DNA from: a phage
DNA length: 64,000 nucleotides
Strand: one strand, 5' to 3'
Assembly (NCBI GenBank): GCA_036253035.1
Contig: GCA_036253035.1_4123.1
Shown: positions 1-64,000 of the stretch, in pieces
Layout: every line of letters begins with the position of its first letter
How positions within the stretch are numbered: position 1 is the stretch's first letter
The notes under the pieces: model-generated
Database searches by the model: none
What the model was told of the DNA's origin: nothing
The model's input: only the letters and a program-made list of their open reading frames with translations
Translations under genes and position numbers: made by a program

Positions 1-598
1 ATGAACCACCACGGATAGGATGCCCACTACCACTTAAAAAGCTTTTCGGTGTAATATCAAACTCACCAAATTCAGGATCAATAATAGTTACTTTTGTTTT
101 AGTATTAATATAATTAACTTTGCTATAATCAAAATCAATGTCAGATCTCTTTTCTTTTGCTTCTTTAATAAATTGTTCTGTTGTTTTTGTTTTTTTTACA
201 ATATCGTTATTAATAGATCTAGAAGGATGTCCACAACCACTTAAAAAGTTGGTGGGTGTAATATCGAATTCACCATATTCAGGATCAATAATAGTTACTT
301 TTGTTTTAGTATTAATATAATTAACTTTGCTATAATCAAAATCAATGTCAGATCTCTTTTCTTTTGCTTCTTTAATAAATTGTTCTGTTGTTTTTTTAGA
401 TGAACCACCACGGATAGGATGCCCACTACCACTTAAAAAGTGATTGGGTGTAATATCAAACTCACCAAATTCAGGATCAATAATAGTTACTTTTGTAAAA
501 GAATTAATATAATTAACTTTACTATAATCAAAATCAATGTCAGTTCTTTTTTCTTTTGCGTCTTTAATGAATTGTTCAGTTGTTTTTTTAGCTGGCAT
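1..598 (-). CDS. tandem-repeat protein, N-terminal part (three ~65-aa repeats; gene continues past window start)
   Basis: ATG at 598 on minus strand, frame open to position 1; repeat unit FIKxAKEKRxDIDFDYSKVNYINxxTKVTIIDPEFGEFDITP..SGxGHP; resembles nucleic-acid-binding repeat modules found with phage homing endonucleases, Cys mostly lost. Confidence 0.55.
   Translation of the reverse strand, partial: MPAKKTTEQFIKDAKEKRTDIDFDYSKVNYINSFTKVTIIDPEFGEFDITPNHFLSGSGHPIRGGSSKKTTEQFIKEAKEKRSDIDFDYSKVNYINTKTKVTIIDPEYGEFDITPTNFLSGCGHPSRSINNDIVKKTKTTEQFIKEAKEKRSDIDFDYSKVNYINTKTKVTIIDPEFGEFDITPKSFLSGSGHPIRGGS
1..598. repeat. tandem direct repeat, about 3 copies of a ~200 bp unit (coding)
   Basis: near-identical blocks starting near 1, 205 and 400 (e.g. 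ccacttaaaaag...caggatcaataatagttacttttg recurs). Confidence 0.8.
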
Positions 599-648
599 TA
601 ATTAAAAACTCCAATTTAGTACTTTAATTTCTATAAAATAATTATAGC

Positions 649-676
649 AAAAAAGGCTGACCGAAGTCAACCTTTT
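649..676 (-). terminator. rho-independent terminator (GGUUGAC-UUCG-GUCAGCC hairpin + U tract)
   Basis: plus aaaaaaGGCTGACCGAAGTCAACC; on minus strand perfect stem with one G-U pair, UUCG tetraloop, followed by U run. Confidence 0.8.
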
Positions 677-679
677 CCT

Positions 680-1156
680 TTAATAGTTATTCATTTCATC
701 TTTGATTTGTTCTTCAATTTCATTCAACATATCTTTAACGTACTGTGGACATTCAACATCAGTAAACTTATACCACGTAGGCTTCATCTGGAGCTTCTCA
801 ATCAAACGGTCACGAGACATTTTAATCTCTGACTCCGTTGGTACGTAGTCATTACAAAACTCAGCAGGGAAGCCGCTAATGTCGTTTACTTCAGTGTTTT
901 GAATCTTCATACCACGACGCAGACATTCGTTGACAATATCAATATGACGCTTCTGTAAGTACAGTAACTTGTCGTAGAAAAATGTTACATGACCTGAACC
1001 TAACAGATAAGTACTGTTAATTTTGAAATCACGTACACGCTTACGTGCTTGAACGTGTTTTTGTACAGCACCAAATACACGTGGGAGTTCACGATATTCA
1101 GCCATCAGATGTTGGTCAGCAAGTTCTTTAACGTGTACTAAGTTAATGCGTGTCAT
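680..1156 (-). CDS. denV: endonuclease V, pyrimidine-dimer DNA glycosylase
   Basis: 158 aa; [32 protein letters not shown] closely matches T4 DenV as I recall it; RBS AGAGGA. Confidence 0.85.
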
Positions 1157-1191
1157 GTATTCATCCTCTCGTTTCGATGAAATGATTATAG

Positions 1192-1217
1192 CAAAAAGGG
1201 CTGACCGAAGTCAACCC
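1192..1217 (-). terminator. rho-independent terminator, same conserved hairpin
   Basis: GGGCTGACCGAAGTCAACCC flanked by A run (plus); stop codon of 1211..1624 lies inside hairpin. Confidence 0.75.
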
Positions 1218-1624
1218 TTTTTTCTTTCAATCAAACATAGTCTACCAGAATGTACCATGCGATGGTGATTAGAACAAAGAATCATACACTTTCGAATTTC
1301 ATCTTTGATAGCATCTCGACTTTTACTGAACATAGAACTTGGTGTATGTTCTTTGGTATTAGGGTCAAGATGGTGAAAGTCTAAACATTCTGGATACTTC
1401 ATCATACAAATACTACAACCATAAAATGATTTAACTCTGGTCATGAAATCTTTATTTTTTCTTTTGATTTCTTCAAGTTTTTTGACATCAGTTTTTTTAT
1501 TTCTGGTTTTCTTACTGGTAATATTACTACAACCTTTGCATGTATTTCTATGTTTCCCAGTATCTTTTCTTATACCAAATTCACTAATGTCTTTTTCAAT
1601 ATTACACGTGATACACTTCTTCAT
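1211..1624 (-). CDS. HNH endonuclease with N-terminal Cys-rich zinc finger
   Basis: 137 aa; CxxC..CxxC then DFHHLDP..CSNHHRMVH (HNH-type His/Asn pattern). Confidence 0.65.
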   Translation of the reverse strand: MKKCITCNIEKDISEFGIRKDTGKHRNTCKGCSNITSKKTRNKKTDVKKLEEIKRKNKDFMTRVKSFYGCSICMMKYPECLDFHHLDPNTKEHTPSSMFSKSRDAIKDEIRKCMILCSNHHRMVHSGRLCLIERKKG

Positions 1625-1636
1625 TGTTTAATCCAT

Positions 1637-1924
1637 TTATTCAACAATCCCCAACTTCACAATCTCATACCCGTCCAGATAGCCGTAGGAACACTCAGGT
1701 GTTTCATAAGATGAACCATCATGGATGCCCTGGCATTGACTTTTGGAATTCTCAAGCAATCGTTGTAGTACTGATACGTCATCAAGAACGTAATACAAGT
1801 TAGCATATAGGTCAGTTACAATACAGTACTCCAACATATCAAATGTATCAATCGAAATTTCAACCTTAGCAAATCGTTTCTTTTCTTTATTATACAGTGC
1901 GTACATATTAATCTCCATAATCAA
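1637..1924 (-). CDS. hypothetical protein
   Basis: minus ORF 95 aa tiled with neighbours. Confidence 0.5.
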   Translation of the reverse strand: MIMEINMYALYNKEKKRFAKVEISIDTFDMLEYCIVTDLYANLYYVLDDVSVLQRLLENSKSQCQGIHDGSSYETPECSYGYLDGYEIVKLGIVE

Positions 1925-2324
1925 GTTTAACTAACTTACCATTCAGATAACCAAAGTTTTCTGGCTTCGCATCTGAATAAAAGAAGTCAGTACTTAACTC
2001 TGAATTCAATGCTAAAGCACACAACTCCACCCAAAATAAACCCCTATGTTGAACTGGCTTACAACGTTTCTGTACAGTTACTAGTCCAGTACATGATGAC
2101 CACAAAGTAGGACAGATACCAGTATCACTACGATTGGAGTACTGCATCCACGAACGTTCATTGAGGTTAGCTATCATCCCTGTTAAGAATAGCTTCCAAC
2201 TTTTAAAGGTTGGAATCTTGATAGCATATTCCCCAATGAGGATAACAGTTCGTGTTGCACCTTTAAAATCTATATTCATATTTTTAATTAGAAGAACACA
2301 AACCAAGTCCAGAACAAATTCCAC
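1908..2324 (-). CDS. hypothetical protein
   Basis: minus ORF 138 aa. Confidence 0.5.
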   Translation of the reverse strand: MEFVLDLVCVLLIKNMNIDFKGATRTVILIGEYAIKIPTFKSWKLFLTGMIANLNERSWMQYSNRSDTGICPTLWSSCTGLVTVQKRCKPVQHRGLFWVELCALALNSELSTDFFYSDAKPENFGYLNGKLVKLDYGD

Positions 2325-2539
2325 ATTACAAATAAAGACATAGTGGTTTTATGTACGATATCAGCAGTACTGGTCCATCCTCCACCGTGTCCTATTCCAT
2401 TTATGAATAGAACTAAGAACAAGATACCATTTACTACAATAGTACATACTAAGTACACAAATACATTCCATGCAAGTCCAGGGGATACTAAAGTAAATGG
2501 TAAAACTATTAGTAGTATTAGAACTAATAATATTTTCAT
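2288..2539 (-). CDS. small membrane protein
   Basis: 83 aa, two hydrophobic helices (ILLVLILLIVLPF.., GILFLVLFINGIG). Confidence 0.5.
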   Translation of the reverse strand: MKILLVLILLIVLPFTLVSPGLAWNVFVYLVCTIVVNGILFLVLFINGIGHGGGWTSTADIVHKTTMSLFVMWNLFWTWFVFF

Positions 2540-2578
2540 TTATCGCCTCACTTAATTAACGTGACATATCACGTAATA

Positions 2579-2755
2579 TTAGTACGAATCAGATTCCCAG
2601 TACTCGATTGCTTCTTTCAGCAATTCTTTAGCACGTTGTTTTGCAATGCGAGCGGGAAACTGATATGTGTACATTAACTGACGCTTCACTTCATTCAGTG
2701 AAAGCTGTTCATGGTACAGTGCATCCATCAGTCGATTACGAGTACGTAGTTTCAT
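2579..2755 (-). CDS. small hypothetical protein (58 aa), not in ORF track
   Basis: MKLRTRNRLMDALYHEQLSLNEVKRQ..; RBS AAGGA 6 nt upstream of ATG. Confidence 0.45.
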   Translation of the reverse strand: MKLRTRNRLMDALYHEQLSLNEVKRQLMYTYQFPARIAKQRAKELLKEAIEYWESDSY

Positions 2756-2766
2756 ATAAGTTATCC

Positions 2767-3321
2767 TTATTTCAAAGAATCATAGTAAGCAGTGTCAAAG
2801 ATTGGAGTCATAATAACATAGTCAATACGGTCAATGTAAGTTGAACTCCACATTTCTGGTTTGTCATATAACTGACGCTCGCGTTCATTCATACGAGTCA
2901 GTACTTCTTCCAATTTACTACGTGAATCCATCAATGTATTACTCGAACCATAAGTGAAGTACTCAGTCCAATGATATTCATATTCAGTACTGATAGATTG
3001 AATAGTACCATCTTTGAAATGAGCTAAGGCATAACCTTTCTCTACAAAGTTATCAGGTGGAAGAACACCATCTGGATTAGTTTTCAAGGCTTGTGCTAAC
3101 TTTTCTTTAATTTCAGTTAACGTGCATACTGAACGAATGTTCTTCAGGTTTGATACTTGAAAATCACTGTACTTTCCAAAGAAAAAGACACGCCAATCTT
3201 TAGGTTCATTATCAGATACGGTAGCATTAGGATGATGGGCGAGTAAACGAAGAAGGCCAGCTTTATGACCGTTAATGTAGATTTCATGGATGTGGTTAGC
3301 AGTTTTCTTAAAAGTAATCAT
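2767..3321 (-). CDS. hypothetical protein
   Basis: minus ORF 184 aa. Confidence 0.6.
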   Translation of the reverse strand: MITFKKTANHIHEIYINGHKAGLLRLLAHHPNATVSDNEPKDWRVFFFGKYSDFQVSNLKNIRSVCTLTEIKEKLAQALKTNPDGVLPPDNFVEKGYALAHFKDGTIQSISTEYEYHWTEYFTYGSSNTLMDSRSKLEEVLTRMNERERQLYDKPEMWSSTYIDRIDYVIMTPIFDTAYYDSLK

Positions 3322-3369
3322 GGTAGTTCCTCGATTGTAGGGATGAGAAGTTCATCCCCCTTGATAAGC

Positions 3370-3397
3370 ATTATACAGTACTGAATGTGTTTGTCAA
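3370..3397 (-). promoter_or_regulatory. sigma-70-type promoter (TTGACA-16-TATAAT)
   Basis: minus strand GTTGACAaacacattcagtactgTATAATG; spacer contains CAGTACTG. Confidence 0.65.
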
Positions 3398-3398
3398 C

Positions 3399-3794
3399 TC
3401 AAAATAAATTCATTTCATGTGCGTATTGTGGTTCAAGATAAGATAAGTTTTTGAAACTGTCTTTCAATTCCGCAGCATCTACGTACACAGTACCAGGTAC
3501 ATTCCCCATAGTGAAGCCAACCCAAACAGTCATGTTTCCAGTTCCTAAGCGGGGCATTGATAGCGTCCCATCAGGTGAAACATCAAACGCTACACTAAAG
3601 TCATCCGTTACAACTTCCGAACCATTTTCCAGAATAATACAACCACGTTCTTTAAGCTTCTGAATGTGGATAGCAGCCTCTACAGCACGTTTAAAGTTAT
3701 AGTAAGACTCTTTATCCTCAAACATAGATTGTTTAACCAGACGCTTGTTTAGCTCGGTTACTTTGTACATTTGTCGCATTATTTCAACACCCAT
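3399..3794 (-). CDS. hypothetical protein
   Basis: minus ORF 131 aa. Confidence 0.55.
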   Translation of the reverse strand: MGVEIMRQMYKVTELNKRLVKQSMFEDKESYYNFKRAVEAAIHIQKLKERGCIILENGSEVVTDDFSVAFDVSPDGTLSMPRLGTGNMTVWVGFTMGNVPGTVYVDAAELKDSFKNLSYLEPQYAHEMNLF

Positions 3795-4033
3795 AGTGGT
3801 AGGATTTCATATGAACCTGGAGGTGCTGGATTGATAATCTCAGGGTATTCAGTACTGTTAGGATTACCACCAGCATTGAACTCAGCAAGTAATAATTCGA
3901 GTTCATTCCTATCATGTACAACAAACACGCAATATCCAGTTCCTTCTTCAAGAACTGTAGTTGACCCCGCACAATCCCATACGGTATCAATACATAATAA
4001 TTCTTTAGTGTTTTTATTACGCAACGCAAACAT
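3779..4033 (-). CDS. hypothetical protein
   Basis: 84 aa; strong RBS AGGAGA before ATG; preferred over alternate-frame ORF 3784..4086. Confidence 0.55.
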   Translation of the reverse strand: MFALRNKNTKELLCIDTVWDCAGSTTVLEEGTGYCVFVVHDRNELELLLAEFNAGGNPNSTEYPEIINPAPPGSYEILPLWVLK

Positions 4034-4042
4034 ATATGTCTC

Positions 4043-4387
4043 CTATCGATTCGGCATATTCGTTCGTAGTCGCAAGAGAAATTCAACCACTGACCATGTT
4101 GTAATGAAGGCTATATAAGTTGCAAGGAATCCAGTAAGAATAAATGCAACCAGCGTACTACCATTTGGGGAATCAGTTTTAATGCCGATGACACCATCGG
4201 CTACAGTGAAACATGTAGCCATTAATGTGTAACCTACGTACAACACAAAGAAAAACTCATTCTCCATTGAAGGATAGAAACGGTTAAACACTTTATAAAA
4301 TTTAAAGTACAGTAGGATTATACCAACAAAGGCATAGAATGTAAACAGTGTTGTTATAATATATGAGATTAGGTTCAAATTATACAT
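4043..4387 (-). CDS. membrane protein, paralog 1 of 3 (4 predicted TM)
   Basis: ATG at 4387 with GGAG RBS (track ORF starts 4411 at GTG); motifs F(K/R)Y.(V/T)L..R.YP and C-terminal R..NxPE(R/K) shared with next two genes. Confidence 0.6.
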   Translation of the reverse strand: MYNLNLISYIITTLFTFYAFVGIILLYFKFYKVFNRFYPSMENEFFFVLYVGYTLMATCFTVADGVIGIKTDSPNGSTLVAFILTGFLATYIAFITTWSVVEFLLRLRTNMPNR

Positions 4388-4388
4388 A

Positions 4389-4730
4389 TCAACGCTCCGG
4401 TAGATTATCACGTAATGTTTTAATTCGATGATACATTTTCATACCAATATTACCAAAGATACCATATCCAAGTACTAAAATGTATGCAATAAGCATAGTA
4501 ATAATTACTATAGTACCAAAACTATAATGTACACTACTGATACCCATTGTAGTTTCAACGATTATTTGAGAAACTGAAAGAATCAAAAGTACAACTACAA
4601 TTGGATGATTTGGGTACATTCGGTTGAACAACGTTTTGTACTTAAAGAAGCACAGTACTCCACCGAATAAGAAGTAAACAATGTAAATGCAAGCAACAGC
4701 ATAGGCAAACATGTTAGTGTAATAAATCAT
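4389..4730 (-). CDS. membrane protein, paralog 2 of 3
   Basis: 113 aa, hydrophobic, shared motifs as above. Confidence 0.6.
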   Translation of the reverse strand: MIYYTNMFAYAVACIYIVYFLFGGVLCFFKYKTLFNRMYPNHPIVVVLLILSVSQIIVETTMGISSVHYSFGTIVIITMLIAYILVLGYGIFGNIGMKMYHRIKTLRDNLPER

Positions 4731-4739
4731 TACAAATCC

Positions 4740-5078
4740 TTACTTTTCAGGGATATTAGAACGCCATATATCAATGCGATGAACTAGTCCAAAGAACAAC
4801 CATACTGGAACGGCAGCTATCATAACAACAAATGAAAACCCAGTCAAGACCGATACCAGATTTAATTCATCAGTACTATACCCACATATCAGTACTTCTA
4901 ATATTCCCCACGTACATGCACAAAACATCAAGAATGAAATTGGGGCATCATAGTAGATACGTTCATATAAAGTAGTGTATCGGAAGAATGCAATAATGTA
5001 GCAAAACATATAATACACCCAAACCAAAGATACTACATAAAATGATACTTTGTTTATTAATTCAAAATATTGTTCCAT
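4740..5078 (-). CDS. membrane protein, paralog 3 of 3
   Basis: 112 aa, hydrophobic, shared motifs as above. Confidence 0.6.
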   Translation of the reverse strand: MEQYFELINKVSFYVVSLVWVYYMFCYIIAFFRYTTLYERIYYDAPISFLMFCACTWGILEVLICGYSTDELNLVSVLTGFSFVVMIAAVPVWLFFGLVHRIDIWRSNIPEK

Positions 5079-5080
5079 TT

Positions 5081-5362
5081 TTACCCCAATATATATTCAG
5101 AGAGTAATGTATTAGCTTCATCTTTGTTCTTAAGGTAATACATGTAATATAGATTCGGTTCACCATCTTTAGCACTCAAATCGAAGTACTTTAAACTATG
5201 TACTTTCATAGTAAAAACAAATAATGGCTTAAAACCAATCTCACCGTACTTAATAAACAGTTCATCCAAATGAATGTAACTTTTTGATTTGGATAATTCT
5301 TTAACGTCTGCATCAATTTCAGATAAAAGATGCTTACCTATTAAGTTTTCAAATGAACGCAT
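5081..5362 (-). CDS. hypothetical protein
   Basis: minus ORF 93 aa. Confidence 0.5.
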   Translation of the reverse strand: MRSFENLIGKHLLSEIDADVKELSKSKSYIHLDELFIKYGEIGFKPLFVFTMKVHSLKYFDLSAKDGEPNLYYMYYLKNKDEANTLLSEYILG

Positions 5363-5423
5363 GATTTTATCCTTTACCGCAATTTTTATGGTTTATTAAG
5401 AATACACCAGAACATCAGTTCTG

Positions 5424-6065
5424 TCAATAAAAAACTGGATCTTCTTCAGTAACTGGTATTTCTCTACGTACATCACACGAAAGAGGATCAGTAATGAATA
5501 CATTGCCATCTTTATCCATCATGACATTACTGGAATGAATGTCTGGTACAAAACGCCCGTGAAACTCTTTCATGATGTTAGCAGCGACCGTCGCAATAGC
5601 AATCTCTTCAGAATTTCCACGCATATCATTCACTGAAGTAGCGTACTGACCAGCATGTGCATACGAATACAAATCACCAATTTTAGTACTAACAAAGTCA
5701 TCATAATTATTTTTTTGTTTAATTATAGGATAGTACTTGTCCATCTCATACCATCCAAAGTTTCCTTGTTCGTTGGCACTGTAGATCACTGGAAGAAACT
5801 TGGTTCCTGCGTTTTCAATGCAGTACTTTGCATAAGCACGAAAACCATCCCAGCGTGAAGTGGTTACTTTAAATGCACGTCCAGGATAGTTTTTATGTTC
5901 AACTACTACAGAGTACATCCCCATTCCAAGCAAAGTAAGTCCAGCAGCTTTAACTTGTGGAAAGATTACGCGTTCAGCATAAGGAATATCAAACTCCATC
6001 GCACAACGAGTTTTTGATGGACGCAAAATGTCAATTAAAGTTTTGAATATTTCTTGCTTAGTCAT
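5424..6065 (-). CDS. protein-kinase-like fold protein (putative Ser/Thr kinase)
   Basis: Gly-rich loop LGMGMYSVV, AFKV lysine motif, catalytic-loop-like DIHSSNVMMD, ITD; probable start ATG 6065 with AGGA RBS (track start 6098). Confidence 0.5.
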   Translation of the reverse strand: MTKQEIFKTLIDILRPSKTRCAMEFDIPYAERVIFPQVKAAGLTLLGMGMYSVVVEHKNYPGRAFKVTTSRWDGFRAYAKYCIENAGTKFLPVIYSANEQGNFGWYEMDKYYPIIKQKNNYDDFVSTKIGDLYSYAHAGQYATSVNDMRGNSEEIAIATVAANIMKEFHGRFVPDIHSSNVMMDKDGNVFITDPLSCDVRREIPVTEEDPVFY

Positions 6066-6101
6066 TACTTTATCCTCTGTAGTTAATATCAACATCATAA
6101 C

Positions 6102-6126
6102 AAAAAAGGCTGACCGAAGTCAACCC
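6102..6126 (-). terminator. rho-independent terminator, conserved UUCG hairpin
   Basis: aaaaaaGGCTGACCGAAGTCAACC. Confidence 0.8.
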
Positions 6127-6134
6127 TTTTATTA

Positions 6135-6554
6135 TCATTTACAGTTTTCTATAACTATTGCACGTTTTAGTATTTTACTTTCATAAACATACTTAAGATG
6201 ACCTTCTTCACGAATACGATTGAACACATATCCTAGTTTATCTTTTAGTACTGAAGCGGTATCAATGTCAAGATTAACTTCAACCCCTCCTGTTAATTTA
6301 ACTTTATATGTAAAGCTAAAAGCATCACCAGATTCAACCAATGGGACTACTTGTTCATACGTATTCAACATAACTCGTTCATCATTAACTAAATTATATA
6401 TTACAATATCACAAGTTTTTACCCCAATTTCCTCTAAGGTAGGAGCATTGTCTACTATAACATCTTTTACTGTATTAGCAACCTGTTTAGCATCTGCTGC
6501 ATATACATTAAAACTAAGAAGTACTAAAATAATACTTAAAAAAATCTTTTTCAT
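6135..6554 (-). CDS. secreted protein (signal peptide)
   Basis: 139 aa; MKKIFLSIILVLLSFNVYA|AD. Confidence 0.6.
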   Translation of the reverse strand: MKKIFLSIILVLLSFNVYAADAKQVANTVKDVIVDNAPTLEEIGVKTCDIVIYNLVNDERVMLNTYEQVVPLVESGDAFSFTYKVKLTGGVEVNLDIDTASVLKDKLGYVFNRIREEGHLKYVYESKILKRAIVIENCK

Positions 6555-6563
6555 TATATATCC

Positions 6564-6887
6564 TTATTTTATTTTACACGTCATATCGGGTTGTGCTGGT
6601 TTATTATTTTTAAAAGGATTAGGTTTTTTATCTTTCTTTTTATCTTTTAATGGTTTTTTGTCTTCTTTTTTATCTTTGTCTTTTTTATTGGTATCAGATT
6701 CAGTTGGAGTATTACATTGTGCTGGTGATGGGTTTGTTGGGTTACAGCTATTGTCTGGTGGGAGTTTTACTTCTTTACAATTGTAAAATAGTAAACTTTT
6801 ATTTGTGGTTAAATTATGAAAACGATAATTTATTTCATTATTATAATAAATTTTTTTAGTACTTTCAATGTCATTACACATTGCCAC
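6564..6887 (-). CDS. hypothetical Lys/Asp-rich low-complexity protein
   Basis: 107 aa, KDKDKKEDKKP repeats. Confidence 0.4.
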   Translation of the reverse strand: MAMCNDIESTKKIYYNNEINYRFHNLTTNKSLLFYNCKEVKLPPDNSCNPTNPSPAQCNTPTESDTNKKDKDKKEDKKPLKDKKKDKKPNPFKNNKPAQPDMTCKIK

Positions 6888-6891
6888 GGAA

Positions 6892-7143
6892 TCACCGAAA
6901 CTCTTTTTCTATTCCGAGTACATCCGTCTTACGCTCAGATAGTATACCTGAAGTATATGAATCTTTGTTGTCAAACGCATTAAATCCAATAGTTCTGTCG
7001 GTGTCGTGTATTATTCCTTTTGTGTATGAGGTAGTATAGAACTCCCCATTTCTGAAATCCTGCCTTGCTACGGAGCAATGATAATCTGCACCATAAGCAG
7101 TACTGGAAAATAATACAATTCCAAATATAATATATTTTTTCAT
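6892..7143 (-). CDS. secreted protein (signal peptide)
   Basis: 83 aa; MKKYIIFGIVLFSSTAYGA. Confidence 0.55.
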   Translation of the reverse strand: MKKYIIFGIVLFSSTAYGADYHCSVARQDFRNGEFYTTSYTKGIIHDTDRTIGFNAFDNKDSYTSGILSERKTDVLGIEKEFR

Positions 7144-7177
7144 TGTAATCCTCTTCTTAATTCCTCTTTTGTATTTA

Positions 7178-7202
7178 CAAAAAAAGGCTGACCGAAGTCA
7201 AC
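7178..7202 (-). terminator. rho-independent terminator, conserved UUCG hairpin
   Basis: aaaaaaaGGCTGACCGAAGTCAACC. Confidence 0.8.
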
Positions 7203-7213
7203 CTTTAGTTTTA

Positions 7214-8767
7214 TCATTTACCGTATTTGCTCATGATGTCCTTTTCCCAATGAGTTACGTTACCGTTATCGTAATCTTTAAAGGAATTATCAAGAGTAGT
7301 TAATGCATATTCGTATGCTTCAGGTGATTCAATGTCAACATCATCAGCACCATTTACTAAATCAGTCCATGCTTTTTGTAGTTTACGAGCATTTTTACCA
7401 ACATTACTTTTAATCCAACTAATGTTTTTGTTGATACTCTTATTATCAGCACCAGCTTTTTTACCAATATCGGATATCCACATCATTAGCTTTTGGAGTT
7501 CATGAATGGAGTTGTCGTTCATTTCACGATCTTTAGCCAATTCTGCTTCCATGCCATCAGTATCAGTACCATCTTTAGAACCTACATCAATTCCATGTTT
7601 AGCTAATAGTTTACCAAGTTCAAAGAATGCTGCCTCAGCAGGGAAGTCATAACCTTTGTCTTTGTAGTTGTTCCATGCACTATCAAACTCATCTACAAAT
7701 CGGTTGGCATAATCTGGATTGTCCACGAGAGCTTTGTACACTGCCATTGCATGTTCAAATCCTTCTTTGTCAGAACCAAACTCTCCCATTTCTGGACGAT
7801 GAATGTAACCATCCATATCAACAGTATCAGGTAAATCATCATGAGATGTTTCAGCATCTTTCTGGTCAACTGCACCTTCTTCATCATCACGCATCAGATA
7901 ACCATCTCGTGTAACCTTCTCACCGTGATCAGCTTCATACTTTTTCATAGTATTGAATGCAGCATCCATTGCAGTTACAAAACGACTCTTTTCACCTTGT
8001 ACATAAGATTTAAGTGCATCGTTAACTGCATCAGATACTAATTTAATCTTATCGTCTTTACCTTCCAGACGGTTTTCTAACTTAGCTAGTACATTCTTAA
8101 CTTGTTGAGCATTAGCACGGTCTTCTTTACCAATACTATCAAATGTTTTAAGTACGCTTTCAAGACTTACTTCCTCTTGTGCAGGCACATCACCTTGTTG
8201 CGTACCTTCAAGTGCACGCATTATAGTACTGAATACTTCAGTTGGTTCAGTACTGGTATTTCCACTCATTGCATCAAGTACAGCTTGTGCTTTGACTTTT
8301 AATTCTTCTTTAGGTACAGATTGCAATTCTTTCACAATACCTTGGATAAGTTGTGGTTTATTAGCAAAAATCTTACCTAACTTATCAGACAATTCTTTGA
8401 CAGGGTTAACCGCCTTTGGTGCTTCTTGTTTTGGTTCTTCTTTCGCAGGAGAAGACTTTTCTTTTTCTTCACGTTCCATATCAGCTAGGCGTTGTTTTTG
8501 TGTAGCATTAAGAAGTCCCAATGAATTAACATAACGTAGCTTTTCTAGCTCAGTCATGTTCTCAGTACTCTTAACTTCACCTGCTTCTGCGTTTGCTTTA
8601 CCAGCTAGACCAGTTCCTTGGTTACGTGATCCACGTGAACCTTGACCTGCTTGATAACTATTTGGTCGGCGGTTGCGTTCACTCCATTTATCCGAGTGAC
8701 CAGCCATGTTACCACCATTTTTATCAGTAAAATTACTTGGCATTTGATTTCTCTCCATAGATTTCAT
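7214..8767 (-). CDS. large hydrophilic protein, unknown function
   Basis: 517 aa, acidic/coiled; shares KYLxSLGLL motif with 9014..9397; TATAAATA-like motif about 25 nt upstream. Confidence 0.7.
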   Translation of the reverse strand: MKSMERNQMPSNFTDKNGGNMAGHSDKWSERNRRPNSYQAGQGSRGSRNQGTGLAGKANAEAGEVKSTENMTELEKLRYVNSLGLLNATQKQRLADMEREEKEKSSPAKEEPKQEAPKAVNPVKELSDKLGKIFANKPQLIQGIVKELQSVPKEELKVKAQAVLDAMSGNTSTEPTEVFSTIMRALEGTQQGDVPAQEEVSLESVLKTFDSIGKEDRANAQQVKNVLAKLENRLEGKDDKIKLVSDAVNDALKSYVQGEKSRFVTAMDAAFNTMKKYEADHGEKVTRDGYLMRDDEEGAVDQKDAETSHDDLPDTVDMDGYIHRPEMGEFGSDKEGFEHAMAVYKALVDNPDYANRFVDEFDSAWNNYKDKGYDFPAEAAFFELGKLLAKHGIDVGSKDGTDTDGMEAELAKDREMNDNSIHELQKLMMWISDIGKKAGADNKSINKNISWIKSNVGKNARKLQKAWTDLVNGADDVDIESPEAYEYALTTLDNSFKDYDNGNVTHWEKDIMSKYGK

Positions 8768-8798
8768 TTTTTTCTCTATGTCTATATTTATAGTATAA

Positions 8799-8822
8799 AG
8801 AAAAGGCTGACCGAAGTCAACC
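8799..8822 (-). terminator. rho-independent terminator, conserved UUCG hairpin
   Basis: gaaaaGGCTGACCGAAGTCAACC. Confidence 0.75.
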
Positions 8823-8830
8823 TTATTTTG

Positions 8831-8944
8831 TTACTTAGATTGTTCTTGTGCAGGTGGATTTACTTTTTGATCCACTACATAGAATACACCACCAACCAGT
8901 ACTGCGGCGATGAGTGCAGCAACTACAAATTTCAAACCTTGCAT
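8831..8944 (-). CDS. small membrane peptide (37 aa), not in ORF track
   Basis: MQGLKFVVAALIAAVLVGGVFYVVDQK..; RBS GAGGT; bracketed by two terminators. Confidence 0.45.
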   Translation of the reverse strand: MQGLKFVVAALIAAVLVGGVFYVVDQKVNPPAQEQSK

Positions 8945-8980
8945 ATATGATACCTCAGTTATATTGAGAAGTTATGATAC

Positions 8981-9006
8981 AACAAAGGGCTGACCTTAGT
9001 CAACCC
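8981..9006 (-). terminator. rho-independent terminator, variant of conserved hairpin
   Basis: GGGCTGACCTTAGTCAACCCC with flanking A/T runs. Confidence 0.7.
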
Positions 9007-9013
9007 CTTTTTA

Positions 9014-9397
9014 TTACTTCTTGAACTTATGTTTTTCACTTTCGATTGCATTCACGATTTCATCATGAATTTTACGAAGATTGTGAGTTTTCTTGAGAGA
9101 ATCATGCAATGCACGGAATGCAGAGTGTACTGTTGCTTTAAAGTGCTCTTTAGGAGTTACTTTAAGTTTCTCGATAATATCACGTACATAGATTGGGTGA
9201 TCCTCAAACACACGATTAAGCTCATGACCTAGTGATTCTAGGCTAAATGCTTTTTCACGGGATGGACGATCATGTGCAAGACTTTGGTCCGGTTTTAGAA
9301 GACCTAGTGAATCTAGATACTTGTGCTTATGTGCATTGTCTAGACCAGAAATATCAACATCATGTGATGGATCTTTCTTATTCCATTTATCAACCAT
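9014..9397 (-). CDS. hypothetical protein sharing N-terminal motif with 517-aa protein
   Basis: 127 aa; KYLDSLGLLKPDQ. Confidence 0.6.
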   Translation of the reverse strand: MVDKWNKKDPSHDVDISGLDNAHKHKYLDSLGLLKPDQSLAHDRPSREKAFSLESLGHELNRVFEDHPIYVRDIIEKLKVTPKEHFKATVHSAFRALHDSLKKTHNLRKIHDEIVNAIESEKHKFKK

Positions 9398-9475
9398 TTT
9401 TATAACTCCTATAAGAGATAAATTTTACTATAATATTTATAGTTCCGTTGTCATTTATATCGAATGACATAAAAC

Positions 9476-9503
9476 ATTATATCATAATAAGAATGGTTGT
9501 CCC
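9476..9503 (-). promoter_or_regulatory. promoter, extended -10 (TGaTATAAT) with weak -35
   Basis: minus GGGACA-16-TATAAT preceded by TG; upstream of 9014..9397. Confidence 0.4.
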
Positions 9504-9512
9504 AAAGTTAAA

Positions 9513-9956
9513 TTAGTACTGATCAAGTTCAGATGTAAAAATGAATGCATCCATGTCTTCCAACGTAAGTTTTAAGTCTGGTACATACTTAAGAATAACG
9601 CACTCTGGCTTCTTAATAGCAGCTTGATAAGCAGCAATGGCAAGGGATTCCAACTGCTGTGCTGTATAATTTTTACGTTCTGCATTAAAAACTTTGTTTT
9701 TGATATCACCACCTGGGAGTTTTTCAAACTCACGCATAACTGCGGCAAGAACATCGTCGGCAGTGTTACTATATACCCATTGGGGTAATTGCATTACATT
9801 ATAAATCACACCACTATCATCCATCAAAGAGATCCATTTATATCCATCACTCGCACTGAACAAACGCCCTTTTAGTACTGTATTATTGGTTAAATTTACA
9901 AATGCAAAAATATCTTGTTCGTTAAGTTCAATACTATTAACATTTACCCAACTCAT
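9513..9956 (-). CDS. hypothetical protein
   Basis: minus ORF 147 aa. Confidence 0.55.
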   Translation of the reverse strand: MSWVNVNSIELNEQDIFAFVNLTNNTVLKGRLFSASDGYKWISLMDDSGVIYNVMQLPQWVYSNTADDVLAAVMREFEKLPGGDIKNKVFNAERKNYTAQQLESLAIAAYQAAIKKPECVILKYVPDLKLTLEDMDAFIFTSELDQY

Positions 9957-9969
9957 TACGATTCCCTAT

Positions 9970-10566
9970 TCATAAATCACGAACAATATTCATTAAACAC
10001 AATTTAGGCTTTATAGCATTCAAAACCCATATGCACTCTTTGTAAGTAGCTATTATATCATCTAAATGCTCAGTCACAATACTTTCTTGAAAATATTCTT
10101 CATCATTGAGCTTTGCTAATTTAGTAACATCACATGTAGGTACTATAGGTCTGGATTGTACACCCATGCCATTATTAATATTAGTAAAATGTACAAAATT
10201 GTATTTCACTACACCTTTATCTAGATTTACTATACATGACAAGTTTTCCAACTCAGTTAGTTCTTTACTACAAGTAACATTAATGAAACCAGTATTATAG
10301 GCTCTATAATCATCTACTGATATCTCAAAATCATTACGCTGAAATATAAGTGAAATGAGTTTGTCCAGTGGTTTTACATTCATATATTTTAATGAATTTA
10401 CGTATGATACTTCAATCTTAGATGAAATTATTTTTTTACTAAGTGCAGTTAATTCTTTGTTAGATTTAACTGTTAAAACAATAGGTTTAAACCTAGAACT
10501 TTTGTTCTTTTTTGATACTTTAAAACGACCTTTACGATTCATAATTTCCTCAATTAATAATTTCAC
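9970..10566 (-). CDS. hypothetical protein
   Basis: minus ORF 198 aa. Confidence 0.6.
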   Translation of the reverse strand: MKLLIEEIMNRKGRFKVSKKNKSSRFKPIVLTVKSNKELTALSKKIISSKIEVSYVNSLKYMNVKPLDKLISLIFQRNDFEISVDDYRAYNTGFINVTCSKELTELENLSCIVNLDKGVVKYNFVHFTNINNGMGVQSRPIVPTCDVTKLAKLNDEEYFQESIVTEHLDDIIATYKECIWVLNAIKPKLCLMNIVRDL

Positions 10567-10771
10567 ATTTAACGTGTGGTTTATATAACATAATTAACCC
10601 ATTTTTAAGTACAATGATTGTTCCTCGGTCAGTAATAGAAACGTTTTTAATTATACTTTTTTTATATGTTTCAACATATTTCTCTTCGTAATTTATACAT
10701 TTAACATATTCTTTTTGTTTAGCACTTACAACAGTACTGAATAATATCAGTACAAGTACTATATATTTCAT
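10550..10771 (-). CDS. small secreted protein
   Basis: 73 aa; signal peptide MKYIVLVLILFSTVVSA. Confidence 0.5.
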   Translation of the reverse strand: MKYIVLVLILFSTVVSAKQKEYVKCINYEEKYVETYKKSIIKNVSITDRGTIIVLKNGLIMLYKPHVKCEIIN

Positions 10772-10823
10772 TACTATACCTTATAAACAAAAAGGAATTC
10801 ATTTAAGAATTCCTATTTTACAA

Positions 10824-11117
10824 TCATTTATCTAACATACCATTGTGTAAACGTTCATATACTTCAGTTCGACGCAAATTCACAATATCTTCTGCGTATT
10901 TTAATGTAAATGCCCATGCTTTTGGATGTACGTTAAGCTTCATACGAATTCGATTTTTCATCAACTCTCCACTTAAACGAATAAATTCGTGTACACCACG
11001 ACTACCGTATTCAGTAATTAAATCATTAATGTACATATCACGAAGAGTTTCATCTGCACATTCTTTAACCATTTCTACGTCAGCGACGATGCTTTCATTA
11101 ACTGAAGTACTGATCAT
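10824..11117 (-). CDS. hypothetical protein
   Basis: minus ORF 97 aa. Confidence 0.5.
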   Translation of the reverse strand: MISTSVNESIVADVEMVKECADETLRDMYINDLITEYGSRGVHEFIRLSGELMKNRIRMKLNVHPKAWAFTLKYAEDIVNLRRTEVYERLHNGMLDK

Positions 11118-11129
11118 TTTTAATTTACC

Positions 11130-11396
11130 TTATTTAAATTCGACTGTAATTTTATCACCTTCAACTACGAACTTACAGTTGTAGCGACGTGCCATATCCA
11201 TGTACATATGCTCAGAGTACCAAGGAACATCAATAATCGGATGCTCTGCGTATTGTAGAACTTCACGGTCGCCCACTGTAGTAATGATGAAAGGAATGTT
11301 CATCTCTCGTAAAAACAGTTCAGCACCAGGAGAACGATTAATAAATTCAGTATCATTACGTAAAGTAAATCCATTATATTGTAATTTAAGCTTCAT
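11130..11396 (-). CDS. hypothetical protein
   Basis: minus ORF 88 aa. Confidence 0.5.
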   Translation of the reverse strand: MKLKLQYNGFTLRNDTEFINRSPGAELFLREMNIPFIITTVGDREVLQYAEHPIIDVPWYSEHMYMDMARRYNCKFVVEGDKITVEFK

Positions 11397-11410
11397 ATGT
11401 TATCCTCTAT

Positions 11411-11755
11411 TCAATACCATTCTTTAAAACCATTAAGTTCGGCTATGTGAGTAATTATAACACATATAACATTCAGGTCAAGTATAATTTGATCATAATT
11501 TAATTTTATACGATCATCATTATATGCCCTAAAGACTACATCGTAATCAAAGAAATTTGCGTTTTCATCATTCATTGAAACGATTCGGTATCTACGTCTT
11601 CCATCTGTATTGAATATTGTTAAACACTGTTGAAACTTTCTCATTAACTGTTTAGATAGGATATTATAATATTCAATATCTTTTTGTGAATTACGTGGGT
11701 CATCAGGAAGATAGAATGAAACAAATTTCTTTAATTCTATTTGAGTTTTATCCAT
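11411..11755 (-). CDS. hypothetical protein
   Basis: minus ORF 114 aa. Confidence 0.5.
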   Translation of the reverse strand: MDKTQIELKKFVSFYLPDDPRNSQKDIEYYNILSKQLMRKFQQCLTIFNTDGRRRYRIVSMNDENANFFDYDVVFRAYNDDRIKLNYDQIILDLNVICVIITHIAELNGFKEWY

Positions 11756-12188
11756 ATATTACCTCATGTGTTTCTCTTTTACTTTGTCGGAACTCATCCT
11801 TTGCTTCCTTAACTGACATGATACGAACTAATTTAGCACTACCGCAATAGTACTGAACCTGATTACGACCAATGTCTACATGGTGGTCTGGAACTTCATA
11901 TACAGATATAGCAAACCCAGCACGATGCAATTTACCTAAGTCCATAGTGAAGAATCTGAACAAATCTTTCAAACTTTGACAGCCAAATACCCATCCACTT
12001 TTGATTGAATAGATCCCATCCTCAGTTGGTTCAGGTTGGAATTGAGAAGGTGTAGTCATGAGCAAACGGTCAAATCCATTTTTAGTACTGTATCTGGTTG
12101 AATACCGTGCAAACGGACCTACAGTTCGTGCAGGATCTAAGTTAGGTTCAATGTAACTAAATTTAAGTTCAAAACGATATACATACAT
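11748..12188 (-). CDS. hypothetical protein
   Basis: minus ORF 146 aa. Confidence 0.55.
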   Translation of the reverse strand: MYVYRFELKFSYIEPNLDPARTVGPFARYSTRYSTKNGFDRLLMTTPSQFQPEPTEDGIYSIKSGWVFGCQSLKDLFRFFTMDLGKLHRAGFAISVYEVPDHHVDIGRNQVQYYCGSAKLVRIMSVKEAKDEFRQSKRETHEVIYG

Positions 12189-12224
12189 AATTAAAATCCT
12201 CTAATTTATTAAGAGAATTATAAC

Positions 12225-12248
12225 AAAAAAGGCTGACCGAAGTCAACC
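12225..12248 (-). terminator. rho-independent terminator, conserved UUCG hairpin
   Basis: aaaaaaGGCTGACCGAAGTCAACC; stop codon of 12243..12434 embedded in hairpin. Confidence 0.75.
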
Positions 12249-12434
12249 TTTGTTTTGAAGTTCTTGAACTAATTGTCGTACTTCGTTAATATTATTACAC
12301 TGCTTTACAGTGAAGTAATCATACTTACGACCATAGGTTCTTGGGTCATCACCTTCCATATACTGCTGCACATCAAAGATTTGTAAGTAGGGATGCTGCA
12401 TAACACGAATATTTTCACTTTGATAAATCAACAT
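12243..12434 (-). CDS. hypothetical protein
   Basis: track ORF 12243..12488; internal ATG 12434 avoids overlap with upstream gene. Confidence 0.45.
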   Translation of the reverse strand: MLIYQSENIRVMQHPYLQIFDVQQYMEGDDPRTYGRKYDYFTVKQCNNINEVRQLVQELQNKG

Positions 12435-12438
12435 AATA

Positions 12439-12789
12439 TCAATCCTTATATTTACACAAGCCACCAAAACTAGTTTCTTTAGCACCACGACGCATCATAA
12501 CTAATTTAGCATATTGTGTACCATTACTATCTTCATATACATCTACTTCAATAAACGCTAAGAAGTTAGGGTCTGTGTCGTTAGAAAACTCAGTGAAGCT
12601 AATGTCGCCTACTGTATGCTCTTTAACAAACGTATATGATTGTCCATCAATATATACAATATCTCGATCGTCACTATCACCTTGATAGATATGTTTAATA
12701 TTACCATCTGTACAAACTAAACCTTCCAATGGTTCAGCATATGACAATCCACACATTAACATACATACAAAAAATAAAATAATTTTCAT
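12439..12789 (-). CDS. secreted protein (signal peptide)
   Basis: 116 aa; MKIILFFVCMLMCGLSYA|EP. Confidence 0.55.
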   Translation of the reverse strand: MKIILFFVCMLMCGLSYAEPLEGLVCTDGNIKHIYQGDSDDRDIVYIDGQSYTFVKEHTVGDISFTEFSNDTDPNFLAFIEVDVYEDSNGTQYAKLVMMRRGAKETSFGGLCKYKD

Positions 12790-12791
12790 GA

Positions 12792-13169
12792 TTATTTTCC
12801 TCCAACGTTAAGTGATTTCTTGTACTGATATTCTTTATAAGTACTATACCATATATCACCAACGTAAATCAAGTACCACGTAGCAGGATAAAGAGCCAAT
12901 CCAGTACTGATGTATACGAACTTTTGGTCAAGGACATCAAATACATGCAGAAGGAAAGTTACTCCCATAATGCAAGAACAAATTAACCATAAGTTATAAG
13001 CCATTGAATCGCAAGCAAAAATAGAATCAAGCTTAGAAATTAGGACATATTTGTTTGTTAAAATAAAATGAATTACTGCAACTAAACAATATCCTGCCAT
13101 AAAAATAGAAATTAAAAAAGACAGAATAATTGGAATATTCAACAACAAAAGTAAAATAGTGTTTACCAT
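12792..13169 (-). CDS. membrane protein
   Basis: 125 aa, multiple hydrophobic helices. Confidence 0.55.
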   Translation of the reverse strand: MVNTILLLLLNIPIILSFLISIFMAGYCLVAVIHFILTNKYVLISKLDSIFACDSMAYNLWLICSCIMGVTFLLHVFDVLDQKFVYISTGLALYPATWYLIYVGDIWYSTYKEYQYKKSLNVGGK

Positions 13170-13180
13170 TTTTTTAAGTC

Positions 13181-13540
13181 CTATATTTCACAGTGTAAGT
13201 TCAATTTATCTATATCTAGGTCACGGCGTACCGATGAGTCCAAGTAAATTACTATATAGATATCACCATTACCAGTTCTTGGGTCTACAATTAATATTAC
13301 GTTTGCTAATGTACCAGAATCATCTCTATAAGTCGAGATTTTTTTATTACCAATAATACTTTCTACTTTAAAACGATAAATCACGCCATCAACAACTATA
13401 TTTTTACCATTTCTAGGGTCGTTAGTCAATACATGCCACGTTCCCTTAGTACTACGACAATATGTTTCTGCTGCTGCACCATAACTAAAACATGAAAATA
13501 ATGCACACACAAGTGCTATTAATTTTATATAACTTTTCAT
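13181..13540 (-). CDS. secreted protein (signal peptide)
   Basis: 119 aa; MKSYIKLIALVCALFSCFSYGAAA. Confidence 0.55.
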   Translation of the reverse strand: MKSYIKLIALVCALFSCFSYGAAAETYCRSTKGTWHVLTNDPRNGKNIVVDGVIYRFKVESIIGNKKISTYRDDSGTLANVILIVDPRTGNGDIYIVIYLDSSVRRDLDIDKLNLHCEI

Positions 13541-13618
13541 AACAAACCTCTAACGAGAAATACTTCTGTACTATATATATGTACAGAAGTATTTAATACT
13601 ATAGAGGTATTTTGACTG

Positions 13619-13945
13619 TTACATCTTATTCGTGAACTTGAATTTGATAATATCAATCCAAATTTTAACATTTCCTGCAAATAGTGCTTTGATTAGCCAC
13701 ATAATTGCAACAAAGTTCTCAACTAAATCCAAAGTTTTAACTACTGCACCGAGTGGGAAGATAAAACTCAAAACCCATACAATTACTGAAACCACAACGA
13801 CTGTATAGAAAATACGCACAATCGGTGAATCAAGCATAAACAACTCAGAGAACTCTTTTTTATCATTATCATCAGTAATAAAGCATTCGTAAACCAGAAG
13901 CCAAATCAGAATTAAAGACGGAATTGAAATTAGTACTGATAGCAT
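13619..13945 (-). CDS. membrane protein
   Basis: 108 aa hydrophobic. Confidence 0.55.
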   Translation of the reverse strand: MLSVLISIPSLILIWLLVYECFITDDNDKKEFSELFMLDSPIVRIFYTVVVVSVIVWVLSFIFPLGAVVKTLDLVENFVAIMWLIKALFAGNVKIWIDIIKFKFTNKM

Positions 13946-13991
13946 ATTTTTTACCTCAAGTTTAAGTGTTAAGTTTCAGACTACAGGAACC

Positions 13992-14019
13992 ATTATACAG
14001 TACTACTAATGGTTGTCAA
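13992..14019 (-). promoter_or_regulatory. sigma-70-type promoter (TTGACA-16-TATAAT)
   Basis: minus GTTGACAaccattagtagtactgTATAATG. Confidence 0.6.
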
Positions 14020-14245
14020 CTGGTTTTTCTTCAATAAGCATAAGATAACTGATTACGAAGAGTAATACCGACACAATATCAATAACAGTAAAGCTCACGG
14101 GAATGATAATAGAAACCAGTACTAATGCCACGTTTAGCAAGAATACAGTAGTGATATCTACAATCGGTCGTTTAGTGGCTAATGCTACTAGTGTAGGATA
14201 AAACATAAACAATAGTGCAACAACAAAACTTAGTACTAGATACAT
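14006..14245 (-). CDS. small membrane protein
   Basis: 79 aa hydrophobic. Confidence 0.5.
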   Translation of the reverse strand: MYLVLSFVVALLFMFYPTLVALATKRPIVDITTVFLLNVALVLVSIIIPVSFTVIDIVSVLLFVISYLMLIEEKPVDNH

Positions 14246-14916
14246 TTCTTTTTCACCTTAATAAAATTATAACACAAAACCACATCAACATCTGGTTCAT
14301 CATACAAGTACTCAAAACGTTCTTTACTTCGTTTAGTACCAATATAATCACCATTCTTATGCCAACGCCATCCACCATCCTTTGGTTGTTCAGACTTCAG
14401 TACTGGGTGATAGCACAGGACAATTTCTTCTGGACCTTCAATTAGGTTCTTGTACTTATTCATAATCTGTTCAAGCGTATCTGCTACACCATAAGATGGA
14501 TGCATAAGATAAGACTCAGGACGTGGACGTCCACTTGGTAGAATATCATCAGTACTATTAAAGATAGCACGGAAGTCTTCAGATGTGTATAGACTTCCAT
14601 CTTCATGGATCATTGGGTATTCATCCACTACATCGTAATCAGTGAAGTGTTCAATTGCATGTCCAGGTCGATAACCTGCAAGGATACCTGCATGTTTAGT
14701 CTGGACAATAGTCATAACAGATGTATTGTTGTTTACAGTTGGATCATGAATTTCAGCCCAGAACGGATGATTTGGGTCAAAAGTTGCATTTACCAATGTA
14801 CACTCACCAATGTAATCAAACATAGTTTCCTTGAAGTTTAAAGAAACCCCACGTAATGCCCAGTCAGGTGAAGTGATGAAATTAAGATTAACTAACATAA
14901 GTATCCTCAGATGCAA
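14236..14916 (-). CDS. hypothetical protein
   Basis: minus ORF 226 aa. Confidence 0.6.
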   Translation of the reverse strand: MHLRILMLVNLNFITSPDWALRGVSLNFKETMFDYIGECTLVNATFDPNHPFWAEIHDPTVNNNTSVMTIVQTKHAGILAGYRPGHAIEHFTDYDVVDEYPMIHEDGSLYTSEDFRAIFNSTDDILPSGRPRPESYLMHPSYGVADTLEQIMNKYKNLIEGPEEIVLCYHPVLKSEQPKDGGWRWHKNGDYIGTKRSKERFEYLYDEPDVDVVLCYNFIKVKKKCI

Positions 14917-14929
14917 TTTTTTGATGTGG

Positions 14930-15145
14930 TTATTGTATCAAAGATGTATCGATTTGTACAACATTTATTGTAACTATTTCGTACATAAAATCAATTGCAT
15001 TGAACTCTGCATACCACTCTACAATCTCACAAGCAGCATCAACTTGGTTTTTCGCATTAACACGTCTGGCATAGGTGCTGCTCATTTTGAATCTACCATA
15101 TTCATAGACATTGTAGACACCATGACACCACCACATCTTAGTCAT
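14930..15145 (-). CDS. hypothetical protein
   Basis: track ORF 14930..15253; ATG 15145 overlaps upstream stop (ATGACTAA). Confidence 0.4.
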   Translation of the reverse strand: MTKMWWCHGVYNVYEYGRFKMSSTYARRVNAKNQVDAACEIVEWYAEFNAIDFMYEIVTINVVQIDTSLIQ

Positions 15146-15356
15146 TAATGCTAGGCCATACAGTGAATTGTAAGTCTTGGTATTCAAATTTACCAATATC
15201 ATTCTTCTTACGGAATGATTCTTCAACCTGAATTTCTGCGTCGTACTGACCATCGGCCTTTACTACGTACTTAAAATATTCTACATGTGAAAAACGATAC
15301 CCTTCTCCGTCTTGCTTGGATACTTGTACTGACCCTTCAACTAGATATAAATTCAT
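15138..15356 (-). CDS. hypothetical protein
   Basis: minus ORF 72 aa. Confidence 0.5.
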   Translation of the reverse strand: MNLYLVEGSVQVSKQDGEGYRFSHVEYFKYVVKADGQYDAEIQVEESFRKKNDIGKFEYQDLQFTVWPSIND

Positions 15357-15359
15357 TTG

Positions 15360-15581
15360 TCATTCTCCATCATATTCAGTGAGTATTACACTATGTACTG
15401 TTTCAATATAGCGTTGTGTTTTTGGTGTGTTGTACTTAGTTACTTCATCAAACAATTTAAATAGTGCATGTGTTGGACTTAATGCACGAACAAATACATC
15501 AATCTTCTGTACTTCTTTCTTATAACCACGTACATTATTAAACTCAGATACATGCTCATACACAATGTAGTAACGATTCAT
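15360..15581 (-). CDS. hypothetical protein
   Basis: minus ORF 73 aa. Confidence 0.5.
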   Translation of the reverse strand: MNRYYIVYEHVSEFNNVRGYKKEVQKIDVFVRALSPTHALFKLFDEVTKYNTPKTQRYIETVHSVILTEYDGE

Positions 15582-16093
15582 ATATTAAGTAGTTCCATAA
15601 ATTCATCGATCAAGGAAGTTCTAATGCACATAACAAATTCAAAATCAACATCGATAGTATCGAGTAGTTTGAACAACTTTGGTACATTTGGATCATTCAA
15701 CTGGAAGTTATGAATCAAGCTCTGTTGAAACACACTTTCTTCAGTACTGTAATCAATAACAAAATATTCAGCTACACCTGGAGGTGAATAAACATCATAT
15801 AATATCTGACGTTTATTGTGTGTTTCTGAACCAGGACAATATATAAGTTCTATTTCATACGAACCTGCCGAGGATCTATCATAAAACACAATTTCAGTAC
15901 TGATTATTTCACTACCATCACTTCGTTCATGAAAACATACATCGGCATATCGTTTGCCATTTGGCTTCAAAATCTCATGAGTTGTTTTACCATAACATTT
16001 ATCAGTTTCAATGTGAATTTTGTCTTGATATTCAGAACGTCTTACATCATTTCCACGATTAAACAATAAGATCAACAACTCATTAATATCCAT
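15578..16093 (-). CDS. EExxFQxS-motif family protein (outlying member)
   Basis: 171 aa; YSTEESVFQQSLIHNF. Confidence 0.6.
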   Translation of the reverse strand: MDINELLILLFNRGNDVRRSEYQDKIHIETDKCYGKTTHEILKPNGKRYADVCFHERSDGSEIISTEIVFYDRSSAGSYEIELIYCPGSETHNKRQILYDVYSPPGVAEYFVIDYSTEESVFQQSLIHNFQLNDPNVPKLFKLLDTIDVDFEFVMCIRTSLIDEFMELLNI

Positions 16094-16293
16094 TATTTCG
16101 CCTCGATAACCTTAAGGTTAACAAAATCACCTTTTACTTTCATGCATTTGAATTCAGTGCGAGTTTCATCCCCACTATCGCGAGGCCAATGAGTAGCAGA
16201 GTAGCACTGGTCTGGTGTTTTATATACACCTTCACCAATAGTACGAGTGATTTCACCATTGGTGAGAACTACTGCGAGATATAAAGTAAACAT
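16093..16293 (-). CDS. hypothetical protein
   Basis: track ORF 16093..16350; ATG 16293 with AAGG RBS. Confidence 0.45.
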   Translation of the reverse strand: MFTLYLAVVLTNGEITRTIGEGVYKTPDQCYSATHWPRDSGDETRTEFKCMKVKGDFVNLKVIEAK

Positions 16294-16303
16294 GATATTC
16301 GCC

Positions 16304-16450
16304 TTAGAATAATTTATTAATAATAATAGCACCCAACGCAAGAACTGCAATAATTACAGATACCCACATTACTGCATTCACTGTACCAGTTAGTTCTTTA
16401 TCAAACTCCCTGCACTTCTTACGGTACTCTTCCCACTCTTTGTTATTCAC
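16304..16450 (-). CDS. small C-terminal-TM peptide (48 aa, GTG start), not in ORF track
   Basis: AGGAG 7 nt before GTG; ..VNAVMWVSVIIAVLALGAIIINKLF. Confidence 0.35.
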   Translation of the reverse strand: MNNKEWEEYRKKCREFDKELTGTVNAVMWVSVIIAVLALGAIIINKLF

Positions 16451-16662
16451 ACTGCCGCTCCTAATAGGTCGGTAGCTTTCTTCAGTACTACGTCAATTGT
16501 TTCCAGTACTGCACCTTTGTGTTCAATTGATACAATATTATTATAAGTATCAAGGTCCAAGTACTCCATATATTCAGTTTTGAATACACGAACATCAGTA
16601 CTGGTGATTTTAAGATCGCAACCTTTATCCCAGATGACCTGCATCATTTCATTGGTAGTCAT
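16447..16662 (-). CDS. hypothetical protein
   Basis: minus ORF 71 aa. Confidence 0.5.
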   Translation of the reverse strand: MTTNEMMQVIWDKGCDLKITSTDVRVFKTEYMEYLDLDTYNNIVSIEHKGAVLETIDVVLKKATDLLGAAV

Positions 16663-16937
16663 TATTCAACCTTATCATAAACAAGTTTGTGAGTGCTCAG
16701 TACTTTGTTGAGATGACCAGGGCATTCATATACATACAATCGCTCCTGACGTTTTTCCCAACCACCACAGATACGACCTGATTGTGTGCATATTTCATAC
16801 TCGTTAATAAAAGACTTACCTGTGAATGTACAATCCTGACGAACTAAGTCTTTTGCACTAAACCTGCCGTCATCATTACATGCTGTAAGAAACATTGTAC
16901 AGAATACAAAGACAACTGTCAATAGTTTTTTAATCAT
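16662..16937 (-). CDS. lipoprotein
   Basis: 91 aa; lipobox LTAC after signal peptide. Confidence 0.55.
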   Translation of the reverse strand: MIKKLLTVVFVFCTMFLTACNDDGRFSAKDLVRQDCTFTGKSFINEYEICTQSGRICGGWEKRQERLYVYECPGHLNKVLSTHKLVYDKVE

Positions 16938-17302
16938 TGAACATCACCCCAACGGAAACCTTTCATATAATTCAAATTCACCTCAACGAGTTCATGTGTT
17001 TTTGTACACCAAATGGAGAGAGTTTTTGTAACATCACCAGGTTCAGATTCATAATTCACACAATAACCTTCAATGCGTAGAGTTTTGTTAGTCCAATGTT
17101 CCCACTCAATCCAAATTTCATTTGGATAATAAACCATATCTTCTTTGAACGTATGGAATTGATCCATTGGTAAATGACCTTTAACTTCAATTACTTCAGC
17201 ACTTCGAGCCAGTTTTTCAAGCTTGTACTTTATTTCAGCAAGATATTCTTCATCATTCAGACGAGTGAATAAATCTGTTGCACGGGTTGTATCAAGGCTC
17301 AT
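16934..17302 (-). CDS. hypothetical protein
   Basis: minus ORF 122 aa. Confidence 0.55.
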   Translation of the reverse strand: MSLDTTRATDLFTRLNDEEYLAEIKYKLEKLARSAEVIEVKGHLPMDQFHTFKEDMVYYPNEIWIEWEHWTNKTLRIEGYCVNYESEPGDVTKTLSIWCTKTHELVEVNLNYMKGFRWGDVQ

Positions 17303-17550
17303 TGTTGTACTCCATTAATCACTGAAGTGTTGATTCGTGTTTTTCCGCTAGTGTATCCAGTACTGGTGTTTGCATTAGGACAATAAACTGTATACAACGT
17401 TGCACCAGCACCTTCCTGTTGCATACGATAAATCTTACATCCTGCTTCTTTTAATTCAGTAGGGAGTTCAAAATCACTTGTGCGTTCTTTGGTTGAAGCA
17501 TCACATGCAGTGAGTAAAAATGCGACGAGTACTGCTACAATGTATTTCAT
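17299..17550 (-). CDS. lipoprotein
   Basis: 83 aa; MKYIVAVLVAFLLTAC (lipobox). Confidence 0.55.
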   Translation of the reverse strand: MKYIVAVLVAFLLTACDASTKERTSDFELPTELKEAGCKIYRMQQEGAGATLYTVYCPNANTSTGYTSGKTRINTSVINGVQQ

Positions 17551-17858
17551 TAACGAACCTCCACTTCTTGAGAAAGAGCATGAGTCAGTGCATTTGAGTT
17601 CGAACCATTCATTTCACGCTGACATACAAACATAATGGCATCTTGTACTGAACCTGCGATTTCATACTCACGACCTTCTGGATCAGTTACCAGATGTTCA
17701 ACGATACAACCACCCCTCAGTACAGAAGCACCAGTACTTACACTAATTCTGTAACCTAAGAAATCAAACTGCATACATGCGTCAGTAGGTTTCATCCAAT
17801 AACCGCTGTTTTGATTCAAATCGATGATTACAAAACCTTGAGTGTTAGTTTGAAACAT
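17550..17858 (-). CDS. hypothetical protein
   Basis: minus ORF 102 aa. Confidence 0.55.
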   Translation of the reverse strand: MFQTNTQGFVIIDLNQNSGYWMKPTDACMQFDFLGYRISVSTGASVLRGGCIVEHLVTDPEGREYEIAGSVQDAIMFVCQREMNGSNSNALTHALSQEVEVR

Positions 17859-17951
17859 AGTTAATTCCTTAATTAATTTAAAAGGGTGGAAACGCAGTGA
17901 CGAGTACGATTATGCTGTCTTTCCTTTCACTGCATTCCCTTTGATATAAAC

Positions 17952-17980
17952 ATTATACTGCTATTATTCAGTACTGTCAA
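17952..17980 (-). promoter_or_regulatory. sigma-70-type promoter (TTGACA-17-TATAAT)
   Basis: minus TTGACAgtactgaataatagcagTATAATG. Confidence 0.65.
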
Positions 17981-18270
17981 TCGATATAAGTACCTTTTTT
18001 AACATCACAGACTTCTTCCATCCAATGTGGATTTTCGTTTTTATCAGTGACGATTTGTTCTGCTTCTTCTTTTGTTTCAGCTAGGACAATACGATCCCCT
18101 TCATCCAAATCACGGATACGATACACTTTTAGATCTTGTTTCTTCTCAAAGATATTACACAGTTCACGTGCTTTTTCTTCATCGCACTTCCCTTCATTAG
18201 CATAAAACCAGATTGCTTTTTTAATAAGGTCACGTTCTTCTTTAGAAAAAGACATAATATTTCCTATCAT
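17977..18270 (-). CDS. hypothetical protein
   Basis: minus ORF 97 aa. Confidence 0.55.
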   Translation of the reverse strand: MIGNIMSFSKEERDLIKKAIWFYANEGKCDEEKARELCNIFEKKQDLKVYRIRDLDEGDRIVLAETKEEAEQIVTDKNENPHWMEEVCDVKKGTYID

Positions 18271-18300
18271 TTGTTAAAGTGGATTTCGTTTGATATAAAC

Positions 18301-18328
18301 ATTATACAGTACTGATATCTTATGTCAA
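18301..18328 (-). promoter_or_regulatory. sigma-70-type promoter, perfect consensus (TTGACA-16-TATAAT)
   Basis: minus TTGACAtaagatatcagtactgTATAATgtttatatcaaa. Confidence 0.75.
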
Positions 18329-18424
18329 GTATTAATCACCAAAAATCATCAGATACCCAAACCAACCCACACAGACGACTAAGCTAACAATACCAAAGAC
18401 AATCTCTAAAGTCATGTTGTATCC

Positions 18425-18643
18425 TTAATCAATGATTTTATATTCACGATGACCATAGAATCCAGCCTCAAGGATGCGATTACCATCAGCATCTTCCAAA
18501 TCCCACCCACGGGATGTTTCGGCAATAATAGTCATGATGTGACCTCTTGGGAAAATGCCACTCAGAGTGGATACATCCTCAAGTAATTGAACTTTCTTTC
18601 CAACATTGGAATTCGGTTTAAACATTTTATGGCCCTTATTCAT
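18425..18643 (-). CDS. hypothetical protein
   Basis: minus ORF 72 aa. Confidence 0.5.
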   Translation of the reverse strand: MNKGHKMFKPNSNVGKKVQLLEDVSTLSGIFPRGHIMTIIAETSRGWDLEDADGNRILEAGFYGHREYKIID

Positions 18644-18818
18644 TGATCACATCAAGTACTTTATCCAGCTTTTTACCAATGCTTTCCTTTGGTTTCTCAC
18701 CATTCTGGAATACATTAGAACTGCAATAGTCAGGACGTGTATTAGGAAACTTCTCCTGCATCCAACTATGACCATACACACCCAGCATAATACCAACAAT
18801 AAGAATGATAATTTGCAT
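18636..18818 (-). CDS. small membrane protein
   Basis: 60 aa; N-terminal TM helix. Confidence 0.45.
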   Translation of the reverse strand: MQIIILIVGIMLGVYGHSWMQEKFPNTRPDYCSSNVFQNGEKPKESIGKKLDKVLDVINE

Positions 18819-18895
18819 GATAAACCTCTTAATTAATGTTTTATTTTAGAACTCAATATAGAAAGTATACTCTAGTACTTCTTATATGTCAACTA

Positions 18896-19105
18896 TTATT
18901 CTTTCTCACCAACAAACAGTTTAACTTTTGTATTACTGTTATAACACCACATCTGTTCTTTGTTAATAGACATCCAGATATTTTTATTGACCTGTTCGTA
19001 GGTACTATCACGAACAGAAATACATTGATTCATGGAATTCATTGGAGTGATTTGTACACCGCTTTGCATGGAAAGAGCTACTACTAAAAAGATTACTGAA
19101 TTCAT
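18896..19105 (-). CDS. small secreted protein
   Basis: 69 aa; signal-peptide-like N-terminus. Confidence 0.5.
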   Translation of the reverse strand: MNSVIFLVVALSMQSGVQITPMNSMNQCISVRDSTYEQVNKNIWMSINKEQMWCYNSNTKVKLFVGEKE

Positions 19106-19693
19106 TGGATATTCCTTAATGGTTAATCATCCATCTCTTCGAGATGTCTGTTCGCTTCTAATACTACGTATTCTACGCGAATGATCAATAACTGTCAAGG
19201 ACTTTTAATATTGACGGGATTTGAGGAAGGGATTTTTCTTCCCCCCACAAGGAGGGAAATTTGACGCTGATGGTATCAGAGCTATTGCATTGAAGATTAC
19301 TCATAACGAGTGCGAAAGCGGGTCATCCTGTTTCTCTCTACTTCAGTTTCATATGACGGTCTACACTTTTAAACATAGTGTATCTTCATTAAGTATCTAT
19401 GCAATCAAATACTTAATGTGAGTACTCAAATTTTGGACGCAACTTTCCTGTACAAAATTCGATAACTCTCCCTTAGATAATTCGTAAGGTGTTATCCTTA
19501 TATGTCTATCAAGGAACCACCAGCTATCCTAACGTGGTTCTTTATACAGCCGCATTGCCGTGAGGGGTTCAAACTATGCCCACATCTAACGGGTTTCTTT
19601 TGCTGTTCGCACTGTCGGACTGCTCAACTGCCCTCTACGTTTTCGAGTGGATCAGGTACATGAATATCATGCCAACAGAATTGTACAAGATAA
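19106..19693 (-). ncRNA. candidate structured non-coding RNA (unclassified)
   Basis: about 590 bp with no credible ORF in a tightly packed genome, locally GC-richer, multiple stem-loops, extended -10 promoter upstream and terminator of sigma gene further upstream. Confidence 0.3.
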
Positions 19694-19704
19694 TTATATC
19701 ACAA
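19694..19704 (-). promoter_or_regulatory. extended -10 promoter element (TGTGATATAAT)
   Basis: same 11-mer recurs at 39745 and 63615 upstream of genes. Confidence 0.4.
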
Positions 19705-19723
19705 ACTTTTACTTCATCCCATA

Positions 19724-19755
19724 AAAAAAGGTTGGCATAAGCCAACCTTTTTTCT
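19724..19755. terminator. bidirectional rho-independent terminator
   Basis: aaaaaaaGGTTGGCataaGCCAACCtttttt. Confidence 0.8.
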
Positions 19756-20721
19756 TTAGAAATCTTCGTATTCGTACCCTTTTGCAAGTACTAGCTTCTT
19801 AAGCTTTTGCATAGCTTCACTGTACTTTCGATGTATTGATGAACGGGATTTAACATATTTTCCATTATCATCAACAAAACCATTATCAGCAATCTCACGA
19901 AGCGTTTCAGGTTCATATTCACCTAGACCATGAACACGATGGATAATCTCACGTTCTTTAGTACTCAATTCGTTAGTCAGTTCATTGATAGCATAACGTA
20001 AAGGTGCACGAATACTATCAACATTGAGGTTAAAATCAGAAGCAGGTGAATGAATAATGTCACCTAGTGTACCATCGGTAACACCGTCTAATGGTGCATC
20101 CAGAGAAGTGTATTCGCTTTGAAATAACAAACAGTTATTAACATGCTGAATCTCAATCCCAGTACCCTCTGAGATTATTTCAGGAGTTGGGCGAACACCA
20201 TGTTTACGCATATATTCCTGGCAGAATCTTTTTACTTTGATCTTATGAACACTCATATAACGTGGGAAGTGTACCATATAGTTAGCGTCAGAACTTTCGT
20301 TATAAACTGTCATGTAAATACTAGAAGAAGCATAGGTAATGAACTTAACATTCTTATTAAGATCAAAGGTTTTTAGTGCTCTCATGAACCCCTCAACACC
20401 ATATGAAATCTTATCTTCAAATGGGATATAACAAGTACATTTACTTGCTACATCAATAATAAGTCCATAATTGTAACGAACTAACAGTTCAGTGTTTTTC
20501 TTTACATTGATACCAGCTTGAATATCACGAATTAGATCTTCATTGGAAACATTTGGTGGTCGCTTAAGTGTAATATTATATTTGAAACTGCTTTGTACTT
20601 TACCTTCATTTTCATCTTTATCTTCAACGAAATCTAAGGCTTCTAGTGTGTTGACTTCTTCATTAGCAAAACATTCATCCAGAACTTCTTCGGCAATTGT
20701 ATTTAAATCAAGCTTTTTCAC
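19756..20721 (-). CDS. RNA polymerase sigma factor, sigma-70 family
   Basis: 321 aa, GTG start with AGGAGA RBS; region 2 EGFMRALKTFDLNKNVKFITYA and region 4-like TLREIAD..SRSSIHRKYSEAMQKLKK. Confidence 0.7.
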   Translation of the reverse strand: MKKLDLNTIAEEVLDECFANEEVNTLEALDFVEDKDENEGKVQSSFKYNITLKRPPNVSNEDLIRDIQAGINVKKNTELLVRYNYGLIIDVASKCTCYIPFEDKISYGVEGFMRALKTFDLNKNVKFITYASSSIYMTVYNESSDANYMVHFPRYMSVHKIKVKRFCQEYMRKHGVRPTPEIISEGTGIEIQHVNNCLLFQSEYTSLDAPLDGVTDGTLGDIIHSPASDFNLNVDSIRAPLRYAINELTNELSTKEREIIHRVHGLGEYEPETLREIADNGFVDDNGKYVKSRSSIHRKYSEAMQKLKKLVLAKGYEYEDF

Positions 20722-20742
20722 TTACATCTCCTAATGACGAAA

Positions 20743-21240
20743 TCAAAATCGATATACATTAATATTATCATCTGTGAAGCAATCATGGTTATGCACATCC
20801 ATGAAAGTACTAAACACTTTATCATATAAAGTTGTATGTTCTTCATGAATAGCAGCATCTAGCATGTATTCTCCACCACTACCCATAAAGAAAGTGTAGT
20901 CTTCATGTAGATATTCAAGTTTTTTAATAAACTTTCCTTTAGTTAAAATCATATGAATAACATAATCTTTAGAAAGAAGCACACAATGGCAACTTAACTT
21001 TCTGTCAGGTATAACTGGTACTTTATTAATTAACCAATCCAGTACTTTATCAATTTCACTTACTGACCCACTAGCACTGAATAAACGGTCATGTACATAT
21101 AAAGTTTTTTGATTAACAACTCCATATTGATATTTTGGTCTTAGTGGGAAAAAACCAAATAAGTTTCGTGGTATAGTTGACGTAACTCTAGAATCGGTAA
21201 TCAATAAATTTAATCGTTTATCAATATAAACAGTTGTCAT
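20743..21240 (-). CDS. hypothetical protein
   Basis: minus ORF 165 aa. Confidence 0.6.
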   Translation of the reverse strand: MTTVYIDKRLNLLITDSRVTSTIPRNLFGFFPLRPKYQYGVVNQKTLYVHDRLFSASGSVSEIDKVLDWLINKVPVIPDRKLSCHCVLLSKDYVIHMILTKGKFIKKLEYLHEDYTFFMGSGGEYMLDAAIHEEHTTLYDKVFSTFMDVHNHDCFTDDNINVYRF

Positions 21241-21241
21241 A

Positions 21242-21661
21242 TTAAACCTTATCTAAGAATTTATCGTATATATAAAATTCTTTATCGGTGAATACATTAA
21301 TTCTAGTATCGAATCTTTGCATCGTGTTCATATACAATGAACTTTTTAAATAAAAATACAAAGCAACAAATTCTGATATATGCATATTCTTTTTATTGTT
21401 ACATAAATTCTTTAGCATTTTGATGCTATCAAATTCTTCTTTATCAAATCTGTACTGGTAAAAATTGTATCTATTGGAACGGCACTCATAGATACGAAGT
21501 GCCATTATATCAATACATTCTTTAGATTTACAGTACTTATTCAATACGTCATAATCACCCGTACATAATGCTACAAAGATTTTATGTGCAAGCGTAGCTT
21601 TGCCCTCAATCGTATAATAGCCAAAGAATTTAATGATTAAGTACTGAATGAATGTAATCAT
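21242..21661 (-). CDS. hypothetical protein
   Basis: minus ORF 139 aa. Confidence 0.55.
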   Translation of the reverse strand: MITFIQYLIIKFFGYYTIEGKATLAHKIFVALCTGDYDVLNKYCKSKECIDIMALRIYECRSNRYNFYQYRFDKEEFDSIKMLKNLCNNKKNMHISEFVALYFYLKSSLYMNTMQRFDTRINVFTDKEFYIYDKFLDKV

Positions 21662-21666
21662 TTGAT

Positions 21667-21927
21667 TTAGAATTTCTCCGAAATTACTAGAGTGTCATCA
21701 TAATCTTCTGCAATCTCATGAAGAACTTTTAAGTTACTTTCACCAGAAACGCTTTGTACTTCGTTCAAAAGATAGTTTAGATCAACTTTAGTTACTTTTT
21801 CTGAATCAAATACACAGAAAGTCAATTCAGCGTTTGGACAGATCTTCTTCAGATTATCAGCAACAACTTGTTTGAAGTTGAAAGATGGGGAAGCAACCAG
21901 GTTAACTGCAACGAGAATAGATTTCAT
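21667..21927 (-). CDS. hypothetical protein
   Basis: minus ORF 86 aa. Confidence 0.5.
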   Translation of the reverse strand: MKSILVAVNLVASPSFNFKQVVADNLKKICPNAELTFCVFDSEKVTKVDLNYLLNEVQSVSGESNLKVLHEIAEDYDDTLVISEKF

Positions 21928-22001
21928 AATGTTTTCCTTTTTAGCTGATAATTAAATTAGGAGCACATTGTACTCCATATTATTTGTTATGTAAAATACT
22001 T

Positions 22002-22253
22002 TTAGATACCAAGTGCAGTAGATAACTCTTTACGTTTGTTATATGAATCAGATTCAATCTTACTTTTCTTGTTGAAAAGGGATTCAATATCCTTATAGAT
22101 TGCTTCGATAGATTTAGTTACTACCCATTCTGATTCTTGAAGCATACCTTGGAGTCGTGCGTACTCAACTTTAATAGTACTGCGAAGTTCTTCACAAACT
22201 TCTTCATTCTTAATTAGTGCAGCACTAAGTTCTTTGACCTTATCGATGTTCAT
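22002..22253 (-). CDS. hypothetical coiled-coil protein
   Basis: minus ORF 83 aa. Confidence 0.5.
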   Translation of the reverse strand: MNIDKVKELSAALIKNEEVCEELRSTIKVEYARLQGMLQESEWVVTKSIEAIYKDIESLFNKKSKIESDSYNKRKELSTALGI

Positions 22254-22287
22254 AAGTTCCTTACTCTAATTTGTTTTTAACAAAATA

Positions 22288-22316
22288 ATTATATATAACA
22301 TACTAAATTATGTCAA
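22288..22316 (-). promoter_or_regulatory. sigma-70-type promoter (TTGACA-17-TATAAT)
   Basis: plus attata(22288-22293)..tgtcaa(22311-22316). Confidence 0.6.
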
Positions 22317-22738
22317 GTATTTTTAGTACCTTCTTCTGCCATTTTTGTGATATACCAATTAAGTACTGATTTGTGTACCATAAAAAATGTGAATGCAAAT
22401 ATAGCAATAGCTGCTGATGTAACACTATTAGATAATGACCCAAGTTGGATGTTAGTACCTAAAATAACAATAAATGGATACAACACAATTAATCTACTGT
22501 AAGGTTCGTCTCCAGTATCACGGAGAAATACAAGCCTTTCATGATCAGTATCCATTGTGACAATTGAACAGAACATAAGTGCAGACATAAGAGCAATACC
22601 AATTTGTGCTACATTAGAAATTGTAAACCACAAAGGATTTAAACCATATGAAATATTATTTTCTGTACAGTAGTAACCAAACGAATTGAATGCACAAACT
22701 AAAAATACAAAAATACAAATCTTATTATAACCTCTCAT
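22313..22738 (-). CDS. membrane protein
   Basis: 141 aa, several TM helices. Confidence 0.55.
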   Translation of the reverse strand: MRGYNKICIFVFLVCAFNSFGYYCTENNISYGLNPLWFTISNVAQIGIALMSALMFCSIVTMDTDHERLVFLRDTGDEPYSRLIVLYPFIVILGTNIQLGSLSNSVTSAAIAIFAFTFFMVHKSVLNWYITKMAEEGTKNT

Positions 22739-23157
22739 TTGTTTAGCTCCGTTAATTTTCGTTTAACTTCTAGATCATGAAACTCATCTGCATATGAGTT
22801 TTGAACAGTTCTGATGTATTCCAACATAACAAACATAGTTCCACATACCCATAGATATGTATAGTAATCAAATACAAATGCATATAACATACACGGTACT
22901 AAAATGAAAGTGTAAACAAAACTATATCGGGTAGTTCCAAATACTTTCAGATATAACAAACGTCGATGATCACGGGCAAATGTATTGATGCACACTGAAA
23001 ATGTAATTAATGTATACCATGAAATACCCTGAATTAAACCTGAAACATTTAAAAGTTTATGTTCATCGGAAAACCCCAGTGCATTTAGCACTGGAGCCAT
23101 AACCCAACCAATAATACTAATAAGAAAAAGATATTTTGCATTACTTAGTGTGAACAT
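22735..23157 (-). CDS. membrane protein
   Basis: 140 aa, several TM helices. Confidence 0.55.
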   Translation of the reverse strand: MFTLSNAKYLFLISIIGWVMAPVLNALGFSDEHKLLNVSGLIQGISWYTLITFSVCINTFARDHRRLLYLKVFGTTRYSFVYTFILVPCMLYAFVFDYYTYLWVCGTMFVMLEYIRTVQNSYADEFHDLEVKRKLTELNK

Positions 23158-23158
23158 A

Positions 23159-23617
23159 TTACTTTAGTCCCCATGCTTTTTTGATTGCATCAACAGAGTT
23201 TTGGTCCACTACTTCCTTTTTTTCTGATGTAGTTTGAAGTTTATTAATTACATATTCCTTTGCATCTTTTTCTATCATAAATTTACCATCAACCAACACA
23301 CCAAAAACTTTAGAATTTCGGGCTGGATATGGATTAATTTCATCAAGAGTACGGACTTTCTTATCAACTATAATGGCTTTGATGTAACCAGTTTCAAGTA
23401 CTGTTGTAATCACAGTCATTTCAATTGCAACTGGTGAATCTTCCCAATACGCAATCCATTTAGTAAAGCTACGATCAGGTGAATCTTTTGTGCATTTTAA
23501 TTTAATTGCACTATTAAAAATGTATTGTTTAAAATTGTCATCGACAACTTCACTAATACTAAAATAACCTTCACGCTCTTCAACATTACGTTTGAAATTT
23601 GTAGCTAATACATCCAT
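23159..23617 (-). CDS. hypothetical protein
   Basis: minus ORF 152 aa. Confidence 0.6.
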   Translation of the reverse strand: MDVLATNFKRNVEEREGYFSISEVVDDNFKQYIFNSAIKLKCTKDSPDRSFTKWIAYWEDSPVAIEMTVITTVLETGYIKAIIVDKKVRTLDEINPYPARNSKVFGVLVDGKFMIEKDAKEYVINKLQTTSEKKEVVDQNSVDAIKKAWGLK

Positions 23618-23649
23618 TTTCCATCCCCCTTGGGTTACTTGGTGTGTTA

Positions 23650-23678
23650 ATTATAATACTAAGAATCTTTGTTGTCAA
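23650..23678 (-). promoter_or_regulatory. sigma-70-type promoter (TTGACA-17-TATAAT)
   Basis: plus attata(23650-23655)..tgtcaa(23673-23678). Confidence 0.6.
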
Positions 23679-24135
23679 ACTTTTCCCTCAAATATTTTTC
23701 TATTAATCTAATTTGTGTTGGTGGTAAGATAAAATAATCGTACATAGATTTACTACCATGTATCGAACAACCTACACTAATACTATAATCATATGGATAT
23801 AAGTATATTGGGTCTTGTATATCAGGTATGAAAACTATTCTTGATATATTACCATTTCCTATTCTTACTTGGACGTTATCATTATTATTAATATAATTTC
23901 TTATACAGTACTCAATTATACCATTTACTTTAGAATCATAACCATAATTTTTATATTCAGGAAAAATGAAATAGCGTTCATGGTATAGATATGAGCATAG
24001 TAATGCTGGGAAAAAATTCCAAAAACCTTCATGCTTTGCAATTGTTTGTGCATATTTAAAATGATTAGCATTACTAAAAATATTATACAGCACAAAATAC
24101 ACAAATGGACTAACCAACAACACTATTGTTAACAT
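23659..24135 (-). CDS. hypothetical protein with N-terminal TM helix
   Basis: minus ORF 158 aa. Confidence 0.55.
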   Translation of the reverse strand: MLTIVLLVSPFVYFVLYNIFSNANHFKYAQTIAKHEGFWNFFPALLCSYLYHERYFIFPEYKNYGYDSKVNGIIEYCIRNYINNNDNVQVRIGNGNISRIVFIPDIQDPIYLYPYDYSISVGCSIHGSKSMYDYFILPPTQIRLIEKYLREKFDNKDS

Positions 24136-24596
24136 CAGAAGCCTCTGTATTTTTCATACACTTCAACGCATTCCATGATTTTGTCATCGTCCATCATATC
24201 ATAGCCTTGTAGAAATTCTTCTTTATCAACCTTCCCTGCCATCATATCTGTGTCAGAAATTCTGGAGTCATAGAAGGAATACATATCTTTATAGTACTGG
24301 TTTTTGTGCTGCTCAATCTTTACTTTAGCATATCCAGCACAAAATGAAGGAGATTTAACAACTTCCCATTTATGCTTCTTGATGGGTTTATCATTAGCAT
24401 ATTTTTCCCTGTATGTCTGACGATAACGTTCACGCATTTCAGGCATGTATTCGTCAGCAGTACGTTTGGGGGGAGTTTTACCAGTCCCAATAGTTTTAAT
24501 AGTTTGACGTTGTTCTTCTGCGTGTACTGGGGAAATAAAACATGATGTGCCAAACAGTACTGCTACGATAACCATAAAATTCTTAAACATAATCAA
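24135..24596 (-). CDS. secreted protein (signal peptide)
   Basis: 153 aa; MIMFKNFMVIVAVLFGTSCFISPVHA|EE. Confidence 0.6.
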   Translation of the reverse strand: MIMFKNFMVIVAVLFGTSCFISPVHAEEQRQTIKTIGTGKTPPKRTADEYMPEMRERYRQTYREKYANDKPIKKHKWEVVKSPSFCAGYAKVKIEQHKNQYYKDMYSFYDSRISDTDMMAGKVDKEEFLQGYDMMDDDKIMECVEVYEKYRGF

Positions 24597-24820
24597 ACCT
24601 CTTTTACAATAATATCGATTGATACTGGAATTGCAATTTCACTATTACATGAATACACATCAGCACAGTACTCAATATCTAGAACTTTATAATATTTCTC
24701 AAACCCACAAATGGTAAGATTCAACGTTGACCCAACTACTGGGAGTACAGGAAATGATAAGAACGCAATTTTAGAATGAAATTCTTCATTGATATCTTGA
24801 TATACAGTTGCAGTAATCAC
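24593..24820 (-). CDS. hypothetical protein
   Basis: minus ORF 75 aa. Confidence 0.5.
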   Translation of the reverse strand: MITATVYQDINEEFHSKIAFLSFPVLPVVGSTLNLTICGFEKYYKVLDIEYCADVYSCNSEIAIPVSIDIIVKEV

Positions 24821-25401
24821 AATGGTAACTCCTGTAGTGGTTTCATAATACCGAGTACTGGGTGATTTTCAATCATTGGTCGCCCTGGTACACCAGTGAG
24901 GATAACTGGGATAGAACTAATATCTTTTACATAGTTGAATCCCTCAAACGTGAACTCTTGTTTTTTCTCATTATATAATACCCATAGTATTACGTCAGCT
25001 TTTTTCTGGATATTTTTTAACTGTCTAGTACTAACACATGGCCCAAAGTCAGTCCATGATTTATACTTGATACCTTTTACTTCAATACGAAGGTTGTTTA
25101 CCTTAATATCACATTCACCGTCGCGTGCTTCATTTTGGAATGCTGGATCGATATTAAGTTTAATACCAGTATTGTTTTCAATTTCATTAAAAAGTACTAA
25201 AGATGCGTGCTCACATACCATACCAACAAAATGACTATGTGCATGATTAAAACCATATGGCGATTTACTTGCTGGAGCCAAAAGTTTATATCTTTCTGAT
25301 TTTTCAATCGCTTTTGCCATAAAAGAATCAGCTTCATCTTTATATAACTTAACAGTCATTTTTCCATTTTTCAGTACTAATCTATTATCAATAACATTCA
25401 T
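24817..25401 (-). CDS. hypothetical protein (possible PD-(D/E)xK nuclease-like motif)
   Basis: 194 aa; DGECDIKVNNLRIEVKG; assignment weak. Confidence 0.55.
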   Translation of the reverse strand: MNVIDNRLVLKNGKMTVKLYKDEADSFMAKAIEKSERYKLLAPASKSPYGFNHAHSHFVGMVCEHASLVLFNEIENNTGIKLNIDPAFQNEARDGECDIKVNNLRIEVKGIKYKSWTDFGPCVSTRQLKNIQKKADVILWVLYNEKKQEFTFEGFNYVKDISSIPVILTGVPGRPMIENHPVLGIMKPLQELPL

Positions 25402-25517
25402 AAAAACACCTCATTATTCATTCACTACATGATAACACCAAATCATACACCAGTCAAACTCATTTTTTGGATATGCATAATAAATACGTTATAATAATTA
25501 TACCAATGGAGGGATAA

Positions 25518-26672
25518 ATGTCAAGGTCAATTGCTGCGGCTGGACACTATAAGTTTGGTGAATGTGGTTATGTTGTTGATGGTGCAATCCTCAACGATGG
25601 AACTAGACTAAAAAATATTAGAATCTATCGCCAAAGAAGCCATAGATTATATGATTTAGTTGATCCAAGAACTAATATAATATATCGTAAAGTACAAATA
25701 ACAACTAAAGATAATAAAGGTTATCTATTAAATTACAATAAAACTAATGACCAACTATTAAGTGAAATTAATAAAAATTGTTTCTTTGTTCGTGGATATT
25801 CTGAAGAGCCACAAGAAACTGATACTGGATTTGTATATAAATTTATGCTACATAAAACAATTTTAGGTAGTTCACAAACCTTGTATCATATGTATACACC
25901 TGAATGTGGTATTATAGATCGTGATATAGATAATATTCTCATTTCACCAGTATTTGTTGGTAATGACTCAATTAGTGGTAAATTATTCAACACTGGTTCA
26001 GAAATTGATACTAACGGTATGGTAATAACAATCGTATTACCAGACGGGACAGAATACTTTACTACCCAATTTGTTAATGATGCATTTACAATTCCAGTTG
26101 ATGTTATCACACAATCAGGGAAAGGTACTGCTACGCTCACTTCTCCATATTATAACACTAAAGTGGTGGAATTTGATGTTCTTGAAAGTGGTGAGGATAT
26201 TGATTTTGTTACATCAGTTCTTCTATCCCAATTTGAACCTGTTTCGGAAGGTGTATTTTCTGCGGTTGTTCCATTTGATGTTCATGATCGTGGACAGTAC
26301 TTAGCACTTCAAGCATACAGTGGTGACTTATATCAAGTTGGTGTAGATCTTTCTGTAGACGCAGAAGGTAATATTACTGTGTATCAAACTGATAATTTAC
26401 CTGTTTCTTTGAGTATAATCGGAAAAACACTGCATACTACTCCTTTCCATAAAGAATATACTTTAAGTGAGTGGGTTCTCGGTGAAGACTCTATGTACTC
26501 TATCTCAGTTCCAGTAACTGAACATGGTAAAGCACTACCACAAGTTCAATTATATTCTTCAGACAATCATGTAGTTCATAGTGAAATACAAGTGGATGAA
26601 GATGATAATGTAATTCTTAAAGTAGTAGAACCGCTTGACTGCTCAGTCGTAATAGTTGGTTACAACGCATAA
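25518..26672 (+). CDS. hypothetical protein; only plus-strand gene in window
   Basis: 384 aa; strong RBS GGAGGG; upstream TAATAAATA late-promoter-like motif; followed by bidirectional terminator. Confidence 0.7.
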   Translation: MSRSIAAAGHYKFGECGYVVDGAILNDGTRLKNIRIYRQRSHRLYDLVDPRTNIIYRKVQITTKDNKGYLLNYNKTNDQLLSEINKNCFFVRGYSEEPQETDTGFVYKFMLHKTILGSSQTLYHMYTPECGIIDRDIDNILISPVFVGNDSISGKLFNTGSEIDTNGMVITIVLPDGTEYFTTQFVNDAFTIPVDVITQSGKGTATLTSPYYNTKVVEFDVLESGEDIDFVTSVLLSQFEPVSEGVFSAVVPFDVHDRGQYLALQAYSGDLYQVGVDLSVDAEGNITVYQTDNLPVSLSIIGKTLHTTPFHKEYTLSEWVLGEDSMYSISVPVTEHGKALPQVQLYSSDNHVVHSEIQVDEDDNVILKVVEPLDCSVVIVGYNA

Positions 26673-26673
26673 T

Positions 26674-26709
26674 AAAAAAAGCCACTACATTGTAGTGGCT
26701 TTAATTTTA
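26674..26709. terminator. bidirectional rho-independent terminator
   Basis: aaaaaaaGCCACTACattGTAGTGGCtttaatttt between convergent genes. Confidence 0.8.
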
Positions 26710-26714
26710 TCTAA

Positions 26715-27527
26715 TTATTTGAAATTGTCACGTAGAACTTCTTCAAGTGTTTTATCTGGATTGCTAATGGCTACATTATAAATCAATTCTTTAAATGCAG
26801 TTAGTGCCTGCTCAGTTGCTTCTGGACCAAAGTTCTCACTAATGCTTTTAAACATACTTTGTGCACGTTCTGATTTGATACAACTAGTTACAAACTTGTC
26901 AATTTCATTACGAAGCTGCTTAGTTGTCATGTCACCAATGAGCATCTCACTAATTTCTTTTGGTTCATCTGCACTTGTTCGGACATTCGTAAAACCAAAC
27001 ACATCATCACCTGAGCCAAAGCTACGTTTTTCTTTTTTAGTTTCTTTTACTGGTTCTTCTTCAACTTCTTGTTCGTATTCTTTAGTAAAGAGATGAGATA
27101 GTACATCATCAAGATTTTTAACCATACCATCAATACGAGATTCAGCATTCTTGGATACATGTTTGAATGCTTGCTCTAGTGCTTTTTCTTGAATCTGGTC
27201 ACGAACATTATTAACTACATTACGAAGTTTTTCATTACAGTTGTCTAAAATTTCTAATACTTCACCAGTTTTGATTTTTTCCAAAAGTACATCTAAATCA
27301 GATTTTACATTTTGTTTTTGACTTACTTCACCATTAAGAATTGAATTCAATTCTTTAGCACCTTCAACTGCTTCTTCATGTGTTTTAAATTCAACTGGTA
27401 CATCAACACCATCCAGTACAATATTAAGCACTTTACCATCAACGTAGGCGTAGGAGTAAGATGCTTTTTTGAAAGAAATAGTTTTGAAGAAAATGTTGCT
27501 CATATTGATATACTCCTTAGTGCCCAC
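26715..27527 (-). CDS. hypothetical acidic protein
   Basis: minus ORF 270 aa. Confidence 0.65.
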   Translation of the reverse strand: MGTKEYINMSNIFFKTISFKKASYSYAYVDGKVLNIVLDGVDVPVEFKTHEEAVEGAKELNSILNGEVSQKQNVKSDLDVLLEKIKTGEVLEILDNCNEKLRNVVNNVRDQIQEKALEQAFKHVSKNAESRIDGMVKNLDDVLSHLFTKEYEQEVEEEPVKETKKEKRSFGSGDDVFGFTNVRTSADEPKEISEMLIGDMTTKQLRNEIDKFVTSCIKSERAQSMFKSISENFGPEATEQALTAFKELIYNVAISNPDKTLEEVLRDNFK

Positions 27528-27858
27528 TAGCTGGGAAGGTTTTAAACATATAGTGACATTGTACTAAATCATTGAACTTCAATCCGAAATCTTTAGTACC
27601 CATCAGTGTGTGATAAAAATAATGCGAAATTGTATTAGTTTCAGCGTCTTTAATATAGATACCAAATTCGGTACAGCAAAACTGAACAACTTCATTATAA
27701 CTTTCTAACTTGGAAATTACAAGTACTTGATCATAAGAATTTTTATCAAATCCAATGATGTACATTTCCTCTGTTTCTGGGTGTACAATCATCCCACCGC
27801 GAGAAATAATTTTCTCGAAGTTACTGCTCAAGTACTGAATTGTTGAACTTAAGTTCAT
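27517..27858 (-). CDS. hypothetical protein
   Basis: minus ORF 113 aa. Confidence 0.55.
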   Translation of the reverse strand: MNLSSTIQYLSSNFEKIISRGGMIVHPETEEMYIIGFDKNSYDQVLVISKLESYNEVVQFCCTEFGIYIKDAETNTISHYFYHTLMGTKDFGLKFNDLVQCHYMFKTFPASGH

Positions 27859-28062
27859 TTACAACTCCTTACGTATTACTCGTCCGGTAAGATGTTCATC
27901 TGTACAGAACTTCATTATAAATGCTTTTAGATGGAAGTCTTCTAAAATTCTATATGCTTGCGTTTTCATAACGACTTCCTTCTTCTCCACATCAACAATT
28001 ATATCATGTTTCTCGTGAAGTTCCTGGATCATTTGATATGAATTCAAACTTAGTACGCTCAT
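27859..28062 (-). CDS. hypothetical protein
   Basis: track ORF 27859..28071 (TTG); ATG 28062; overlaps next gene by ~59 nt. Confidence 0.4.
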   Translation of the reverse strand: MSVLSLNSYQMIQELHEKHDIIVDVEKKEVVMKTQAYRILEDFHLKAFIMKFCTDEHLTGRVIRKEL

Positions 28063-28378
28063 AACCACCAATGTCCTCCATCTCCCACAAAATTTGAACT
28101 GCCACTTCTAATTCGTGGTGAATTTGAAAATAACCATTACTTGCAGTGTAGATGTAGCCATTTTTAGTAATTGCATAACCCCACTTTTTACTTTGAGAAT
28201 GCATCTCACGTTTCAACCCATAAGGGGAAGGTGGCTTCTTGACTGGTTCTGGTTCTCGGTTTTCGTTGTAAATCTCTTGTTCGATTCGCAACGCTTTATG
28301 ATATGAGTATACATGAATCAGGCGACAAAGTACAATAGTAATGCAACAAATAATTGTAAATGTGATCAAGCTCATCAA
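28004..28378 (-). CDS. hypothetical protein with N-terminal TM helix
   Basis: minus ORF 124 aa. Confidence 0.55.
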   Translation of the reverse strand: MMSLITFTIICCITIVLCRLIHVYSYHKALRIEQEIYNENREPEPVKKPPSPYGLKREMHSQSKKWGYAITKNGYIYTASNGYFQIHHELEVAVQILWEMEDIGGYERTKFEFISNDPGTSRET

Positions 28379-28794
28379 TTTGCCCTCTGCCTAGATACAT
28401 ATTCATTAATTGCATCTTCCAAATCATACCCTGACATTTTTACATTATCAATAGAAACATGATATTTTTTCAGCACTTTTTGTCCAGCAGTGTTCTCCCA
28501 TATCGACCCATCAGGTTCAATATGAACTTTATGGTTCAGGATGAAATCAAACATTTCTTCTTTTGATAAGTTTGCTTTACGGGTTTCAATGTGATTAGTA
28601 TTAAGTAATTCACGAGTATGTTTAATTCCATATTCAGTGTGCTCACCAACACTACGATGCAAAACTTTTAACTGCTCGGCAGCAGTTTCTTCATCATAAA
28701 CATGAATAGTTTCAGTACTATATAAAATATCCTGAATATTACCAGTACTTACTTCTGTCCAAGTGTCTTTGAAATGAATTTTGATTGTTTTCAT
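28375..28794 (-). CDS. hypothetical protein
   Basis: minus ORF 139 aa. Confidence 0.55.
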   Translation of the reverse strand: MKTIKIHFKDTWTEVSTGNIQDILYSTETIHVYDEETAAEQLKVLHRSVGEHTEYGIKHTRELLNTNHIETRKANLSKEEMFDFILNHKVHIEPDGSIWENTAGQKVLKKYHVSIDNVKMSGYDLEDAINEYVSRQRAN

Positions 28795-28805
28795 AGAAGC
28801 TCGTA

Positions 28806-29252
28806 TTAGTTATATGCTGTGAATAGGTCAATGTTTTTATCATCTACACTGATTAATTTGCCAGTTGAACTAACAAACACAATATTTCCACCGGGCGTTA
28901 GTTGAACACGCTGGTTAACTGAATATTGCCCATTAAGGTTGTAATCAGCCCATTCGACTACATAACGTTGAATAACACCGTTAGTATCATAAAGATAAAC
29001 GTGTGTCACGTCACGCATTTTCAAACGTTCCAACAATGTAGAGTTATCCATGAAATCAGATGGTGTATTGCTGCGTAAAGCAATACCAAACTCACCGATA
29101 ACAGTACTAATTGTCAGTCCGTTTGAAAAACGGCTACAAAGAGTCTTCTCATCAGCAATATGCATCCATAAAACATTCTTTACATCAATATCAACAAATT
29201 CACAGTTTTCAAAAACCAAACCTACTTTGGAAACTTTACCATTAAATTGCAT
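28806..29252 (-). CDS. hypothetical protein
   Basis: minus ORF 148 aa. Confidence 0.55.
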   Translation of the reverse strand: MQFNGKVSKVGLVFENCEFVDIDVKNVLWMHIADEKTLCSRFSNGLTISTVIGEFGIALRSNTPSDFMDNSTLLERLKMRDVTHVYLYDTNGVIQRYVVEWADYNLNGQYSVNQRVQLTPGGNIVFVSSTGKLISVDDKNIDLFTAYN

Positions 29253-29652
29253 TAGTAACTCCTATTTTTTTATATTTTAAAATTAAATCACTCACGGCTT
29301 TCATTAGATTATATGGAATAGCTAACTCTTTAACAGTACTATCCATAAAATGTTCTTCTTCGGTATCATAAAATGTTGAACTATAGTGTTCACAATCATT
29401 TATACTATCATAAAAAGAAGACGTAAGTTTATCGACAATGACAGTGATTTGTTTACCAGTTTTGGTATATCCTACCTGAACGGTTAATCCAATATCATCA
29501 GCCTCTACACGAATTATAAACGAATTATTAGTATAGTTCAGCCAACAATCTTCACCAAAGTATACAACACTGTGTTTCTTCTGAAATGAAGTTGCGGTGT
29601 TAAGAACGCCAATAGCAACATCAACTGTTTTTTCATTTAAAATATTAGACAT
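29242..29652 (-). CDS. EExxFQxS-motif family protein
   Basis: C-terminal TEEEHFMDSTVKE; internal ATG 29652 avoids overlap. Confidence 0.55.
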   Translation of the reverse strand: MSNILNEKTVDVAIGVLNTATSFQKKHSVVYFGEDCWLNYTNNSFIIRVEADDIGLTVQVGYTKTGKQITVIVDKLTSSFYDSINDCEHYSSTFYDTEEEHFMDSTVKELAIPYNLMKAVSDLILKYKKIGVTNAI

Positions 29653-30061
29653 TTGTGTTCCTGCTTCGTATGTTTCGTGAAATCTCAAAAATACCATTCA
29701 ACTGTTCAACAGTTAAACCCTGTAAATCATAAACAGTTGATAGTTGAAAGAAAAGTTCTGAATCTATACTATCATGTTCAATTGGAAGATTCAAGAGGTC
29801 TTTGTTAATAAAATAATCATATGTTCGAATTGTCAAAGAATCACCAAAGATATCAATGTAAAATTTCGGAACATTATGTAACGAAACATCTATTAATATG
29901 TTTTCAGCATATCTACAAGAAATTTTAGAATTATTTTTATAAGATTGGTATGAAAAATTATAAGGTTCATCGACCAATGTGTATGATGAGGTATCACCTT
30001 CGGAAAATATTACACCACATTCAATAAGATGTGTTAACGACTTAGGTGGAATTTTTAACAT
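29645..30061 (-). CDS. EExxFQxS-motif family protein
   Basis: 138 aa; DSELFFQLSTVYDLQGLT. Confidence 0.6.
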   Translation of the reverse strand: MLKIPPKSLTHLIECGVIFSEGDTSSYTLVDEPYNFSYQSYKNNSKISCRYAENILIDVSLHNVPKFYIDIFGDSLTIRTYDYFINKDLLNLPIEHDSIDSELFFQLSTVYDLQGLTVEQLNGIFEISRNIRSRNTNV

Positions 30062-30062
30062 T

Positions 30063-30491
30063 TCACTTCCTATCCTTACTCATATTACTACGGATCACCC
30101 CACTAAGAAAACATATTTTCCTTAATGTATCATAACTGATATTTGTAAGATCATGTACAAAATTCAACTGCAAGTACATTTCTTCAGTTAATTGATTAAA
30201 TGTATCATCAACACAAATGTTAGTATGTTCCGTTATATCTATTTCTATATTATTTTCCCAAATATCAATGCTAACAGCATAGTCTGATGTATGTCTGGAT
30301 TGAACTGAAATAAAAATATTATTACTGTTGTATAATGTCTCGGTGTATCCATTCAAAAATGATCCAACGACAACATCAAAAATGCCATCTCTAATTGGAT
30401 TTTTTGTTTCAAACGTATCACTACAAACTTGACGGTATACAATGTCAACATACTTATCAATTAAAGTAAACAAATAACTCATTGCATTCAC
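30063..30491 (-). CDS. EExxFQxS-motif family protein
   Basis: 142 aa; TEEMYLQLNFVHDLT. Confidence 0.6.
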   Translation of the reverse strand: MNAMSYLFTLIDKYVDIVYRQVCSDTFETKNPIRDGIFDVVVGSFLNGYTETLYNSNNIFISVQSRHTSDYAVSIDIWENNIEIDITEHTNICVDDTFNQLTEEMYLQLNFVHDLTNISYDTLRKICFLSGVIRSNMSKDRK

Positions 30492-30496
30492 CTATA

Positions 30497-30527
30497 TAAG
30501 AAAAAAGGCCGATTCATCGAATCAGCC
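30497..30527 (-). terminator. rho-independent terminator
   Basis: minus GGCTGATTCgatGAATCGGCC + tttttt. Confidence 0.7.
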
Positions 30528-30716
30528 TTAAGTATAACACAGTAGAAGTTAAAAAGTCAACTTCTAAATTACAGCATCCAAGAGGAATAAAAAGATACTG
30601 TTAGAGGGTAACGAATATAATGAATTTGAGGGTAATATCATTATACGTAAAAAAGTGATAGCTTCTATACATAAGGAGGAATCAGTACTGACTAGAAGCT
30701 ATCGGGTTAAACGATT

Positions 30717-31001
30717 TCAGTACTGAGTGTTTAGTTTAGGATGAGTATTTCCATCTTCGATTTGTTTTAGAATCGAGTCACGAATTTCTACTGCCCCTTG
30801 ATAACTATATTTATCTTTTGGGATCACCCATGTATATTCGCCATCAGTGGTTTTAAAATCAATACATGGATTATCCCTGTATTCAGATGCAATGATTGCA
30901 ATAACATGTAATGAATTCAATGAATGATTTGTATAAGGATAATTGTTATTATCTCTGAACGTGAATGTTTTAAGTTCATCAGGTGCAACAATGAATTCCA
31001 T
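30717..31001 (-). CDS. hypothetical protein
   Basis: minus ORF 94 aa. Confidence 0.5.
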   Translation of the reverse strand: MEFIVAPDELKTFTFRDNNNYPYTNHSLNSLHVIAIIASEYRDNPCIDFKTTDGEYTWVIPKDKYSYQGAVEIRDSILKQIEDGNTHPKLNTQY

Positions 31002-31192
31002 TATTCATCCTCGTACTTCTTGAATGGTGGAACATCTACCTTGAAGTCTTTGCACATCTTAGTTGTACGAACTTCAGTACCGTTGTGATAATTTTTCTTA
31101 AATTCATAAGAAACATAATTACGAATACCAGGTGTATGAATAATAGCAAGAACCAATGTACGACCAAACAAGCATAATAAATTCCAGAACAT
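31001..31192 (-). CDS. hypothetical protein
   Basis: minus ORF 63 aa. Confidence 0.45.
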   Translation of the reverse strand: MFWNLLCLFGRTLVLAIIHTPGIRNYVSYEFKKNYHNGTEVRTTKMCKDFKVDVPPFKKYEDE

Positions 31193-31201
31193 ATGAATCT
31201 C

Positions 31202-31567
31202 CTAATTGTGGGTTTTAACCAAACGTGAGACAGCTAGTATAGCATTAACCTCATCCAATGTCAACCCACCAATGTCATTAATCATTGAGTACTGAAATAG
31301 TGATTCTTCAGTGTAATGGTAATCATGAGAAGCAATAAAGATTGCTGGTTTAGATGCATCCAAAATTATCTTTGTCATTGTACTATATATATCAAATTGA
31401 TATAATAGATTTTCACCTGTATATGCTACGTAGATATTATTTGAATAGGCTGGATGTACCATTGTAAAACCATCATAACATAATATTTTTATGTTCGGAT
31501 CGTCAAAATTGCCTGTATAAAGGTTATTACAAACATCTTGCATTATACGTACTATTAGACTAGTCAT
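31202..31567 (-). CDS. EExxFQxS-motif family protein
   Basis: 121 aa; TEESLFQYSMINDIGGLT. Confidence 0.6.
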   Translation of the reverse strand: MTSLIVRIMQDVCNNLYTGNFDDPNIKILCYDGFTMVHPAYSNNIYVAYTGENLLYQFDIYSTMTKIILDASKPAIFIASHDYHYTEESLFQYSMINDIGGLTLDEVNAILAVSRLVKTHN

Positions 31568-31985
31568 TTAATGGATTTAGTACCTCTTCTGGAATCAACT
31601 TTTGAACTTTAAGTATAGCTTTAATGTCCTCAAATGTTAATCCTAATATGTCGTTAAGGAGGCAGTACTGGAAGAATTTTTCTTCAGTATCAATATCGTT
31701 AACATTCAATTCAATTGATTCATCATCATAATCATAATCTTCATTATCACATTCATAACTTCTGAATATAACTTTTTCAAAATACACATCAAATGAATAA
31801 AAATGATTATTGAATTCATAACCAAGAAAAATATTAAAACATTTACTCAAATCTGTGGTTTGATTCAAATCTGGATCATAGCAAAATACTCTAACTTCAC
31901 CAATATCTTCTAATTGTACATCATGCAATGACCATGCGTTGTTTTTTAATACATAGTTCACCATTCTAACAATGTTGTATTTCAT
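31560..31985 (-). CDS. EExxFQxS-motif family protein
   Basis: 141 aa; TEEKFFQYCLLNDILGLT. Confidence 0.6.
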   Translation of the reverse strand: MKYNIVRMVNYVLKNNAWSLHDVQLEDIGEVRVFCYDPDLNQTTDLSKCFNIFLGYEFNNHFYSFDVYFEKVIFRSYECDNEDYDYDDESIELNVNDIDTEEKFFQYCLLNDILGLTFEDIKAILKVQKLIPEEVLNPLND

Positions 31986-31991
31986 AGTGTA

Positions 31992-32081
<90 letters not shown>

Positions 32082-32093
32082 AGAAGTAAGATA

Positions 32094-32194
<101 letters not shown>

Positions 32195-32249
32195 GCCAAG
32201 TGTCGGCATAGGTGCAGCACTACAAAGTACTTCAAGCTGTTTGGCAGTC

Positions 32250-32336
<87 letters not shown>

Positions 32337-32338
32337 TA

Positions 32339-32464
<126 letters not shown>

Positions 32465-32483
32465 GCATACTCGAAGTACCTCT

Positions 32484-32589
<106 letters not shown>

Positions 32590-32633
32590 AATTGCTTTAT
32601 AAGCTACTGAATCGGGAATCACAACCTCCCCAT

Positions 32634-33151
<518 letters not shown>

Positions 33152-33172
33152 TTATACCTCTCATTGTTTATG

Positions 33173-33244
<72 letters not shown>

Positions 33245-33248
33245 TAAT

Positions 33249-33856
<608 letters not shown>

Positions 33857-33907
33857 ATAAACCTCACTATACGTAACTTACACCATATACGTCTGATTGT
33901 GGAATTC

Positions 33908-33932
33908 ATTATATCAGTACTGAACTATTTAG

Positions 33933-33936
<4 letters not shown>
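33908..33936 (-). promoter_or_regulatory. sigma-70-type promoter (TTGACT-17-TATAAT)
   Basis: plus attata(33908-33913)..agtcaa(33931-33936). Confidence 0.6.
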
Positions 33937-34345
<409 letters not shown>

Positions 34346-34355
34346 GCTTTTTTTT

Positions 34356-34517
<162 letters not shown>

Positions 34518-34521
<4 letters not shown>

Positions 34522-34678
34522 AATCGTACCAGTAGTTCAATTAAGTACATTTCATATGCTGGATCGTTGATAAGTTTATCATACAGATGTGGCTCTGAAA
34601 TGAATTCCCAATGATACTTTAGCCATCTACCGATACCCGAATATCTAAAATTAATGTCATTCATCCATTCTTCATGTG

Positions 34679-34682
<4 letters not shown>
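34518..34682 (-). CDS. MTHEEW-family mini-protein (54 aa), copy 2
   Basis: MTHEEWMNDINFRYSGIGRW..; ATGA overlap with copy 1. Confidence 0.5.
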
Positions 34683-34843
<161 letters not shown>

Positions 34844-34866
34844 GGTTTTTAACCTTTAATTAAAAT

Positions 34867-34943
34867 TGGCCGAGGTAGAGGGACTTGAACCCCCAACCTA
34901 GAGATTAGAATTCTCTTGCACTATCCAATTGTGCTATACCCCG
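34867..34943 (-). tRNA. tRNA-Arg (anticodon UCU), CCA encoded
   Basis: acceptor CGGGGTA/TACCTCG, T-arm GGGGG-TTCAAGT-CCCTC, anticodon loop AUUCUAA. Confidence 0.8.
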
Positions 34944-34947
34944 TATT

Positions 34948-35063
<116 letters not shown>

Positions 35064-35096
35064 ATGTTATGTCCCATTATATAATGAATTAATGAT

Positions 35097-35315
35097 TTAT
35101 GCAAGTGCTTTAGATACACCGACACCAATAATTCCAGTGATATCGATATGGATATTGGCAAGTTGATTACTATCATATGGGTTTGTTTCTGTAATAACCA
35201 ATGTTGTATCATTGACTAAAACCACAGTACCTTTTACACGATAACCATGTAGTAGTACTTGAACCTCATCTTCAGGTTTTAATGATTGAATAACTTCAAA
35301 TAAAGTTGTTTCCAT
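35097..35315 (-). CDS. hypothetical protein
   Basis: track ORF 35097..35423; ATG 35315 with AAGGA RBS avoids overlap. Confidence 0.45.
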   Translation of the reverse strand: METTLFEVIQSLKPEDEVQVLLHGYRVKGTVVLVNDTTLVITETNPYDSNQLANIHIDITGIIGVGVSKALA

Positions 35316-35331
35316 TTTTTGTATTCCTTGT

Positions 35332-35514
35332 TTAGTTTTGATTATTTGACTTTCTAAATGCCAGTTCGCATATAAACCAGGGTTTTCTGGTATCCAAAAC
35401 ATATGACCTGAAAAGATTTTCATCTCTTAATATATCATAATGTACCTGACGAATGCCATTCCCAAAGCAGTCATGTTCTTTATGCTGTTTGGACATCCAT
35501 TCTTCGTGTGTCAT
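35332..35514 (-). CDS. MTHEEW-family mini-protein
   Basis: MTHEEWMSKQHKEHDCFGNGIRQVHYDIL.. Confidence 0.5.
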   Translation of the reverse strand: MTHEEWMSKQHKEHDCFGNGIRQVHYDILRDENLFRSYVLDTRKPWFICELAFRKSNNQN

Positions 35515-35515
35515 T

Positions 35516-35851
<336 letters not shown>

Positions 35852-35856
35852 TCTTA

Positions 35857-36033
35857 CTATTTTTTATCTCTAATAGCAAGCTCGTAGATGAACCAGTGGT
35901 TGGAATCTTCGTCCAAAACCAATGATTCGAACGTTTTTTTATCGTTCAAAACATCATAATGGCCTTGGCGTATACCAAATCCAAAATGATCATGTTTATA
36001 TTTTAGTGACTCTATCCATTCTTCATGTGTCAT
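35857..36033 (-). CDS. MTHEEW-family mini-protein
   Basis: MTHEEWIESLKYKHDHFGFGIRQGHYDVL.. Confidence 0.5.
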   Translation of the reverse strand: MTHEEWIESLKYKHDHFGFGIRQGHYDVLNDKKTFESLVLDEDSNHWFIYELAIRDKK

Positions 36034-36111
36034 TTTATGTATCCAGTTCAATTAAGTGTTTCATTTATTCTTCTGTAAAGAAAGCATTGCAATGGACAAT
36101 GGAAAAGGTTA

Positions 36112-36291
36112 TTATATTTTTTTGTCTCTAACCGCAAGCTCATAGATGAACCAACGATTTCCATTCTCATCTAGTACATATGATTCGAACTTATATTTGT
36201 CTCGTAAAATATCGAAATGACCATCAATAAATCCATTTCCAAACTGGTCATAACGTTTTTTCATCATTGCCATCCATTCTTCATGTGTCAT
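36112..36291 (-). CDS. MTHEEW-family mini-protein (59 aa), not in ORF track
   Basis: MTHEEWMAMMKKRYDQFGNGFIDGHFDIL.. Confidence 0.45.
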   Translation of the reverse strand: MTHEEWMAMMKKRYDQFGNGFIDGHFDILRDKYKFESYVLDENGNRWFIYELAVRDKKI

Positions 36292-36473
36292 CTCTTAATA
36301 TCCATAACGGCTATACTAAAATATGTACCAAAATCATCACAATTGATAATGTTGTTATAGTACTCAATTGGGTTACGCAATGATATATACAATTCAAGCT
36401 TAAAATAGTATATATCTGCTGCATTTATATTATAGTGTAGATTAAACCACTCATCAAATGTCTTAGGCTGCAT
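36288..36473 (-). CDS. hypothetical protein
   Basis: minus ORF 61 aa. Confidence 0.4.
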   Translation of the reverse strand: MQPKTFDEWFNLHYNINAADIYYFKLELYISLRNPIEYYNNIINCDDFGTYFSIAVMDIKR

Positions 36474-36867
36474 TATATTTATCTTTATAAAAATCCATGA
36501 TTTTAGTCAACAGTACTGCAATCGTATAATCTAAATCAGGATAAAGTAAATTGTACTGAAATTCTTCCTCAACACTATAGTTAGTGGTACAGTACTGGTA
36601 ATCTTTATAACCTATTGAAAAATAATTCGGATACAATGTACAACGAAAGCGATAAGCTTCATCTGTCATATAATCATTGTATTCAACACAGAAGTATAGT
36701 GATTTTGAATTTAATTCGATAAGCTCAACGAATCCATCAGGTAATGAATGGTTATAAATTACTGAATCTTCATTAAACCATTCATAGTATTTTTCCAAAA
36801 AATCACTAATGGATACATCCAGACTTTGTATAGGTGGAGTTATGATAATTTGAACTTCTTTATTCAT
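36463..36867 (-). CDS. EExxFQxS-motif family protein
   Basis: 134 aa; YSVEEEFQYNLLYPDLD. Confidence 0.6.
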   Translation of the reverse strand: MNKEVQIIITPPIQSLDVSISDFLEKYYEWFNEDSVIYNHSLPDGFVELIELNSKSLYFCVEYNDYMTDEAYRFRCTLYPNYFSIGYKDYQYCTTNYSVEEEFQYNLLYPDLDYTIAVLLTKIMDFYKDKYNAA

Positions 36868-37367
36868 TTCGACCCCTTACTATATTTCACGTATGGGTTA
36901 TCATACAGATCATAACTTTTTTGTGCACGTTCTTTTCGGCGTTCATACATGATTCTATCATACTCTTTAGCTTTCTGATTTGCTTCATTATACAATTTTA
37001 AAATTAGCAAAAATGCATCAAGATCGGGATAGTTTGCCGGATTGATAGTACTCAGCATAAATCGTTCTTCTTCAGTTCTAGCTAAGTCAAATTCATACTT
37101 AATAGTTTTATACCCACTCCATTTATATATATGCGTTACTTTATTAGTAAGTACATTATATTCAACGAAGTCAGTACTACCATCAAGTACACGAGTAATC
37201 TTAATAGATGTACCAATGACAATCTGCACAGAACTCATTTCTGAAGTTTTAAAGTAATAAATGTTATTACGGCGAAGATTAACTTCTCGATCTCCAATGC
37301 GAACATGCTTAATAACTTCCATTAATGGTTCTGGGACACCACGAATCGGCATGTTAGTATTCCTCAA
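36864..37367 (-). CDS. EExxFQxS-motif family protein (with extended C-terminus)
   Basis: 167 aa; TEEERFMLSTINPA. Confidence 0.6.
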   Translation of the reverse strand: MRNTNMPIRGVPEPLMEVIKHVRIGDREVNLRRNNIYYFKTSEMSSVQIVIGTSIKITRVLDGSTDFVEYNVLTNKVTHIYKWSGYKTIKYEFDLARTEEERFMLSTINPANYPDLDAFLLILKLYNEANQKAKEYDRIMYERRKERAQKSYDLYDNPYVKYSKGSK

Positions 37368-37923
37368 TAACGGTTAGGAATCTATCCCAACCAGTATAAG
37401 TGAAATGATCAAAGTATTGTTTTTCGCCACCTACCATATATACTTCAATTAAACCGTGGTCGAAATAATTTTTTGGTTTTTTAACTTCAGTTACGATTGC
37501 TTTATGTCTGAAACCATTATAATCAGTATATGTTACAATATCGTGAATTTTGATATTATCAGGTGTATAAGTGTTGGCGTTATTATTGAGAACATGAAGA
37601 TGATGGTCTACGATTTCTTTACTGGAAATTACTCCAAATATGTTACCAGAAAATACTTTATTACCATTACAGGTCAATGCCCAGCCATCACCAACTTCAA
37701 TAGATTCAAATACATAATGTGTGCAAATTTTAGATACATCTGACGTATCCCAGTAATCACCATCAAGATTGGTGAATTTATAAACAGTTTTGAGTTTTTC
37801 GCCATCAAATGAAAGCAATGATACTCCGATAACAACCGTTCCGTCTTCAAGAATAATATTAAATTTATTATTTGTATTAAAATATGCTTCTGACTCATAT
37901 GTGTTGAATTTAATAAAGTTCAT
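37354..37923 (-). CDS. hypothetical protein
   Basis: minus ORF 189 aa. Confidence 0.6.
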   Translation of the reverse strand: MNFIKFNTYESEAYFNTNNKFNIILEDGTVVIGVSLLSFDGEKLKTVYKFTNLDGDYWDTSDVSKICTHYVFESIEVGDGWALTCNGNKVFSGNIFGVISSKEIVDHHLHVLNNNANTYTPDNIKIHDIVTYTDYNGFRHKAIVTEVKKPKNYFDHGLIEVYMVGGEKQYFDHFTYTGWDRFLTVIEEY

Positions 37924-37970
37924 ATGTTCTCCTTAGTAAGTCATAGTATTATATCAGAGTTTCATTGCAC

Positions 37971-38363
37971 TTACCAGCATGTTTTCATAACTTCTGTGAT
38001 GTAAATCATTTTATCTTTTAGTGTGTAAGGGATGCAAATTTCACCTGGGCTTAACGTTGTGTTCTTTTGAAACTCATCTTCTTCGGAATCAGCCAGGTAA
38101 AATGGGTGTGTCACAAAGGTATCATCAACTGGACGATTATGTGGTTTCATTAATGCATCATGATTGACAAAATAATAAGCATCAATATCAGGACGGAAAT
38201 ACAAACAATCAACCTTAATGCACGGGTGTAACCATAAGGACAAAGAATATGTTATTTGGTTACCAATTTGTCTTGGGCCTGATGCAATTGTATTGATGTT
38301 ATTTTTATCTTGTACCATTTCATAAATGAAATCTATCATTTCGTGTAGTTCTGATTCAGTCAT
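37971..38363 (-). CDS. EExxFQxS-motif family protein (divergent)
   Basis: 130 aa; SEEDEFQKNTTLSP. Confidence 0.55.
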   Translation of the reverse strand: MTESELHEMIDFIYEMVQDKNNINTIASGPRQIGNQITYSLSLWLHPCIKVDCLYFRPDIDAYYFVNHDALMKPHNRPVDDTFVTHPFYLADSEEDEFQKNTTLSPGEICIPYTLKDKMIYITEVMKTCW

Positions 38364-38373
38364 TTTATTTCCT

Positions 38374-38410
38374 TAAAAAAATACCCAGTACTTGACTGGG
38401 TATTTACAAA
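38374..38410 (-). terminator. rho-independent terminator
   Basis: ATACCCAGTacttgACTGGGTAT flanked by A run (plus) giving U run on minus transcript. Confidence 0.7.
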
Positions 38411-38417
38411 GTAACGT

Positions 38418-38567
38418 TTAATCAGATTTCTTTTCGTAATCTGTAAAAACAGTCAGGATTGTTGCACATAGTGAATCAACTACTGATGCACGTGTGTTAT
38501 CAAGGTCTTTAGCTAGTGCTTGAATCTCTTGAAGTTTTACTACTAAGTCGATTTTTTGATTACTCAT
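38418..38567 (-). CDS. small hypothetical protein (49 aa), not in ORF track
   Basis: MSNQKIDLVVKLQEIQALAKDL..; RBS AGGAGAAGTAATG. Confidence 0.45.
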   Translation of the reverse strand: MSNQKIDLVVKLQEIQALAKDLDNTRASVVDSLCATILTVFTDYEKKSD

Positions 38568-38589
38568 TACTTCTCCTATTGGATGTTTT

Positions 38590-38880
38590 TTAGATATTAA
38601 TTTTTATACCACTAAGGTCTAGAACTTTTTTATTAGATACTGTTTCTGATTCTAATTTAGTTTCTTTTACCTCAGTGTTAATATTTACGTCATCTTTGAG
38701 AATATCAGGGATAATACCATGTTGAATATCATCGTACATAGAAACAACGGTTTCGGCACAAGATAACATTTCACGAACTTTGTACTGATAACCCTGTGGT
38801 AACTCATTGATGATTTCCATAATATCTAGTAATTTAGTTTGGACATCAATAAGAATTTTTCTTGATTTTTCTGGTTCCAT
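38590..38880 (-). CDS. hypothetical protein
   Basis: minus ORF 96 aa. Confidence 0.55.
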   Translation of the reverse strand: MEPEKSRKILIDVQTKLLDIMEIINELPQGYQYKVREMLSCAETVVSMYDDIQHGIIPDILKDDVNINTEVKETKLESETVSNKKVLDLSGIKINI

Positions 38881-39386
38881 TACTCCAACTCCACAACATT
38901 ACTTTTTTTGGATTTAATCACTGATGGTGGCTCATTAACGCTTGTTTGACCACGAAGTGATTTTTCCAACGCAATGATGCGTTTTAAAGTTTTTATTGAT
39001 GGTCGCTTCTTCGTCAACTCAGCTTTTGCTTCTGAATAATATTTTCTTACATATCCATAGGCATAATATTTTGAACCAATGAAAATTTCAGCAACTACTG
39101 GATTTGAGTATTGTGTATCAATTCCATCTAGATCCGTGTCTACCGAGTAGAATGAAATATTTGTATCACATGCTGAAATTTTAGCCACCAAAAGATTTGC
39201 ATCGAACTTATCTAAAATTAGAGAAATTGTTTTTTCGGCATCAGCACTATATGGCATAGCAGACATTAAAAGTTGGAATGTCTTAAAGTACTTACTTCCA
39301 CTAATCATGGTATTGAAAATCAATCCAATGGTGATTAATGCAAGTGTACCAATACACACAAACAAAAACCAATATTCAACACTCAT
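38880..39386 (-). CDS. hypothetical protein with N-terminal TM helix
   Basis: minus ORF 168 aa. Confidence 0.6.
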   Translation of the reverse strand: MSVEYWFLFVCIGTLALITIGLIFNTMISGSKYFKTFQLLMSAMPYSADAEKTISLILDKFDANLLVAKISACDTNISFYSVDTDLDGIDTQYSNPVVAEIFIGSKYYAYGYVRKYYSEAKAELTKKRPSIKTLKRIIALEKSLRGQTSVNEPPSVIKSKKSNVVELE

Positions 39387-39451
39387 TTATAAATCCTCTT
39401 ACTTTATATGATTAAAATGCCCCATCAAAAATGATGAGGCGGTAAGATAAA

Positions 39452-39661
39452 TTACTTACGATTTGCTTTACGCAGTTCAGATAGTTCTTCTTGAAGACTT
39501 TTCTTCCATGCAATCAAGTGAGCAAAACGGATTGGCCTTGCACCAGTACCGTGGAATACTGCTAGAGCTTCTTCTGCTTGATGAATCTGGAATTGAATGT
39601 AGTTCACAGTGCGGTCGAAGTCGGTGATATCTAGTACTTGTGCGTTAGTTTCTTTAGCCAT
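39452..39661 (-). CDS. hypothetical protein
   Basis: minus ORF 69 aa. Confidence 0.5.
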   Translation of the reverse strand: MAKETNAQVLDITDFDRTVNYIQFQIHQAEEALAVFHGTGARPIRFAHLIAWKKSLQEELSELRKANRK

Positions 39662-39744
39662 TTTAATACCCTTTTATTTCTTTTTTATGAAAAACCCTCA
39701 TCATTGAGGAATGGTTTGCATTTTAATATCTGCCGATAACAAAC

Positions 39745-39772
39745 ATTATATCACAATATCTGTTCTTGTCCA
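39745..39772 (-). promoter_or_regulatory. promoter, extended -10 TGTGATATAAT with TGGACA -35
   Basis: plus attata(39745-39750), tcaca, tgtcca(39767-39772). Confidence 0.55.
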
Positions 39773-39776
39773 ATTT

Positions 39777-40073
39777 TTAATTATTAGAAAGAACAATTTT
39801 TGAAACTGGTAAATCTGTATCATTTACACGTTGTTCATTATATCCATTCTGTACAAGAATGTCAATAACTTTAGACTTATCAATTGTAAATGATTCTAAC
39901 ATATCATATCGGTAATAACCAATAGTCTGACTGAACTCATATTTTCCTGGCTGTTGACGACAACACGTATTTGTTTCAGCCATAATCTTATTGATTAGGT
40001 AATATGTTTCAGTACTATCAATATTTGGAATATAGATCTTATCATCAAAATGAATTACTTCATGTTTATTCAT
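39777..40073 (-). CDS. hypothetical protein
   Basis: track ORF 39777..40136; ATG 40073. Confidence 0.45.
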   Translation of the reverse strand: MNKHEVIHFDDKIYIPNIDSTETYYLINKIMAETNTCCRQQPGKYEFSQTIGYYRYDMLESFTIDKSKVIDILVQNGYNEQRVNDTDLPVSKIVLSNN

Positions 40074-40335
40074 AGAGTGATTCAATCTCCGCTTTAAGAA
40101 TGGAAATGATCTCTTTCTGAAGACCAGTAATTTCACTGTTCAAAGATGATAGTCGCTTTGATAATGCCATGAATTGCTTTGCATCTTCTTTAGAACGGTC
40201 ATTTCGTACTTTATCAGAACTCCAGTTAGCATATGATTGCTCATCTTTCCTGTTAAGGATATCCCAGTCTAAACGTACTAGTTTACGTTCTTTCTTCAGT
40301 TCGCTTAAGCGAGATTTCATTTCGTCTTTAGTCAT
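40066..40335 (-). CDS. hypothetical coiled-coil protein
   Basis: minus ORF 89 aa. Confidence 0.5.
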   Translation of the reverse strand: MTKDEMKSRLSELKKERKLVRLDWDILNRKDEQSYANWSSDKVRNDRSKEDAKQFMALSKRLSSLNSEITGLQKEIISILKAEIESLYE

Positions 40336-40625
40336 TAGATTGTTCCTTTCATGAAGTCTGGAATAACGATTACGATAGGAGGATTATACTCTACATAACC
40401 ATTTTTTGTCAATAGACTTTTAATATCTGAAATCACATTATCATGCTGTTCAATATCTTTGTCACAAAAGATTTCCAATTCTTTCTGAAACGGTTTTTTA
40501 ACCGAGATGTTTTGAGTCAGTGTTTGGATTCTCTGTAACATATCAATTGGATCTGGACTAAACTCATTACCAACATAAAGAGTACCAGATGCATCTTTTT
40601 CTAGCAAGACTTCTAAAATTTTCAT
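40335..40625 (-). CDS. hypothetical protein
   Basis: minus ORF 96 aa. Confidence 0.5.
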   Translation of the reverse strand: MKILEVLLEKDASGTLYVGNEFSPDPIDMLQRIQTLTQNISVKKPFQKELEIFCDKDIEQHDNVISDIKSLLTKNGYVEYNPPIVIVIPDFMKGTI

Positions 40626-41458
40626 TTCGTATCCTTCAATTTACTAAAGTTTTCTCGTGTAAATCCAGGAACTGGAAAATATACATCACAGTCAACATCA
40701 GGATTCATAATTACCATGTCATTACATATTATATCACGAATTTTACTGCCGTCCACGATTTTTTGCATTAAATCATTCCATTTTTTACGAGAAATAACGA
40801 ATGTACTAATTATACATAAATCATGTCCACGTTTTGAAATATATCCTAGTACTTCATTATCGTAAACAACACGTATGGTAACTTTTCCAATTGTAACCCC
40901 TCTTACTGGATTAATACTAGTATCTTCAAAAATTAATTCTAATTTAAGTTTACCATTCGAAATAAGTGATGAAGTATATTTAGAAACCATTTTATCAATT
41001 TCTTGAGTTAAATCATCTCTACCTAGATATTCAAATACAGAATAAGTTAATTCGTCTGCATCTAACTGTTGGATAGTTGGAAGCTGTGCAACCATATCTA
41101 AAGATACAGGTTCGATATATATTCTTTCAATATCAGAAGATTGTACAAATAGACAACCATCAGGTGTCGTATCTCTAACAATTTCGGCATAATATGTATA
41201 AAGATAAAAAACATTAGACTCTGATGAGTCAGTTTCTACCCAAATCTCAGATTGTTTCATTTCATCTTTATGAAGAATTCGTTGAGTAAATCCTATGTAA
41301 AAACCAAGATATAAATCATCATCAGTTTCAAACGGATTAAACATCAAATACGGATATTTGTCAAGGTACTCATTGAACTTACGCTGTACATCTCTATCAC
41401 AATCCATGATATACTTTCGGAATTCAGAAATGATTATTTTTTCTAATGACATAATCAA
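40622..41458 (-). CDS. hypothetical protein
   Basis: minus ORF 278 aa. Confidence 0.65.
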   Translation of the reverse strand: MIMSLEKIIISEFRKYIMDCDRDVQRKFNEYLDKYPYLMFNPFETDDDLYLGFYIGFTQRILHKDEMKQSEIWVETDSSESNVFYLYTYYAEIVRDTTPDGCLFVQSSDIERIYIEPVSLDMVAQLPTIQQLDADELTYSVFEYLGRDDLTQEIDKMVSKYTSSLISNGKLKLELIFEDTSINPVRGVTIGKVTIRVVYDNEVLGYISKRGHDLCIISTFVISRKKWNDLMQKIVDGSKIRDIICNDMVIMNPDVDCDVYFPVPGFTRENFSKLKDTK

Positions 41459-41652
41459 TCCTCAAGATGCATGTAGTACATAAACATCGCCAACCATATA
41501 AAAAACCCGAAACAACGAAGTAAAATATCAATTGTTGGATCTGTCCCACCATTAACTTGGTAAACGATTACTGGGATTAAAGCAATAGTAATAGACACAG
41601 CACATAAGATGAATGCAACAAACACCTCAAACATAAACTTAATCGTTTCCAT
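41455..41652 (-). CDS. small membrane protein
   Basis: 65 aa, two TM helices. Confidence 0.5.
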   Translation of the reverse strand: METIKFMFEVFVAFILCAVSITIALIPVIVYQVNGGTDPTIDILLRCFGFFIWLAMFMYYMHLED

Positions 41653-42211
41653 TATTATCCTTCAATGTGTAGTGTAGTACATCTAAAAAGTTATACATTG
41701 ATTCATTACGCACAACCTTGATTGTTAAATTACGACAACCCAACATACGTTTGAGGCGACGCTTCACCGCAGTTAAATCATGTGTACTATTCGTATACAG
41801 ACCATTAACCTGACCTGGAACAGTTGGCACATGAAGAATGTAATCATAATTCATTAGTAAGCGTTGATTATATTTCTTTAATGCTTGCTTGTATTCTGAA
41901 ATATTTTCAAAGAATGTACAATAACGGTCGTAACGATTCATTTTATTCAAAATTGAAATACGAAAAGCGTCACCACTATTCCAATCATCTTCAGTTGGGT
42001 TTGGGTTGATATGTGCCATGTTAGCTGTACTGTACCCACCACTTGTGAAAACTTCAGAATATCCATTCTCAAAAACATACAATGTTGCTTTGTGGCCTCG
42101 GAATTCTTTACGGTACTTTGACAGTACTTGAATGTGATTACGCTTGGACTTGTACATCTCGTAACCTTCATAATCTGAACTGAATTCACAAATTTTATCA
42201 ACACCAGCCAT
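41639..42211 (-). CDS. hypothetical protein
   Basis: minus ORF 190 aa. Confidence 0.6.
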   Translation of the reverse strand: MAGVDKICEFSSDYEGYEMYKSKRNHIQVLSKYRKEFRGHKATLYVFENGYSEVFTSGGYSTANMAHINPNPTEDDWNSGDAFRISILNKMNRYDRYCTFFENISEYKQALKKYNQRLLMNYDYILHVPTVPGQVNGLYTNSTHDLTAVKRRLKRMLGCRNLTIKVVRNESMYNFLDVLHYTLKDNNGND

Positions 42212-42243
42212 TTCGTATATCCTCGTTTAATTAATATAGGAGT

Positions 42244-42272
42244 ATTATATATACTCCATTTTCATGTGTCAA
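42244..42272 (-). promoter_or_regulatory. sigma-70-type promoter (TTGACA-17-TATAAT)
   Basis: plus attata(42244-42249)..tgtcaa(42267-42272). Confidence 0.6.
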
Positions 42273-42411
42273 GCTTTATAATACGGAAGACTTTTTACTA
42301 AAGATTCAGACGTATTATTTTTTACCCATGTACTACCGTTATCATTAGATACGTATCCAGTACCATTAATAAATTTACGCATAATACCAGTAAAAATATT
42401 AGTATACACCA

Positions 42412-42609
42412 TTACTCAGTATCCTTTGGTTTAGAATGTAAACCATACTTTTCATCATAACGATCATAGGTAGTACCATTAGTACTAGCTTTGATGCTTT
42501 CAGTACGATTGATTGGTTCAATCTTAACACCACGATAACCAATCTCTTCTTTAAATTGTTCCCATGATTCACGTAAACTCATTTTAGCCCCTTTTGTTAT
42601 TTCATACAC
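42412..42609 (-). CDS. hypothetical protein
   Basis: minus ORF 65 aa. Confidence 0.45.
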   Translation of the reverse strand: MYEITKGAKMSLRESWEQFKEEIGYRGVKIEPINRTESIKASTNGTTYDRYDEKYGLHSKPKDTE

Positions 42610-42740
42610 TCACGTAGGTCAATCTTTTCTACTGACCCACCGAGCACTAGATAGTGAAAATTAGAATCTTTGTTTGCCATATTCAAAAGATCTGCTTTCT
42701 GTTGAAGCGTAAAGCGTGAAGTACTGTTACGTACTGGCAT
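42597..42740 (-). CDS. small hypothetical protein (47 aa), not in ORF track
   Basis: MPVRNSTSRFTLQQKADLLNMANKD..; strong RBS AAGGAG. Confidence 0.45.
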   Translation of the reverse strand: MPVRNSTSRFTLQQKADLLNMANKDSNFHYLVLGGSVEKIDLRECMK

Positions 42741-42742
42741 AG

Positions 42743-43186
42743 TTACTCCTTAAAGTAGATATCACGAATTTGTTTAATCATCTCTAACTCTTGAAGTCCT
42801 ATCATACCAAAGTCTTCTTGTATTGTCAACTGCTGAAAGTACATTTCTTCTAAATTATTGTACGGGATCTCAACAAGATTCAAAGGCTCACTTTCCACAC
42901 GATAAATTGTATCTTGTACATCATGTTTTTCGATATGAATACTAAATGTATCTTTTTGAATTCTAAATTTATAAAATGTTTGATTTGTTGTAAACAAACC
43001 AACTTTAGGATGGAATCCCATTTGAATACACAAACAATCTTCATCCTTATATTTCAAGTATATAGCTTTTGACGTTGCTAGTACTTTAGATTTTGGGAAA
43101 TAAAAATCACCCATCAGCTTCTGACGTTTCCAGTCCTCATATACAACTGGATGCTTAACCTTCTTCAATTGGTGCAGTACTGTCAT
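42743..43186 (-). CDS. EExxFQxS-motif family protein
   Basis: 147 aa; NLEEMYFQQLTIQEDFG. Confidence 0.6.
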   Translation of the reverse strand: MTVLHQLKKVKHPVVYEDWKRQKLMGDFYFPKSKVLATSKAIYLKYKDEDCLCIQMGFHPKVGLFTTNQTFYKFRIQKDTFSIHIEKHDVQDTIYRVESEPLNLVEIPYNNLEEMYFQQLTIQEDFGMIGLQELEMIKQIRDIYFKE

Positions 43187-43566
43187 AGTTTTTTCCAGTC
43201 CAATGAATCGAAATCGATTTGTTCAGGATTATCAACAGCGACAACTCGTGCATTATGAAGAGTTTCAAAGTAGCCGTTCCACGGTGTACGTACTGGGATT
43301 TTTTCATCTCCAATTTTTACAAAGAAAGAGAATTCACATGACATTGGATCAAACCATTCTTTATGTTTGGCTTCATCGATTATTGTAGCACGTTCGTTAC
43401 TATATGCATCATCGAGTTTCTTAAAGAATACCCAATGCTCTTTCAAAGACTGTAATGCTACAACTGCCTCATCCTTTGATTCCCATTGAACATCCAATGT
43501 ATTGGTAACTGAATCTTCAGTTTCAGTGTCCCCTGTAGTGTAATGTACTTCAATGCAGTATTTCAT
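43183..43566 (-). CDS. hypothetical protein
   Basis: minus ORF 127 aa. Confidence 0.55.
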   Translation of the reverse strand: MKYCIEVHYTTGDTETEDSVTNTLDVQWESKDEAVVALQSLKEHWVFFKKLDDAYSNERATIIDEAKHKEWFDPMSCEFSFFVKIGDEKIPVRTPWNGYFETLHNARVVAVDNPEQIDFDSLDWKKL

Positions 43567-44018
43567 TATTCATCACCTTTTAGTAATTTACAAATTTCAA
43601 TCATATGATAATAACATGTATTCCAAAATTGTCCATTAGTACTTCCAACATCATGCACAGTACTTAGCTGGAACACATATTCATCGTTAAACATATTTTT
43701 CATATCTTCAACGTAACATTCTTTTTTAGAATCATAGTTATATTCTATACTCATTTCTCCATCTGGGTCAAGTGATATTGATGATATGTCTTGAACGAAG
43801 GCGGGGTTTGTTGGAGAAAAGTATAACGTAAGTTGATAGCAGTCTGGGTCAGTTTCATAACAATACACAATATTATAATTCCCACCCGTGGTTGGGCTGT
43901 ATTTAAATTCTGTTTTATTAGTATTTGACATGCTATACCCAAGGTTCTTTATCTCTTGGAGATGTAATAATATTTTATGTAAAGTTCCTAAAACATGAAT
44001 CAAATTATCAATTTTCAT
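43566..44018 (-). CDS. EExxFQxS-motif family protein
   Basis: 150 aa; DEYVFQLSTVHDVG. Confidence 0.6.
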   Translation of the reverse strand: MKIDNLIHVLGTLHKILLHLQEIKNLGYSMSNTNKTEFKYSPTTGGNYNIVYCYETDPDCYQLTLYFSPTNPAFVQDISSISLDPDGEMSIEYNYDSKKECYVEDMKNMFNDEYVFQLSTVHDVGSTNGQFWNTCYYHMIEICKLLKGDE

Positions 44019-44557
44019 TTACGTTCCTTTAAAAAGTTCAGTTTAAAAGTTTTACCAAATTCCATTGTAGCTTTACCCAGATTGTTAATATTTTCTTTCA
44101 ACATTTCTTGCATCTTCCTAATACTTTCATTCCAGGCTTCTTCTTCTTTGCGGAGGACTGGTCGCAATCGTTCCTGAATATCGTTAAAACGTGTATTGAG
44201 TTCAACCAATGATTCATATGTGAAATCTTTCATATCGATGATAGTACTACGTTGAAAGAATTCTTCTTCAGACAAATTACTTAAAATGATTTTATCACGA
44301 CCAATAGATAATGTCAATTCATCATCTTTATTTTTTTTAATTACAATACTAACAGGTGTTTTTAATGTAATGCAAATATCATGATTATTAAATGTTTCAG
44401 TTTGGTTTGACATTCTGAATTGAAGTTTCCCAGATAAAGCATGTACTGGTGATGGTTTCTTTTTACCAGTAATAACATCTTCCCATGAATCGAGAATATT
44501 ATTAATAATTTTAACATAAGGAATTGGCATATATGCACCTATGAAAAATCCACGCAA
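44015..44557 (-). CDS. EExxFQxS-motif family protein (with extended C-terminus)
   Basis: 180 aa; SEEEFFQRSTIIDM. Confidence 0.6.
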   Translation of the reverse strand: MRGFFIGAYMPIPYVKIINNILDSWEDVITGKKKPSPVHALSGKLQFRMSNQTETFNNHDICITLKTPVSIVIKKNKDDELTLSIGRDKIILSNLSEEEFFQRSTIIDMKDFTYESLVELNTRFNDIQERLRPVLRKEEEAWNESIRKMQEMLKENINNLGKATMEFGKTFKLNFLKERK

Positions 44558-44572
44558 TGCGTGGATTTGTAA

Positions 44573-45103
44573 TTATTCAAGTATAGTAATTTCAATTAAA
44601 CGAATTTCGATAAACTCGTTTTCAGTTTCCCATGACGTGCCAAATTTCTTTTCAAGTTCAGATTTCACATCACTTTTAAATTTTCCCATAGTATTAGGAA
44701 TAATTTGTTTGGTTAATTTGTCGTAACCACAATAAAACATAGGTTTCTCCCTTCGAGATATTAGCTGAACAAAATCTTTTGGATATGCAGGTATGTTATG
44801 CATCACTTCATGAATACACTCAGTACTTGAATCTTGTACTTTGTACATTACATTAAGTTTACCTCTGAAATTTGCGGTCATATCAACAATAGTTCCTTTA
44901 CCCGATTTAAGTAAAGTTCCATTCTTTGAATGAGAGCAATAAAATACCTCATCACCAATATTAGGATAATACAAATTAAATTCTAATTCAGATTTTACAG
45001 CCAGCCGTTTGAAACTTTCTGTACGTTTTATATAAGTTTGGTATTTGTTTATGTTCAAAAGAATATCTCTCTTAGTAAATGTGATATAACTGGCATAGTC
45101 CAT
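44573..45103 (-). CDS. hypothetical protein
   Basis: minus ORF 176 aa; 5' end overlaps methyltransferase gene. Confidence 0.5.
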   Translation of the reverse strand: MDYASYITFTKRDILLNINKYQTYIKRTESFKRLAVKSELEFNLYYPNIGDEVFYCSHSKNGTLLKSGKGTIVDMTANFRGKLNVMYKVQDSSTECIHEVMHNIPAYPKDFVQLISRREKPMFYCGYDKLTKQIIPNTMGKFKSDVKSELEKKFGTSWETENEFIEIRLIEITILE

Positions 45104-45915
45104 CCATTCCCAAGCATTTTGTATGCTTGTGTCTTACTAGACACTTTAAAGAAATCTTCAGGAACACCCTGTAATTTACAACATTCTACTACACTTAAGT
45201 GTCTATAGTCAATATTTCTTTTGCCATTCTCTAATAGATATTGACGACTGATCACTGGGTCACGAAACACCAATTGTCGTCTGGATTTATTAAAGTACTG
45301 GTTACAATCACCACCTTTAAAATAGTTAGCATCTATACAGTACGAAGCGGTTCTGTCAGTGTACCAACCATCTTCAATAATATCTTGAAGTTTAGGTGCA
45401 TTGGATAATGCAGGTGGTATAAAAAGCTTATCAGTACTGTACCAGTAATATCTCTGCCTGAAGTGAGGCGTATAATGCTGGGAGTTTATCAGTACTGGCG
45501 TGATTCCTAAAATACTATTAATGTATTCTTTGAAATCTTCCTTCATTTTAACATTTTCAAACAGAAATTTCAAGTTAGGATTGAGACTTTTGATATGATC
45601 AAAAATTTCAACCATTACTAAAAATAACTGCCCACGTATATCATTTAAACCACCCTGTTTACCTGCAACTGACCAGGCTTGGCATGGGAAACCACCCATT
45701 AATAAATCTATTTTGTCCCACTCAATATCCCATTCTCTCCACTTAGTTACATCACCCAATTGGATAATATCAGGAAAGTTAGATTGAGATTCAGCTATTG
45801 CGTACTTATCAATTTCGGATGAATAATATTTTTCAACTGGGATACCCGCATCTTGCAATGCCATATATCCCACACTCATTCCATTAAAAAGAGAAAGTAC
45901 TCGGATAGGTTTCAT
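45055..45915 (-). CDS. DNA (cytosine-5)-methyltransferase
   Basis: 286 aa; motif IV GGFPCQAWS, ENV, C-terminal QAYKMLGNGWTMPV. Confidence 0.75.
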   Translation of the reverse strand: MKPIRVLSLFNGMSVGYMALQDAGIPVEKYYSSEIDKYAIAESQSNFPDIIQLGDVTKWREWDIEWDKIDLLMGGFPCQAWSVAGKQGGLNDIRGQLFLVMVEIFDHIKSLNPNLKFLFENVKMKEDFKEYINSILGITPVLINSQHYTPHFRQRYYWYSTDKLFIPPALSNAPKLQDIIEDGWYTDRTASYCIDANYFKGGDCNQYFNKSRRQLVFRDPVISRQYLLENGKRNIDYRHLSVVECCKLQGVPEDFFKVSSKTQAYKMLGNGWTMPVISHLLREIFF

Positions 45916-45967
45916 ATAAAATCCTTTTTATATTGTTAAGGTACTATAATATATTATAGCATCTTAT

Positions 45968-46258
45968 TTAGAAATCTTCCAAACTTTTTTCATCACACCA
46001 TCGTGATGTACAGATGATTGCAGATGCCAGAATTGAAGCACTTGCACGTCCTCCACCGAGTAAATACTGGCTAATTACGCCAATCATATTGAACACTTTA
46101 TCATACTCGGTTAGTTGTTCAAAACCTTTCTTCCAATGCTGATATTCTTCTTCTGTGACATTAAACTCACCATCAAGTTCCTTTAAAATCTTTTTAAGCA
46201 CAGCACTATGTTCACTCATCATCATCTCCATATCGTTCGTCATAAAAATCATCATCAC
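45968..46258 (-). CDS. hypothetical protein
   Basis: minus ORF 96 aa. Confidence 0.5.
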   Translation of the reverse strand: MMMIFMTNDMEMMMSEHSAVLKKILKELDGEFNVTEEEYQHWKKGFEQLTEYDKVFNMIGVISQYLLGGGRASASILASAIICTSRWCDEKSLEDF

Positions 46259-46297
46259 GATCTAATGGTTCTTTTGGCTTTTCAGACATATATTTCC

Positions 46298-46558
46298 TCA
46301 CATGGTAAAGGTATTATCACCATCCATATCTTCATCAGTTGCTTCAGCTAATGTCTTGATTGTAAGTAATCCACGCTTCACGTACATCATGAAGACCTTT
46401 TCATAATTACCAAACATAATCTCAGGTGACATGTAATTCTCTGTTACAATGACGATTGGACGGCCCTGTGAAAGCATACGAAACATAGTACGATATTTGT
46501 CAAATGTGCGAAATTCATCCATGTTCATCATGTGGCGTTTACGAACTACTTTAGTCAT
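46298..46558 (-). CDS. hypothetical protein
   Basis: minus ORF 86 aa. Confidence 0.5.
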   Translation of the reverse strand: MTKVVRKRHMMNMDEFRTFDKYRTMFRMLSQGRPIVIVTENYMSPEIMFGNYEKVFMMYVKRGLLTIKTLAEATDEDMDGDNTFTM

Positions 46559-46572
46559 CTTATTACCTTTAG

Positions 46573-47013
46573 TTAATTGAACTCTACTTCTGGATAATGA
46601 TTATAGAACATCTCACGAACTGCGTCAAGATGTTCTTGAAATTGTTTTATATCTTCTAATGATGGTGCATCAATAACAGTACTAAGTTGAAACAACGATT
46701 CTTCTGTGTTATATAGTGACATATCAAATGAATTATTGTTGTCATCAGTTATGATATTATCACAAATTTCGTAAGTGTCAATACAAACATCATCAAGTGT
46801 TGTATTATCATATACAGTGTATACGAATACAAAAATAAAAGAAGAATGTTCTTTACCATAACGGGGTGGGTCATATGTCACATAGCATTTGTGGTCAAAT
46901 GTATCGAGTTCCATAGACACCACCCCAGCTTCACGATATTCATTAGTTTCACTGGTAAGATCCGGTATTGATGTTATCGAAAGTAAGTGGAGAAATTTAC
47001 TTGGATTTAGCAT
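46573..47013 (-). CDS. EExxFQxS-motif family protein
   Basis: 146 aa; TEESLFQLSTVIDAPSL. Confidence 0.6.
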   Translation of the reverse strand: MLNPSKFLHLLSITSIPDLTSETNEYREAGVVSMELDTFDHKCYVTYDPPRYGKEHSSFIFVFVYTVYDNTTLDDVCIDTYEICDNIITDDNNNSFDMSLYNTEESLFQLSTVIDAPSLEDIKQFQEHLDAVREMFYNHYPEVEFN

Positions 47014-47468
47014 TTCACCACCATTGGATTTTGCGACTGTATATTAAAAAGGGATAATACAAAAGTACTCAATTTTTCGAAACAATCTACTAATACATTT
47101 AACTCATCATAACTAACACCAATTTCACGAATAAGCGATTGTTGAAAGAATCCTTCTTCGGTTAACGTTAAACTACTAACCTCAGTTATGTTATAATAAC
47201 TTTGGGATGTTGTGGTTGATATTAGTTGTATTGCAATCGTATCTGATGTTGTGTTGTACAGATATAAATATTTTGTTTTTCTTTCCAATGGATCTATACA
47301 TGAAAGATCGATCATGTCATAGGTTTTTCCAATAAAAATATTACAATCATCTGACAATTCACAACAAATGCGTATATGTTCTTTCGGGTCATGAACACGT
47401 TGTGTGTCAAATTCACATGACATTGCAATTTCAAAATGATTTTTTATTTCGTCAACATTCATCTGCAC
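47007..47468 (-). CDS. EExxFQxS-motif family protein
   Basis: 153 aa; TEEGFFQQSLIREIG. Confidence 0.6.
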   Translation of the reverse strand: MQMNVDEIKNHFEIAMSCEFDTQRVHDPKEHIRICCELSDDCNIFIGKTYDMIDLSCIDPLERKTKYLYLYNTTSDTIAIQLISTTTSQSYYNITEVSSLTLTEEGFFQQSLIREIGVSYDELNVLVDCFEKLSTFVLSLFNIQSQNPMVVKC

Positions 47469-47836
47469 CCACCATTAATTCTTATATTTGTATAGTTTAA
47501 TGCTTTTTTAATAATACCAATTTCTGTAATTCCTATTACATTTTTCTCAATCAATGACAATTGGAATAGTTCCTCTTCGGAAATATCAATACTGTGGATT
47601 CTTGTACAATAATCGTTGAAGTCATATACATATCGTATTGTATAGTCGTTTATAGAAACTGATACAATTGCAATTCCATCATGGATGTAAGTTAGTTCAT
47701 TTGAGTATCTATTAAAAATTAACCTATCTGGTGAACCTATTGGTAGTTGAAATGTATTTCTAGTATCTTGAACAATAACAAAATCATCATCTATATTTCT
47801 ACTCAGAACACCCAAAATATCATATATAGTAGTCAT
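47459..47836 (-). CDS. EExxFQxS-motif family protein
   Basis: 125 aa; SEEELFQLSLIEKN. Confidence 0.6.
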   Translation of the reverse strand: MTTIYDILGVLSRNIDDDFVIVQDTRNTFQLPIGSPDRLIFNRYSNELTYIHDGIAIVSVSINDYTIRYVYDFNDYCTRIHSIDISEEELFQLSLIEKNVIGITEIGIIKKALNYTNIRINGGCR

Positions 47837-47837
47837 G

Positions 47838-48242
47838 TTATTCTTTACCTTCAGCAGTTCTGATAATTTTCATAACTTCTCTGGATAGTGCGTATATTTT
47901 TTTATAGTACTCAAATGTAACTGAACCAAAATCATTAATAGTACTAGCCATGAAGAACGATTCTTCTGTATATAGTTCATTTGACAAAGCAACCAGTTCT
48001 TGGTGAAATTTTGCGTCCTTCCAATAACGAAATTCAAAAACAAATTGTCCGTCATGACCGACTCTACAACATTCAGAACGATCACTGTCTACACAGCTAA
48101 ACACAATATCCCTTTCAGAGTCGTACCAGATATTTCCAATATTTGTTTCAATAACAGCATAATCAATTTTTTTAGAATTTGGAATTAAACCTTTTTTCAC
48201 CAGCACTAAACTGGTATTATCAATATCTAGTAAACTTACCAT
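47838..48242 (-). CDS. EExxFQxS-motif family protein
   Basis: 134 aa; TEESFFMASTINDFG. Confidence 0.6.
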   Translation of the reverse strand: MVSLLDIDNTSLVLVKKGLIPNSKKIDYAVIETNIGNIWYDSERDIVFSCVDSDRSECCRVGHDGQFVFEFRYWKDAKFHQELVALSNELYTEESFFMASTINDFGSVTFEYYKKIYALSREVMKIIRTAEGKE

Positions 48243-48243
48243 A

Positions 48244-48654
48244 TCAATTCCCCATTACTAAAGTGTTTTTAATCTCCAACAATTCACTATACATATTCTT
48301 CAATTGTAATATATCTTCAAAAGTAATACCACCAAGATCATCAACTAATGAACGTTGGAATAAAGATTCACTTGTTTGTAATGTATCTAAATCGGTGATT
48401 TTTAATAAAGAACTTGGATTAAGTGTTTCGACTAGTAGTATGTTTTTGTATGGTACATATGTGATCTTGATGTTCTTTTTATAATTAATCTTATAAAATC
48501 GCATAATTGACGATTCATCACTTAGTTGGATAATTGGGTCGTCTTGTTCATTAGACCACCATACAGTACTAGTCATATGATTGACGTGGTGGTTCAATTC
48601 TGATATATCCAAATCTAAAAAATATTTTAGTTCATTGTGTAAATCTAAACTCAT
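48244..48654 (-). CDS. EExxFQxS-motif family protein
   Basis: 136 aa; TSESLFQRSLVDDLGGIT. Confidence 0.6.
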   Translation of the reverse strand: MSLDLHNELKYFLDLDISELNHHVNHMTSTVWWSNEQDDPIIQLSDESSIMRFYKINYKKNIKITYVPYKNILLVETLNPSSLLKITDLDTLQTSESLFQRSLVDDLGGITFEDILQLKNMYSELLEIKNTLVMGN

Positions 48655-48709
48655 AAATTTATCCTCAATGCAGCATCATCATGTATTGTAGGATAAACCC
48701 ACAATAATG

Positions 48710-49105
48710 TCAAGATGTGAAATAATTATACCAGTAATATAGTTCTTTTAATTCTTCAGTACTGAACAATACTTCTTCTATTGTAGATTGTTGAAAGTGA
48801 TATTCATCATTTAGATACATAGAAATATTACTATATACTTTCCTATTGTATTGACATAAAAAAGAAGTTTTTTGATTAATGTATTCAGTAAATGTTAATT
48901 TATCTAACTCAATATCGAATGATAATTTAATAATATGACTATTATCATTTACATACATTAGTTTCTTTGAAAAATGATCAATTGTAATATATTCTTTATG
49001 AGAGAACTGAAATATATTATTAAATTTATTACCATTTGTGCTTCTAAATTTTTCAAGGTAATAAGAAAGTGGTTTAATTATTGAAGTTCCAATATTGTTC
49101 TTCAT
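48710..49105 (-). CDS. EExxFQxS-motif family protein
   Basis: 131 aa; NDEYHFQQSTIEEV. Confidence 0.55.
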   Translation of the reverse strand: MKNNIGTSIIKPLSYYLEKFRSTNGNKFNNIFQFSHKEYITIDHFSKKLMYVNDNSHIIKLSFDIELDKLTFTEYINQKTSFLCQYNRKVYSNISMYLNDEYHFQQSTIEEVLFSTEELKELYYWYNYFTS

Positions 49106-49118
49106 ATATCCTCAATTT

Positions 49119-49146
49119 TAGATAAGAAAAATGCCCCGAAGATCGG
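49119..49146 (-). terminator. rho-independent terminator
   Basis: GCCCCGAagaTCGGGGC with flanking A/T runs. Confidence 0.65.
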
Positions 49147-49265
49147 GGCAGTACTAAAATGATTTTGTACCAAAAGGGGAATAAGAACAAAATGAAAATA
49201 TAATAACGCATCATTATTATGTAAGGGAGGAAAGTAACATGATATGTTAACCATTTCTGGTATAT

Positions 49266-49817
49266 TTATTTATCATTTAATTCTTTAAGTTGGGTTTGTA
49301 TATCTTTAGTTATATTTCGAATTTTCTTAAAGCAATAAACACTATCGTCCAATTCGATTTTAAGTTCATGTGTAAATGCATACAGAAGTTCAGCAAATAC
49401 TAAATCTTGACGCATCCAGTTTCCATCTTTATATAAAGTCATTACACAATATGGGCATTCACTATTAGAAGTTTGCTTTCCAATAAAAACACTTTGAATT
49501 GATTCATGCTTAAAGCCAATAAAACTTTCATTTATTTTTTTAATTTCAGTACTGATATCGAATTTAGCACTGGTGTTGATTGCAAAAATTTTATTCCCAC
49601 TTTCATCAGTATTGATATTGAGTTCAATATCACTACCTAGTTTACGTACTGCTAGAGTATAAAGAAGTAATTCATACATGTCGTAACTTGTTACATTACC
49701 ATTTGGTGCAATTACATCAACACTAACACCGTGCATTTTTACTTCTGTATTAAATCCATCTTTATCAGAAAGAAAATCAGTGATTTGCTTTGTAAGGATT
49801 TTAATTTGGTCTATCAT
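49266..49817 (-). CDS. hypothetical protein
   Basis: minus ORF 183 aa. Confidence 0.6.
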   Translation of the reverse strand: MIDQIKILTKQITDFLSDKDGFNTEVKMHGVSVDVIAPNGNVTSYDMYELLLYTLAVRKLGSDIELNINTDESGNKIFAINTSAKFDISTEIKKINESFIGFKHESIQSVFIGKQTSNSECPYCVMTLYKDGNWMRQDLVFAELLYAFTHELKIELDDSVYCFKKIRNITKDIQTQLKELNDK

Positions 49818-49837
49818 ATTTCATTTCCTTATGTGAT

Positions 49838-49863
49838 AAAAGCCTCCATTATGGAGGCTTTTG
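49838..49863. terminator. bidirectional rho-independent terminator
   Basis: aaAGCCTCCattatGGAGGCTtttt. Confidence 0.7.
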
Positions 49864-49870
49864 TATTTAC

Positions 49871-50299
49871 TTAGAGAGATTCTTCGTATTCAGCAACAAT
49901 CCCAACCATTTCATTAATGAACTTGATGTGAGAATGTGTCACTGTACGGAAGTCGTAAACAAGTGACTGTTGGAAAAATACATCTTCATCAAGAGAACCA
50001 TCAAAGTTCAAATCAATGTTTTCATCGTCATTGCTTGGTGCAACTTTAATATTCAGAAGATTTTCATCAACTGCAAGTTTTACAACACAACCCAGTGCAA
50101 TGGCAAGAACATATGCTGGTTTCTTAGCTTTTTCATTACGGAATGGTGCACGTAGAGCACAAAAAGTACTGCTAATCTCATCATTTGGTTCTTTGTATTT
50201 AACATTGACCATTAGTTCTTCGATTTTGACGCTCTCAATAACACGACCAGTTTCTGGAGCGAAGAAAGAATGTTCACGGATAGTTTGTTCGATATTCAT
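49871..50299 (-). CDS. EExxFQxS-motif family protein
   Basis: 142 aa; DEDVFFQQSLVYDF. Confidence 0.6.
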   Translation of the reverse strand: MNIEQTIREHSFFAPETGRVIESVKIEELMVNVKYKEPNDEISSTFCALRAPFRNEKAKKPAYVLAIALGCVVKLAVDENLLNIKVAPSNDDENIDLNFDGSLDEDVFFQQSLVYDFRTVTHSHIKFINEMVGIVAEYEESL

Positions 50300-50302
50300 A
50301 TA

Positions 50303-50497
50303 TTATTCCTTATTTAGATTGCTAAAAATACGAAGATTGCGGTTTGCTTTAAACTGTTTCAAATCACCAAATCTATCATCAACGATGAAAGTTGCTGATT
50401 TCTTTGACTGACATATTGTACAAATCAACATACCTTGTATTGTATACTCAGTTGAGCAATTTGTACAGTACTTTTTTTCATAAAGTTCAGTACTCAT
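50303..50497 (-). CDS. small zinc-ribbon protein
   Basis: 64 aa; CTNC..(14)..CTIC. Confidence 0.5.
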   Translation of the reverse strand: MSTELYEKKYCTNCSTEYTIQGMLICTICQSKKSATFIVDDRFGDLKQFKANRNLRIFSNLNKE

Positions 50498-50829
50498 AAA
50501 ACCTTCACATCAGTACGTTTTTCTCTTTGTTCTTTTTTAACCTCATCAGTTCTAGTATCTTCTAATTGTAACACAACTTCTTTTAGAATGTCAACATCAA
50601 TTGTTGCTTCTACATATTGATAGTCGTTTACACCAAAAACATACTTTACTGCAACCCATACACGGTTATACCATTTTAAAAAAGGATTTAAACGCATACT
50701 TATCAGACATTGACCAAGTTTATCATCTCCATATTCCTCTGTCAAGTCAAATTGTGCAATGTGAACGCAATGCTCCATTTTATCGCCACAAGAACAACGT
50801 AAAATATACTCTTTACTATCTTCACTCAT
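50494..50829 (-). CDS. hypothetical protein
   Basis: minus ORF 111 aa. Confidence 0.55.
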   Translation of the reverse strand: MSEDSKEYILRCSCGDKMEHCVHIAQFDLTEEYGDDKLGQCLISMRLNPFLKWYNRVWVAVKYVFGVNDYQYVEATIDVDILKEVVLQLEDTRTDEVKKEQREKRTDVKVL

Positions 50830-51248
50830 ACTGGATAAGCCTTTAAAAATTGTTTAAGAACTCCAAACTTAGATGAATCGTAATCGTATTGATAGTTAAG
50901 CTCTCGCTTATCATTCATACGATACACCATATGAAAATTTGGATAACCAATTCTAACAGGTTTTTTAGGATTAGCAAGTAAAATTGCCCATTCTTTTACA
51001 GGAAATACGTTTTCAGACAGCATTTTGATATTTGTTTCAAAATACTTCATGGCTTGCTTTCCGTGCTTGTAATCTTCTTCACTAATCTCTTGACAATCAA
51101 TTCTATGTGTTTCGGTATCTAACACCCATTGTTGATCTTCGGTATATAAATCAATTACATCATCAATAGTATAACTATCAGGTAAATCATAAAATACCCA
51201 ATGAGATAAACCAGAACTTACACCAATTCGAATTTTAAAGAACTTCAT
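50826..51248 (-). CDS. hypothetical protein
   Basis: minus ORF 140 aa. Confidence 0.55.
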   Translation of the reverse strand: MKFFKIRIGVSSGLSHWVFYDLPDSYTIDDVIDLYTEDQQWVLDTETHRIDCQEISEEDYKHGKQAMKYFETNIKMLSENVFPVKEWAILLANPKKPVRIGYPNFHMVYRMNDKRELNYQYDYDSSKFGVLKQFLKAYPV

Positions 51249-51406
51249 TCTTTATCACCTTTTACATAATTATAACACACGACACAGTGAATTACAAGAA
51301 GAATTATTTCCACAATATTAAGAGACAATACATGACTCTGCGGTGTGAAAAGTGCCAATAACAACATTATAGCAGGTATTGTGAATATTTTCCAAGTTTT
51401 TTTCAT
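51245..51406 (-). CDS. small membrane protein
   Basis: track ORF 51245..51550; ATG 51406 gives MKKTWKIFTIPAIMLLLALF.. Confidence 0.4.
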   Translation of the reverse strand: MKKTWKIFTIPAIMLLLALFTPQSHVLSLNIVEIILLVIHCVVCYNYVKGDKE

Positions 51407-51407
51407 T

Positions 51408-51638
51408 TTATTCCTTTGTATATGCATATGGTAAAAATAAAACCTCTGCATTAGGAATGCATTGTGCCAATCCTTCAACAATAGATTTGTTTTTATTACA
51501 TTGCCAAACTTTAGTAATTTTATGTCTAAATACTTTTTTATCAACGACAATCCAGTACATGTCCATTTTAACAGTACTGTTATCAGATGGTGTTAGTAAA
51601 GTATCGATGTCATATGTATCAAAGATTTTGTCGTTCAT
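51408..51638 (-). CDS. hypothetical protein
   Basis: minus ORF 76 aa. Confidence 0.5.
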   Translation of the reverse strand: MNDKIFDTYDIDTLLTPSDNSTVKMDMYWIVVDKKVFRHKITKVWQCNKNKSIVEGLAQCIPNAEVLFLPYAYTKE

Positions 51639-51900
51639 ATAATCTCCTAATAAAATATTCTCGATTCTCTCTTATATACCCAGATACACAGTTAGTTGTG
51701 GCTTGGTTAGTGAATGAAATCTCACTATTGGACACGCCATTTGCATCACACAAAGGACATATTCCCATGTACTTGGGGGTCGGGTAGGTGTCCAATTTGT
51801 ATTTTCCATTACATACCATGTACTGCTGTGGCAATACATCTAATATTATTTCATATTCTTCATCAAACACCTTGAAGCATACCCAACATTTACCCATCAT
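51619..51900 (-). CDS. Cys-rich putative zinc-binding protein
   Basis: 93 aa; CWVC..CPLC. Confidence 0.5.
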   Translation of the reverse strand: MMGKCWVCFKVFDEEYEIILDVLPQQYMVCNGKYKLDTYPTPKYMGICPLCDANGVSNSEISFTNQATTNCVSGYIRENREYFIRRLYERQNL

Positions 51901-52381
51901 AGTTTTCCTTTAACACAGTTCTTATATATTCGAATGTTTTAACAAACCAATCATGTTCGTCGGATACATCTACAACTTTACCACCATATACATAGTAATG
52001 GTAAAAAGGCAACTTGCTTTTTCTTAATCTTTCGGCTAACTCTGGATTTTGAATTATTTTAGCACAAATAGCATCTTGAATAATAGAAATACAATCATCC
52101 GTCATTTCAATTCGATCATGCATATATTTGTTAGCGGCTGCTTTTGCTGCTGCACCAGATACTTTTCTAAGGTCATCATGTTTTTGCCCAGTTAAAAACC
52201 AAAAGTAAAATGTTTCAACTGAAGGGAACCAACCATATGGTTCAAGTGTGAAGCTATGCGAAGAAAAGTTAGATAGATCTCTACCTAACTTCGTTCTGGC
52301 TTTACTATAAATGTTAATATGTCGGTATCCATCATCAGTAGGGTCAATGAAGTTAAATGACTCTTCTGGGAATTCAAACAT
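51890..52381 (-). CDS. NADAR/YbiA-like (DUF1768-like) protein
   Basis: 163 aa; LSNFSSHSF, IIQDAICAKIIQNPELAERLRKS resemble YbiA-family motifs as I recall them. Confidence 0.45.
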   Translation of the reverse strand: MFEFPEESFNFIDPTDDGYRHINIYSKARTKLGRDLSNFSSHSFTLEPYGWFPSVETFYFWFLTGQKHDDLRKVSGAAAKAAANKYMHDRIEMTDDCISIIQDAICAKIIQNPELAERLRKSKLPFYHYYVYGGKVVDVSDEHDWFVKTFEYIRTVLKENYDG

Positions 52382-52383
52382 AA

Positions 52384-52737
52384 TTATTCTTCTTCTCCTG
52401 AAGGTGTTCCACGTAGTTTATCAAAATCAACCCAAATACCATGCTGGTTTTTAAATCGACATTTCTCATAGTACCAACTATAGTCTGTTTCAACACCTTG
52501 TGAAATAGAACGCACACTACAATCATACATATTATATAAATGTTCCCTGACAATATATGTATTAATCAGTACAACGAATAATACAATAATACCACAGATT
52601 TTAGGATGGTCCATAATCAAGTCAAGTACTGAACTAGTTTCAGAACTATCAATCTTACTTCTACAAATAGCAACAATTTTAAGAACAGCGAATGATACCA
52701 GTAATGAAATTACAATAACACTTAAATAAATTAGCAT
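52384..52737 (-). CDS. membrane protein
   Basis: 117 aa, N-terminal TM helices. Confidence 0.55.
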   Translation of the reverse strand: MLIYLSVIVISLLVSFAVLKIVAICRSKIDSSETSSVLDLIMDHPKICGIIVLFVVLINTYIVREHLYNMYDCSVRSISQGVETDYSWYYEKCRFKNQHGIWVDFDKLRGTPSGEEE

Positions 52738-52740
52738 AAA

Positions 52741-53322
52741 TTACACTCCTACACCAAAACGTAAAATAATATTATTAACAAACACTAAATCAAAAGGTGA
52801 CTTTGGTTCAGATACTGAGTACTGAAATGATTCTGCTGCGAAATTTTCTCTATTATACCATGTTTCAGAATTTATTAGCATTTTTTTATCACCAATCGTC
52901 ACTGAATGTAATGGAACATTTGAAGAAGAATTTATTGAATATGCATTAAGATTACCGTTTTCATCTAATGTGATACTAAGATAATATTTTTTCTCAATAT
53001 CAGGAATAAGTTCTTTTGTATACGAATAGATTGAATCAACCCATTCATCATGTACATTTTCTGCACCAATCAGGTGTCCGAATGATAAATTACGTTTAAC
53101 TGGCTTTGATCCTGGTCGAGTTAGAATGAATTGTTTTGTTAAGTAAAAATTATTATGTTTTACTTCAATATTAACATTTTTAAAATTCACCACTTTATCA
53201 TATACATTTCGAAAAACTGTTATATCCCAAGTACTAATTTCATCCATAATACTTATCACCAGTTCTTCTAGTTCTTGTATAAATGGCAAATCATCTTGAT
53301 GAAATCTAGTCATGGTTTTCAT
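52741..53322 (-). CDS. hypothetical protein
   Basis: minus ORF 193 aa. Confidence 0.6.
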   Translation of the reverse strand: MKTMTRFHQDDLPFIQELEELVISIMDEISTWDITVFRNVYDKVVNFKNVNIEVKHNNFYLTKQFILTRPGSKPVKRNLSFGHLIGAENVHDEWVDSIYSYTKELIPDIEKKYYLSITLDENGNLNAYSINSSSNVPLHSVTIGDKKMLINSETWYNRENFAAESFQYSVSEPKSPFDLVFVNNIILRFGVGV

Positions 53323-53923
53323 ATACCTTTTTCAAATTCATAATTTCAAGAATGCTGTATTCTTTATCACCAATCAAATCTTCAGTGAATGCAGTGGGGT
53401 CAGCATCGCTATACAACTTACCATTGATGATAACACAACCATTACTAAGATACAATGCACTCATGATCTGTTGTCCTTCTTTCACATTTTGTGCTAGACC
53501 TGTATTTGTTACTACAAATCCATTTGTTGCTAATGATGATGTTAGTTCTGACCATTCAACTGATATTAAGTCGCGATAGTCCTTAGATACTTTTATATTC
53601 ACAATACAAGCAACTCGTTTAATAGGTGGAGTGCTAATCGTGTACATTTGTGGTTGTTGGTAATTAGAGTTGTATGTTTGTGGTGTTTTAACAGCAGTTC
53701 CTGAATTTTGAGTTGATTTGGTAATTACTGGTTCTACACTGGGGACTGTTGTTCTTAGTGATATAATACGTCCAGTTTCATCCAATTTAAGGACTAAACG
53801 ATGAGTTTCATCCTCAGAGTAATAGGGAAACAAGCCACCGGAATTCATATTTTGAAGCATTTTAATTAATTCATAAGTATTTTTTAAAAACATAGTACAC
53901 CCCATAGAAAAGGGGGAGTACAA
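53306..53923 (-). CDS. hypothetical protein
   Basis: minus ORF 205 aa. Confidence 0.6.
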   Translation of the reverse strand: MYSPFSMGCTMFLKNTYELIKMLQNMNSGGLFPYYSEDETHRLVLKLDETGRIISLRTTVPSVEPVITKSTQNSGTAVKTPQTYNSNYQQPQMYTISTPPIKRVACIVNIKVSKDYRDLISVEWSELTSSLATNGFVVTNTGLAQNVKEGQQIMSALYLSNGCVIINGKLYSDADPTAFTEDLIGDKEYSILEIMNLKKVYENHD

Positions 53924-53941
53924 AGTACTCCCAACATTTAA

Positions 53942-54496
53942 TTATAGTTTAATTGATTCTTGAATACCAGTATCCATTGCTTTCTTGGTACGTGTATCAG
54001 ATACTACTGTACAAAGGTGTTCAATATTTTCACTTGGAAACGTATTCGAATCAAGAATTTTGGAATTCCAGAAGCCTTTGCGGAACTTAGCATAATCAGT
54101 ACACTGGTCAATTTTCATTTTCTGAAGATTGTTGAACTTTGTACGTCCTGTTTCAATTGTCACCATCAATTCCTGATAAATTTTAGGATCAAGATTTGGA
54201 ACCTGTTGTTGAATCTGTGACATTACAAACTTCTGGTCAACACCTTCACGCCCTTTAAAGTATGATTCAATCGTTTCTTTCAACGCATCTTTATACTTAT
54301 CGGCTACTTGAACCTTATCTTGAATAGTAAGAGTATAATTGCTAAGTTGACTTTCTGATGCATCATAATACTTTTTAATGTTTCCTTCAAACTCAACTGC
54401 ACGATCATGTGCACCAACATACATACTAATAGAACCAAACACCATTAGTACGATAACTACCAAAATACCAATTAACGCAAGGAGTTTACCATTCAT
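53942..54496 (-). CDS. LemA-like membrane-anchored protein (tentative)
   Basis: 184 aa; single N-terminal TM then helical domain; size and layout match LemA family; ATGA overlap with upstream gene. Confidence 0.45.
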   Translation of the reverse strand: MNGKLLALIGILVVIVLMVFGSISMYVGAHDRAVEFEGNIKKYYDASESQLSNYTLTIQDKVQVADKYKDALKETIESYFKGREGVDQKFVMSQIQQQVPNLDPKIYQELMVTIETGRTKFNNLQKMKIDQCTDYAKFRKGFWNSKILDSNTFPSENIEHLCTVVSDTRTKKAMDTGIQESIKL

Positions 54497-55587
54497 AAAT
54501 CGTTATCCCTCATATAAAGGCCAATGAAAATAGACAGAATCAACAACACAATGGAAGCACCGATAAGAACATCTTTTCTAGGTTCCATTTTTACTGACAA
54601 GTACTCAAACTCTTTATTAGAGAGTCTCTCAAAATGTTTGTCAATATTATGTACTTCTTTAACTAGTAAGTCAAGAGTTAATTTTTCATTTAATGCATCA
54701 ATACGCATCTTTGCATGTAACTCTTCATTCTTCATTCCTTGTGCAAATGATGTACTGTAAAATTTTACAACGTTACCATCATTGTCAATACCAAAGAACA
54801 TAATAACATCATTCTTCTTACCACCACGCCACGATGCAAGGGTAGCATCAACAAAATCAACATCTTTGTAATCATAAACTAGTACTTGGATGTTTACCTG
54901 CTTTCGTGCACCCATCGTTTTTAGCTCATTACGAAGGTATTCATCGTAACCATCAACGTTGTAATTTGTAGTGTTAATTACGTGATGTGTTTTGTAATAA
55001 TCAACTACACTTGGGTATTCTGGAATAGTACTAAGATACTTTTCATCATACATGTTGTGTAGTTCTTCAGGACTAAACAATGAGTTCTTATCAGCAAATA
55101 GATAGTTGATATATGAACTCTCTGCTGCGGCATAGTCACCAATAATAACTTGCTGCCAACGTGGTGGTGTCATTGTACCTTGACGGTTCACACGTTCAAT
55201 CTCAAACTCACCTACTGTACTTTTCACATACCAATCAACTTCATATGAGTAATCAAAAACCTTATATGATTCACACTCACGATGTGATTTACCTTTACTA
55301 TCATATCGCGTATGGCACTTCTCATGCCATGTATAGTGCTTACATGAACTAGATTGTGTGCAATATTCTTTGTGGCTGTATTTTGAAGTTACTTGACCAT
55401 TCAGAATCTCAACATCATAAAGCTGGCTATAGTTGATTGCGTATGAAATACCAAGAACAAGAGCCGCACCAACCAGACAACAAGCAATATGAATCAATAG
55501 TTCTTTAGTACTGATATGCTTATCGTACATGTATTTCATAACGAATACAACGATAAGAGCAGGTATTAACAGAATAATGAAATTCAT
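54493..55587 (-). CDS. membrane protein with N- and C-terminal TM helices and Cys-rich loop
   Basis: 364 aa; translationally coupled to LemA-like gene. Confidence 0.6.
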   Translation of the reverse strand: MNFIILLIPALIVVFVMKYMYDKHISTKELLIHIACCLVGAALVLGISYAINYSQLYDVEILNGQVTSKYSHKEYCTQSSSCKHYTWHEKCHTRYDSKGKSHRECESYKVFDYSYEVDWYVKSTVGEFEIERVNRQGTMTPPRWQQVIIGDYAAAESSYINYLFADKNSLFSPEELHNMYDEKYLSTIPEYPSVVDYYKTHHVINTTNYNVDGYDEYLRNELKTMGARKQVNIQVLVYDYKDVDFVDATLASWRGGKKNDVIMFFGIDNDGNVVKFYSTSFAQGMKNEELHAKMRIDALNEKLTLDLLVKEVHNIDKHFERLSNKEFEYLSVKMEPRKDVLIGASIVLLILSIFIGLYMRDNDL

Positions 55588-55590
55588 GTA

Positions 55591-56280
55591 TTAATCCATT
55601 TTAAGCTTGTTTAGACAGAATGAAATCTGGATTGCTTCACGTGCTGCATCAAACAGTGGGTGATGTAACTCCAACCCATTAATCCCACACGTATTTGCAT
55701 ATGTGATAAATTTATCCAACTGTACCGAAACGATTTCATCCATTTCAATACGAGCTTCTTCATTCAATAAACGTTTCAATGTGCGTGCATTTTCAGGTGC
55801 ATCATACTTCCACAACTCACCAGCGTTCATTAGTTTTAAATGGTTTGCTTGTAAAATACTACAATCGAAGTTACATCCGTTGCCCCAGACTGAATGAGGA
55901 ACTTCTTCACCATAATCATTGTAACGTAATTCTTTCCAGAAATCAACAATACTACTGTATGCAAAAAATCGTCGTGATTGACCATTCGGTCCATACAGTT
56001 CAGGTGCTTTGAGTTTCATAGTACTGGCAACTTCAGAATATGCATTAGAGTATTCTTTCTGACATGTATTCATCCAAAAATCCATTGCACCTGCGTCTGA
56101 TTTTAAACCAGCAGCAACTTGATCCTGGTATGGTAATTTAATATATAAGAACTGACGAATGTCATTTTCAGGTTTACTTGGAACTACTACTGCTGCGTAA
56201 TTTGGGATAATAATATCATAACCGGAAAGTTCAGGTGTTCCAAGAGCTTCAATATCAACACTAATATGACGACGTTTCAT
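55591..56280 (-). CDS. DEDD-family 3'-5' exonuclease (DexA-like)
   Basis: 229 aa; N-terminal ISVDIEALG exo I motif, C-terminal HHPLFDA. Confidence 0.6.
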   Translation of the reverse strand: MKRRHISVDIEALGTPELSGYDIIIPNYAAVVVPSKPENDIRQFLYIKLPYQDQVAAGLKSDAGAMDFWMNTCQKEYSNAYSEVASTMKLKAPELYGPNGQSRRFFAYSSIVDFWKELRYNDYGEEVPHSVWGNGCNFDCSILQANHLKLMNAGELWKYDAPENARTLKRLLNEEARIEMDEIVSVQLDKFITYANTCGINGLELHHPLFDAAREAIQISFCLNKLKMD

Positions 56281-56300
56281 AAGTTAGTTCCTTATCTGTA

Positions 56301-56345
56301 CATTAAAAAGAGTGCGTTTTCAATAAGATTATATTAAAAACGCAC
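56301..56345 (-). terminator. long hairpin terminator overlapping next promoter
   Basis: GAGTGCGTTTT..AAAACGCACTC (11-bp stem). Confidence 0.5.
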
Positions 56346-56356
56346 TCATATGTCAA
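56328..56356 (-). promoter_or_regulatory. sigma-70-type promoter (TTGACA-17-TATAAT)
   Basis: plus attata(56328-56333)..tgtcaa(56351-56356). Confidence 0.55.
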
Positions 56357-56359
56357 CTA

Positions 56360-57496
56360 TTACTTGTTAGCTTTTTCGGCAATTTCACGAAGAGTGTCTT
56401 CCAGTTCATAGGAAAGTTGTGCAATTTCCTGTTTAGCACGTTCACGTTCCAATTTGCCTTTTTTCTCTTCTTCAATAACTGCTTCAATACTGTCAATCAT
56501 CGTTTTATGTACATTACGCAAGGTTTTAATATCCACAATACCACGGTTGTTTGCCTTTGCTGCGTCCAACATATTTGCTGCAACCATTTTAGAGTTAGTT
56601 TCCAAAAGACGGTTTGTCTCATTATCAATTAGATTGCCTAGTTCATTATCCTTACGTTGACGCTCGGAAATTAACTGTTCAGCCAATTGAGACTTCCATG
56701 CTGGAATAACAACAGATTTTAAATCTTCAAACTTAGAAACAGTGTTCAAGTTTACTTTTTTCATACTCATCAAACGTGGACCACTTAGCTCGCACATCAT
56801 GATAAGACGACGAATCTTATCTTCTTGTTTAGAAAGTGCTTCACAAATCATCTTTTGCTCTTGAATAGCAAAAGAGTCTACATTTTTGTCTGCTTGCATT
56901 TCTAATAATAATGCATCTTGTGTTTTAGTTACTTCTTCTAAACCAACTAATGTATCACGTAATTCAAACAAATATTCTTTGTTTTCATTATATGCTTTAT
57001 CAAGCCATTCACATTCTCCGTGCTGGCGATTAATACCAGTTTGAAGAGTTTTCATAATTTCGTCAATTTGCTCTTTACTGTTTTTGTACTGATCACCTAC
57101 TTTCTGTTGAGCATTAACAAAGAATTTCTTAATACGACCAACAATTGATTTATCTTCTTGAAGACTGTCAATATCAACTGCACGAGTCAACGTAAGAATT
57201 GTGGTGATTGATTTACCAAACTCGGTATTGTCATCCGTTACATTAACTTTAGACATAATTTCATCAGCCAAACGCCCAACAGCAGCACCAGCAGTTGTAC
57301 CAACAGTATTGATGTTTTGAACTGTTAGAGACATAGTATTTCCCTTAACATCTTTCAGTACTGGTAGTGATTTTGTAGTTTGGTTAAAAATATCACTTGC
57401 ATCAATTGTATGACCTTTAGACGCAGTTTTAGTAGTGCGTTTTGCTGATTTAGCTGCGGTGGATGCTTTTTTAGGATTGATTTCTTTCTCGGACAT
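56360..57496 (-). CDS. TelA/KlaA-like (toxic-anion-resistance family) protein, tentative
   Basis: 378 aa, long helical acidic protein; family call from size and composition only. Confidence 0.4.
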   Translation of the reverse strand: MSEKEINPKKASTAAKSAKRTTKTASKGHTIDASDIFNQTTKSLPVLKDVKGNTMSLTVQNINTVGTTAGAAVGRLADEIMSKVNVTDDNTEFGKSITTILTLTRAVDIDSLQEDKSIVGRIKKFFVNAQQKVGDQYKNSKEQIDEIMKTLQTGINRQHGECEWLDKAYNENKEYLFELRDTLVGLEEVTKTQDALLLEMQADKNVDSFAIQEQKMICEALSKQEDKIRRLIMMCELSGPRLMSMKKVNLNTVSKFEDLKSVVIPAWKSQLAEQLISERQRKDNELGNLIDNETNRLLETNSKMVAANMLDAAKANNRGIVDIKTLRNVHKTMIDSIEAVIEEEKKGKLERERAKQEIAQLSYELEDTLREIAEKANK

Positions 57497-57544
57497 TTAG
57501 TATTCCTCGTTTAATTTAATATGATGTGCTGCTCTGTGATAAAC

Positions 57545-57573
57545 ATTATACGGGCAGCACGTATGATAGTCAA
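57545..57573 (-). promoter_or_regulatory. sigma-70-type promoter (TTGACT-17-TATAAT)
   Basis: plus attata(57545-57550)..agtcaa(57568-57573). Confidence 0.6.
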
Positions 57574-57581
57574 GTATTTTT

Positions 57582-58709
57582 TTACTCTTTGTTACCATAT
57601 GCCAGATTACGAATAATTTCTACAGTACTCTCATCCACAGCTTTACCTGTCTGTGATTGTAAACGATTGATAATCAAAGGAATAGTAATAGTTTGAATAT
57701 CTACCATACGATTCATATCAACTTGATATTGCTTACTTGTTGCAATAATGCTCGTTTCAGTCATGGAGGTGGTGATTCCCATTTTCATAATACGTTCTAA
57801 TGTTAATTCATATTCAAACGCATCATCCACACAACGTAGTGCGTATTCACAACCCAACTTACCATATTCAAGTTCATTTTTGATTTCATTAACTTCGTTT
57901 CTAAGTTCTGAAAACATCGTACTAAGACCACTAAACTTATTAGTGTCATACTTAACTGCTTCATTTAGTGCTTTCATCACTTTTGGCAAATCTGATGGTT
58001 GCACTTTGATATCAGTTTTACCAAACAATTTCTGTGTAAAGGTCGGCTTCAATGGGAACAACGTTTCCAACGCAACAGTAAGGTTATTCATAAGCATTCT
58101 AATATAATCACTATGCTGTTGTAATGCTGAGTTAAGATCCAATTGACGTTCTGAAATTTGTTGAATCTTAGTTCCAATTTCTTGTGCACAAACTGGTAAG
58201 TTTACAAACCAGTCTAGTACTTTTACTGAATTCTTTTCAATAGTACTAGGGAATTCAACCCATCTTTCAATGTCATCAATTCTGCTATCGTCTGGGTTGA
58301 TAGGTTTTTTCTTAAGAACAATAGGTGCAGGTACATCTGGTGATGTTTGTACCAAGTCTAAACGTGGTTTGGCACGACCTTCTTTCCATTCACGATATTC
58401 ACGCTCTAATGGCGGTACTGGCATGTTAGGATCAATTCTAATATTACTAAAATGAATTTTATCCTTCATTAAATCAAGAACTTTCAGACGTTTATTATCA
58501 AAATAGATTTCATCTAATGACAGAGTTTTTACATCAAATAACGGATTACCCAATGAGTCATAGGTGCGGCGAACAATTACATTATAAATGTATTTTTTGT
58601 TTGATGAACGGTCATATTGTTTCAATAAAGAGTTCAGTACATAATTATAGTTAAATTCTTGAATCTCAACTTCTTTGCCATTTTCAATGAAAAAATATTT
58701 ACCTTTCAT
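57582..58709 (-). CDS. hypothetical protein
   Basis: minus ORF 375 aa. Confidence 0.65.
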   Translation of the reverse strand: MKGKYFFIENGKEVEIQEFNYNYVLNSLLKQYDRSSNKKYIYNVIVRRTYDSLGNPLFDVKTLSLDEIYFDNKRLKVLDLMKDKIHFSNIRIDPNMPVPPLEREYREWKEGRAKPRLDLVQTSPDVPAPIVLKKKPINPDDSRIDDIERWVEFPSTIEKNSVKVLDWFVNLPVCAQEIGTKIQQISERQLDLNSALQQHSDYIRMLMNNLTVALETLFPLKPTFTQKLFGKTDIKVQPSDLPKVMKALNEAVKYDTNKFSGLSTMFSELRNEVNEIKNELEYGKLGCEYALRCVDDAFEYELTLERIMKMGITTSMTETSIIATSKQYQVDMNRMVDIQTITIPLIINRLQSQTGKAVDESTVEIIRNLAYGNKE

Positions 58710-58805
58710 TATAAAACCTCATAATCAATTAAAATTTACGCTATGGTGATATTGTACATACTTCGACTACACATGTCAACACCTGAAAAGAAAAAAGGAC
58801 GCACC

Positions 58806-59624
58806 TTAGTGCATCCTTTTGTTACTTTTATCCTTGTACCATACAAATGTCTTGACAGGTGGATATTTTTCATTCTTTGGTGGTTCAGGCATGTCGTATA
58901 CAGTTGCATTTCTAAACTTAAGAATGTATGTGTCCATTAAACGGATTATACAATAGTTTAAACATTTTTGTGCTCTTTCTTTCCAAAAATGTTTATATGG
59001 TTCTGGACAACCAAGATAATCAAGTTTATACATACTCATAGCAACTTGCATAAATCTTTGGGCCGAGAATTTTCGCTTATCAATCTTACTTGCTCTGTGT
59101 TGGTCACATGTCCAACTTGATACACCAGGCAAGTGACAAAACAAATCAAAACTAACCATACTATCAAAGTATTTGTTATGACCATGTAACTCACCATAAA
59201 ATACAGCTTCTGACACAGTATCATATAATGAGAAATTTGAATGTATATGTTCATTATCAAAAATACTTTTTAAATCTTTATAAGTTTCTGGAACAGGTGG
59301 CTCAGGTAATACTTCACCGAATACTTCAACACACCATATCTTCCATAAACCTTTTGTAAATTTATTTTCTAATTCTCTATCACTATCAATATAAAAAGTT
59401 TTTTCATTTATGAAAACTTTTCTAGCCATGTATGCTTTAAAAATTGCATCTGGATCAATGTCTTCACGATTTACATCATCCCAGCCTTTACCAATTCTTG
59501 AAATTTCAAATCTACGCATATACATACGACATGCTAAATCTTTAGTAAGGCTGCGACGATACTTTTCATCCTGATGTAATTTGGTTGTTTCGTGAAGAGA
59601 TTTAAGCATATTTAAAATTCTCAT
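58806..59624 (-). CDS. hypothetical protein
   Basis: minus ORF 272 aa. Confidence 0.65.
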   Translation of the reverse strand: MRILNMLKSLHETTKLHQDEKYRRSLTKDLACRMYMRRFEISRIGKGWDDVNREDIDPDAIFKAYMARKVFINEKTFYIDSDRELENKFTKGLWKIWCVEVFGEVLPEPPVPETYKDLKSIFDNEHIHSNFSLYDTVSEAVFYGELHGHNKYFDSMVSFDLFCHLPGVSSWTCDQHRASKIDKRKFSAQRFMQVAMSMYKLDYLGCPEPYKHFWKERAQKCLNYCIIRLMDTYILKFRNATVYDMPEPPKNEKYPPVKTFVWYKDKSNKRMH

Positions 59625-60301
59625 CGCAACACCAAATATTTCCCGTTTCTTCCAATTACATATTGATCACCACTTCGTAGTACTGTATAGCTTTCCCCTA
59701 GTATGGAACTAAGACGCGAAGTGTCTAATTGTGTATCATTCTTTAATAACTTTTTCACATATGTTTCTGAAACAAAACCGCTTCCAGTACTGTAATGTAA
59801 TTTACCATATGCTGTTTTTAATGTCAACATGTTTCCTTCTTTGATTACTGAAACACCAGCATAATCAAGGAACTCACTAATTGAACTAGGAATACCCAAA
59901 TCAATTCTCTGCTGTATTTCTTCAAAATCAACATCGATTGGGTCATTAACACCATATAGTTGTATTTTCCAACCTGGGTCTGGACAAATATTTTCAATAG
60001 TTTTAATTAAACGTAAAAGTTTTTCAGGGAATTCAGCATTTCGTTCCATTTCAACATAAACTTGATATCGACCATCTAAATTTGGTGTTTCTGCTGCTTC
60101 TGTATCAGCTACATCAATAGGTGATTTTTCAATAAAAGAAGATAAATCATATGCTGCATCAAAATTGTTAAGTACCTGAAACATAATAACAATATTACTA
60201 TCTTCAATTTTAGGAGTATATTCATCAACACTAATGATAGGATGAATCAAATCTTTGAGAACTTGCGGACGTAAGCCTTGTTCATTTAATTTCTTTTTCA
60301 T
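59621..60301 (-). CDS. hypothetical protein
   Basis: minus ORF 226 aa. Confidence 0.65.
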   Translation of the reverse strand: MKKKLNEQGLRPQVLKDLIHPIISVDEYTPKIEDSNIVIMFQVLNNFDAAYDLSSFIEKSPIDVADTEAAETPNLDGRYQVYVEMERNAEFPEKLLRLIKTIENICPDPGWKIQLYGVNDPIDVDFEEIQQRIDLGIPSSISEFLDYAGVSVIKEGNMLTLKTAYGKLHYSTGSGFVSETYVKKLLKNDTQLDTSRLSSILGESYTVLRSGDQYVIGRNGKYLVLR

Positions 60302-60864
60302 TACATTCCACCTTCTTGTGTCTCATCCGTTACTTCTACATCTAAATCCACATCATCACCAGTTACAGGTTCTTCAATATTCTCAGGAGAATTCATTGGA
60401 TTACTATTGAATTCTGCTGCCATTAGTTTATATTCATCAAAACTTTCTGGATTAATCAAGTTTCGTGGAATCTGCACTCTAACCAATAGTACTGGTATTC
60501 TTTCATTTTTTGGTATACGTACCGATCCTGATTGTGTCGCAACACTTTTCATATCAGCTTGTCGATTAGGTTCTTTGATAGGAGTTATTTCATAATCAGC
60601 TTTAACATATACTTTAGTACCATGCTTCTCCAAAATAGAGAATGCTGTCGGATCAGGGAAGTTTTCACGATAGTATTTAAAAGTTACAGTACACCAATAC
60701 TTACTTACAATTGGCCCCTCTACCAACTCACCCTCAATAATTCCTTTATACGCATATAAATCATTATCATCGAAATATTTCTCTACAGCAAGAAGTATAT
60801 CTAACATACCACTGTTATCATACAACTGCTGAATAGCATTATCTGTATAATCTAAATCGTCCAT
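60301..60864 (-). CDS. hypothetical acidic protein
   Basis: minus ORF 187 aa. Confidence 0.65.
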   Translation of the reverse strand: MDDLDYTDNAIQQLYDNSGMLDILLAVEKYFDDNDLYAYKGIIEGELVEGPIVSKYWCTVTFKYYRENFPDPTAFSILEKHGTKVYVKADYEITPIKEPNRQADMKSVATQSGSVRIPKNERIPVLLVRVQIPRNLINPESFDEYKLMAAEFNSNPMNSPENIEEPVTGDDVDLDVEVTDETQEGGM

Positions 60865-60960
60865 ATTTTATATTATCCTTAAAAACTAGCACATATAATA
60901 CTATTTACTACTTTTAAAATACAACAAAAGGGGTTTGAATCAAACCCCAATTTAAAAGTT

Positions 60961-61605
60961 TTATTTGTAATATTTACCTAGTACTGAATAAATTTTCAGT
61001 CTAAGTTCTGTCCAGTTTTCGATATATTCAAAACCACTATGATTCTTATACATAGTATTATGAGAACATCCCATCATAACTGATGGAATACCAAGACCCA
61101 TAGCAGTTTCAATATTATTGATATAATCATCAATCATTAGTTTTACATCATATCGTGTTTGTAAATCCTCTAATGCTTCTTTCTTTGATTCATTCATTTC
61201 TATGATAATAATCTCATCAAAGCAGTTTTCACCAAATTCACGCATTAGATTTACATTTCGTAAAACTTCACCATAGCCTTTTTTACCACATTTTGTGAGT
61301 ACTACGAATTTTTCTTTATGAAAACGATCACGTAGCTCTTGTACAATATCAACTGTATTTGGTTCGACTGGCTTTAACAACCCAAACAAATATGATTGTT
61401 GGTTGAACTGTTCAAGAATCTTTTTAACTTCAGGTTGAGGAACACCCAACCAGTCTGATAAATCATATTCTAATGGGTATGGTGTTGATGGTGTGATATT
61501 ATAAGTTTGTTTTACAAACTCAGAAAGCATACCCATATGGTCCAATAGAACTTCATCACAATCAAAAACTATACAACGTGGTTTCATTACATGTTCCCCG
61601 AACAA
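60961..61605 (-). CDS. HAD-superfamily hydrolase (5'-nucleotidase-like)
   Basis: 214 aa; motif I FDCDEVL (DxDxV). Confidence 0.55.
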   Translation of the reverse strand: MFGEHVMKPRCIVFDCDEVLLDHMGMLSEFVKQTYNITPSTPYPLEYDLSDWLGVPQPEVKKILEQFNQQSYLFGLLKPVEPNTVDIVQELRDRFHKEKFVVLTKCGKKGYGEVLRNVNLMREFGENCFDEIIIIEMNESKKEALEDLQTRYDVKLMIDDYINNIETAMGLGIPSVMMGCSHNTMYKNHSGFEYIENWTELRLKIYSVLGKYYK

Positions 61606-62576
61606 ATTAGGTCAATCTCACACAGTAAAGCACTAAGATTCATTTCACGGTCTGATACTGTTGCTTGCTTAACAACTGCATCACGAATTTTAACTTTAAT
61701 CTTCATCAGTGTGATTTCATCAGTACTGAACATTTCAGCATTACGATACAGATAAGAAAAGAATGCATCCATCTCATCATCAGGGATATTTTGTACAATT
61801 TGTTCACGCATTTGGCGAATGTTTCCTGCCTTTAATGCTTCAACAATTGCAGTACGATACCCTGCTGAATTTTCAATACTATCTTCAAGTTTTACTAGCT
61901 TACCATCAACAACTGAACTTTGCAATACGTTTAGTGTTTTACGGAAATCAGGATAGGAAGCATTGATATACTTTTGAACTTGTTCAACACTATCATCACT
62001 ACTCAAATCAACACCTTCTGCTAGAAGAATATTATAAATTCGAGTCATGAATTGTTCCATATCATGCTTTTCGATTGTAATAACTTGAACACGAGAAATG
62101 ATAGGTTTTTGAATTTTATGTGGTTCGTTACTTGTTAAAATAAAGCGAGCATTTTCATGATAGTCTTCCATTACACGTTTCAAACTACCTTGTGCTTTGT
62201 GGTTCATCTGCTCCATTTCTTCAAGAACAAAAATACGATATCTACCAAAACATGATAGCTTTGCTGCGGCATCGATTTTGTCACGAACAGCATCAATGCC
62301 TTCATCGGACATGTTAAGCGTGGTCACATCACTTGGATCAAGGTGTCCATTTTGAACTAGTCCATTAATTAGTACTTTGATCGCAGATGTTTTACCAGTT
62401 CCTGCTGGGCCAAAAAACCCAATATGTGGAATGTCACCAGTCTTAATCCATTCTTCCATTTTCTGGCGTAGTGCATCGTTTTTTGATACATAATCTTCCA
62501 TTGATTGTGGGCGATATTTTTCAGTCCATAGTGTGGTCATTTGTATTTCCTTATGTGTACGTGTTATAGAATCCAA
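61587..62576 (-). CDS. clamp-loader AAA+ ATPase subunit (T4 gp44 / RFC small-subunit-like)
   Basis: 329 aa; EKYRPQ, Walker A GPAGTGKT, FVLEEMEQ, SRVQVITI (SRC-like). Confidence 0.8.
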   Translation of the reverse strand: MDSITRTHKEIQMTTLWTEKYRPQSMEDYVSKNDALRQKMEEWIKTGDIPHIGFFGPAGTGKTSAIKVLINGLVQNGHLDPSDVTTLNMSDEGIDAVRDKIDAAAKLSCFGRYRIFVLEEMEQMNHKAQGSLKRVMEDYHENARFILTSNEPHKIQKPIISRVQVITIEKHDMEQFMTRIYNILLAEGVDLSSDDSVEQVQKYINASYPDFRKTLNVLQSSVVDGKLVKLEDSIENSAGYRTAIVEALKAGNIRQMREQIVQNIPDDEMDAFFSYLYRNAEMFSTDEITLMKIKVKIRDAVVKQATVSDREMNLSALLCEIDLICSGNM

Positions 62577-62836
62577 TCGGCTGAATTATATAATAAAGCC
62601 GTGAAAAGTTCTTCTGTCATTTCCAATTGATTTAATAAAAAATTAAAAGAATTTGCCTTATTTTTAATCCCAGTACTTTCAGCTTGGGCTGATGCAACTA
62701 ATAAAACTTTAAACATATCATGTGAAACTTCATATACATATTTGGTATTTTTTCTATCTTCAAACATGAATCTTCCGTTTTTAGATACTAATGTTACATC
62801 CTTGAAACTAAATTTTCCATCATCAGTTATCATCAA
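62564..62836 (-). CDS. hypothetical protein
   Basis: minus ORF 90 aa. Confidence 0.5.
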   Translation of the reverse strand: MMITDDGKFSFKDVTLVSKNGRFMFEDRKNTKYVYEVSHDMFKVLLVASAQAESTGIKNKANSFNFLLNQLEMTEELFTALLYNSADWIL

Positions 62837-62889
62837 AATCTGTCCAAATAAAAAGCCCAGATATTCATCCGAGCTTTAATTATATTTTA

Positions 62890-63216
62890 TTAACGACCAA
62901 AGGTTAGCATTTTAGTTCGTGGATCTTCATCTGAAACTAAACTAACTGCGGCTGGGTAATCAACCAAGTTTAATTCAATACCATCAACTTCAATAGTTCT
63001 TGACCATCGACCATGATCAATTAAAATCCATTGACCTTCTTTAATATCAGTAATGTCTTCGCCTACAGAATAAACTTTTGCCCAGCGAGAACGAATACCT
63101 CTAATTTTACCGTCATCGTTTGTTAAAACGATACCACCTGCTGTTTTGCGTTCACCATGTTCCAGTTCAGTTACCAGTACTTTACCTTTACATGCAGTCA
63201 TTACTTTATTAGTCAT
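62890..63216 (-). CDS. GroES-like co-chaperonin (Cpn10 family)
   Basis: 108 aa; KTAGGIVLT mobile-loop-adjacent motif, size and beta-rich profile. Confidence 0.55.
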   Translation of the reverse strand: MTNKVMTACKGKVLVTELEHGERKTAGGIVLTNDDGKIRGIRSRWAKVYSVGEDITDIKEGQWILIDHGRWSRTIEVDGIELNLVDYPAAVSLVSDEDPRTKMLTFGR

Positions 63217-63224
63217 TTAATATA

Positions 63225-63569
63225 TTACTCCTGATCTTTGGTTCTAGCTCGACGTGGTGCTTTCTTCTCTTCAGAAACCTCAGCTTCTTGTTCTTCGGGC
63301 TTAACTTCAAAACTCTCATCATCCCATACTTCATCCGTACCATGTTCAGTACTATGAAGTTGATGTTCAGGGATATAATCAGGAATTTGCATTTCTCGTT
63401 CTTTTTCTTGAATCAACTCTTCACGAGTTTTAATAATTGTTCCACCTGAACCGATTTTATCACCACGTGCGTTTAAATTAGCATTACCTAATGCTACCTG
63501 ATGTTGATTTTGGTACTTGAGCATATCCATGTCAATTGTTGTACCACGATAAGTTGTATGTTTAGACAT
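63225..63569 (-). CDS. hypothetical acidic protein
   Basis: minus ORF 114 aa. Confidence 0.55.
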   Translation of the reverse strand: MSKHTTYRGTTIDMDMLKYQNQHQVALGNANLNARGDKIGSGGTIIKTREELIQEKEREMQIPDYIPEHQLHSTEHGTDEVWDDESFEVKPEEQEAEVSEEKKAPRRARTKDQE

Positions 63570-63614
63570 ATCAAAATCCTTTTATTGTATGTGTGATATA
63601 AGCCTACAATAAAC

Positions 63615-63625
63615 ATTATATCACA
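63615..63625 (-). promoter_or_regulatory. extended -10 promoter element (TGTGATATAAT)
   Basis: minus catgTGtgaTATAATgttt; inverted copy of the same motif 16 bp away. Confidence 0.4.
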
Positions 63626-63632
63626 TGTTTTT

Positions 63633-64000
63633 CTACCATTTCAAAAATTCGTTAACATCAAGTTCGTACTTCAATGAATCTACCATATGTAGTCCAATCA
63701 AAAACAAACAGTATGATGCAACAGAGCTTCCACGACCTAGACCCCAAAAGATCTCATTTTCTTCCATATAATCAACAAGCCATATCATACATCTTAATAG
63801 CTTTGTCATATTATAATATTCATATAAATCTAGTTCATACTCAACACGCTTTCGTGCTTCATCTGATGTACATTTTTGTAAGAAAAAGTCACGTAGATTT
63901 ATATTATCGTATACTGGATCATAACGCCAAAGTTCATGATTTTTATCATGCTCGATAGTATAATCCAGCATACGTTGTTCTAAGCCAAATTTTTTACAGT
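63633..64000 (-). CDS. DnaE (family-C polymerase) N-terminal-region homolog, C-terminal part of an ORF that starts beyond window end
   Basis: frame open to 64000; ..RVEYELDLYEYYNM..IWLVDYMEE..GLGRGSSVASYCL..ELDVNEFL parallels E. coli DnaE ..RLETELQVINQMGF..YFLIVMEF..GPGRGSGAGSLVAYAL..DLLFERFL as I recall it; ORF stops where PDFDVDF would follow. Confidence 0.5.
   Translation of the reverse strand, partial: CKKFGLEQRMLDYTIEHDKNHELWRYDPVYDNINLRDFFLQKCTSDEARKRVEYELDLYEYYNMTKLLRCMIWLVDYMEENEIFWGLGRGSSVASYCLFLIGLHMVDSLKYELDVNEFLKW

What the first reader, a model, noticed from the sequence alone, without database searches (positions are those of the whole stretch)
19756..20721. Phage-encoded sigma-70-family factor alongside two promoter classes
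The 321-aa protein has recognisable sigma region 2 and region 4. The window shows (a) many near-consensus TTGACA-16/17-TATAAT promoters with a CAGTACTG spacer and (b) a distinct extended -10 class TGTGATATAAT lacking a good -35 (19694, 39745, 63615). TATAAATA-like motifs also precede 7214..8767 and 25518..26672. A phage sigma factor may redirect RNA polymerase to one of these classes.
Basis: partly seen in the sequence, partly recalled or inferred. Interest (0 to 1): 0.55.

Follow-up and report, generated by a model that had tools for sequence, protein, structure and literature searches.

The report
Jumbo-phage sigma factor and its promoters
The gene is a real, already annotated sigma factor of a giant E. 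coli phage, and comparing related phages suggests it switches the host RNA polymerase to one promoter type, GGGACA-16 bp-TATAAT, that drives the phage's replication genes.

Summary
The window is an Asteriusvirus jumbo coliphage (121Q/PBECO4/phAPEC6 group, 99-99.8% identical). ORF 19756..20721 (-) is their annotated 321-aa sigma-70-family factor, so the gene is not new.

All three promoter motifs are real and far above chance. It reads GGGACA, then exactly 16 bp, then (TGTGn)TATAAT. In phAPEC6 it occurs 26 times on the coding strand and 0 times on the other. It precedes replication genes, tRNAs, a structured non-coding RNA and the gene for a second, T4 gp55-like late sigma.

At orthologous promoters in eight related phages the -10 element stays nearly the same (XaC1 differs), but the box changes: GrGACA, TGAACA or GAAACG. 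The box tracks the residues of the sigma region-4.2 recognition helix, not overall sigma similarity. PA5oct has no detectable homolog of this sigma and carries canonical TTGACA there.

Most likely cascade:
- Host sigma-70 reads the perfect TTGACA/TATAAT early promoters, including the sigma operon.
- This sigma reads the GGGACA class (inferred).
- The gp55-like sigma reads (T)ATAAATA before virion genes.

A similar three-class scheme was predicted for CBB and GAP32. Nothing has been tested experimentally.

The parts
19756..20721 (-). 321-aa phage sigma-70-family factor (121Q gp167, phAPEC6 gp066c). It has an acidic, disordered N-terminus (residues 1-49), regions 2, 3 and 4, and a 7-10-residue insertion in the region-4.2 helix-turn-helix turn.
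   Evidence: annotated in relatives
22288..22316 (-). Perfect TTGACA-N17-TATAAT promoter heading the gene string that ends with the sigma gene. This is the host sigma-70 (early) class.
21967..21995 (-). Weaker sigma-70-like promoter, TTTACA-N17-TACAAT (10 of 12), inside the same gene string.
20743..21240 (-). Gene immediately upstream of sigma, probably co-transcribed. Weak HslV-family peptidase match.
   Evidence: PHROG 1040, E 1.3e-6; annotated HslV in fEgEco12; no Pfam hit
19729..19748 (-). Intrinsic terminator hairpin (GGTTGGC-TTAT-GCCAACC plus a T run) ending the sigma transcript.
   Evidence: Sequence; ARNold terminator annotated at the same place in G17
19693..19720 (-). GGGATG-N16-TATAAT with TGTGA before the -10. 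A phage-specific ('middle') promoter directly after the sigma terminator.
   Evidence: the same layout with each lineage's own box occurs after sigma in fEgEco12 and RaK2
19200..19686 (-). Gene-free stretch transcribed from the 19720 promoter. A structured non-coding RNA with three paralogs elsewhere in the phage genome. End coordinates are approximate.
   Evidence: no Rfam match
35048..35075 (-). GGGACA-N16-TATAAT (TGTGA before the -10), directly upstream of tRNA-Ser and tRNA-Arg.
39745..39772 (-). TGGACA-N16-TATAAT (TGTGA) before ORF 39452..39661.
9476..9503 (-). GGGACA-N16-TATAAT (TATGA) before ORF 9014..9397.
40728..40755 (-). TGGACG-N16-TATAAT (CGTGA). Probable member of the same class, lying inside an ORF.
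63615..63644 (-). TGTGATATAAT with TTGAAA 18 bp upstream. Class ambiguous: a sigma-70-like extended -10 promoter.
8785..8792 (-). TATAAATA late-type (T4 gp55-type) motif before virion structural gene 7214..8767.
25480..25486 (+). ATAAATA late-type motif before plus-strand virion structural gene 25518..26672.

Best explanation
The ORF encodes a genuine sigma-70-family initiation factor belonging to a clade found only in RaK2-like jumbo phages.

- Shown: it lies in the small-ORF region behind a perfect host sigma-70 promoter, and it is followed by a terminator.
- Inferred: it is made early, binds host core RNA polymerase, and directs it to a phage-specific bipartite promoter. That promoter is GGGACA at the -35 position, a fixed 16-bp spacer, then TATAAT usually preceded by TGTGn.
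- Shown: that class precedes replication and nucleotide-metabolism genes, the tRNA cluster, four paralogous structured RNAs and the gene for the gp55-like late sigma.
- Inferred consequence: a three-step cascade. Host sigma-70 reads TTGACA-N17-TATAAT. This sigma reads GGGACA-N16-TATAAT. The gp55-like sigma reads (T)ATAAATA before virion genes.
For: 1. Sigma identity. Residues aligned to the sigma-70 residues I recall as the -11A pocket and Asn383/Leu386 are kept (F419, E420->D, R423->K, K426, F427, T429, Y430). This fits a TAnnnT-type -10 element.

2. A distinct class in phAPEC6 (98.8% identical to the window across the 3-kb sigma region):
- GGGACA (at most 1 mismatch)-N16-TATAAT occurs 26 times on the coding strand and 0 on the other. 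Simulated genomes give about 1.9.
- Spacer is 16 in 22 of 25 sites, against 29 of 68 for the TTGACA class (Fisher p = 1e-4).
- TGn precedes the -10 in 21 of 25 sites, against 17 of 68 (p = 4e-7).

3. Location: two sites before ssb; others before the RNaseH-like gene, the DnaB-domain gene and a Dda-type helicase, next to the UvsW-like helicase gene, and before the gp55-like sigma gene (with annotation).

4. Covariation at orthologous promoters in eight phages. The box changes while the -10 stays nearly constant (XaC1 differs).
- GrGACA in the window, fEgEco12, EJP2 and 7t3; helix R..HR.
- TGAACA in RaK2; helix R..HY.
- GAAACG in CBB and XbC2; helix K..SR.
- XaC1's box was predicted from its helix and then found.
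- 7t3 and EJP2 sigmas are closer overall to CBB (45% and 40%) than to the window (38% and 36%), yet share the window's helix and box. RaK2 is closest to the window (45%) and differs in both.

5. The hosts differ little in sigma-70 region 4.2 (from my own knowledge, not tested here). A box that changes between phages therefore points to a phage-encoded reader.

6. PA5oct is a relative with no detectable homolog of this sigma. It has TTGACA-N17-TATAAT before ssb and primase.

7. No GGGACA-class site precedes the sigma gene itself.
Against: - There are no expression or biochemical data for any sigma-encoding member of this phage group.
- The -10 is the sigma-70 consensus with a strong extended -10. 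Host sigma-70 could therefore use these promoters without any -35 contact.
- The phage sigma lacks several sigma-70 residues: the W433/W434 dyad, Q437/T440 (Y-M in the window and RaK2; R-Q in 7t3 and CBB) and H455/E458. Region 2.4 varies between lineages that share the same -10.
- Only three box types exist, and sigma and promoters share ancestry. Covariation cannot exclude another co-evolving phage protein.
- The helix-turn-helix carries an unusual insertion of unknown effect.
- 'Early' and 'middle' are inferred from gene content only.
Confidence: 0.55

Rival explanations
1. Host sigma-70 transcribes the GGGACA class through its perfect extended -10. The box is bound by a different phage protein: an activator or a sigma-appropriation pair, as in T4 MotA/AsiA. 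The phage sigma then serves other, unidentified promoters.
For: TGTGnTATAAT is an optimal sigma-70 extended -10 element. The sigma-70 residues that read -12 and TG are not kept in the phage sigma. T4 uses this logic for middle promoters, and AsiA homologs are reported in some group 2 jumbo phages (PMC7824862). An HTH regulator sits two genes upstream of sigma in CBB and XbC2.
Against: The box sits exactly where sigma region 4 binds, with a rigid 16-bp spacer. The MotA box is centred near -30 (my own knowledge). The box type follows the sigma region-4.2 helix residues, not overall similarity. No other enriched promoter motif for the sigma turned up in unclassified upstream regions, apart from sigma-70-like early variants. 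The HTH neighbour is not annotated at that position in the Asteriusvirus, fEgEco12, 7t3 and RaK2 loci viewed. AsiA and MotA homologs could not be searched for here.
Confidence: 0.25
2. The protein is a general substitute for, or competitor of, host sigma-70. It would keep all TATAAT-type phage promoters active or shut off host genes, without a promoter class of its own.
For: Its closest cellular relatives are group 1 and 2 sigmas. The -10 elements of classes (a) and (b) are identical. Reviews treat such factors only generically (PMC13282480).
Against: The residues aligned to sigma-70's -35 readers are changed (E585->S, R588->H, Q589->R), so reading TTGACA is not expected. A conserved, lineage-specific box would be unexplained.
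Confidence: 0.12
3. The sigma reads the TATAAATA-like late class. The first reader left this option open.
For: Such motifs lie in the same window.
Against: The genome encodes a separate gp55-family late sigma (PHROG 234, E 8e-18). The motif precedes virion genes genome-wide. T4-type late promoters have no -35 element, while this protein keeps a conserved region 4.
Confidence: 0.03

Closest known systems
E. coli RpoD (sigma-70) and RpoS (group 1 and 2 sigma factors)
   Same: Regions 2, 3 and 4 align over residues 74-283 (E 1e-14 to 1e-17). Several region-2.3 residues and Arg584 are kept. The predicted fold matches sigma chains in RNA polymerase complexes.
   Different: It scores 87.8 bits against a cut-off of 354 for the RpoD model. 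There is no region 1.1 or non-conserved-region match, and no Trp433/Trp434. Residues 437, 440, 455, 458, 585, 588 and 589 are changed. A 7-10-residue insertion sits in the region-4.2 HTH turn. Only 15 representative proteins match below E 1e-30, then there is a gap before cellular sigmas.
'Divergent RpoD-like promoters' of phages CBB and GAP32 (PMC5259590)
   Same: The same phage group and the same three-class scheme: RpoD-like early promoters around the sigma gene; a class with a normal -10 and an odd -35 before DNA-synthesis genes and the gp55-like gene; and ATAAATA late promoters. I recovered the CBB sites directly.
   Different: The CBB box is TGAAACG and the Asteriusvirus box is GGGACA. 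The passages I read of that paper did not link the class to the sigma's region 4 or compare lineages.
Bacillus phage SPO1 gp28; coliphage phiEco32 gp36; Salmonella phage 7-11 gp47
   Same: These are phage-encoded sigma-70-family factors that replace the host sigma on host core polymerase to read phage-specific promoters. 7-11 gp47 reads a bipartite GTAAtg-N16-aCTA element (PMC8948821; SPO1 via PMC13401047).
   Different: No close sequence relation was seen: no phiEco32-like or SPO1 record appears in the rows listed, which shows 60 of 125 records. Those promoters have non-sigma-70 -10 elements. Here the -10 is the host consensus and only the -35 box differs. Those factors have been tested biochemically; this one has not.
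T4 middle (MotA/AsiA) and late (gp55/gp33/gp45) transcription
   Same: The temporal logic is the same, and so is the late motif TATAAATA. The gp55 homolog sits next to gp46/47-like genes, as in T4. The middle class keeps a sigma-70-type, often extended, -10 element.
   Different: T4 has no replacement sigma for middle genes; it remodels sigma-70. Here a full-length sigma is the candidate reader, and the box is at -35 rather than -30.

Membership tests
Sigma-70 family (Pfam Sigma70_r2, r3, r4; TIGR02937) | Region 2 domain (core binding, -10 recognition) | tested here: met
   Pfam r2 scores 23.0 bits, just under the cut-off of 24. TIGR02937 scores 42.9, equal to its cut-off. PDB sigma chains align from residue 74 onward. 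N84, D103, G108, G111, Y130 and A131 are invariant or nearly so across 28 homologs.
Sigma-70 family (Pfam Sigma70_r2, r3, r4; TIGR02937) | Region 3 domain | tested here: met
   Pfam Sigma70_r3 scores 37.7 bits against a cut-off of 25.3, over residues 162-226.
Sigma-70 family (Pfam Sigma70_r2, r3, r4; TIGR02937) | Region 4.2 helix-turn-helix that reads the -35 element | tested here: inconclusive
   Pfam r4 scores 22.7 bits against a cut-off of 24.1 and covers only residues 251-279. The recognition helix aligns with sigma-70 residues 582-598 only after a 7-10-residue insertion in the turn. The AlphaFold model is confident there (pLDDT 83-88) and shows two short strands in the insertion.
Sigma-70 family (Pfam Sigma70_r2, r3, r4; TIGR02937) | Binds core RNA polymerase and confers promoter-specific initiation | not testable with these tools
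   Requires pull-down and in vitro transcription.
RpoD (group 1 primary sigma), the label used in several GenBank records | Score above the RpoD equivalog cut-offs, with region 1.1, region 1.2 and the non-conserved region present | tested here: not met
   TIGR02393 scores 87.8 against 354. NF004208 scores 63.6 against 555. The N-terminal 49 residues are acidic and disordered, with no model match.
RpoD (group 1 primary sigma), the label used in several GenBank records | Trp433/Trp434 dyad and the -35 readers Glu585, Arg588 and Gln589 | tested here: not met
   The aligned residues are S/S, and S, H, R.
T4 gp55 late sigma family | Match to gp55-family profiles | tested here: not met
   This protein hits only PHROG 351. 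The gp55-family hits (PHROG 12791 and 234) belong to a different gene, phAPEC6 gp237c.
Phage 'middle' sigma (functional class: SPO1 gp28, 7-11 gp47) | Early expression from a host-sigma promoter | tested here: inconclusive
   A perfect sigma-70 consensus promoter lies at 22316 and no GGGACA-class site precedes the gene. The timing itself has not been measured.
Phage 'middle' sigma (functional class: SPO1 gp28, 7-11 gp47) | A cognate promoter class distinct from the host's, located before middle genes | tested here: inconclusive
   The class exists and covaries with the sigma's region 4.2. The link to this protein is inferred, not demonstrated.

The most novel reading that the evidence does not exclude
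RaK2-like jumbo phages run a cascade with two phage sigmas. The first tier is a full-length replacement sigma whose region 4 carries a hairpin insertion in the helix-turn-helix. It has evolved different -35 specificities in different lineages (GrGACA, TGAACA, GAAACG) while keeping the host's -10. That would make it a natural series of altered-specificity sigma region-4/-35 pairs. The same factor would also drive a family of four structured non-coding RNAs.
Probability: 0.45. Interest if true: 0.55.

Novelty: new member of a known kind. Interest (0 to 1): 0.4.

Why it matters
A 2026 review still says only that jumbo-phage sigma homologs "likely" direct host polymerase to phage-specific promoters (PMC13282480). 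This analysis gives a concrete, testable promoter for one such factor and places it in a defined cascade.

It also points to three natural helix/box pairs that could be swapped to test how sigma region 4 reads DNA. For people engineering or using these coliphages, it gives candidate orthogonal sigma/promoter pairs and better operon annotation.

The gene itself and the general idea are not new.

Tried and rejected
- Rfam at gathering thresholds over the whole window, and at E<=1 over 19000-19800, found only tRNAs and sub-threshold sRNA noise.
- Folding the non-coding stretch alone was not significant (z = -1.16). Only the alignment of paralogs showed structure.
- Pfam gave nothing for the four genes upstream of sigma or for six other ORFs next to promoters.
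- The CBB consensus TGAAACG is rare in the window, because the Asteriusvirus box differs. Searching for it would have missed the class.
- An nhmmer profile of the RNA did not match the PA5oct RNA-seq-defined ncRNA001 or ncRNA002.
- The IMG/VR scan returned only 12 loci and no new recognition-helix types.
- More divergent helix types exist among metagenomic representatives, but their contigs could not be fetched with the tools allowed.
- The supplement of Iyer et al. is not held, so the distribution of AsiA and MotA could not be checked.
- I considered the sigma reading the late class and rejected it (see rival explanations).
- A fourth motif, AGTACTTGCA-N17-TATAAT with an A-tract upstream, turned out to be a sigma-70-like early family at 325-343 kb of phAPEC6, outside the window.

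Full report
**What the window is.** A 3-kb stretch around the finding is 99.8% identical to Escherichia phage ECO103 4-12-1. It is 98-99% identical to G17, Sharanji, 121Q, phAPEC6 and PBECO4, all Asteriusvirus jumbo phages of about 350 kb. In these records the ORF is already annotated as an RNA polymerase sigma factor: 121Q gp167, G17_00146, phAPEC6 gp066c. Almost all genes in the window are on the minus strand.

**The protein.** ORF 19756..20721 (-) starts with GTG behind AGGAG and encodes 321 aa.
- Pfam finds Sigma70_r3 above its cut-off, and r2 and r4 just below theirs.
- PHROG 351 'RNA polymerase sigma factor' matches at E 5e-60.
- NCBIfam RpoD_Cterm matches at E 8e-25, but with 87.8 bits against a cut-off of 354.
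- Solved RpoD, SigA, SigB and RpoS chains align to residues 74-283 at E 1e-17 to 1e-10.
- An AlphaFold model has mean pLDDT 69.9. The three sigma domains score 76-89, and residues 1-49 are acidic and disordered.
- All 50 Foldseek PDB matches listed are sigma factors in polymerase complexes.

It is therefore a sigma-70-family protein, but not an RpoD ortholog. A search of 1.8 billion representative proteins finds only 15 with E<1e-30, then a gap before cellular sigmas. Among deposited phages the family is confined to RaK2-like jumbo phages:
- Asteriusvirus, 99%
- UE-S1, 84%
- A4, 73%
- fEgEco12 and BF17, 59%
- RaK2 and K64-1, 43%
- 7t3, 37%
- GAP32, CBB and fHe-Yen9-04, 35%
- XbC2, 31%

**Residue comparison with E. 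coli sigma-70.** Residues 373-578 come from the HMMER alignment.
- Kept: F419, E420 (as D), R423 (as K), K426, F427, T429, Y430, N383 and L386. I recall these as the pockets for the flipped -11A and -7T. That role is my own knowledge, not tested here.
- Changed: W433/W434 to S/S, Q437 to M, T440 to Y, H455 to Y, E458 to V.
- In region 4.2, Arg584 is kept. E585, R588 and Q589 become S, H and R.
- An insertion (GFVDDNGKY) sits in the HTH turn. It is 7 to 10 residues depending on the alignment. G281, D284 and G287 are invariant in the family.

**Promoter motifs in the window.**
- Twelve perfect TTGACA-N16-18-TATAAT sites, all on the coding strand, against 0.21 expected.
- Four TGTGATATAAT sites, all on the coding strand, against 0.27 expected.
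- CAGTACTG is not a promoter feature as such. It occurs 37 times, mostly in ORFs.

**The 'extended -10' class has its own -35 box.** I assembled 350 kb of phAPEC6 and aligned all TATAAT sites.
- Sites with GGGACA (at most 1 mismatch) form a separate population. There are 25 sites, 24 of them on the coding strand. The spacer is exactly 16 in 22 of them, and TGn precedes the -10 in 21.
- The TTGACA class has 68 sites. Spacers of 16, 17 and 18 occur 29, 28 and 10 times, and TGn occurs in 17. Fisher tests give p = 1e-4 for spacer and p = 4e-7 for TGn.
- At spacer 16 the counts are 26 on the minus strand and 0 on the plus strand. Simulated genomes give about 1.9.
- Near-consensus sigma-70 promoters (100 on the minus strand, 14 on the plus) concentrate at 20-80 kb and 310-340 kb, among small ORFs.

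The GGGACA class lies:
- before ssb (two sites), the RNaseH-like gene, a DnaB-domain gene and a Dda-type helicase, and next to the UvsW-like helicase gene;
- before the tRNA cluster;
- before genes at 200-286 kb;
- before gp237c, the late sigma (with annotation).

In the window the members are at 9503, 19720, 35075, 39772 and probably 40755. The site at 63644 has TTGAAA at 18 bp and is ambiguous.

**The late class.** In phAPEC6, (T)ATAAATA precedes the major head protein, the prohead protease, gp226c, the baseplate wedge, gp245, the tail sheath and other virion genes. The genome encodes a gp55-family sigma next to gp46/47-like genes (PHROG 12791 at E 3e-154 and PHROG 234 at E 8e-18). The two window genes behind such motifs both belong to 'virion structural protein' PHROGs. 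This class is accounted for without the 321-aa sigma.

**Comparison across the phage group.** I fetched the ssb-centred replication module from RaK2, CBB, 7t3, fEgEco12, XbC2, EJP2, XaC1 and PA5oct, and their sigma genes. Promoters occur at orthologous positions: two before ssb, and others before RNaseH, primase and more. All have TGTGnTATAAT, but the box 16 bp upstream differs.

| Phage | Box | Residues aligned to sigma-70 584-591 |
|---|---|---|
| Window / phAPEC6 | GGGACA or GAGACA | RSSIHRKY |
| fEgEco12 | GGGACA or GAGACA | RSSLHRKY |
| EJP2 | GAGACA | RCTIHRRY |
| 7t3 | GGGACA, spacer 17 | RTSLHRCY |
| RaK2 | TGAACA | RGTLHYKF |
| CBB, XbC2 | GAAACG | KATLSRRY |
| XaC1 | GAAAC(G/A) | KPTLSRRY |

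- XaC1's helix led me to predict a CBB-type box before I looked. It has GAAAC(G/A)-N16, with a different -10 region, TGTTCTATACT.
- All eight further KATLSRRY-type loci from IMG/VR carry (A/G/T)TGAAAC(G/C/A)-N16-TATAAT preceded by TGn (TGTGn in six). The one 7t3-type locus that has such a site carries TGAGACA at spacer 17.
- Overall sigma similarity does not predict the box. 7t3 and EJP2 are closer to CBB (45% and 40%) than to the window (38% and 36%). RaK2 is closest to the window (45%). Yet the box follows the helix residues.
- PA5oct-like phages have ssb homologs in 11 records. No match to this sigma appeared with two divergent queries, even at E<=1. Their ssb and primase promoters read TTGACA-N17-TATAAT.

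**Interpretation.** The box occupies the -35 position with a rigid spacer. It changes between phages whose hosts have near-identical sigma-70 region 4.2 (my own knowledge). It tracks the sigma's recognition helix, and it reverts to TTGACA where the sigma is absent. The simplest reader is the phage sigma's region 4.

The sigma gene lies behind a perfect host-type promoter at 22316, with a weaker one at 21995. It has no GGGACA site upstream and ends at a terminator. This gives a cascade of host sigma-70, then this sigma, then the gp55-like sigma.

**Weak points.**
- The -10 is the host consensus with a strong extension, so sigma-70 could use these promoters unaided.
- The sigma's region 2.4 and 3.0 residues differ from sigma-70, and vary among lineages that share the same -10.
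- There are only three box types.
- A different co-evolving phage protein cannot be excluded.
- No transcript data exist for any sigma-encoding member.

I put the specific assignment at about 0.55.

**What is already known.**
- The CBB paper describes RpoD-like promoters clustered in the small-ORF region that holds the sigma gene. It also describes a second class with a normal -10 and TGAAACG instead of TTGACA before DNA-synthesis genes and the gp55-like gene (also seen in GAP32), and ATAAATA before structural genes (PMC5259590).
- The Sharanji paper and a 2026 review state the redirecting role as likely.
- Tested precedents for phage replacement sigmas include phiEco32 gp36 and 7-11 gp47 (PMC8948821) and the SPO1 factors.

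The new elements here are:
- the Asteriusvirus box;
- the fixed spacer and its statistics;
- the helix/box covariation;
- the PA5oct contrast.

**Side observations** are listed separately. The main ones are a structured RNA family driven by this promoter class, a striking excess of AGTACT, and a terminator-promoter cassette.

Noticed in passing
window 19200-19686 (-); paralogs in phAPEC6 at L007:35190-35730, L005:860-1320 and L006:29630-30100 (all -): The 650-bp gene-free stretch after the sigma gene is one of four paralogous non-coding elements, each about 450-500 nt and 70-80% identical. Each lies directly behind a GGGACA-class promoter. On the four-way alignment, 95% of cells are paired. 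32 of 68 pairs show compensatory double changes, against 3-7 in slid controls and 0 of 500 shuffles. The structure was predicted from the same alignment, which favours it. There is no Rfam match. The element also follows the sigma gene in fEgEco12. It is not detectably related to the PA5oct ncRNAs.
   Followed up: partly
whole window; also L009, L010, L016-L018, L020, L022: The palindrome AGTACT is 5-10 times over-represented in every sigma-encoding RaK2-like phage sampled (window 162 observed against 17 expected). It is not enriched in PA5oct (3 against 12). It falls in all three reading frames and in intergenic DNA in proportion, while control palindromes are at expectation. CAGTACTG occurs 37 times against 0.7 expected. 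Some copies sit in terminator stems, and some directly before the -10 of early promoters. This points to selection at the DNA level for an unknown binding or modification site. I found no report of it in phages in the paper library.
   Followed up: partly
window 655-672, 1199-1216, 6108-6125, 7186-7203, 8805-8822, 8988-9005, 12231-12248 (all -): A repeated terminator-promoter cassette. The hairpin GGTTGACTTCGGTCAGCC has a UUCG loop, and its stem contains a TTGACT -35 hexamer. A T run follows, then either TATAAT 18 bp downstream or, at 8792, TATAAATA. There are 7 copies against 0 expected. The same hairpin appears in fEgEco12, CBB and other RaK2-like loci from IMG/VR.
   Followed up: partly
window 20743-21240 (-): The gene just upstream of sigma starts MTT... 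and weakly matches the HslV peptidase family (PHROG 1040, E 1.3e-6). It is annotated HslV in fEgEco12. Pfam finds nothing.
   Followed up: partly
window 1-591: About three tandem copies of a 192-207-bp unit, 82-83% matching. The unit appears to be protein-coding repeats (...FIKDAKEKR.DIDFDYSKVNYIN...GHPIRGGSS), running off the window start.
   Followed up: no
phAPEC6 325-343 kb (L008), outside the window: About 20 near-identical strong promoters of the form A-tract-AGTACTTGCA-N17-GTATAATGTTTTACAT. Each precedes a very small ORF. This is probably the immediate-early, host sigma-70 class with an UP-like element.
   Followed up: no
window 32002-35829 (-): Seven tRNA genes (Thr, Asn, Met, Ser x2, Arg, Gly). 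The Ser/Arg pair lies directly behind the GGGACA-class promoter at 35075. Others lie behind CAGTACTG-containing sigma-70-like promoters (33936, 33462).
   Followed up: no
7t3-type sigmas (L013, L027, L031): This lineage has a two-residue longer insertion in the HTH turn (GFVYTDSKG). Its GGGACA or GAGACA boxes sit 17 bp rather than 16 bp from TATAAT. This may be coincidence, or a hint that the insertion sets the spacing.
   Followed up: no

What the first reader, a model, noticed from the sequence alone, without database searches (positions are those of the whole stretch)
25518..26672. Solitary plus-strand gene embedded in an otherwise minus-strand region
A 384-aa ORF with a strong RBS runs opposite to every other gene in 64 kb, preceded by a TAATAAATA motif rather than a TTGACA/TATAAT promoter, and ends at a bidirectional terminator. 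No recognisable domain. Opposite polarity plus a different promoter type suggests a differently timed (possibly late or structural) gene or a laterally acquired insert.
Basis: seen in the sequence. Interest (0 to 1): 0.5.

Follow-up and report, generated by a model that had tools for sequence, protein, structure and literature searches.

The report
Late virion protein gene, Ig-like domains
This is the already annotated gene for a particle protein of a 121Q-type jumbo E. coli phage, read from a T4-style late promoter on the strand opposite its neighbours; the layout is conserved across this phage group, so it is ordinary and not an acquired insert.

Summary
The ORF at 25518..26672 (+) is real. 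The window is an Asteriusvirus jumbo coliphage, 99.2-99.5% identical to 121Q, phAPEC6 and SHEFM2K. The ORF is 121Q gp155 = phAPEC6 gp077, annotated "virion structural protein, Ig-domain". Published mass spectrometry found it in phAPEC6 virions (10 peptides, 37.8% coverage) and its ortholog CBB_496 in CBB virions.

It is the only opposite-strand gene in about 64 kb. This arrangement is conserved, not acquired. All 17 orthologs sampled (cultured phages of three named genera plus unclassified phages, and uncultured contigs down to 38% identity) are solitary inverted genes, and base composition is unremarkable.

[A/G]TAAATA[C/T] sits 31-42 nt before the ATG in 16 of 17 orthologs and close by in the last (XaC1). 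In the 121Q structural module, 16 of 18 ATAAATA copies precede gene starts (P ~1e-24). A gp55-like late sigma factor is encoded. The bidirectional terminator is confirmed.

Structure prediction gives a conserved ~135-aa N-terminal module with no known fold relative, followed by three Ig-like domains that grow more variable towards the C-terminus. An N-module-only paralog (phAPEC6 gp347) is itself a virion protein with high peptide coverage.

Best reading: a late-expressed, Hoc-like surface decoration or adhesion protein. Its exact position on the virion is unknown. Interest is low.

The parts
25518..26672 (+). Coding sequence of a 384-aa virion protein (= 121Q gp155, phAPEC6 gp077); the end coordinate includes the stop codon
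   Evidence: ORF call. The surrounding DNA is 99.2-99.5% identical to Asteriusvirus genomes. Annotated as 'virion structural protein; Ig-domain'. phrog_10468 at E = 2e-183. Mass-spectrometry detection in phAPEC6 virions (PMC7247149).
25518..25922 (+). N-terminal conserved module (aa 1-135), the candidate virion-anchoring domain
25923..26198 (+). Ig-like beta-sandwich domain D2 (aa 136-227), CarboxypepD_reg-like
   Evidence: AF2 pLDDT above 85. The domain type is repeated 6-20 times in large bacterial adhesin-like proteins. PF13620 hit in the ortholog P0011.
26199..26669 (+). Two tandem Ig-like beta-sandwich domains, D3 (aa 228-306) and D4 (aa 307-384)
   Evidence: AF2 pLDDT about 90-95. Foldseek hits are to Ig-domain chains such as Bap, filamin and SiiE. 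An internal-repeat signal appears in the comparison with GAP32_475. These are the least conserved domains (41% and 38%).
25480..25487 (+).
   Evidence: [A/G]TAAATA[C/T] is conserved 31-42 nt before the ATG in 16 of 17 orthologs, and about 38 nt before it by eye in XaC1, while flanking sequence diverges. ATAAATA is depleted in the window (10 copies against 44 expected). In the 121Q structural module, 16 of 18 copies lie 16-64 nt upstream of gene starts.
25468..25495 (+). Weak sigma-70-like match TGGATA-16-TATAAT overlapping the late motif; a possible secondary promoter or start-site region
   Evidence: Promoter scan, 10 of 12 matches. The TATAAT is conserved within Asteriusvirus and CBB only.
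25508..25513 (+). Shine-Dalgarno sequence GGAGGG
   Evidence: Read directly from the sequence. A purine-rich SD is conserved in all orthologs.
25429..25457 (-). Divergent sigma-70 promoter TTGACT-17-TATCAT (TG-extended) for the minus-strand gp156 operon
   Evidence: Promoter scan. Its -35 element, seen as GTCAAG on the + strand, is conserved in most orthologs.
25497..25524 (-). Second minus-strand promoter, a perfect TTGACA-16-TATAAT with TG extension; its -35 is formed by the codons ATG-TCA-A of the + ORF
   Evidence: Promoter scan, 12 of 12 matches. Its function was not tested.
26678..26702 (.). Bidirectional intrinsic terminator shared by the convergent genes gp155 (+) and gp154 (-)
   Evidence: Terminator scan on both strands. 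Folding energies and z-scores. Terminators are annotated at the same place in G17 and UE-S1. Equivalent hairpins follow the stop codon in uncultured orthologs.

Best explanation
The gene encodes a late-expressed structural protein that is built into the virion of this 121Q/phAPEC6-type jumbo myophage.

Transcription (inferred): host RNA polymerase carrying the phage's gp55-like late sigma factor starts a few bases downstream of the -10-type element ATAAATAC (25480-25487). It reads rightward, against the flow of the surrounding early-type operons, and stops at the bidirectional hairpin at 26678-26702. The same hairpin ends the converging minus-strand transcript. Leftward sigma-70 promoters in the 116-bp intergenic region restart the neighbouring operon, so the late gene is an insulated cassette.

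Protein (partly shown, partly inferred): the conserved ~135-aa N-terminal module docks the protein onto the particle. Three Ig-like beta-sandwich domains project outward as a short flexible arm of about 10-15 nm. This arm probably makes weak, accessory contacts with carbohydrates or the cell surface, as proposed for T4 Hoc and other Ig-decorated phage proteins.

Shown: gene identity, presence in virions (published mass spectrometry), conserved synteny, conserved motif, terminator, and domain architecture (predicted).
Inferred: late timing, the anchoring role of the N-module, outward display, and adhesion. The attachment site (capsid hexamer centre, or the tail or collar) is not known.
For: Identity
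- The region is 99.2-99.5% identical to Asteriusvirus genomes, and the ORF is 121Q gp155 / phAPEC6 gp077.

Presence in virions
- phAPEC6 gp077: 42.88 kDa, 10 unique peptides, 37.8% coverage in purified particles (PMC7247149).
- CBB_496, the ortholog in a different genus: 4 peptides, 17.5% coverage (PMC5259590).

Late promoter
- TATAAATA occurs 3 times against 12.2 expected, and ATAAATA 10 times against 44 expected, in the window.
- Three of the ten ATAAATA copies lie 18-37 nt upstream of virion-protein genes (gp201, gp199, gp155).
- In the 121Q structural module, 16 of 18 copies lie 16-64 nt upstream of same-strand starts, including the major capsid protein, scaffold, protease, baseplate and tail-fibre genes. 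Binomial P ~1e-24.
- The core is conserved 31-42 nt before the ATG in 16 of 17 orthologs, and about 38 nt before it by eye in XaC1.
- 121Q gp591 matches the late sigma factor family phrog_234 at 8e-18.
- The same ATAAATA motif was reported upstream of structural genes in CBB and GAP32 (PMC5259590).

Architecture
- AF2 pLDDT is 80 overall and above 90 for residues ~136-384, which form three beta-sandwiches.
- Foldseek hits are to Ig-domain chains from adhesins.
- The N-module heads about 90 protein clusters with variable Big_2, Invasin_D3 and Big_1 arrays.
- Conservation falls along the protein: N-module 58%, D2 47%, D3 41%, D4 38%.

N-module as anchor
- The paralog phAPEC6 gp347 (125 aa, N-module only, 33% identical, E = 3e-15) is a virion protein with 75.2% peptide coverage.

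Unassigned densities that could correspond to it
- phAPEC6 and 121Q maps show unassigned decoration densities, including a fibre-bearing protein at each hexamer centre.
Against: - No transcript data exist for any Asteriusvirus, so late timing is inferred only from the motif.
- The element is AATAAATA, a 7-of-8 match to the T4 consensus TATAAATA. A sigma-70-like TATAAT lies 4 nt downstream, so early or dual expression is not excluded.
- No experiment localises the protein on the particle. Mass-spectrometry detection does not prove surface exposure.
- The paralog gp347/gp471 lacks a nearby ATAAATA.
- No binding activity has been shown for the Ig-like domains.
Confidence: 0.72

Rival explanations
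1. Same protein and same late expression, but it decorates the tail, collar or neck rather than the capsid. It could be the 'decoration protein present at two levels of the tail', or the base of the hairy fibres seen on phAPEC6 and CBB.
For: The phAPEC6 tail reconstruction shows unassigned decoration proteins and fibre bases at three annular positions. CBB has tail whiskers whose genes are unassigned. Database annotators often call family members 'major tail protein'.
Against: The 'major tail protein' names come from Big_2 Ig-domain hits to siphophage tail proteins, not from the N-module. A 384-aa chain of four domains is far too short for the 119-nm whiskers. Neither location has direct evidence.
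Confidence: 0.3
2. It is a primary receptor-binding protein that determines host range, rather than an accessory decoration.
For: The distal domains are the most variable. The fHe-Yen9-04 annotation calls family members 'possible surface protein, responsible for cell interaction'.
Against: Orthologs keep the same length and four-domain plan across phages of Escherichia, Salmonella, Erwinia, Cronobacter, Yersinia and Xanthomonas. These phages carry separate large tail-fibre genes that are also detected by mass spectrometry. No lectin, depolymerase or tip domain was found.
Confidence: 0.08
3. The gene is expressed early or constitutively from the sigma-70-like TGGATA-16-TATAAT (25468-25495), and the ATAAATA upstream is coincidental.
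For: A 10-of-12 match on the + strand. The TATAAT is conserved within Asteriusvirus and CBB.
Against: The region yields as many such matches as shuffled sequence does (15 against 15.3). The TATAAT is not conserved in EJP2, Hallingskeid, 7t3, GAP32, XbC2, XaC1 or the uncultured orthologs, whereas the TAAATA core is conserved in all of them. The ATAAATA position matches that of bona fide structural genes.
Confidence: 0.12
4. It is a laterally acquired insert (moron), which would explain the inverted polarity.
For: Its solitary opposite orientation, with its own promoter and terminator.
Against: The position, orientation, flanking gene families, promoter core and terminator are the same in 17 of 17 orthologous loci, down to 38% protein identity. 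GC is 31-37% against 29-36% in the flanks. A paralog elsewhere in the genome shows the same solitary inverted layout, so this is a habit of the lineage.
Confidence: 0.02

Closest known systems
121Q gp155 / phAPEC6 gp077 / CBB_496 / GAP32_475 (phrog_10468, 'virion structural protein')
   Same: It is the same gene. The surrounding DNA is 99.2-99.5% identical to 121Q and phAPEC6 (the closest database protein cluster is 99% identical), and the protein is 38% identical over its full length to GAP32_475. Position and orientation are the same, and the product is detected in virions by mass spectrometry.
   Different: Nothing of substance. The published records give no function beyond 'structural protein, Ig-domain'.
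T4 Hoc (highly immunogenic outer capsid protein)
   Same: A late-gene product of similar size (Hoc is 376 aa, from my own knowledge). Both have four domains, three of them Ig-like plus one particle-binding module, and both are accessory surface proteins. 121Q and phAPEC6 capsids carry a protein at each hexamer centre, where Hoc sits on T4.
   Different: No sequence similarity was detected: there were no Hoc hits in Pfam, PHROGs or PDB searches. The candidate anchor is N-terminal here and C-terminal in Hoc. The location on the virion is unproven.
T5 pb10 head decoration protein
   Same: The order of parts matches: an N-terminal particle-binding domain followed by C-terminal Ig-like domain(s) (the pb10 architecture is from my own knowledge).
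Ig-like domains on phage structural proteins (Fraser et al. 2006; Big_2, I-set and FN3 classes)
   Same: Beta-sandwich domains appended to a virion protein, swapped and varied in number between relatives.
   Different: The domains of this ortholog group fall below the Pfam thresholds. D2 is closest to CarboxypepD_reg-like stalk repeats of bacterial adhesins.
T4-type late promoters (TATAAATA, read by gp55)
   Same: A single -10-type A/T-rich octamer about 30 nt before the start codon, with no conserved -35 element. It is depleted elsewhere in the genome, precedes the structural genes, and a gp55-like sigma factor is encoded.
   Different: The first base differs (AATAAATA). The lineage consensus is [A/G]TAAATA[C/T]. 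The CBB authors reported finding no homologs of the T4 co-activators gp33 and gp45 in that phage; I did not search for them.
121Q gp471 / phAPEC6 gp347 / RaK2 gp39 (phrog_33171), the paralog
   Same: It shares the N-terminal module (33% identity, E = 3e-15). It is also a virion protein and also a solitary opposite-strand gene.
   Different: It has zero or one Ig-like domain, lies at a different locus (between a ClpP-like protease gene and the dCMP deaminase gene), and has no ATAAATA close to its start.

Membership tests
phrog_10468 / 121Q gp155 ortholog group | Full-length sequence similarity | tested here: met
   phrog_10468 at E = 2e-183 over residues 1-383. 38-99% identity over at least 96% of the length to 14 clusters. 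38% identity to GAP32_475 at E = 2e-81.
phrog_10468 / 121Q gp155 ortholog group | Conserved genomic position: divergent from a ~190-aa gene and convergent with a virion-protein gene | tested here: met
   17 of 17 loci.
phrog_10468 / 121Q gp155 ortholog group | Product present in purified virions | not testable with these tools
   Published mass spectrometry for phAPEC6 gp077 and CBB_496. Not re-testable here.
T4 Hoc family | Sequence homology to Hoc | tested here: not met
   No Hoc family hit in Pfam or PHROGs. No PDB hit with the single sequence or the profile.
T4 Hoc family | Tandem Ig-like domains | tested here: met
   Three beta-sandwich domains in the AF2 model, with Foldseek hits to Ig-domain chains.
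T4 Hoc family | C-terminal capsid-binding domain | tested here: not met
   The C-terminus is an Ig-like domain. The conserved non-Ig module is N-terminal.
T4 Hoc family | One copy bound at the centre of each capsid hexamer | not testable with these tools
   The 10-A phAPEC6 map shows an unassigned protein there. No assignment is possible.
T5 pb10-like decoration proteins | N-terminal domain with the pb10 capsid-binding fold | tested here: not met
T4-type late promoter | TATAAATA-like element at about -10, some 20-45 nt before the start codon | tested here: met
   AATAAATA at 25479-25486, a 7-of-8 match. 31 nt lie between the end of ATAAATA and the ATG. Structural genes of 121Q show the same spacing range.
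T4-type late promoter | Element conserved in orthologs while the flanking sequence drifts | tested here: met
   The [A/G]TAAATA[C/T] core is present upstream in 17 of 17 orthologs.
T4-type late promoter | A gp55-type late sigma factor is encoded by the phage | tested here: met
   121Q gp591: phrog_12791 at 2.7e-154 and phrog_234 'late sigma transcription factor' at 8.4e-18. It lies outside the window.
T4-type late promoter | Transcript appears late and depends on the late sigma factor | not testable with these tools
   No transcriptome of an Asteriusvirus was found in the paper library.
Intrinsic (rho-independent) bidirectional terminator | GC-containing hairpin followed by a U-tract on both strands | tested here: met
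   11-bp stem with 5 G-C pairs. A7 upstream and T-rich sequence downstream. dG -16.6 and -18.2 kcal/mol.

The most novel reading that the evidence does not exclude
The ~125-135-aa N-terminal module may be an undescribed particle-docking fold specific to Rak2-like jumbo phages. It occurs alone in phAPEC6 gp347 / 121Q gp471, fused to three Ig-like domains here, and fused to long Ig arrays of up to about 1,800 aa in uncultured relatives. On this reading it binds the capsid (for example at the hexamer centres that remain unassigned in the phAPEC6 and 121Q maps). Paralogs would then share or compete for the same sites, giving these phages a modular, swappable surface coat.
Probability: 0.25. Interest if true: 0.45.

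Novelty: already known. Interest (0 to 1): 0.17.

Why it matters
It matters little as a discovery. The gene is annotated, has been found in virions by proteomics in two genera, and its reversed polarity with a late promoter is the normal T4-superfamily way of separating late from early transcription.

The modest added value is threefold:
1. A clean comparative footprint shows that [A/G]TAAATA[C/T] is the late promoter core in Rak2-like jumbo phages, and that it has been purged from early regions.
2. The N-terminal module is recognised as a family-specific, structurally unclassified candidate anchor that carries interchangeable Ig-domain arrays.
3. Widespread 'major tail protein' labels on this family are probably misannotations that come from Big_2 domain hits.

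These points could help assign the still unidentified decoration densities on 121Q and phAPEC6 particles.

Tried and rejected
- The word-indexed homology search returned nothing with the N-module alone and only 4 proteins with the N-module profile. The exhaustive HMM search was what revealed the family.
- PDB sequence searches with the protein, the ortholog profile and the N-module profile gave nothing significant.
- I first took RaK2 gp39 ('major tail protein') for the ortholog, which raised the idea that the N-module is tail-tube-like. I rejected both ideas. gp39 is syntenic with the paralog 121Q gp471, and the 'tail' label traces to its Big_2 domain.
- The phiKp24 cryo-EM paper was checked for decoration proteins. 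That phage has a different, 597-aa capsid protein and none are reported.
- The Sharanji and 121Q capsid papers hold no proteomic or promoter data on this gene.
- Rfam found only tRNAs in the window.
- Other + strand ORFs in the window were checked and dismissed as antisense artefacts or as lying in non-coding stretches.

Full report
**1. The observation**

The ORF is exactly as described: 25518..26672 on the + strand, ATG start, 384 aa. GGAGGG lies at 25508-25513, four bases before the ATG, and TAATAAATA lies at 25478-25486. An 11-bp perfect hairpin at 26678-26702 has an A-run on one side and a T-run on the other. The terminator scan scores it on both strands. It folds at -16.6 and -18.2 kcal/mol, with z-scores of -6.3 and -5.4 against shuffles.

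A mechanical ORF map gives 12 plus-strand ORFs of at least 60 aa. The only long one other than this gene (6220-6786) runs antisense across two minus-strand genes and has a low-complexity translation. The others are short or lie in a stretch with no convincing ORF.

Two sub-claims need qualification. First, a TATAAT hexamer sits at 25490-25495 with a weak -35 (TGGATA, 10 of 12 matches), so a sigma-70-like match is not absent. Second, 'no recognisable domain' is true for Pfam, where the best hit has E = 0.018 and falls below the cut-off. It is not true for phage-specific libraries or for fold prediction.

**2. What the window is and what the gene is**

Positions 24000-28000 are 99.2-99.5% identical to about 20 jumbo coliphages of the genus Asteriusvirus, including SHEFM2K, phAPEC6, 121Q and PBECO4. 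These genomes are about 350 kb.

The ORF is 121Q gp155, annotated 'virion structural protein; structural protein, Ig-domain'. It is also phAPEC6 gp077. It matches phrog_10468 'virion structural protein' at 2e-183. In the 121Q record from 45.5 to 111 kb, gp155 is the only feature on its strand.

**3. Published evidence on the product**

Wagemans et al. 2020 (PMC7247149) list gp077 in the phAPEC6 structural proteome: 42.88 kDa, 10 unique peptides, 37.8% coverage. The convergent neighbour gp078c (= 121Q gp154, window 26715..27527) is listed too.

Buttimer et al. 2017 (PMC5259590) list the CBB ortholog CBB_496 with 4 peptides and 17.5% coverage.

The same paper and Hua et al. 2017 describe T = 28 capsids carrying decoration proteins that have not been assigned to genes. 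These include a fibre-bearing protein at the centre of each hexamer, and hairy fibres on the head and tail.

**4. Acquired insert or conserved feature?**

I collected 17 orthologous loci:
- Asteriusvirus: 121Q, UE-S1, Ec-M-J, Turkey5, A4, EJP2
- Mimasvirus: GAP32, CBB, XbC2
- Eneladusvirus: fHe-Yen9-04
- Unclassified: Hallingskeid, 7t3, XaC1
- Three uncultured contigs whose proteins are 38-42% identical to the query

In every locus the 373-389-aa gene is the only one on its strand. In the loci inspected, it diverges from a gene of about 180-195 aa and converges on either a gene matching the neighbouring virion protein or, in some lineages, a methyltransferase gene inserted in front of it.

GC content inside the gene is 31-37% against 29-36% in the flanks. 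Only the GC skew changes sign, as expected for a gene on the other strand. Lateral acquisition is therefore rejected. The inverted polarity is ancestral to this phage group.

**5. The promoter**

The octamer TATAAATA occurs 3 times in the window against 12.2 expected. ATAAATA occurs 10 times against 44 expected. No shuffle gave so few. Three of the ten ATAAATA copies lie 18-37 nt upstream of genes whose products are annotated or shown to be virion proteins: gp201 at 8785, gp199 at 9434, and this gene at 25480.

As an independent test I took the 48.5-kb structural module of 121Q. Sixteen of its 18 ATAAATA copies lie 16-64 nt upstream of an annotated same-strand start. These starts include the major capsid protein, scaffold, protease, baseplate hub and wedge, tail fibre, several virion proteins and endonuclease VII. 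Only 2.3% of positions qualify as such upstream windows, giving a binomial P of about 1e-24.

An alignment-free footprint of the region upstream of the gene shows [A/G]TAAATA[C/T] 31-42 nt before the ATG in 16 of the 17 orthologs, while the surrounding sequence diverges. In XaC1 the core (GTAAATAC) sits about 38 nt upstream by eye, and a second ATAAATA copy lies at -63.

121Q encodes a gp55-like late sigma factor, gp591 (phrog_234 at 8.4e-18). The CBB authors had already proposed ATAAATA as a T4-like late promoter in CBB and GAP32.

No transcript data exist for this genus.

The TATAAT four bases downstream is conserved only in Asteriusvirus and CBB. The region also yields no more sigma-70-like matches than shuffled sequence does. 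I therefore rate a sigma-70 start as a minor alternative.

**6. The neighbourhood as a transcription unit**

The 116-bp intergenic region also holds two leftward sigma-70 promoters:
- TTGACT-17-TATCAT at 25457..25429. Its -35 appears as a conserved GTCAAG on the + strand in most orthologs.
- A perfect TTGACA-16-TATAAT at 25524..25497. Its -35 is formed by the first codons of the + ORF.

With the bidirectional terminator at the other end, the late gene is an insulated cassette set against the early-type operons. Equivalent hairpins follow the stop codon in the uncultured orthologs. Terminators are annotated at the same place in G17 and UE-S1.

**7. The protein**

An AlphaFold2 model built from 14 orthologs has a mean pLDDT of 80. 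Residues ~136-384 form three beta-sandwich domains with pLDDT mostly above 90. Foldseek against the PDB returns only chains of Ig-like domains, such as the Bap C region, filamin, SiiE and fibronectin.

An exhaustive HMM search of 1.8 billion representative proteins shows three patterns:
- Residues 1-~122 form a module found at the N-terminus of about 90 clusters ranging from 100 to 1859 aa.
- The middle domain type is repeated 6-20 times in large adhesin-like bacterial proteins.
- The last two domains also occur as a pair.

Pfam scans of family members show arrays of Big_2, Invasin_D3 or Big_1 domains after the N-module. Relatives of domain D2 carry pAdhesive_17, CarboxypepD_reg and LPXTG features.

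Among cultured phages, both tblastn searches with the module (one with this protein's N-terminus, one with a divergent family member) hit 70 records. Nearly all are ~310-390-kb genomes of this jumbo-phage group; one is a 46.8-kb Klebsiella record. There are one to three copies per genome.

Within the ortholog group, mean pairwise identity falls from 58% in the N-module to 47%, 41% and 38% in D2, D3 and D4.

**8. The paralog argument**

121Q gp471 = phAPEC6 gp347 is a 125-aa protein consisting of the N-module alone. It is 33% identical to residues 3-124 of this protein (E = 3e-15) and defines phrog_33171.

It too is a solitary opposite-strand gene, lying between a ClpP-like protease gene and the dCMP deaminase gene. 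In the phAPEC6 proteome it has 8 peptides and 75.2% coverage, among the highest values in the table.

The module without any Ig domain is thus a component of the particle. This is the best available evidence that the module is the part that docks onto the virion.

RaK2 gp39 ('major tail protein', 212 aa, N-module plus one Big_2 domain) is the ortholog of this paralog, not of gp155.

**9. Mechanism and comparison**

The most economical reading is a late-expressed accessory surface protein. A conserved N-terminal anchor carries a short arm of three Ig-like domains that becomes more variable towards its tip.

This works like T4 Hoc or T5 pb10 and fits the general pattern of Ig-like domains on phage particles. 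It is not a sequence or fold member of either family, and the anchor is at the opposite end of the chain from Hoc's.

I cannot decide whether it sits on capsid hexamers or on the tail or collar. I rate a receptor-binding role as unlikely, because the four-domain plan is constant across phages of six host genera and separate large fibre genes exist.

**10. Verdict**

The feature is real, but it is a known, conserved, proteomically verified structural gene. Its odd polarity and promoter are the normal late-gene signature of this T4-related lineage.

Novelty: already known. Interest: low.

The residual point of interest is the structurally unclassified N-terminal module and its possible match to the unassigned decoration densities on 121Q and phAPEC6.

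Noticed in passing
window 8785-8792 (-) and 9434-9441 (-): Two of the only three exact TATAAATA octamers in 64 kb sit 18 and 37 nt upstream of the genes for the virion proteins 121Q gp201 (7214..8767) and gp199 (9014..9397). These are late-promoter islands on the same strand as the early-type genes.
   Followed up: partly
window, whole: ATAAATA is strongly depleted (10 copies against 44 expected), as is TATAAATA (3 against 12.2). This suggests selection against stray late promoters in this early-type region.
   Followed up: partly
window 25497-25524 (-): A perfect TG-extended sigma-70 promoter (TTGACA-16-TATAAT) faces leftward. Its -35 hexamer is made of the first codons (ATG TCA A) of the + strand ORF. 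It lies in tandem with a second leftward promoter at 25429-25457. Transcription from it would cross the late promoter.
   Followed up: no
window 18650-19755: A stretch of about 1.1 kb downstream of the sigma factor gene has no convincing ORF on either strand and no Rfam hit. The corresponding gap in 121Q is about 0.7 kb. The window is about 0.9 kb longer than 121Q somewhere between 6.1 and 25.5 kb.
   Followed up: no
window 19756-20721 (-): A sigma-70-family sigma factor gene (regions 2, 3 and 4; = 121Q gp167) lies in the early-type region. It is distinct from the gp55-like late sigma factor (121Q gp591), which is encoded outside the window. The CBB authors link a second promoter class with a TGAAACG -35 to this group.
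   Followed up: partly
window 26715-27527 (-): The convergent neighbour (121Q gp154 = phAPEC6 gp078c, phrog_14991) is also a virion protein by mass spectrometry. Yet it lies on the early-type strand with no TAAATA motif in the 120 nt upstream, overlapping the end of the preceding gene. How it is expressed late, if it is, is unclear.
   Followed up: partly
L020 4870-5001 (121Q gp472): The small ORF just upstream of the paralog gp471 translates to MGEPIAGQDQFPFTLGGYLVDGVNIKGTT... It is a truncated remnant of a third N-module gene, resembling the ~640-aa uncultured family members. phAPEC6 has different sequence at this spot.
   Followed up: no
L007 4001-4639 (RaK2 gp39), and CBB, GAP32, K64-1, XbC2 and XaC1 family members: Family members are widely annotated 'major tail protein' or even 'major capsid protein'. 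The PHROG hits behind these names fall on the Big_2 Ig-like domains, so the labels are probably misannotations.
   Followed up: partly
window 32002-35829 (-): A cluster of seven tRNA genes, including tRNA-Ser with the unusual anticodon ACT. ATAAATA copies lie 17 nt upstream of tRNA-Gly (35846-35852) and about 70 nt upstream of tRNA-Thr (32147-32153). Rfam at its gathering score finds six of the seven and misses tRNA-Gly.
   Followed up: no
window 25518-26669, residues C16 and C130: Two cysteines in the N-module (GECGY and TPEC) are invariant in the 14 gp155-type orthologs but not in the wider N-module family. They could form a lineage-specific disulfide or metal site.
   Followed up: no
window 6220-6786 (+): A 188-aa ORF antisense to two signal-peptide or low-complexity minus-strand genes. 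It is almost certainly not a gene, but it is unusually long for a 33% GC genome.
   Followed up: partly

What the first reader, a model, noticed from the sequence alone, without database searches (positions are those of the whole stretch)
45055..45915. Orphan C5-cytosine methyltransferase
Clear PCQ and ENV motifs with no adjacent restriction endonuclease; a likely self-protective or regulatory methylase. Its target could relate to the enriched AGTACT palindrome, though this is speculation.
Basis: partly seen in the sequence, partly recalled or inferred. Interest (0 to 1): 0.45.

Follow-up and report, generated by a model that had tools for sequence, protein, structure and literature searches.

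The report
Orphan phage cytosine-5 DNA methyltransferase
This is a real, intact cytosine-5 DNA methyltransferase gene with no restriction enzyme partner, already annotated in this family of giant E. coli phages; it most likely shields phage DNA from host restriction, and it almost certainly does not act on the abundant AGTACT palindrome.

Summary
The minus-strand ORF 45055-45915 encodes a 286-aa C5 DNA methyltransferase with all canonical motifs (Pfam PF00145, E 7.5e-38) and a confident predicted fold (pLDDT 94.6).

The window is an Asteriusvirus jumbo phage: 100% identical to phage JP4, 99% to 121Q. The gene is already annotated there and mentioned in published papers, so it is not new.

"Orphan" also holds. 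I found no nuclease domain in the ten nearest ORFs, in the other 122 window ORFs, or next to homologues in 160 other loci.

The AGTACT link is not supported. AGTACT is truly over-represented (162 observed, 21.5 expected) and its sites are positionally conserved. But in Erwinia phage Kaldavass (orthologue 76.5% identical, AGTACT 10-fold enriched), published Nanopore native-versus-amplified data report modification only at GATC, CCWGG (5mC) and TGCAT. Bisulfite data for phage RaK2 report a methylated CpG site.

The likeliest target is therefore CCWGG, the motif methylated by E. coli Dcm, with a CpG-type site as second choice. Neither is proven for this phage.

The parts
45055..45915 (-). Coding sequence of the 286-aa C5 DNA methyltransferase, stop codon included
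   Evidence: ORF list. Pfam PF00145 E 7.5e-38. AF2 model pLDDT 94.6, pTM 0.91. 100% identical protein in 13 phage records, annotated as gp91 'DNA-cytosine-methyltransferase' in 121Q.
45868..45888 (-). Motif I (F10-N-G-M-S-V-G16), the SAM-binding loop
   Evidence: Read from the translation. F10 and G12 are invariant in 58 homologues.
45679..45687 (-). Motif IV P77-C78-Q79, with the catalytic cysteine
   Evidence: The reverse complement of ttggcatgg is CCA TGC CAA. P77 and C78 are invariant. In phage JNE01 an intein sits exactly in front of this Cys.
45550..45558 (-). Motif VI E120-N121-V122
   Evidence: The reverse complement of aacattttc is GAA AAT GTT. All three residues are invariant in 58 homologues.
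45442..45459 (-). Motif VIII R153-Q-R155-Y-Y-W158
   Evidence: Translation. R153, R155 and W158 are invariant.
45205..45441 (-). Short target-recognition domain (residues ~159-237), including the family-invariant core SYCIDANYFKGG..QYF.KSRRQLVF
45100..45204 (-). Motifs IX and X (R238..E244..QGVP; L268-G-N-G-W272)
   Evidence: Translation. R238, L240, E244, G269, N270 and G271 are invariant.
45953..45982 (-). Sigma-70-like promoter candidate: TTGGAA, 18-nt spacer, TG-TATAAT, ending 38 nt upstream of the ATG
   Evidence: Consensus scan, 10 of 12 matches with an extended -10. The number of such matches in the region is no higher than in shuffles, so only the position argues for it.
45922..45926 (-). 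Ribosome-binding site AAGGA, 6 nt before the ATG
   Evidence: Read from the sequence.

Best explanation
The ORF encodes an active, stand-alone (orphan) S-adenosylmethionine-dependent DNA cytosine-5 methyltransferase of a large, mainly phage-borne family (PHROG 116). Its compact fold is closest to the DNMT3 catalytic domain.

Proposed mechanism:
- It is transcribed within the long leftward block of small early-type genes, probably from a host-type promoter.
- It methylates newly replicated phage DNA at a short motif, so packaged DNA enters the next host already protected from restriction enzymes that recognise that motif.
- The most likely motif is CCWGG, the motif methylated by E. coli Dcm. 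That would protect against EcoRII-type enzymes whether or not the previous host had Dcm.
- A CpG-containing site is the second candidate.

What is shown: gene integrity, catalytic motifs, fold, absence of a nuclease partner, and purifying selection. What is inferred: activity, timing, target motif and the anti-restriction role.
For: Family, motifs and fold.

Selection on the gene:
- The protein is identical in 13 isolates.
- The gene is 92.1% identical to fEgEco12 at nucleotide level, against 83.9% for the surrounding 36.6 kb.
- Orthologues are syntenic in RaK2, GAP32, CBB and Kaldavass.
- The JNE01 allele carries a Hint + LAGLIDADG intein exactly at the catalytic Cys, a site typical of functionally constrained enzymes.

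Orphan status.

5mC in virions of relatives:
- Kaldavass and Hallingskeid carry 5mC at CC[AT]GG, confirmed with a Dcm-specific Tombo model.
- The motif count matches the MTase count in both phages: 2 and 2 in Hallingskeid, 3 and 3 in Kaldavass.
- Kaldavass CDS_0246, listed in the paper's Table 3, is the orthologue (PMC11780129).
- RaK2 DNA has a methylated CpG site and resists methylation-sensitive enzymes (PMC3622015).

Site statistics: CCWGG is not avoided (o/e 0.92 in the window, 1.15 in pooled relatives). Comparable sites are purged: GGWCC 0.41/0.23, CCSGG 0.06, GCGC 0.
Against: - No experiment exists on this phage or this protein.
- The authors of PMC11780129 note that host methylases could have written the CCWGG marks. 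The hosts of these phages commonly have Dcm, which would also explain why CCWGG is tolerated.
- The two experimental reports on relatives disagree (CCWGG versus a CpG site). The RaK2 data are 'not shown' and the motif is lost from the held text.
- I found no excess of C>T changes at CpG in polarised comparisons (14/657 vs 145/6074, p 0.79). There are too few CCWGG sites to run the same test on them.
- Viral contigs from other environments that carry homologues do avoid CCWGG (o/e 0.51).
Confidence: 0.6

Rival explanations
1. The enzyme methylates the cytosine of the hyper-abundant palindrome AGTACT (or CAGTACTG), either protecting it from ScaI-type restriction or marking phage DNA as self.
For: - AGTACT is the most over-represented hexamer (162 vs 21.5) in a genome that has otherwise purged 18 GC-containing 6-bp palindromes, so some protection of it would make sense.
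- Enrichment and MTase orthologue co-occur in Asteriusvirus, RaK2, GAP32, CBB and Kaldavass. PA5oct lacks the enrichment, and I saw no orthologue among the listed hits, but its absence from PA5oct was not checked.
Against: - Kaldavass has about 136 AGTACT per 41 kb, yet Nanopore native-vs-WGA analysis found only GATC, CCWGG and TGCAT modified.
- RaK2 bisulfite sequencing reported a CpG site, and AGTACT has no CpG.
- phi92 has a homologue with the same invariant TRD core and zero AGTACT.
- Sixty-seven other contigs with homologues have AGTACT depleted (o/e 0.34).
- There is no deamination or very-short-patch-repair signature in the neighbouring words (AGTATT/AATACT o/e 0.94).
- The co-occurrence within one clade is explained by shared descent.
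Confidence: 0.03
2. The target is a CpG-containing motif, or CpG in general, as in the DNMT3 enzymes and M.MpeI, and as reported for RaK2. On this reading the CCWGG marks seen in the Erwinia phages come from host Dcm.
For: - The HMMER alignment to DNMT3C runs through the TRD.
- RaK2 virion DNA has a methylated CpG.
- CpG is the most depleted dinucleotide (0.77) and CA/TG the most enriched (1.33/1.15) in the window.
Against: - No CpG motif was reported for Kaldavass or Hallingskeid, whose orthologues are closer (76-78%) than RaK2's (64%).
- RaK2 gp194 has a different catalytic loop: PCT plus an 8-residue insertion.
- CpG-containing palindromes are strongly avoided here (GCGC 0, CCGG 0.19, CTCGAG 0, GTCGAC 0). 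That would be unnecessary if they were methylated.
- CpG shows no excess of C>T changes.
- Fold similarity does not establish specificity.
Confidence: 0.2
3. The methylation is mainly regulatory rather than protective. It could time phage transcription, replication or packaging, or the enzyme could act on host DNA.
For: Orphan MTases often have regulatory roles (general knowledge). The gene lies among early-type genes near a phage sigma factor. Homologues elsewhere sit among replication genes and other orphan MTases.
Against: No motif-promoter association was found or tested. The family is spread across unrelated phages of many hosts, which fits a generic anti-restriction function better than phage-specific regulation.
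Confidence: 0.12
4. The protein is inactive, or it is an RNA (Dnmt2-like tRNA) methyltransferase.
Against: All catalytic residues are intact and invariant. Sequence similarity to Dnmt2 is far weaker (E 4e-10, N-terminal half only) than to DNMT3, HhaI or HaeIII. 5mC is present in the DNA of relatives.
Confidence: 0.04

Closest known systems
Orthologous annotated genes in RaK2-like jumbo phages: 121Q gp91, phAPEC6 'C-5-cytosine MTase', Sharanji 'HaeIII methylase', CBB_399, GAP32_390, Kaldavass CDS0246, RaK2 gp194
   Same: Same gene at the same syntenic position. Protein identity is 100-99% within Asteriusvirus, 75-78% in Mimasvirus and Hallingskeid, and 64% in RaK2. All are orphans.
   Different: Nothing of substance within Asteriusvirus. 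RaK2 gp194 has PCT instead of PCQ and an 8-residue insertion in the catalytic loop. The JNE01 and ph0011 alleles carry an intein.
Catalytic domain of eukaryotic DNMT3A/3B/3C
   Different: No PWWP or ADD domains and no DNMT3L partner. It is viral and prokaryotic. The DNMT3 residues that read CpG are not recognisably conserved in the low-confidence TRD alignment. The target may be CCWGG rather than CpG.
E. coli Dcm / M.EcoRII (CCWGG, 5mC)
   Same: Possibly the same target motif, and the same chemistry on the same kind of DNA. 5mC at CCWGG was seen in virions of phages carrying the orthologue.
   Different: Only remote sequence similarity (E about 1e-3 to the Shigella Dcm structure; NCBIfam Dcm subfamily PRK10458 scores 21 bits against a cut-off of 710). 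The protein is 286 aa against 472, and no adjacent vsr gene was detected.
Classical Type II modification methylases M.HhaI / M.HaeIII and the CpG-specific M.MpeI
   Different: Those enzymes have larger TRDs, and M.HhaI and M.HaeIII pair with a restriction enzyme. The 'HaeIII' and 'HpaII' labels on this gene in some records are automatic names, not evidence of GGCC or CCGG specificity. Both sites are in fact avoided in this genome.

Membership tests
DNA (cytosine-5) methyltransferase, Pfam PF00145 / TIGR00675 | Profile match above the curated threshold | tested here: met
   PF00145 scores 131.2 bits (cut-off 22). TIGR00675 scores 119.2 bits (cut-off 100.65).
DNA (cytosine-5) methyltransferase, Pfam PF00145 / TIGR00675 | Motif IV Pro-Cys with the catalytic cysteine, motif VI Glu-Asn-Val, motif VIII Arg-x-Arg, motif I FxGxG, motif X GN(G/A), in the canonical non-permuted order | tested here: met
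   F10/G12, P77-C78-Q79, E120-N121-V122, R153/R155 and G269-N270-G271 are all invariant in 58 homologues.
DNA (cytosine-5) methyltransferase, Pfam PF00145 / TIGR00675 | Two-domain fold: Rossmann-like catalytic domain plus a TRD between motifs VIII and IX | tested here: met
DNA (cytosine-5) methyltransferase, Pfam PF00145 / TIGR00675 | Transfers methyl from SAM to C5 of cytosine in DNA | not testable with these tools
   Indirect only: 5mC was found in virion DNA of relatives carrying the orthologue.
Type II restriction-modification system | A cognate restriction endonuclease encoded next to the methyltransferase | tested here: not met
   No nuclease domain in the 10 nearest ORFs, in the 122 other window ORFs, or in 125 flanking ORFs at 160 homologue loci. 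Caveat: restriction enzymes are diverse and can escape Pfam.
Dcm-Vsr module (E. coli type) | Membership of the Dcm subfamily and an overlapping vsr mismatch-endonuclease gene | tested here: not met
   NCBIfam PRK10458 scores 21 bits against a cut-off of 710. The downstream overlapping ORF 44573-45103 has no Vsr or other significant domain. AGTACT neighbour words show no very-short-patch-repair signature.
Dcm-like target specificity (CCWGG) | 5mC at the inner C of CCWGG written by this protein | tested here: inconclusive
   5mC at CCWGG is present in Kaldavass and Hallingskeid virions, but host Dcm was not excluded. CCWGG is tolerated (o/e 0.92) while GGWCC and CCSGG are purged.
Eukaryotic DNMT3 family | Catalytic domain with a short TRD, plus N-terminal PWWP/ADD chromatin-reading domains and CpG specificity | tested here: not met
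   The catalytic-domain fold matches best of all PDB entries. However, the protein is the catalytic domain only (286 aa) and its CpG specificity is unproven. It resembles DNMT3 but is not a member.

The most novel reading that the evidence does not exclude
This phage family (PHROG 116) could be the closest prokaryotic-virus relative of the DNMT3 catalytic domain: a minimal 286-aa enzyme whose short TRD and catalytic loop have been retuned between lineages. The target would be CCWGG in Asteriusvirus and Mimasvirus and a CpG site in RaK2, where the catalytic loop is remodelled (PCT plus an 8-residue insertion). That would make it a natural model for how short-TRD C5 MTases switch specificity, and a possible small tool enzyme. 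The still more novel AGTACT-writer reading is nearly excluded (about 3%).
Probability: 0.2. Interest if true: 0.45.

Novelty: already known. Interest (0 to 1): 0.15.

Why it matters
On its own it matters little. Orphan C5 methyltransferases are common in phages, and this gene is already annotated and discussed for 121Q, phAPEC6, Sharanji, CBB, GAP32 and RaK2.

This check does three useful things:

- **It separates the MTase from the AGTACT excess.** The AGTACT/CAGTACTG excess and the total absence of GCGC therefore need another explanation.
- **It proposes a testable target.** CCWGG is the first choice and a CpG site the second, drawn from two published methylation data sets on relatives.
- **It corrects misleading database labels.** 'HaeIII' and 'HpaII methylase' are automatic names. 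GGCC and CCGG are avoided in this genome.

For phage therapy with Asteriusvirus phages, knowing which restriction systems the phage is pre-protected against bears on host range.

Tried and rejected
1. **CpG deamination signature.** I polarised substitutions in two three-way comparisons.
   - Window / fEgEco12 / JNE01: C>T at CpG 0.134, elsewhere 0.115.
   - Window / 121Q / fEgEco12: 14/657 vs 145/6074, odds ratio 0.89, p 0.79.
   - There is no signal, so this neither supports nor excludes CpG methylation.
2. **Repair signature around AGTACT.** A very-short-patch-type process would deplete the deamination product. AGTATT/AATACT has o/e 0.94, so there is no signature.
3. **Specificity from a partner restriction enzyme.** I scanned 125 ORFs flanking homologues in 160 viral and genomic loci. 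None was a restriction enzyme; the neighbours are other orphan MTases and phage replication or packaging genes.
4. **Specificity from site-avoidance patterns.**
   - ACG-containing tetramers are not depleted.
   - CACGTG and GTGCAC are the only 4-G/C hexamer palindromes retained.
   - GACGTC and CTGCAG are purged, so no consistent 4-bp rule emerged.
5. **Co-occurrence of the MTase and AGTACT enrichment.** It holds within the RaK2-like clade. phi92 and the IMG/VR carriers have a homologue but no enrichment. PA5oct also lacks the enrichment, but whether it carries the MTase was not checked. This is confounded by descent and cannot show a link.
6. **Literature searches.** No paper in the held library mentions AGTACT or CAGTACTG in jumbo phages, characterises the ICP1 or phi92 homologues, or gives the RaK2 motif, which is lost from the held text.

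Full report
**What is there.** The window is part of an Asteriusvirus jumbo myovirus.
- A 3-kb stretch around the finding is 100% identical to Escherichia phage JP4 and 99% identical to 121Q, PBECO4, phAPEC6 and Sharanji.
- At exactly the reported coordinates, on the minus strand, lies a 286-codon ORF with an ATG start, an AAGGA ribosome-binding site and a well-placed sigma-70-like promoter candidate.
- It matches the C5 DNA methyltransferase families far above threshold: PF00145 at E 7.5e-38, TIGR00675 at 2.9e-34 and PHROG 116 at 5e-60.
Motifs I, VIII, IX and X are also present, and their key residues are invariant in an alignment of 58 homologues.
- AlphaFold2 gives a confident model: pLDDT 94.6, pTM 0.91.

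**It is already known.**
- The same protein, 100% identical in 13 records, is annotated as 'DNA-cytosine-methyltransferase' (121Q gp91) or similar.
- The Sharanji, CBB and RaK2 papers mention the orthologues.
- Labels such as 'HaeIII' or 'HpaII methylase' are automatic. GGCC and CCGG are in fact avoided in this genome.

**Orphan status.**
- The ten nearest ORFs have no significant Pfam domain and belong to unknown-function PHROGs.
- The other 122 ORFs of the window hit only 16 Pfam families: a sigma factor, TelA, a clamp loader, a DenV-like glycosylase and others. None is a restriction enzyme.
- Orthologues in RaK2, GAP32, CBB, fEgEco12 and Kaldavass sit in the same array of small hypothetical genes.
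- Among 125 ORFs flanking homologues at 160 viral and bacterial loci, no restriction-enzyme family appears. The neighbours are other orphan MTases and phage replication or packaging genes.

The family is a phage-borne orphan family.

**Evidence that the gene is functional.**
- It is more conserved than its surroundings: 92.1% nucleotide identity to fEgEco12, against 83.9% over 36.6 kb.
- In phage JNE01, and apparently in ph0011, the gene carries a Hint + LAGLIDADG intein inserted exactly before the catalytic cysteine: GGFP|C...VVHN|CQAWS. Inteins typically occupy sites that cannot be lost.

**Closest structures.**
- By sequence, the best PDB matches are the DNMT3A/B/C catalytic domains (E about 1e-23, full length), ahead of HhaI and HaeIII at about 1e-18.
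- All top 50 Foldseek hits are DNMT3 chains, with TM about 0.80.

The enzyme therefore looks like a bare DNMT3-type catalytic domain with a short TRD. It is not a member of the eukaryotic family, because it has no PWWP or ADD domains.

**The AGTACT idea: the enrichment is real.**
- AGTACT occurs 162 times against 21.5 expected, and is the most over-represented hexamer in the window.
- It extends to CAGTACTG: 37 copies against 0.6 expected.
- It is evenly spread along the window and found in all three reading frames and between genes.
- It survives a synonymous-codon shuffle (52.9 +/- 5.2 expected, z about 21).
- Individual sites are conserved far above background: 73% vs 41% against fEgEco12, and 62% vs 26% against JNE01.
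- It is shared by RaK2, GAP32, CBB and Kaldavass (o/e 7-10), together with a complete absence of GCGC.

**The AGTACT idea: the enzyme does not write on it.**
- Kaldavass CDS0246 is the orthologue (76.5% identical) and is one of the three MTases listed in Table 3 of PMC11780129.
- A 41-kb sample of that genome holds 136 AGTACT, 54 CCWGG and 39 TGCAT sites.
- The native-versus-amplified Nanopore comparison nevertheless found modification only at GATC (6mA), CC[AT]GG (5mC, confirmed with a Dcm model) and TGCAT.
- RaK2 bisulfite sequencing reported a methylated CpG. AGTACT has none, and it is frequent enough (99 copies in a 40.9-kb sample) that an amplicon of several hundred bases would usually include a copy.
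- phi92 has a homologue with the same invariant TRD core and no AGTACT at all in 35 kb.
- Sixty-seven other viral contigs with homologues have AGTACT depleted.
- The deamination product AGTATT is not depleted.

I put the AGTACT-target reading at about 3%.

**What the target probably is.** Two published data sets on relatives disagree.
- The closer orthologues (76-78% identity, same catalytic loop) come from phages with 5mC at CCWGG. In both, the number of motifs equals the number of predicted MTases: Hallingskeid 2 and 2, Kaldavass 3 and 3.
- From the CBB paper's count of adenine and cytosine enzymes in the same genus, I infer that this is the only C5-type enzyme in that genus.
- In the window, CCWGG is tolerated (o/e 0.92) while GGWCC (0.41), CCSGG (0.06), CCGG (0.19) and GCGC (0) are purged.
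- Against this, the authors warn that host methylases may be responsible, host Dcm would equally explain the tolerance, and the enzyme is not a Dcm relative.
- The RaK2 report and the DNMT3/M.MpeI-like fold favour a CpG-type site. But RaK2 gp194 is only 64% identical with a remodelled catalytic loop. CpG-containing palindromes are strongly avoided here, and CpG shows no excess of C>T changes.

My estimates are CCWGG about 0.5, a CpG-type site about 0.2, and AGTACT about 0.03. The remainder covers some other motif, or an enzyme that does not methylate DNA.

**Mechanism.** Steps marked as inferred are not shown by any result here.
- The gene is expressed from a host-type promoter within the early-type gene block (inferred).
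- The enzyme methylates replicating phage DNA at its motif. This is inferred from the intact catalytic machinery and the 5mC found in relatives.
- Packaged DNA is therefore resistant on entry to restriction enzymes that recognise that motif, whatever the methylation capacity of the previous host (inferred).
- This complements the genome's other, visible strategy of purging most GC-containing palindromes. Eighteen 6-bp palindromes expected at least 3 times are absent.

**Verdict.** The finding is real but ordinary and already annotated. The speculative AGTACT link is contradicted by published methylome data on a close relative. The AGTACT/CAGTACTG excess and the absolute lack of GCGC are clade-wide and unexplained, I found no mention of them in the held literature, and they deserve their own follow-up.

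Noticed in passing
whole window (e.g. 45294, 45433, 45491, 45896 inside the MTase gene); also L002, L003, L004, L088, L170: AGTACT is the most over-represented hexamer: 162 vs 21.5 expected, extending to CAGTACTG at 37 vs 0.6. It is evenly spread, occurs in all three reading frames and between genes, survives a synonymous-codon shuffle (z about 21), and its sites are conserved (73% vs 41% background). RaK2, GAP32, CBB and Kaldavass share it (o/e 7-10). PA5oct, phi92 and 67 other contigs carrying the MTase family do not. It is not modified according to the Kaldavass Nanopore data. Its function is unknown; a binding site for a dimeric phage protein is one guess.
   Followed up: partly
whole window; L002-L004, L088, L170: GCGC is completely absent (0 vs 47.5 expected here, and 0 in every RaK2-like sample). 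Eighteen GC-containing 6-bp palindromes expected at least 3 times have no copy. The only retained 4-G/C palindromes are CACGTG (7) and GTGCAC (10). CCWGG and GCWGC are tolerated. PA5oct shows none of this. The total lack of GCGC across genera with different hosts suggests a phage-intrinsic cause, for example a phage nuclease that cuts host GCGC. I did not test this.
   Followed up: partly
L007:19999-21888 (-) (phage JNE01); probably also ph0011: The orthologous MTase gene is 629 codons long because a Hint + LAGLIDADG intein is inserted exactly before the catalytic Cys of the PCQ motif: GGFP|CFPEGT...VVHN|CQAWS. Pfam supports this with Hint_2 at 5.6e-8 and LAGLIDADG_3 at 3.2e-7.
   Followed up: yes
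42743-48242, minus strand: A tandem array of small paralogous ORFs (125-180 aa) flanks the MTase. Each has a C-terminal motif such as EE.FFQ.S.I or FQLSTV. All are 'hypothetical' in 121Q, and each falls in a separate unknown-function PHROG.
   Followed up: no
32002-35829, minus strand (tRNA-Ser at 33346-33437): A cluster of seven tRNA genes includes a tRNA-Ser with the unusual anticodon ACT, which reads AGT. AGT is the most used Ser codon (381 of 1206) and ACT the most used Thr codon (500 of 1081). Together they spell AGT-ACT, the frame-0 form of the abundant palindrome (62 of 162 sites).
   Followed up: partly
L002:19999-20892 (-) (RaK2 gp194): The RaK2 orthologue has PCT instead of PCQ and an 8-residue insertion in the catalytic loop (GGSPCTDVSFAGKQEGLVKPDENGDGGTRSGLF). 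This may explain why RaK2 is reported to be methylated at a CpG site while the Erwinia relatives show CCWGG.
   Followed up: no
whole window vs L170: GATC is depleted in the window (112 vs 194 expected; 185 after codon shuffle) but not in Kaldavass (o/e 0.95), although both lineages encode Dam-like adenine MTases. TGCAT, the third modified motif in Kaldavass, is depleted there (0.38-0.51) but enriched in the window (1.5).
   Followed up: no
window 26040-64000 aligned to L088 and L006: Polarised substitutions show C>T (0.024 per site) about twice as frequent as T>C (0.012) in all sequence contexts. This is a general AT-ward mutation or selection pressure, not specific to CpG.
   Followed up: no
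683-1156 (-), 19756-20721 (-), 56360-57496 (-): Other recognisable genes in the window are a DenV-like pyrimidine-dimer DNA glycosylase (Pyr_excise, 8.6e-15), a phage sigma-70-family factor (regions 2, 3 and 4) and a TelA-like protein (2.2e-37). About 85% of the ORFs have no Pfam match.
   Followed up: no
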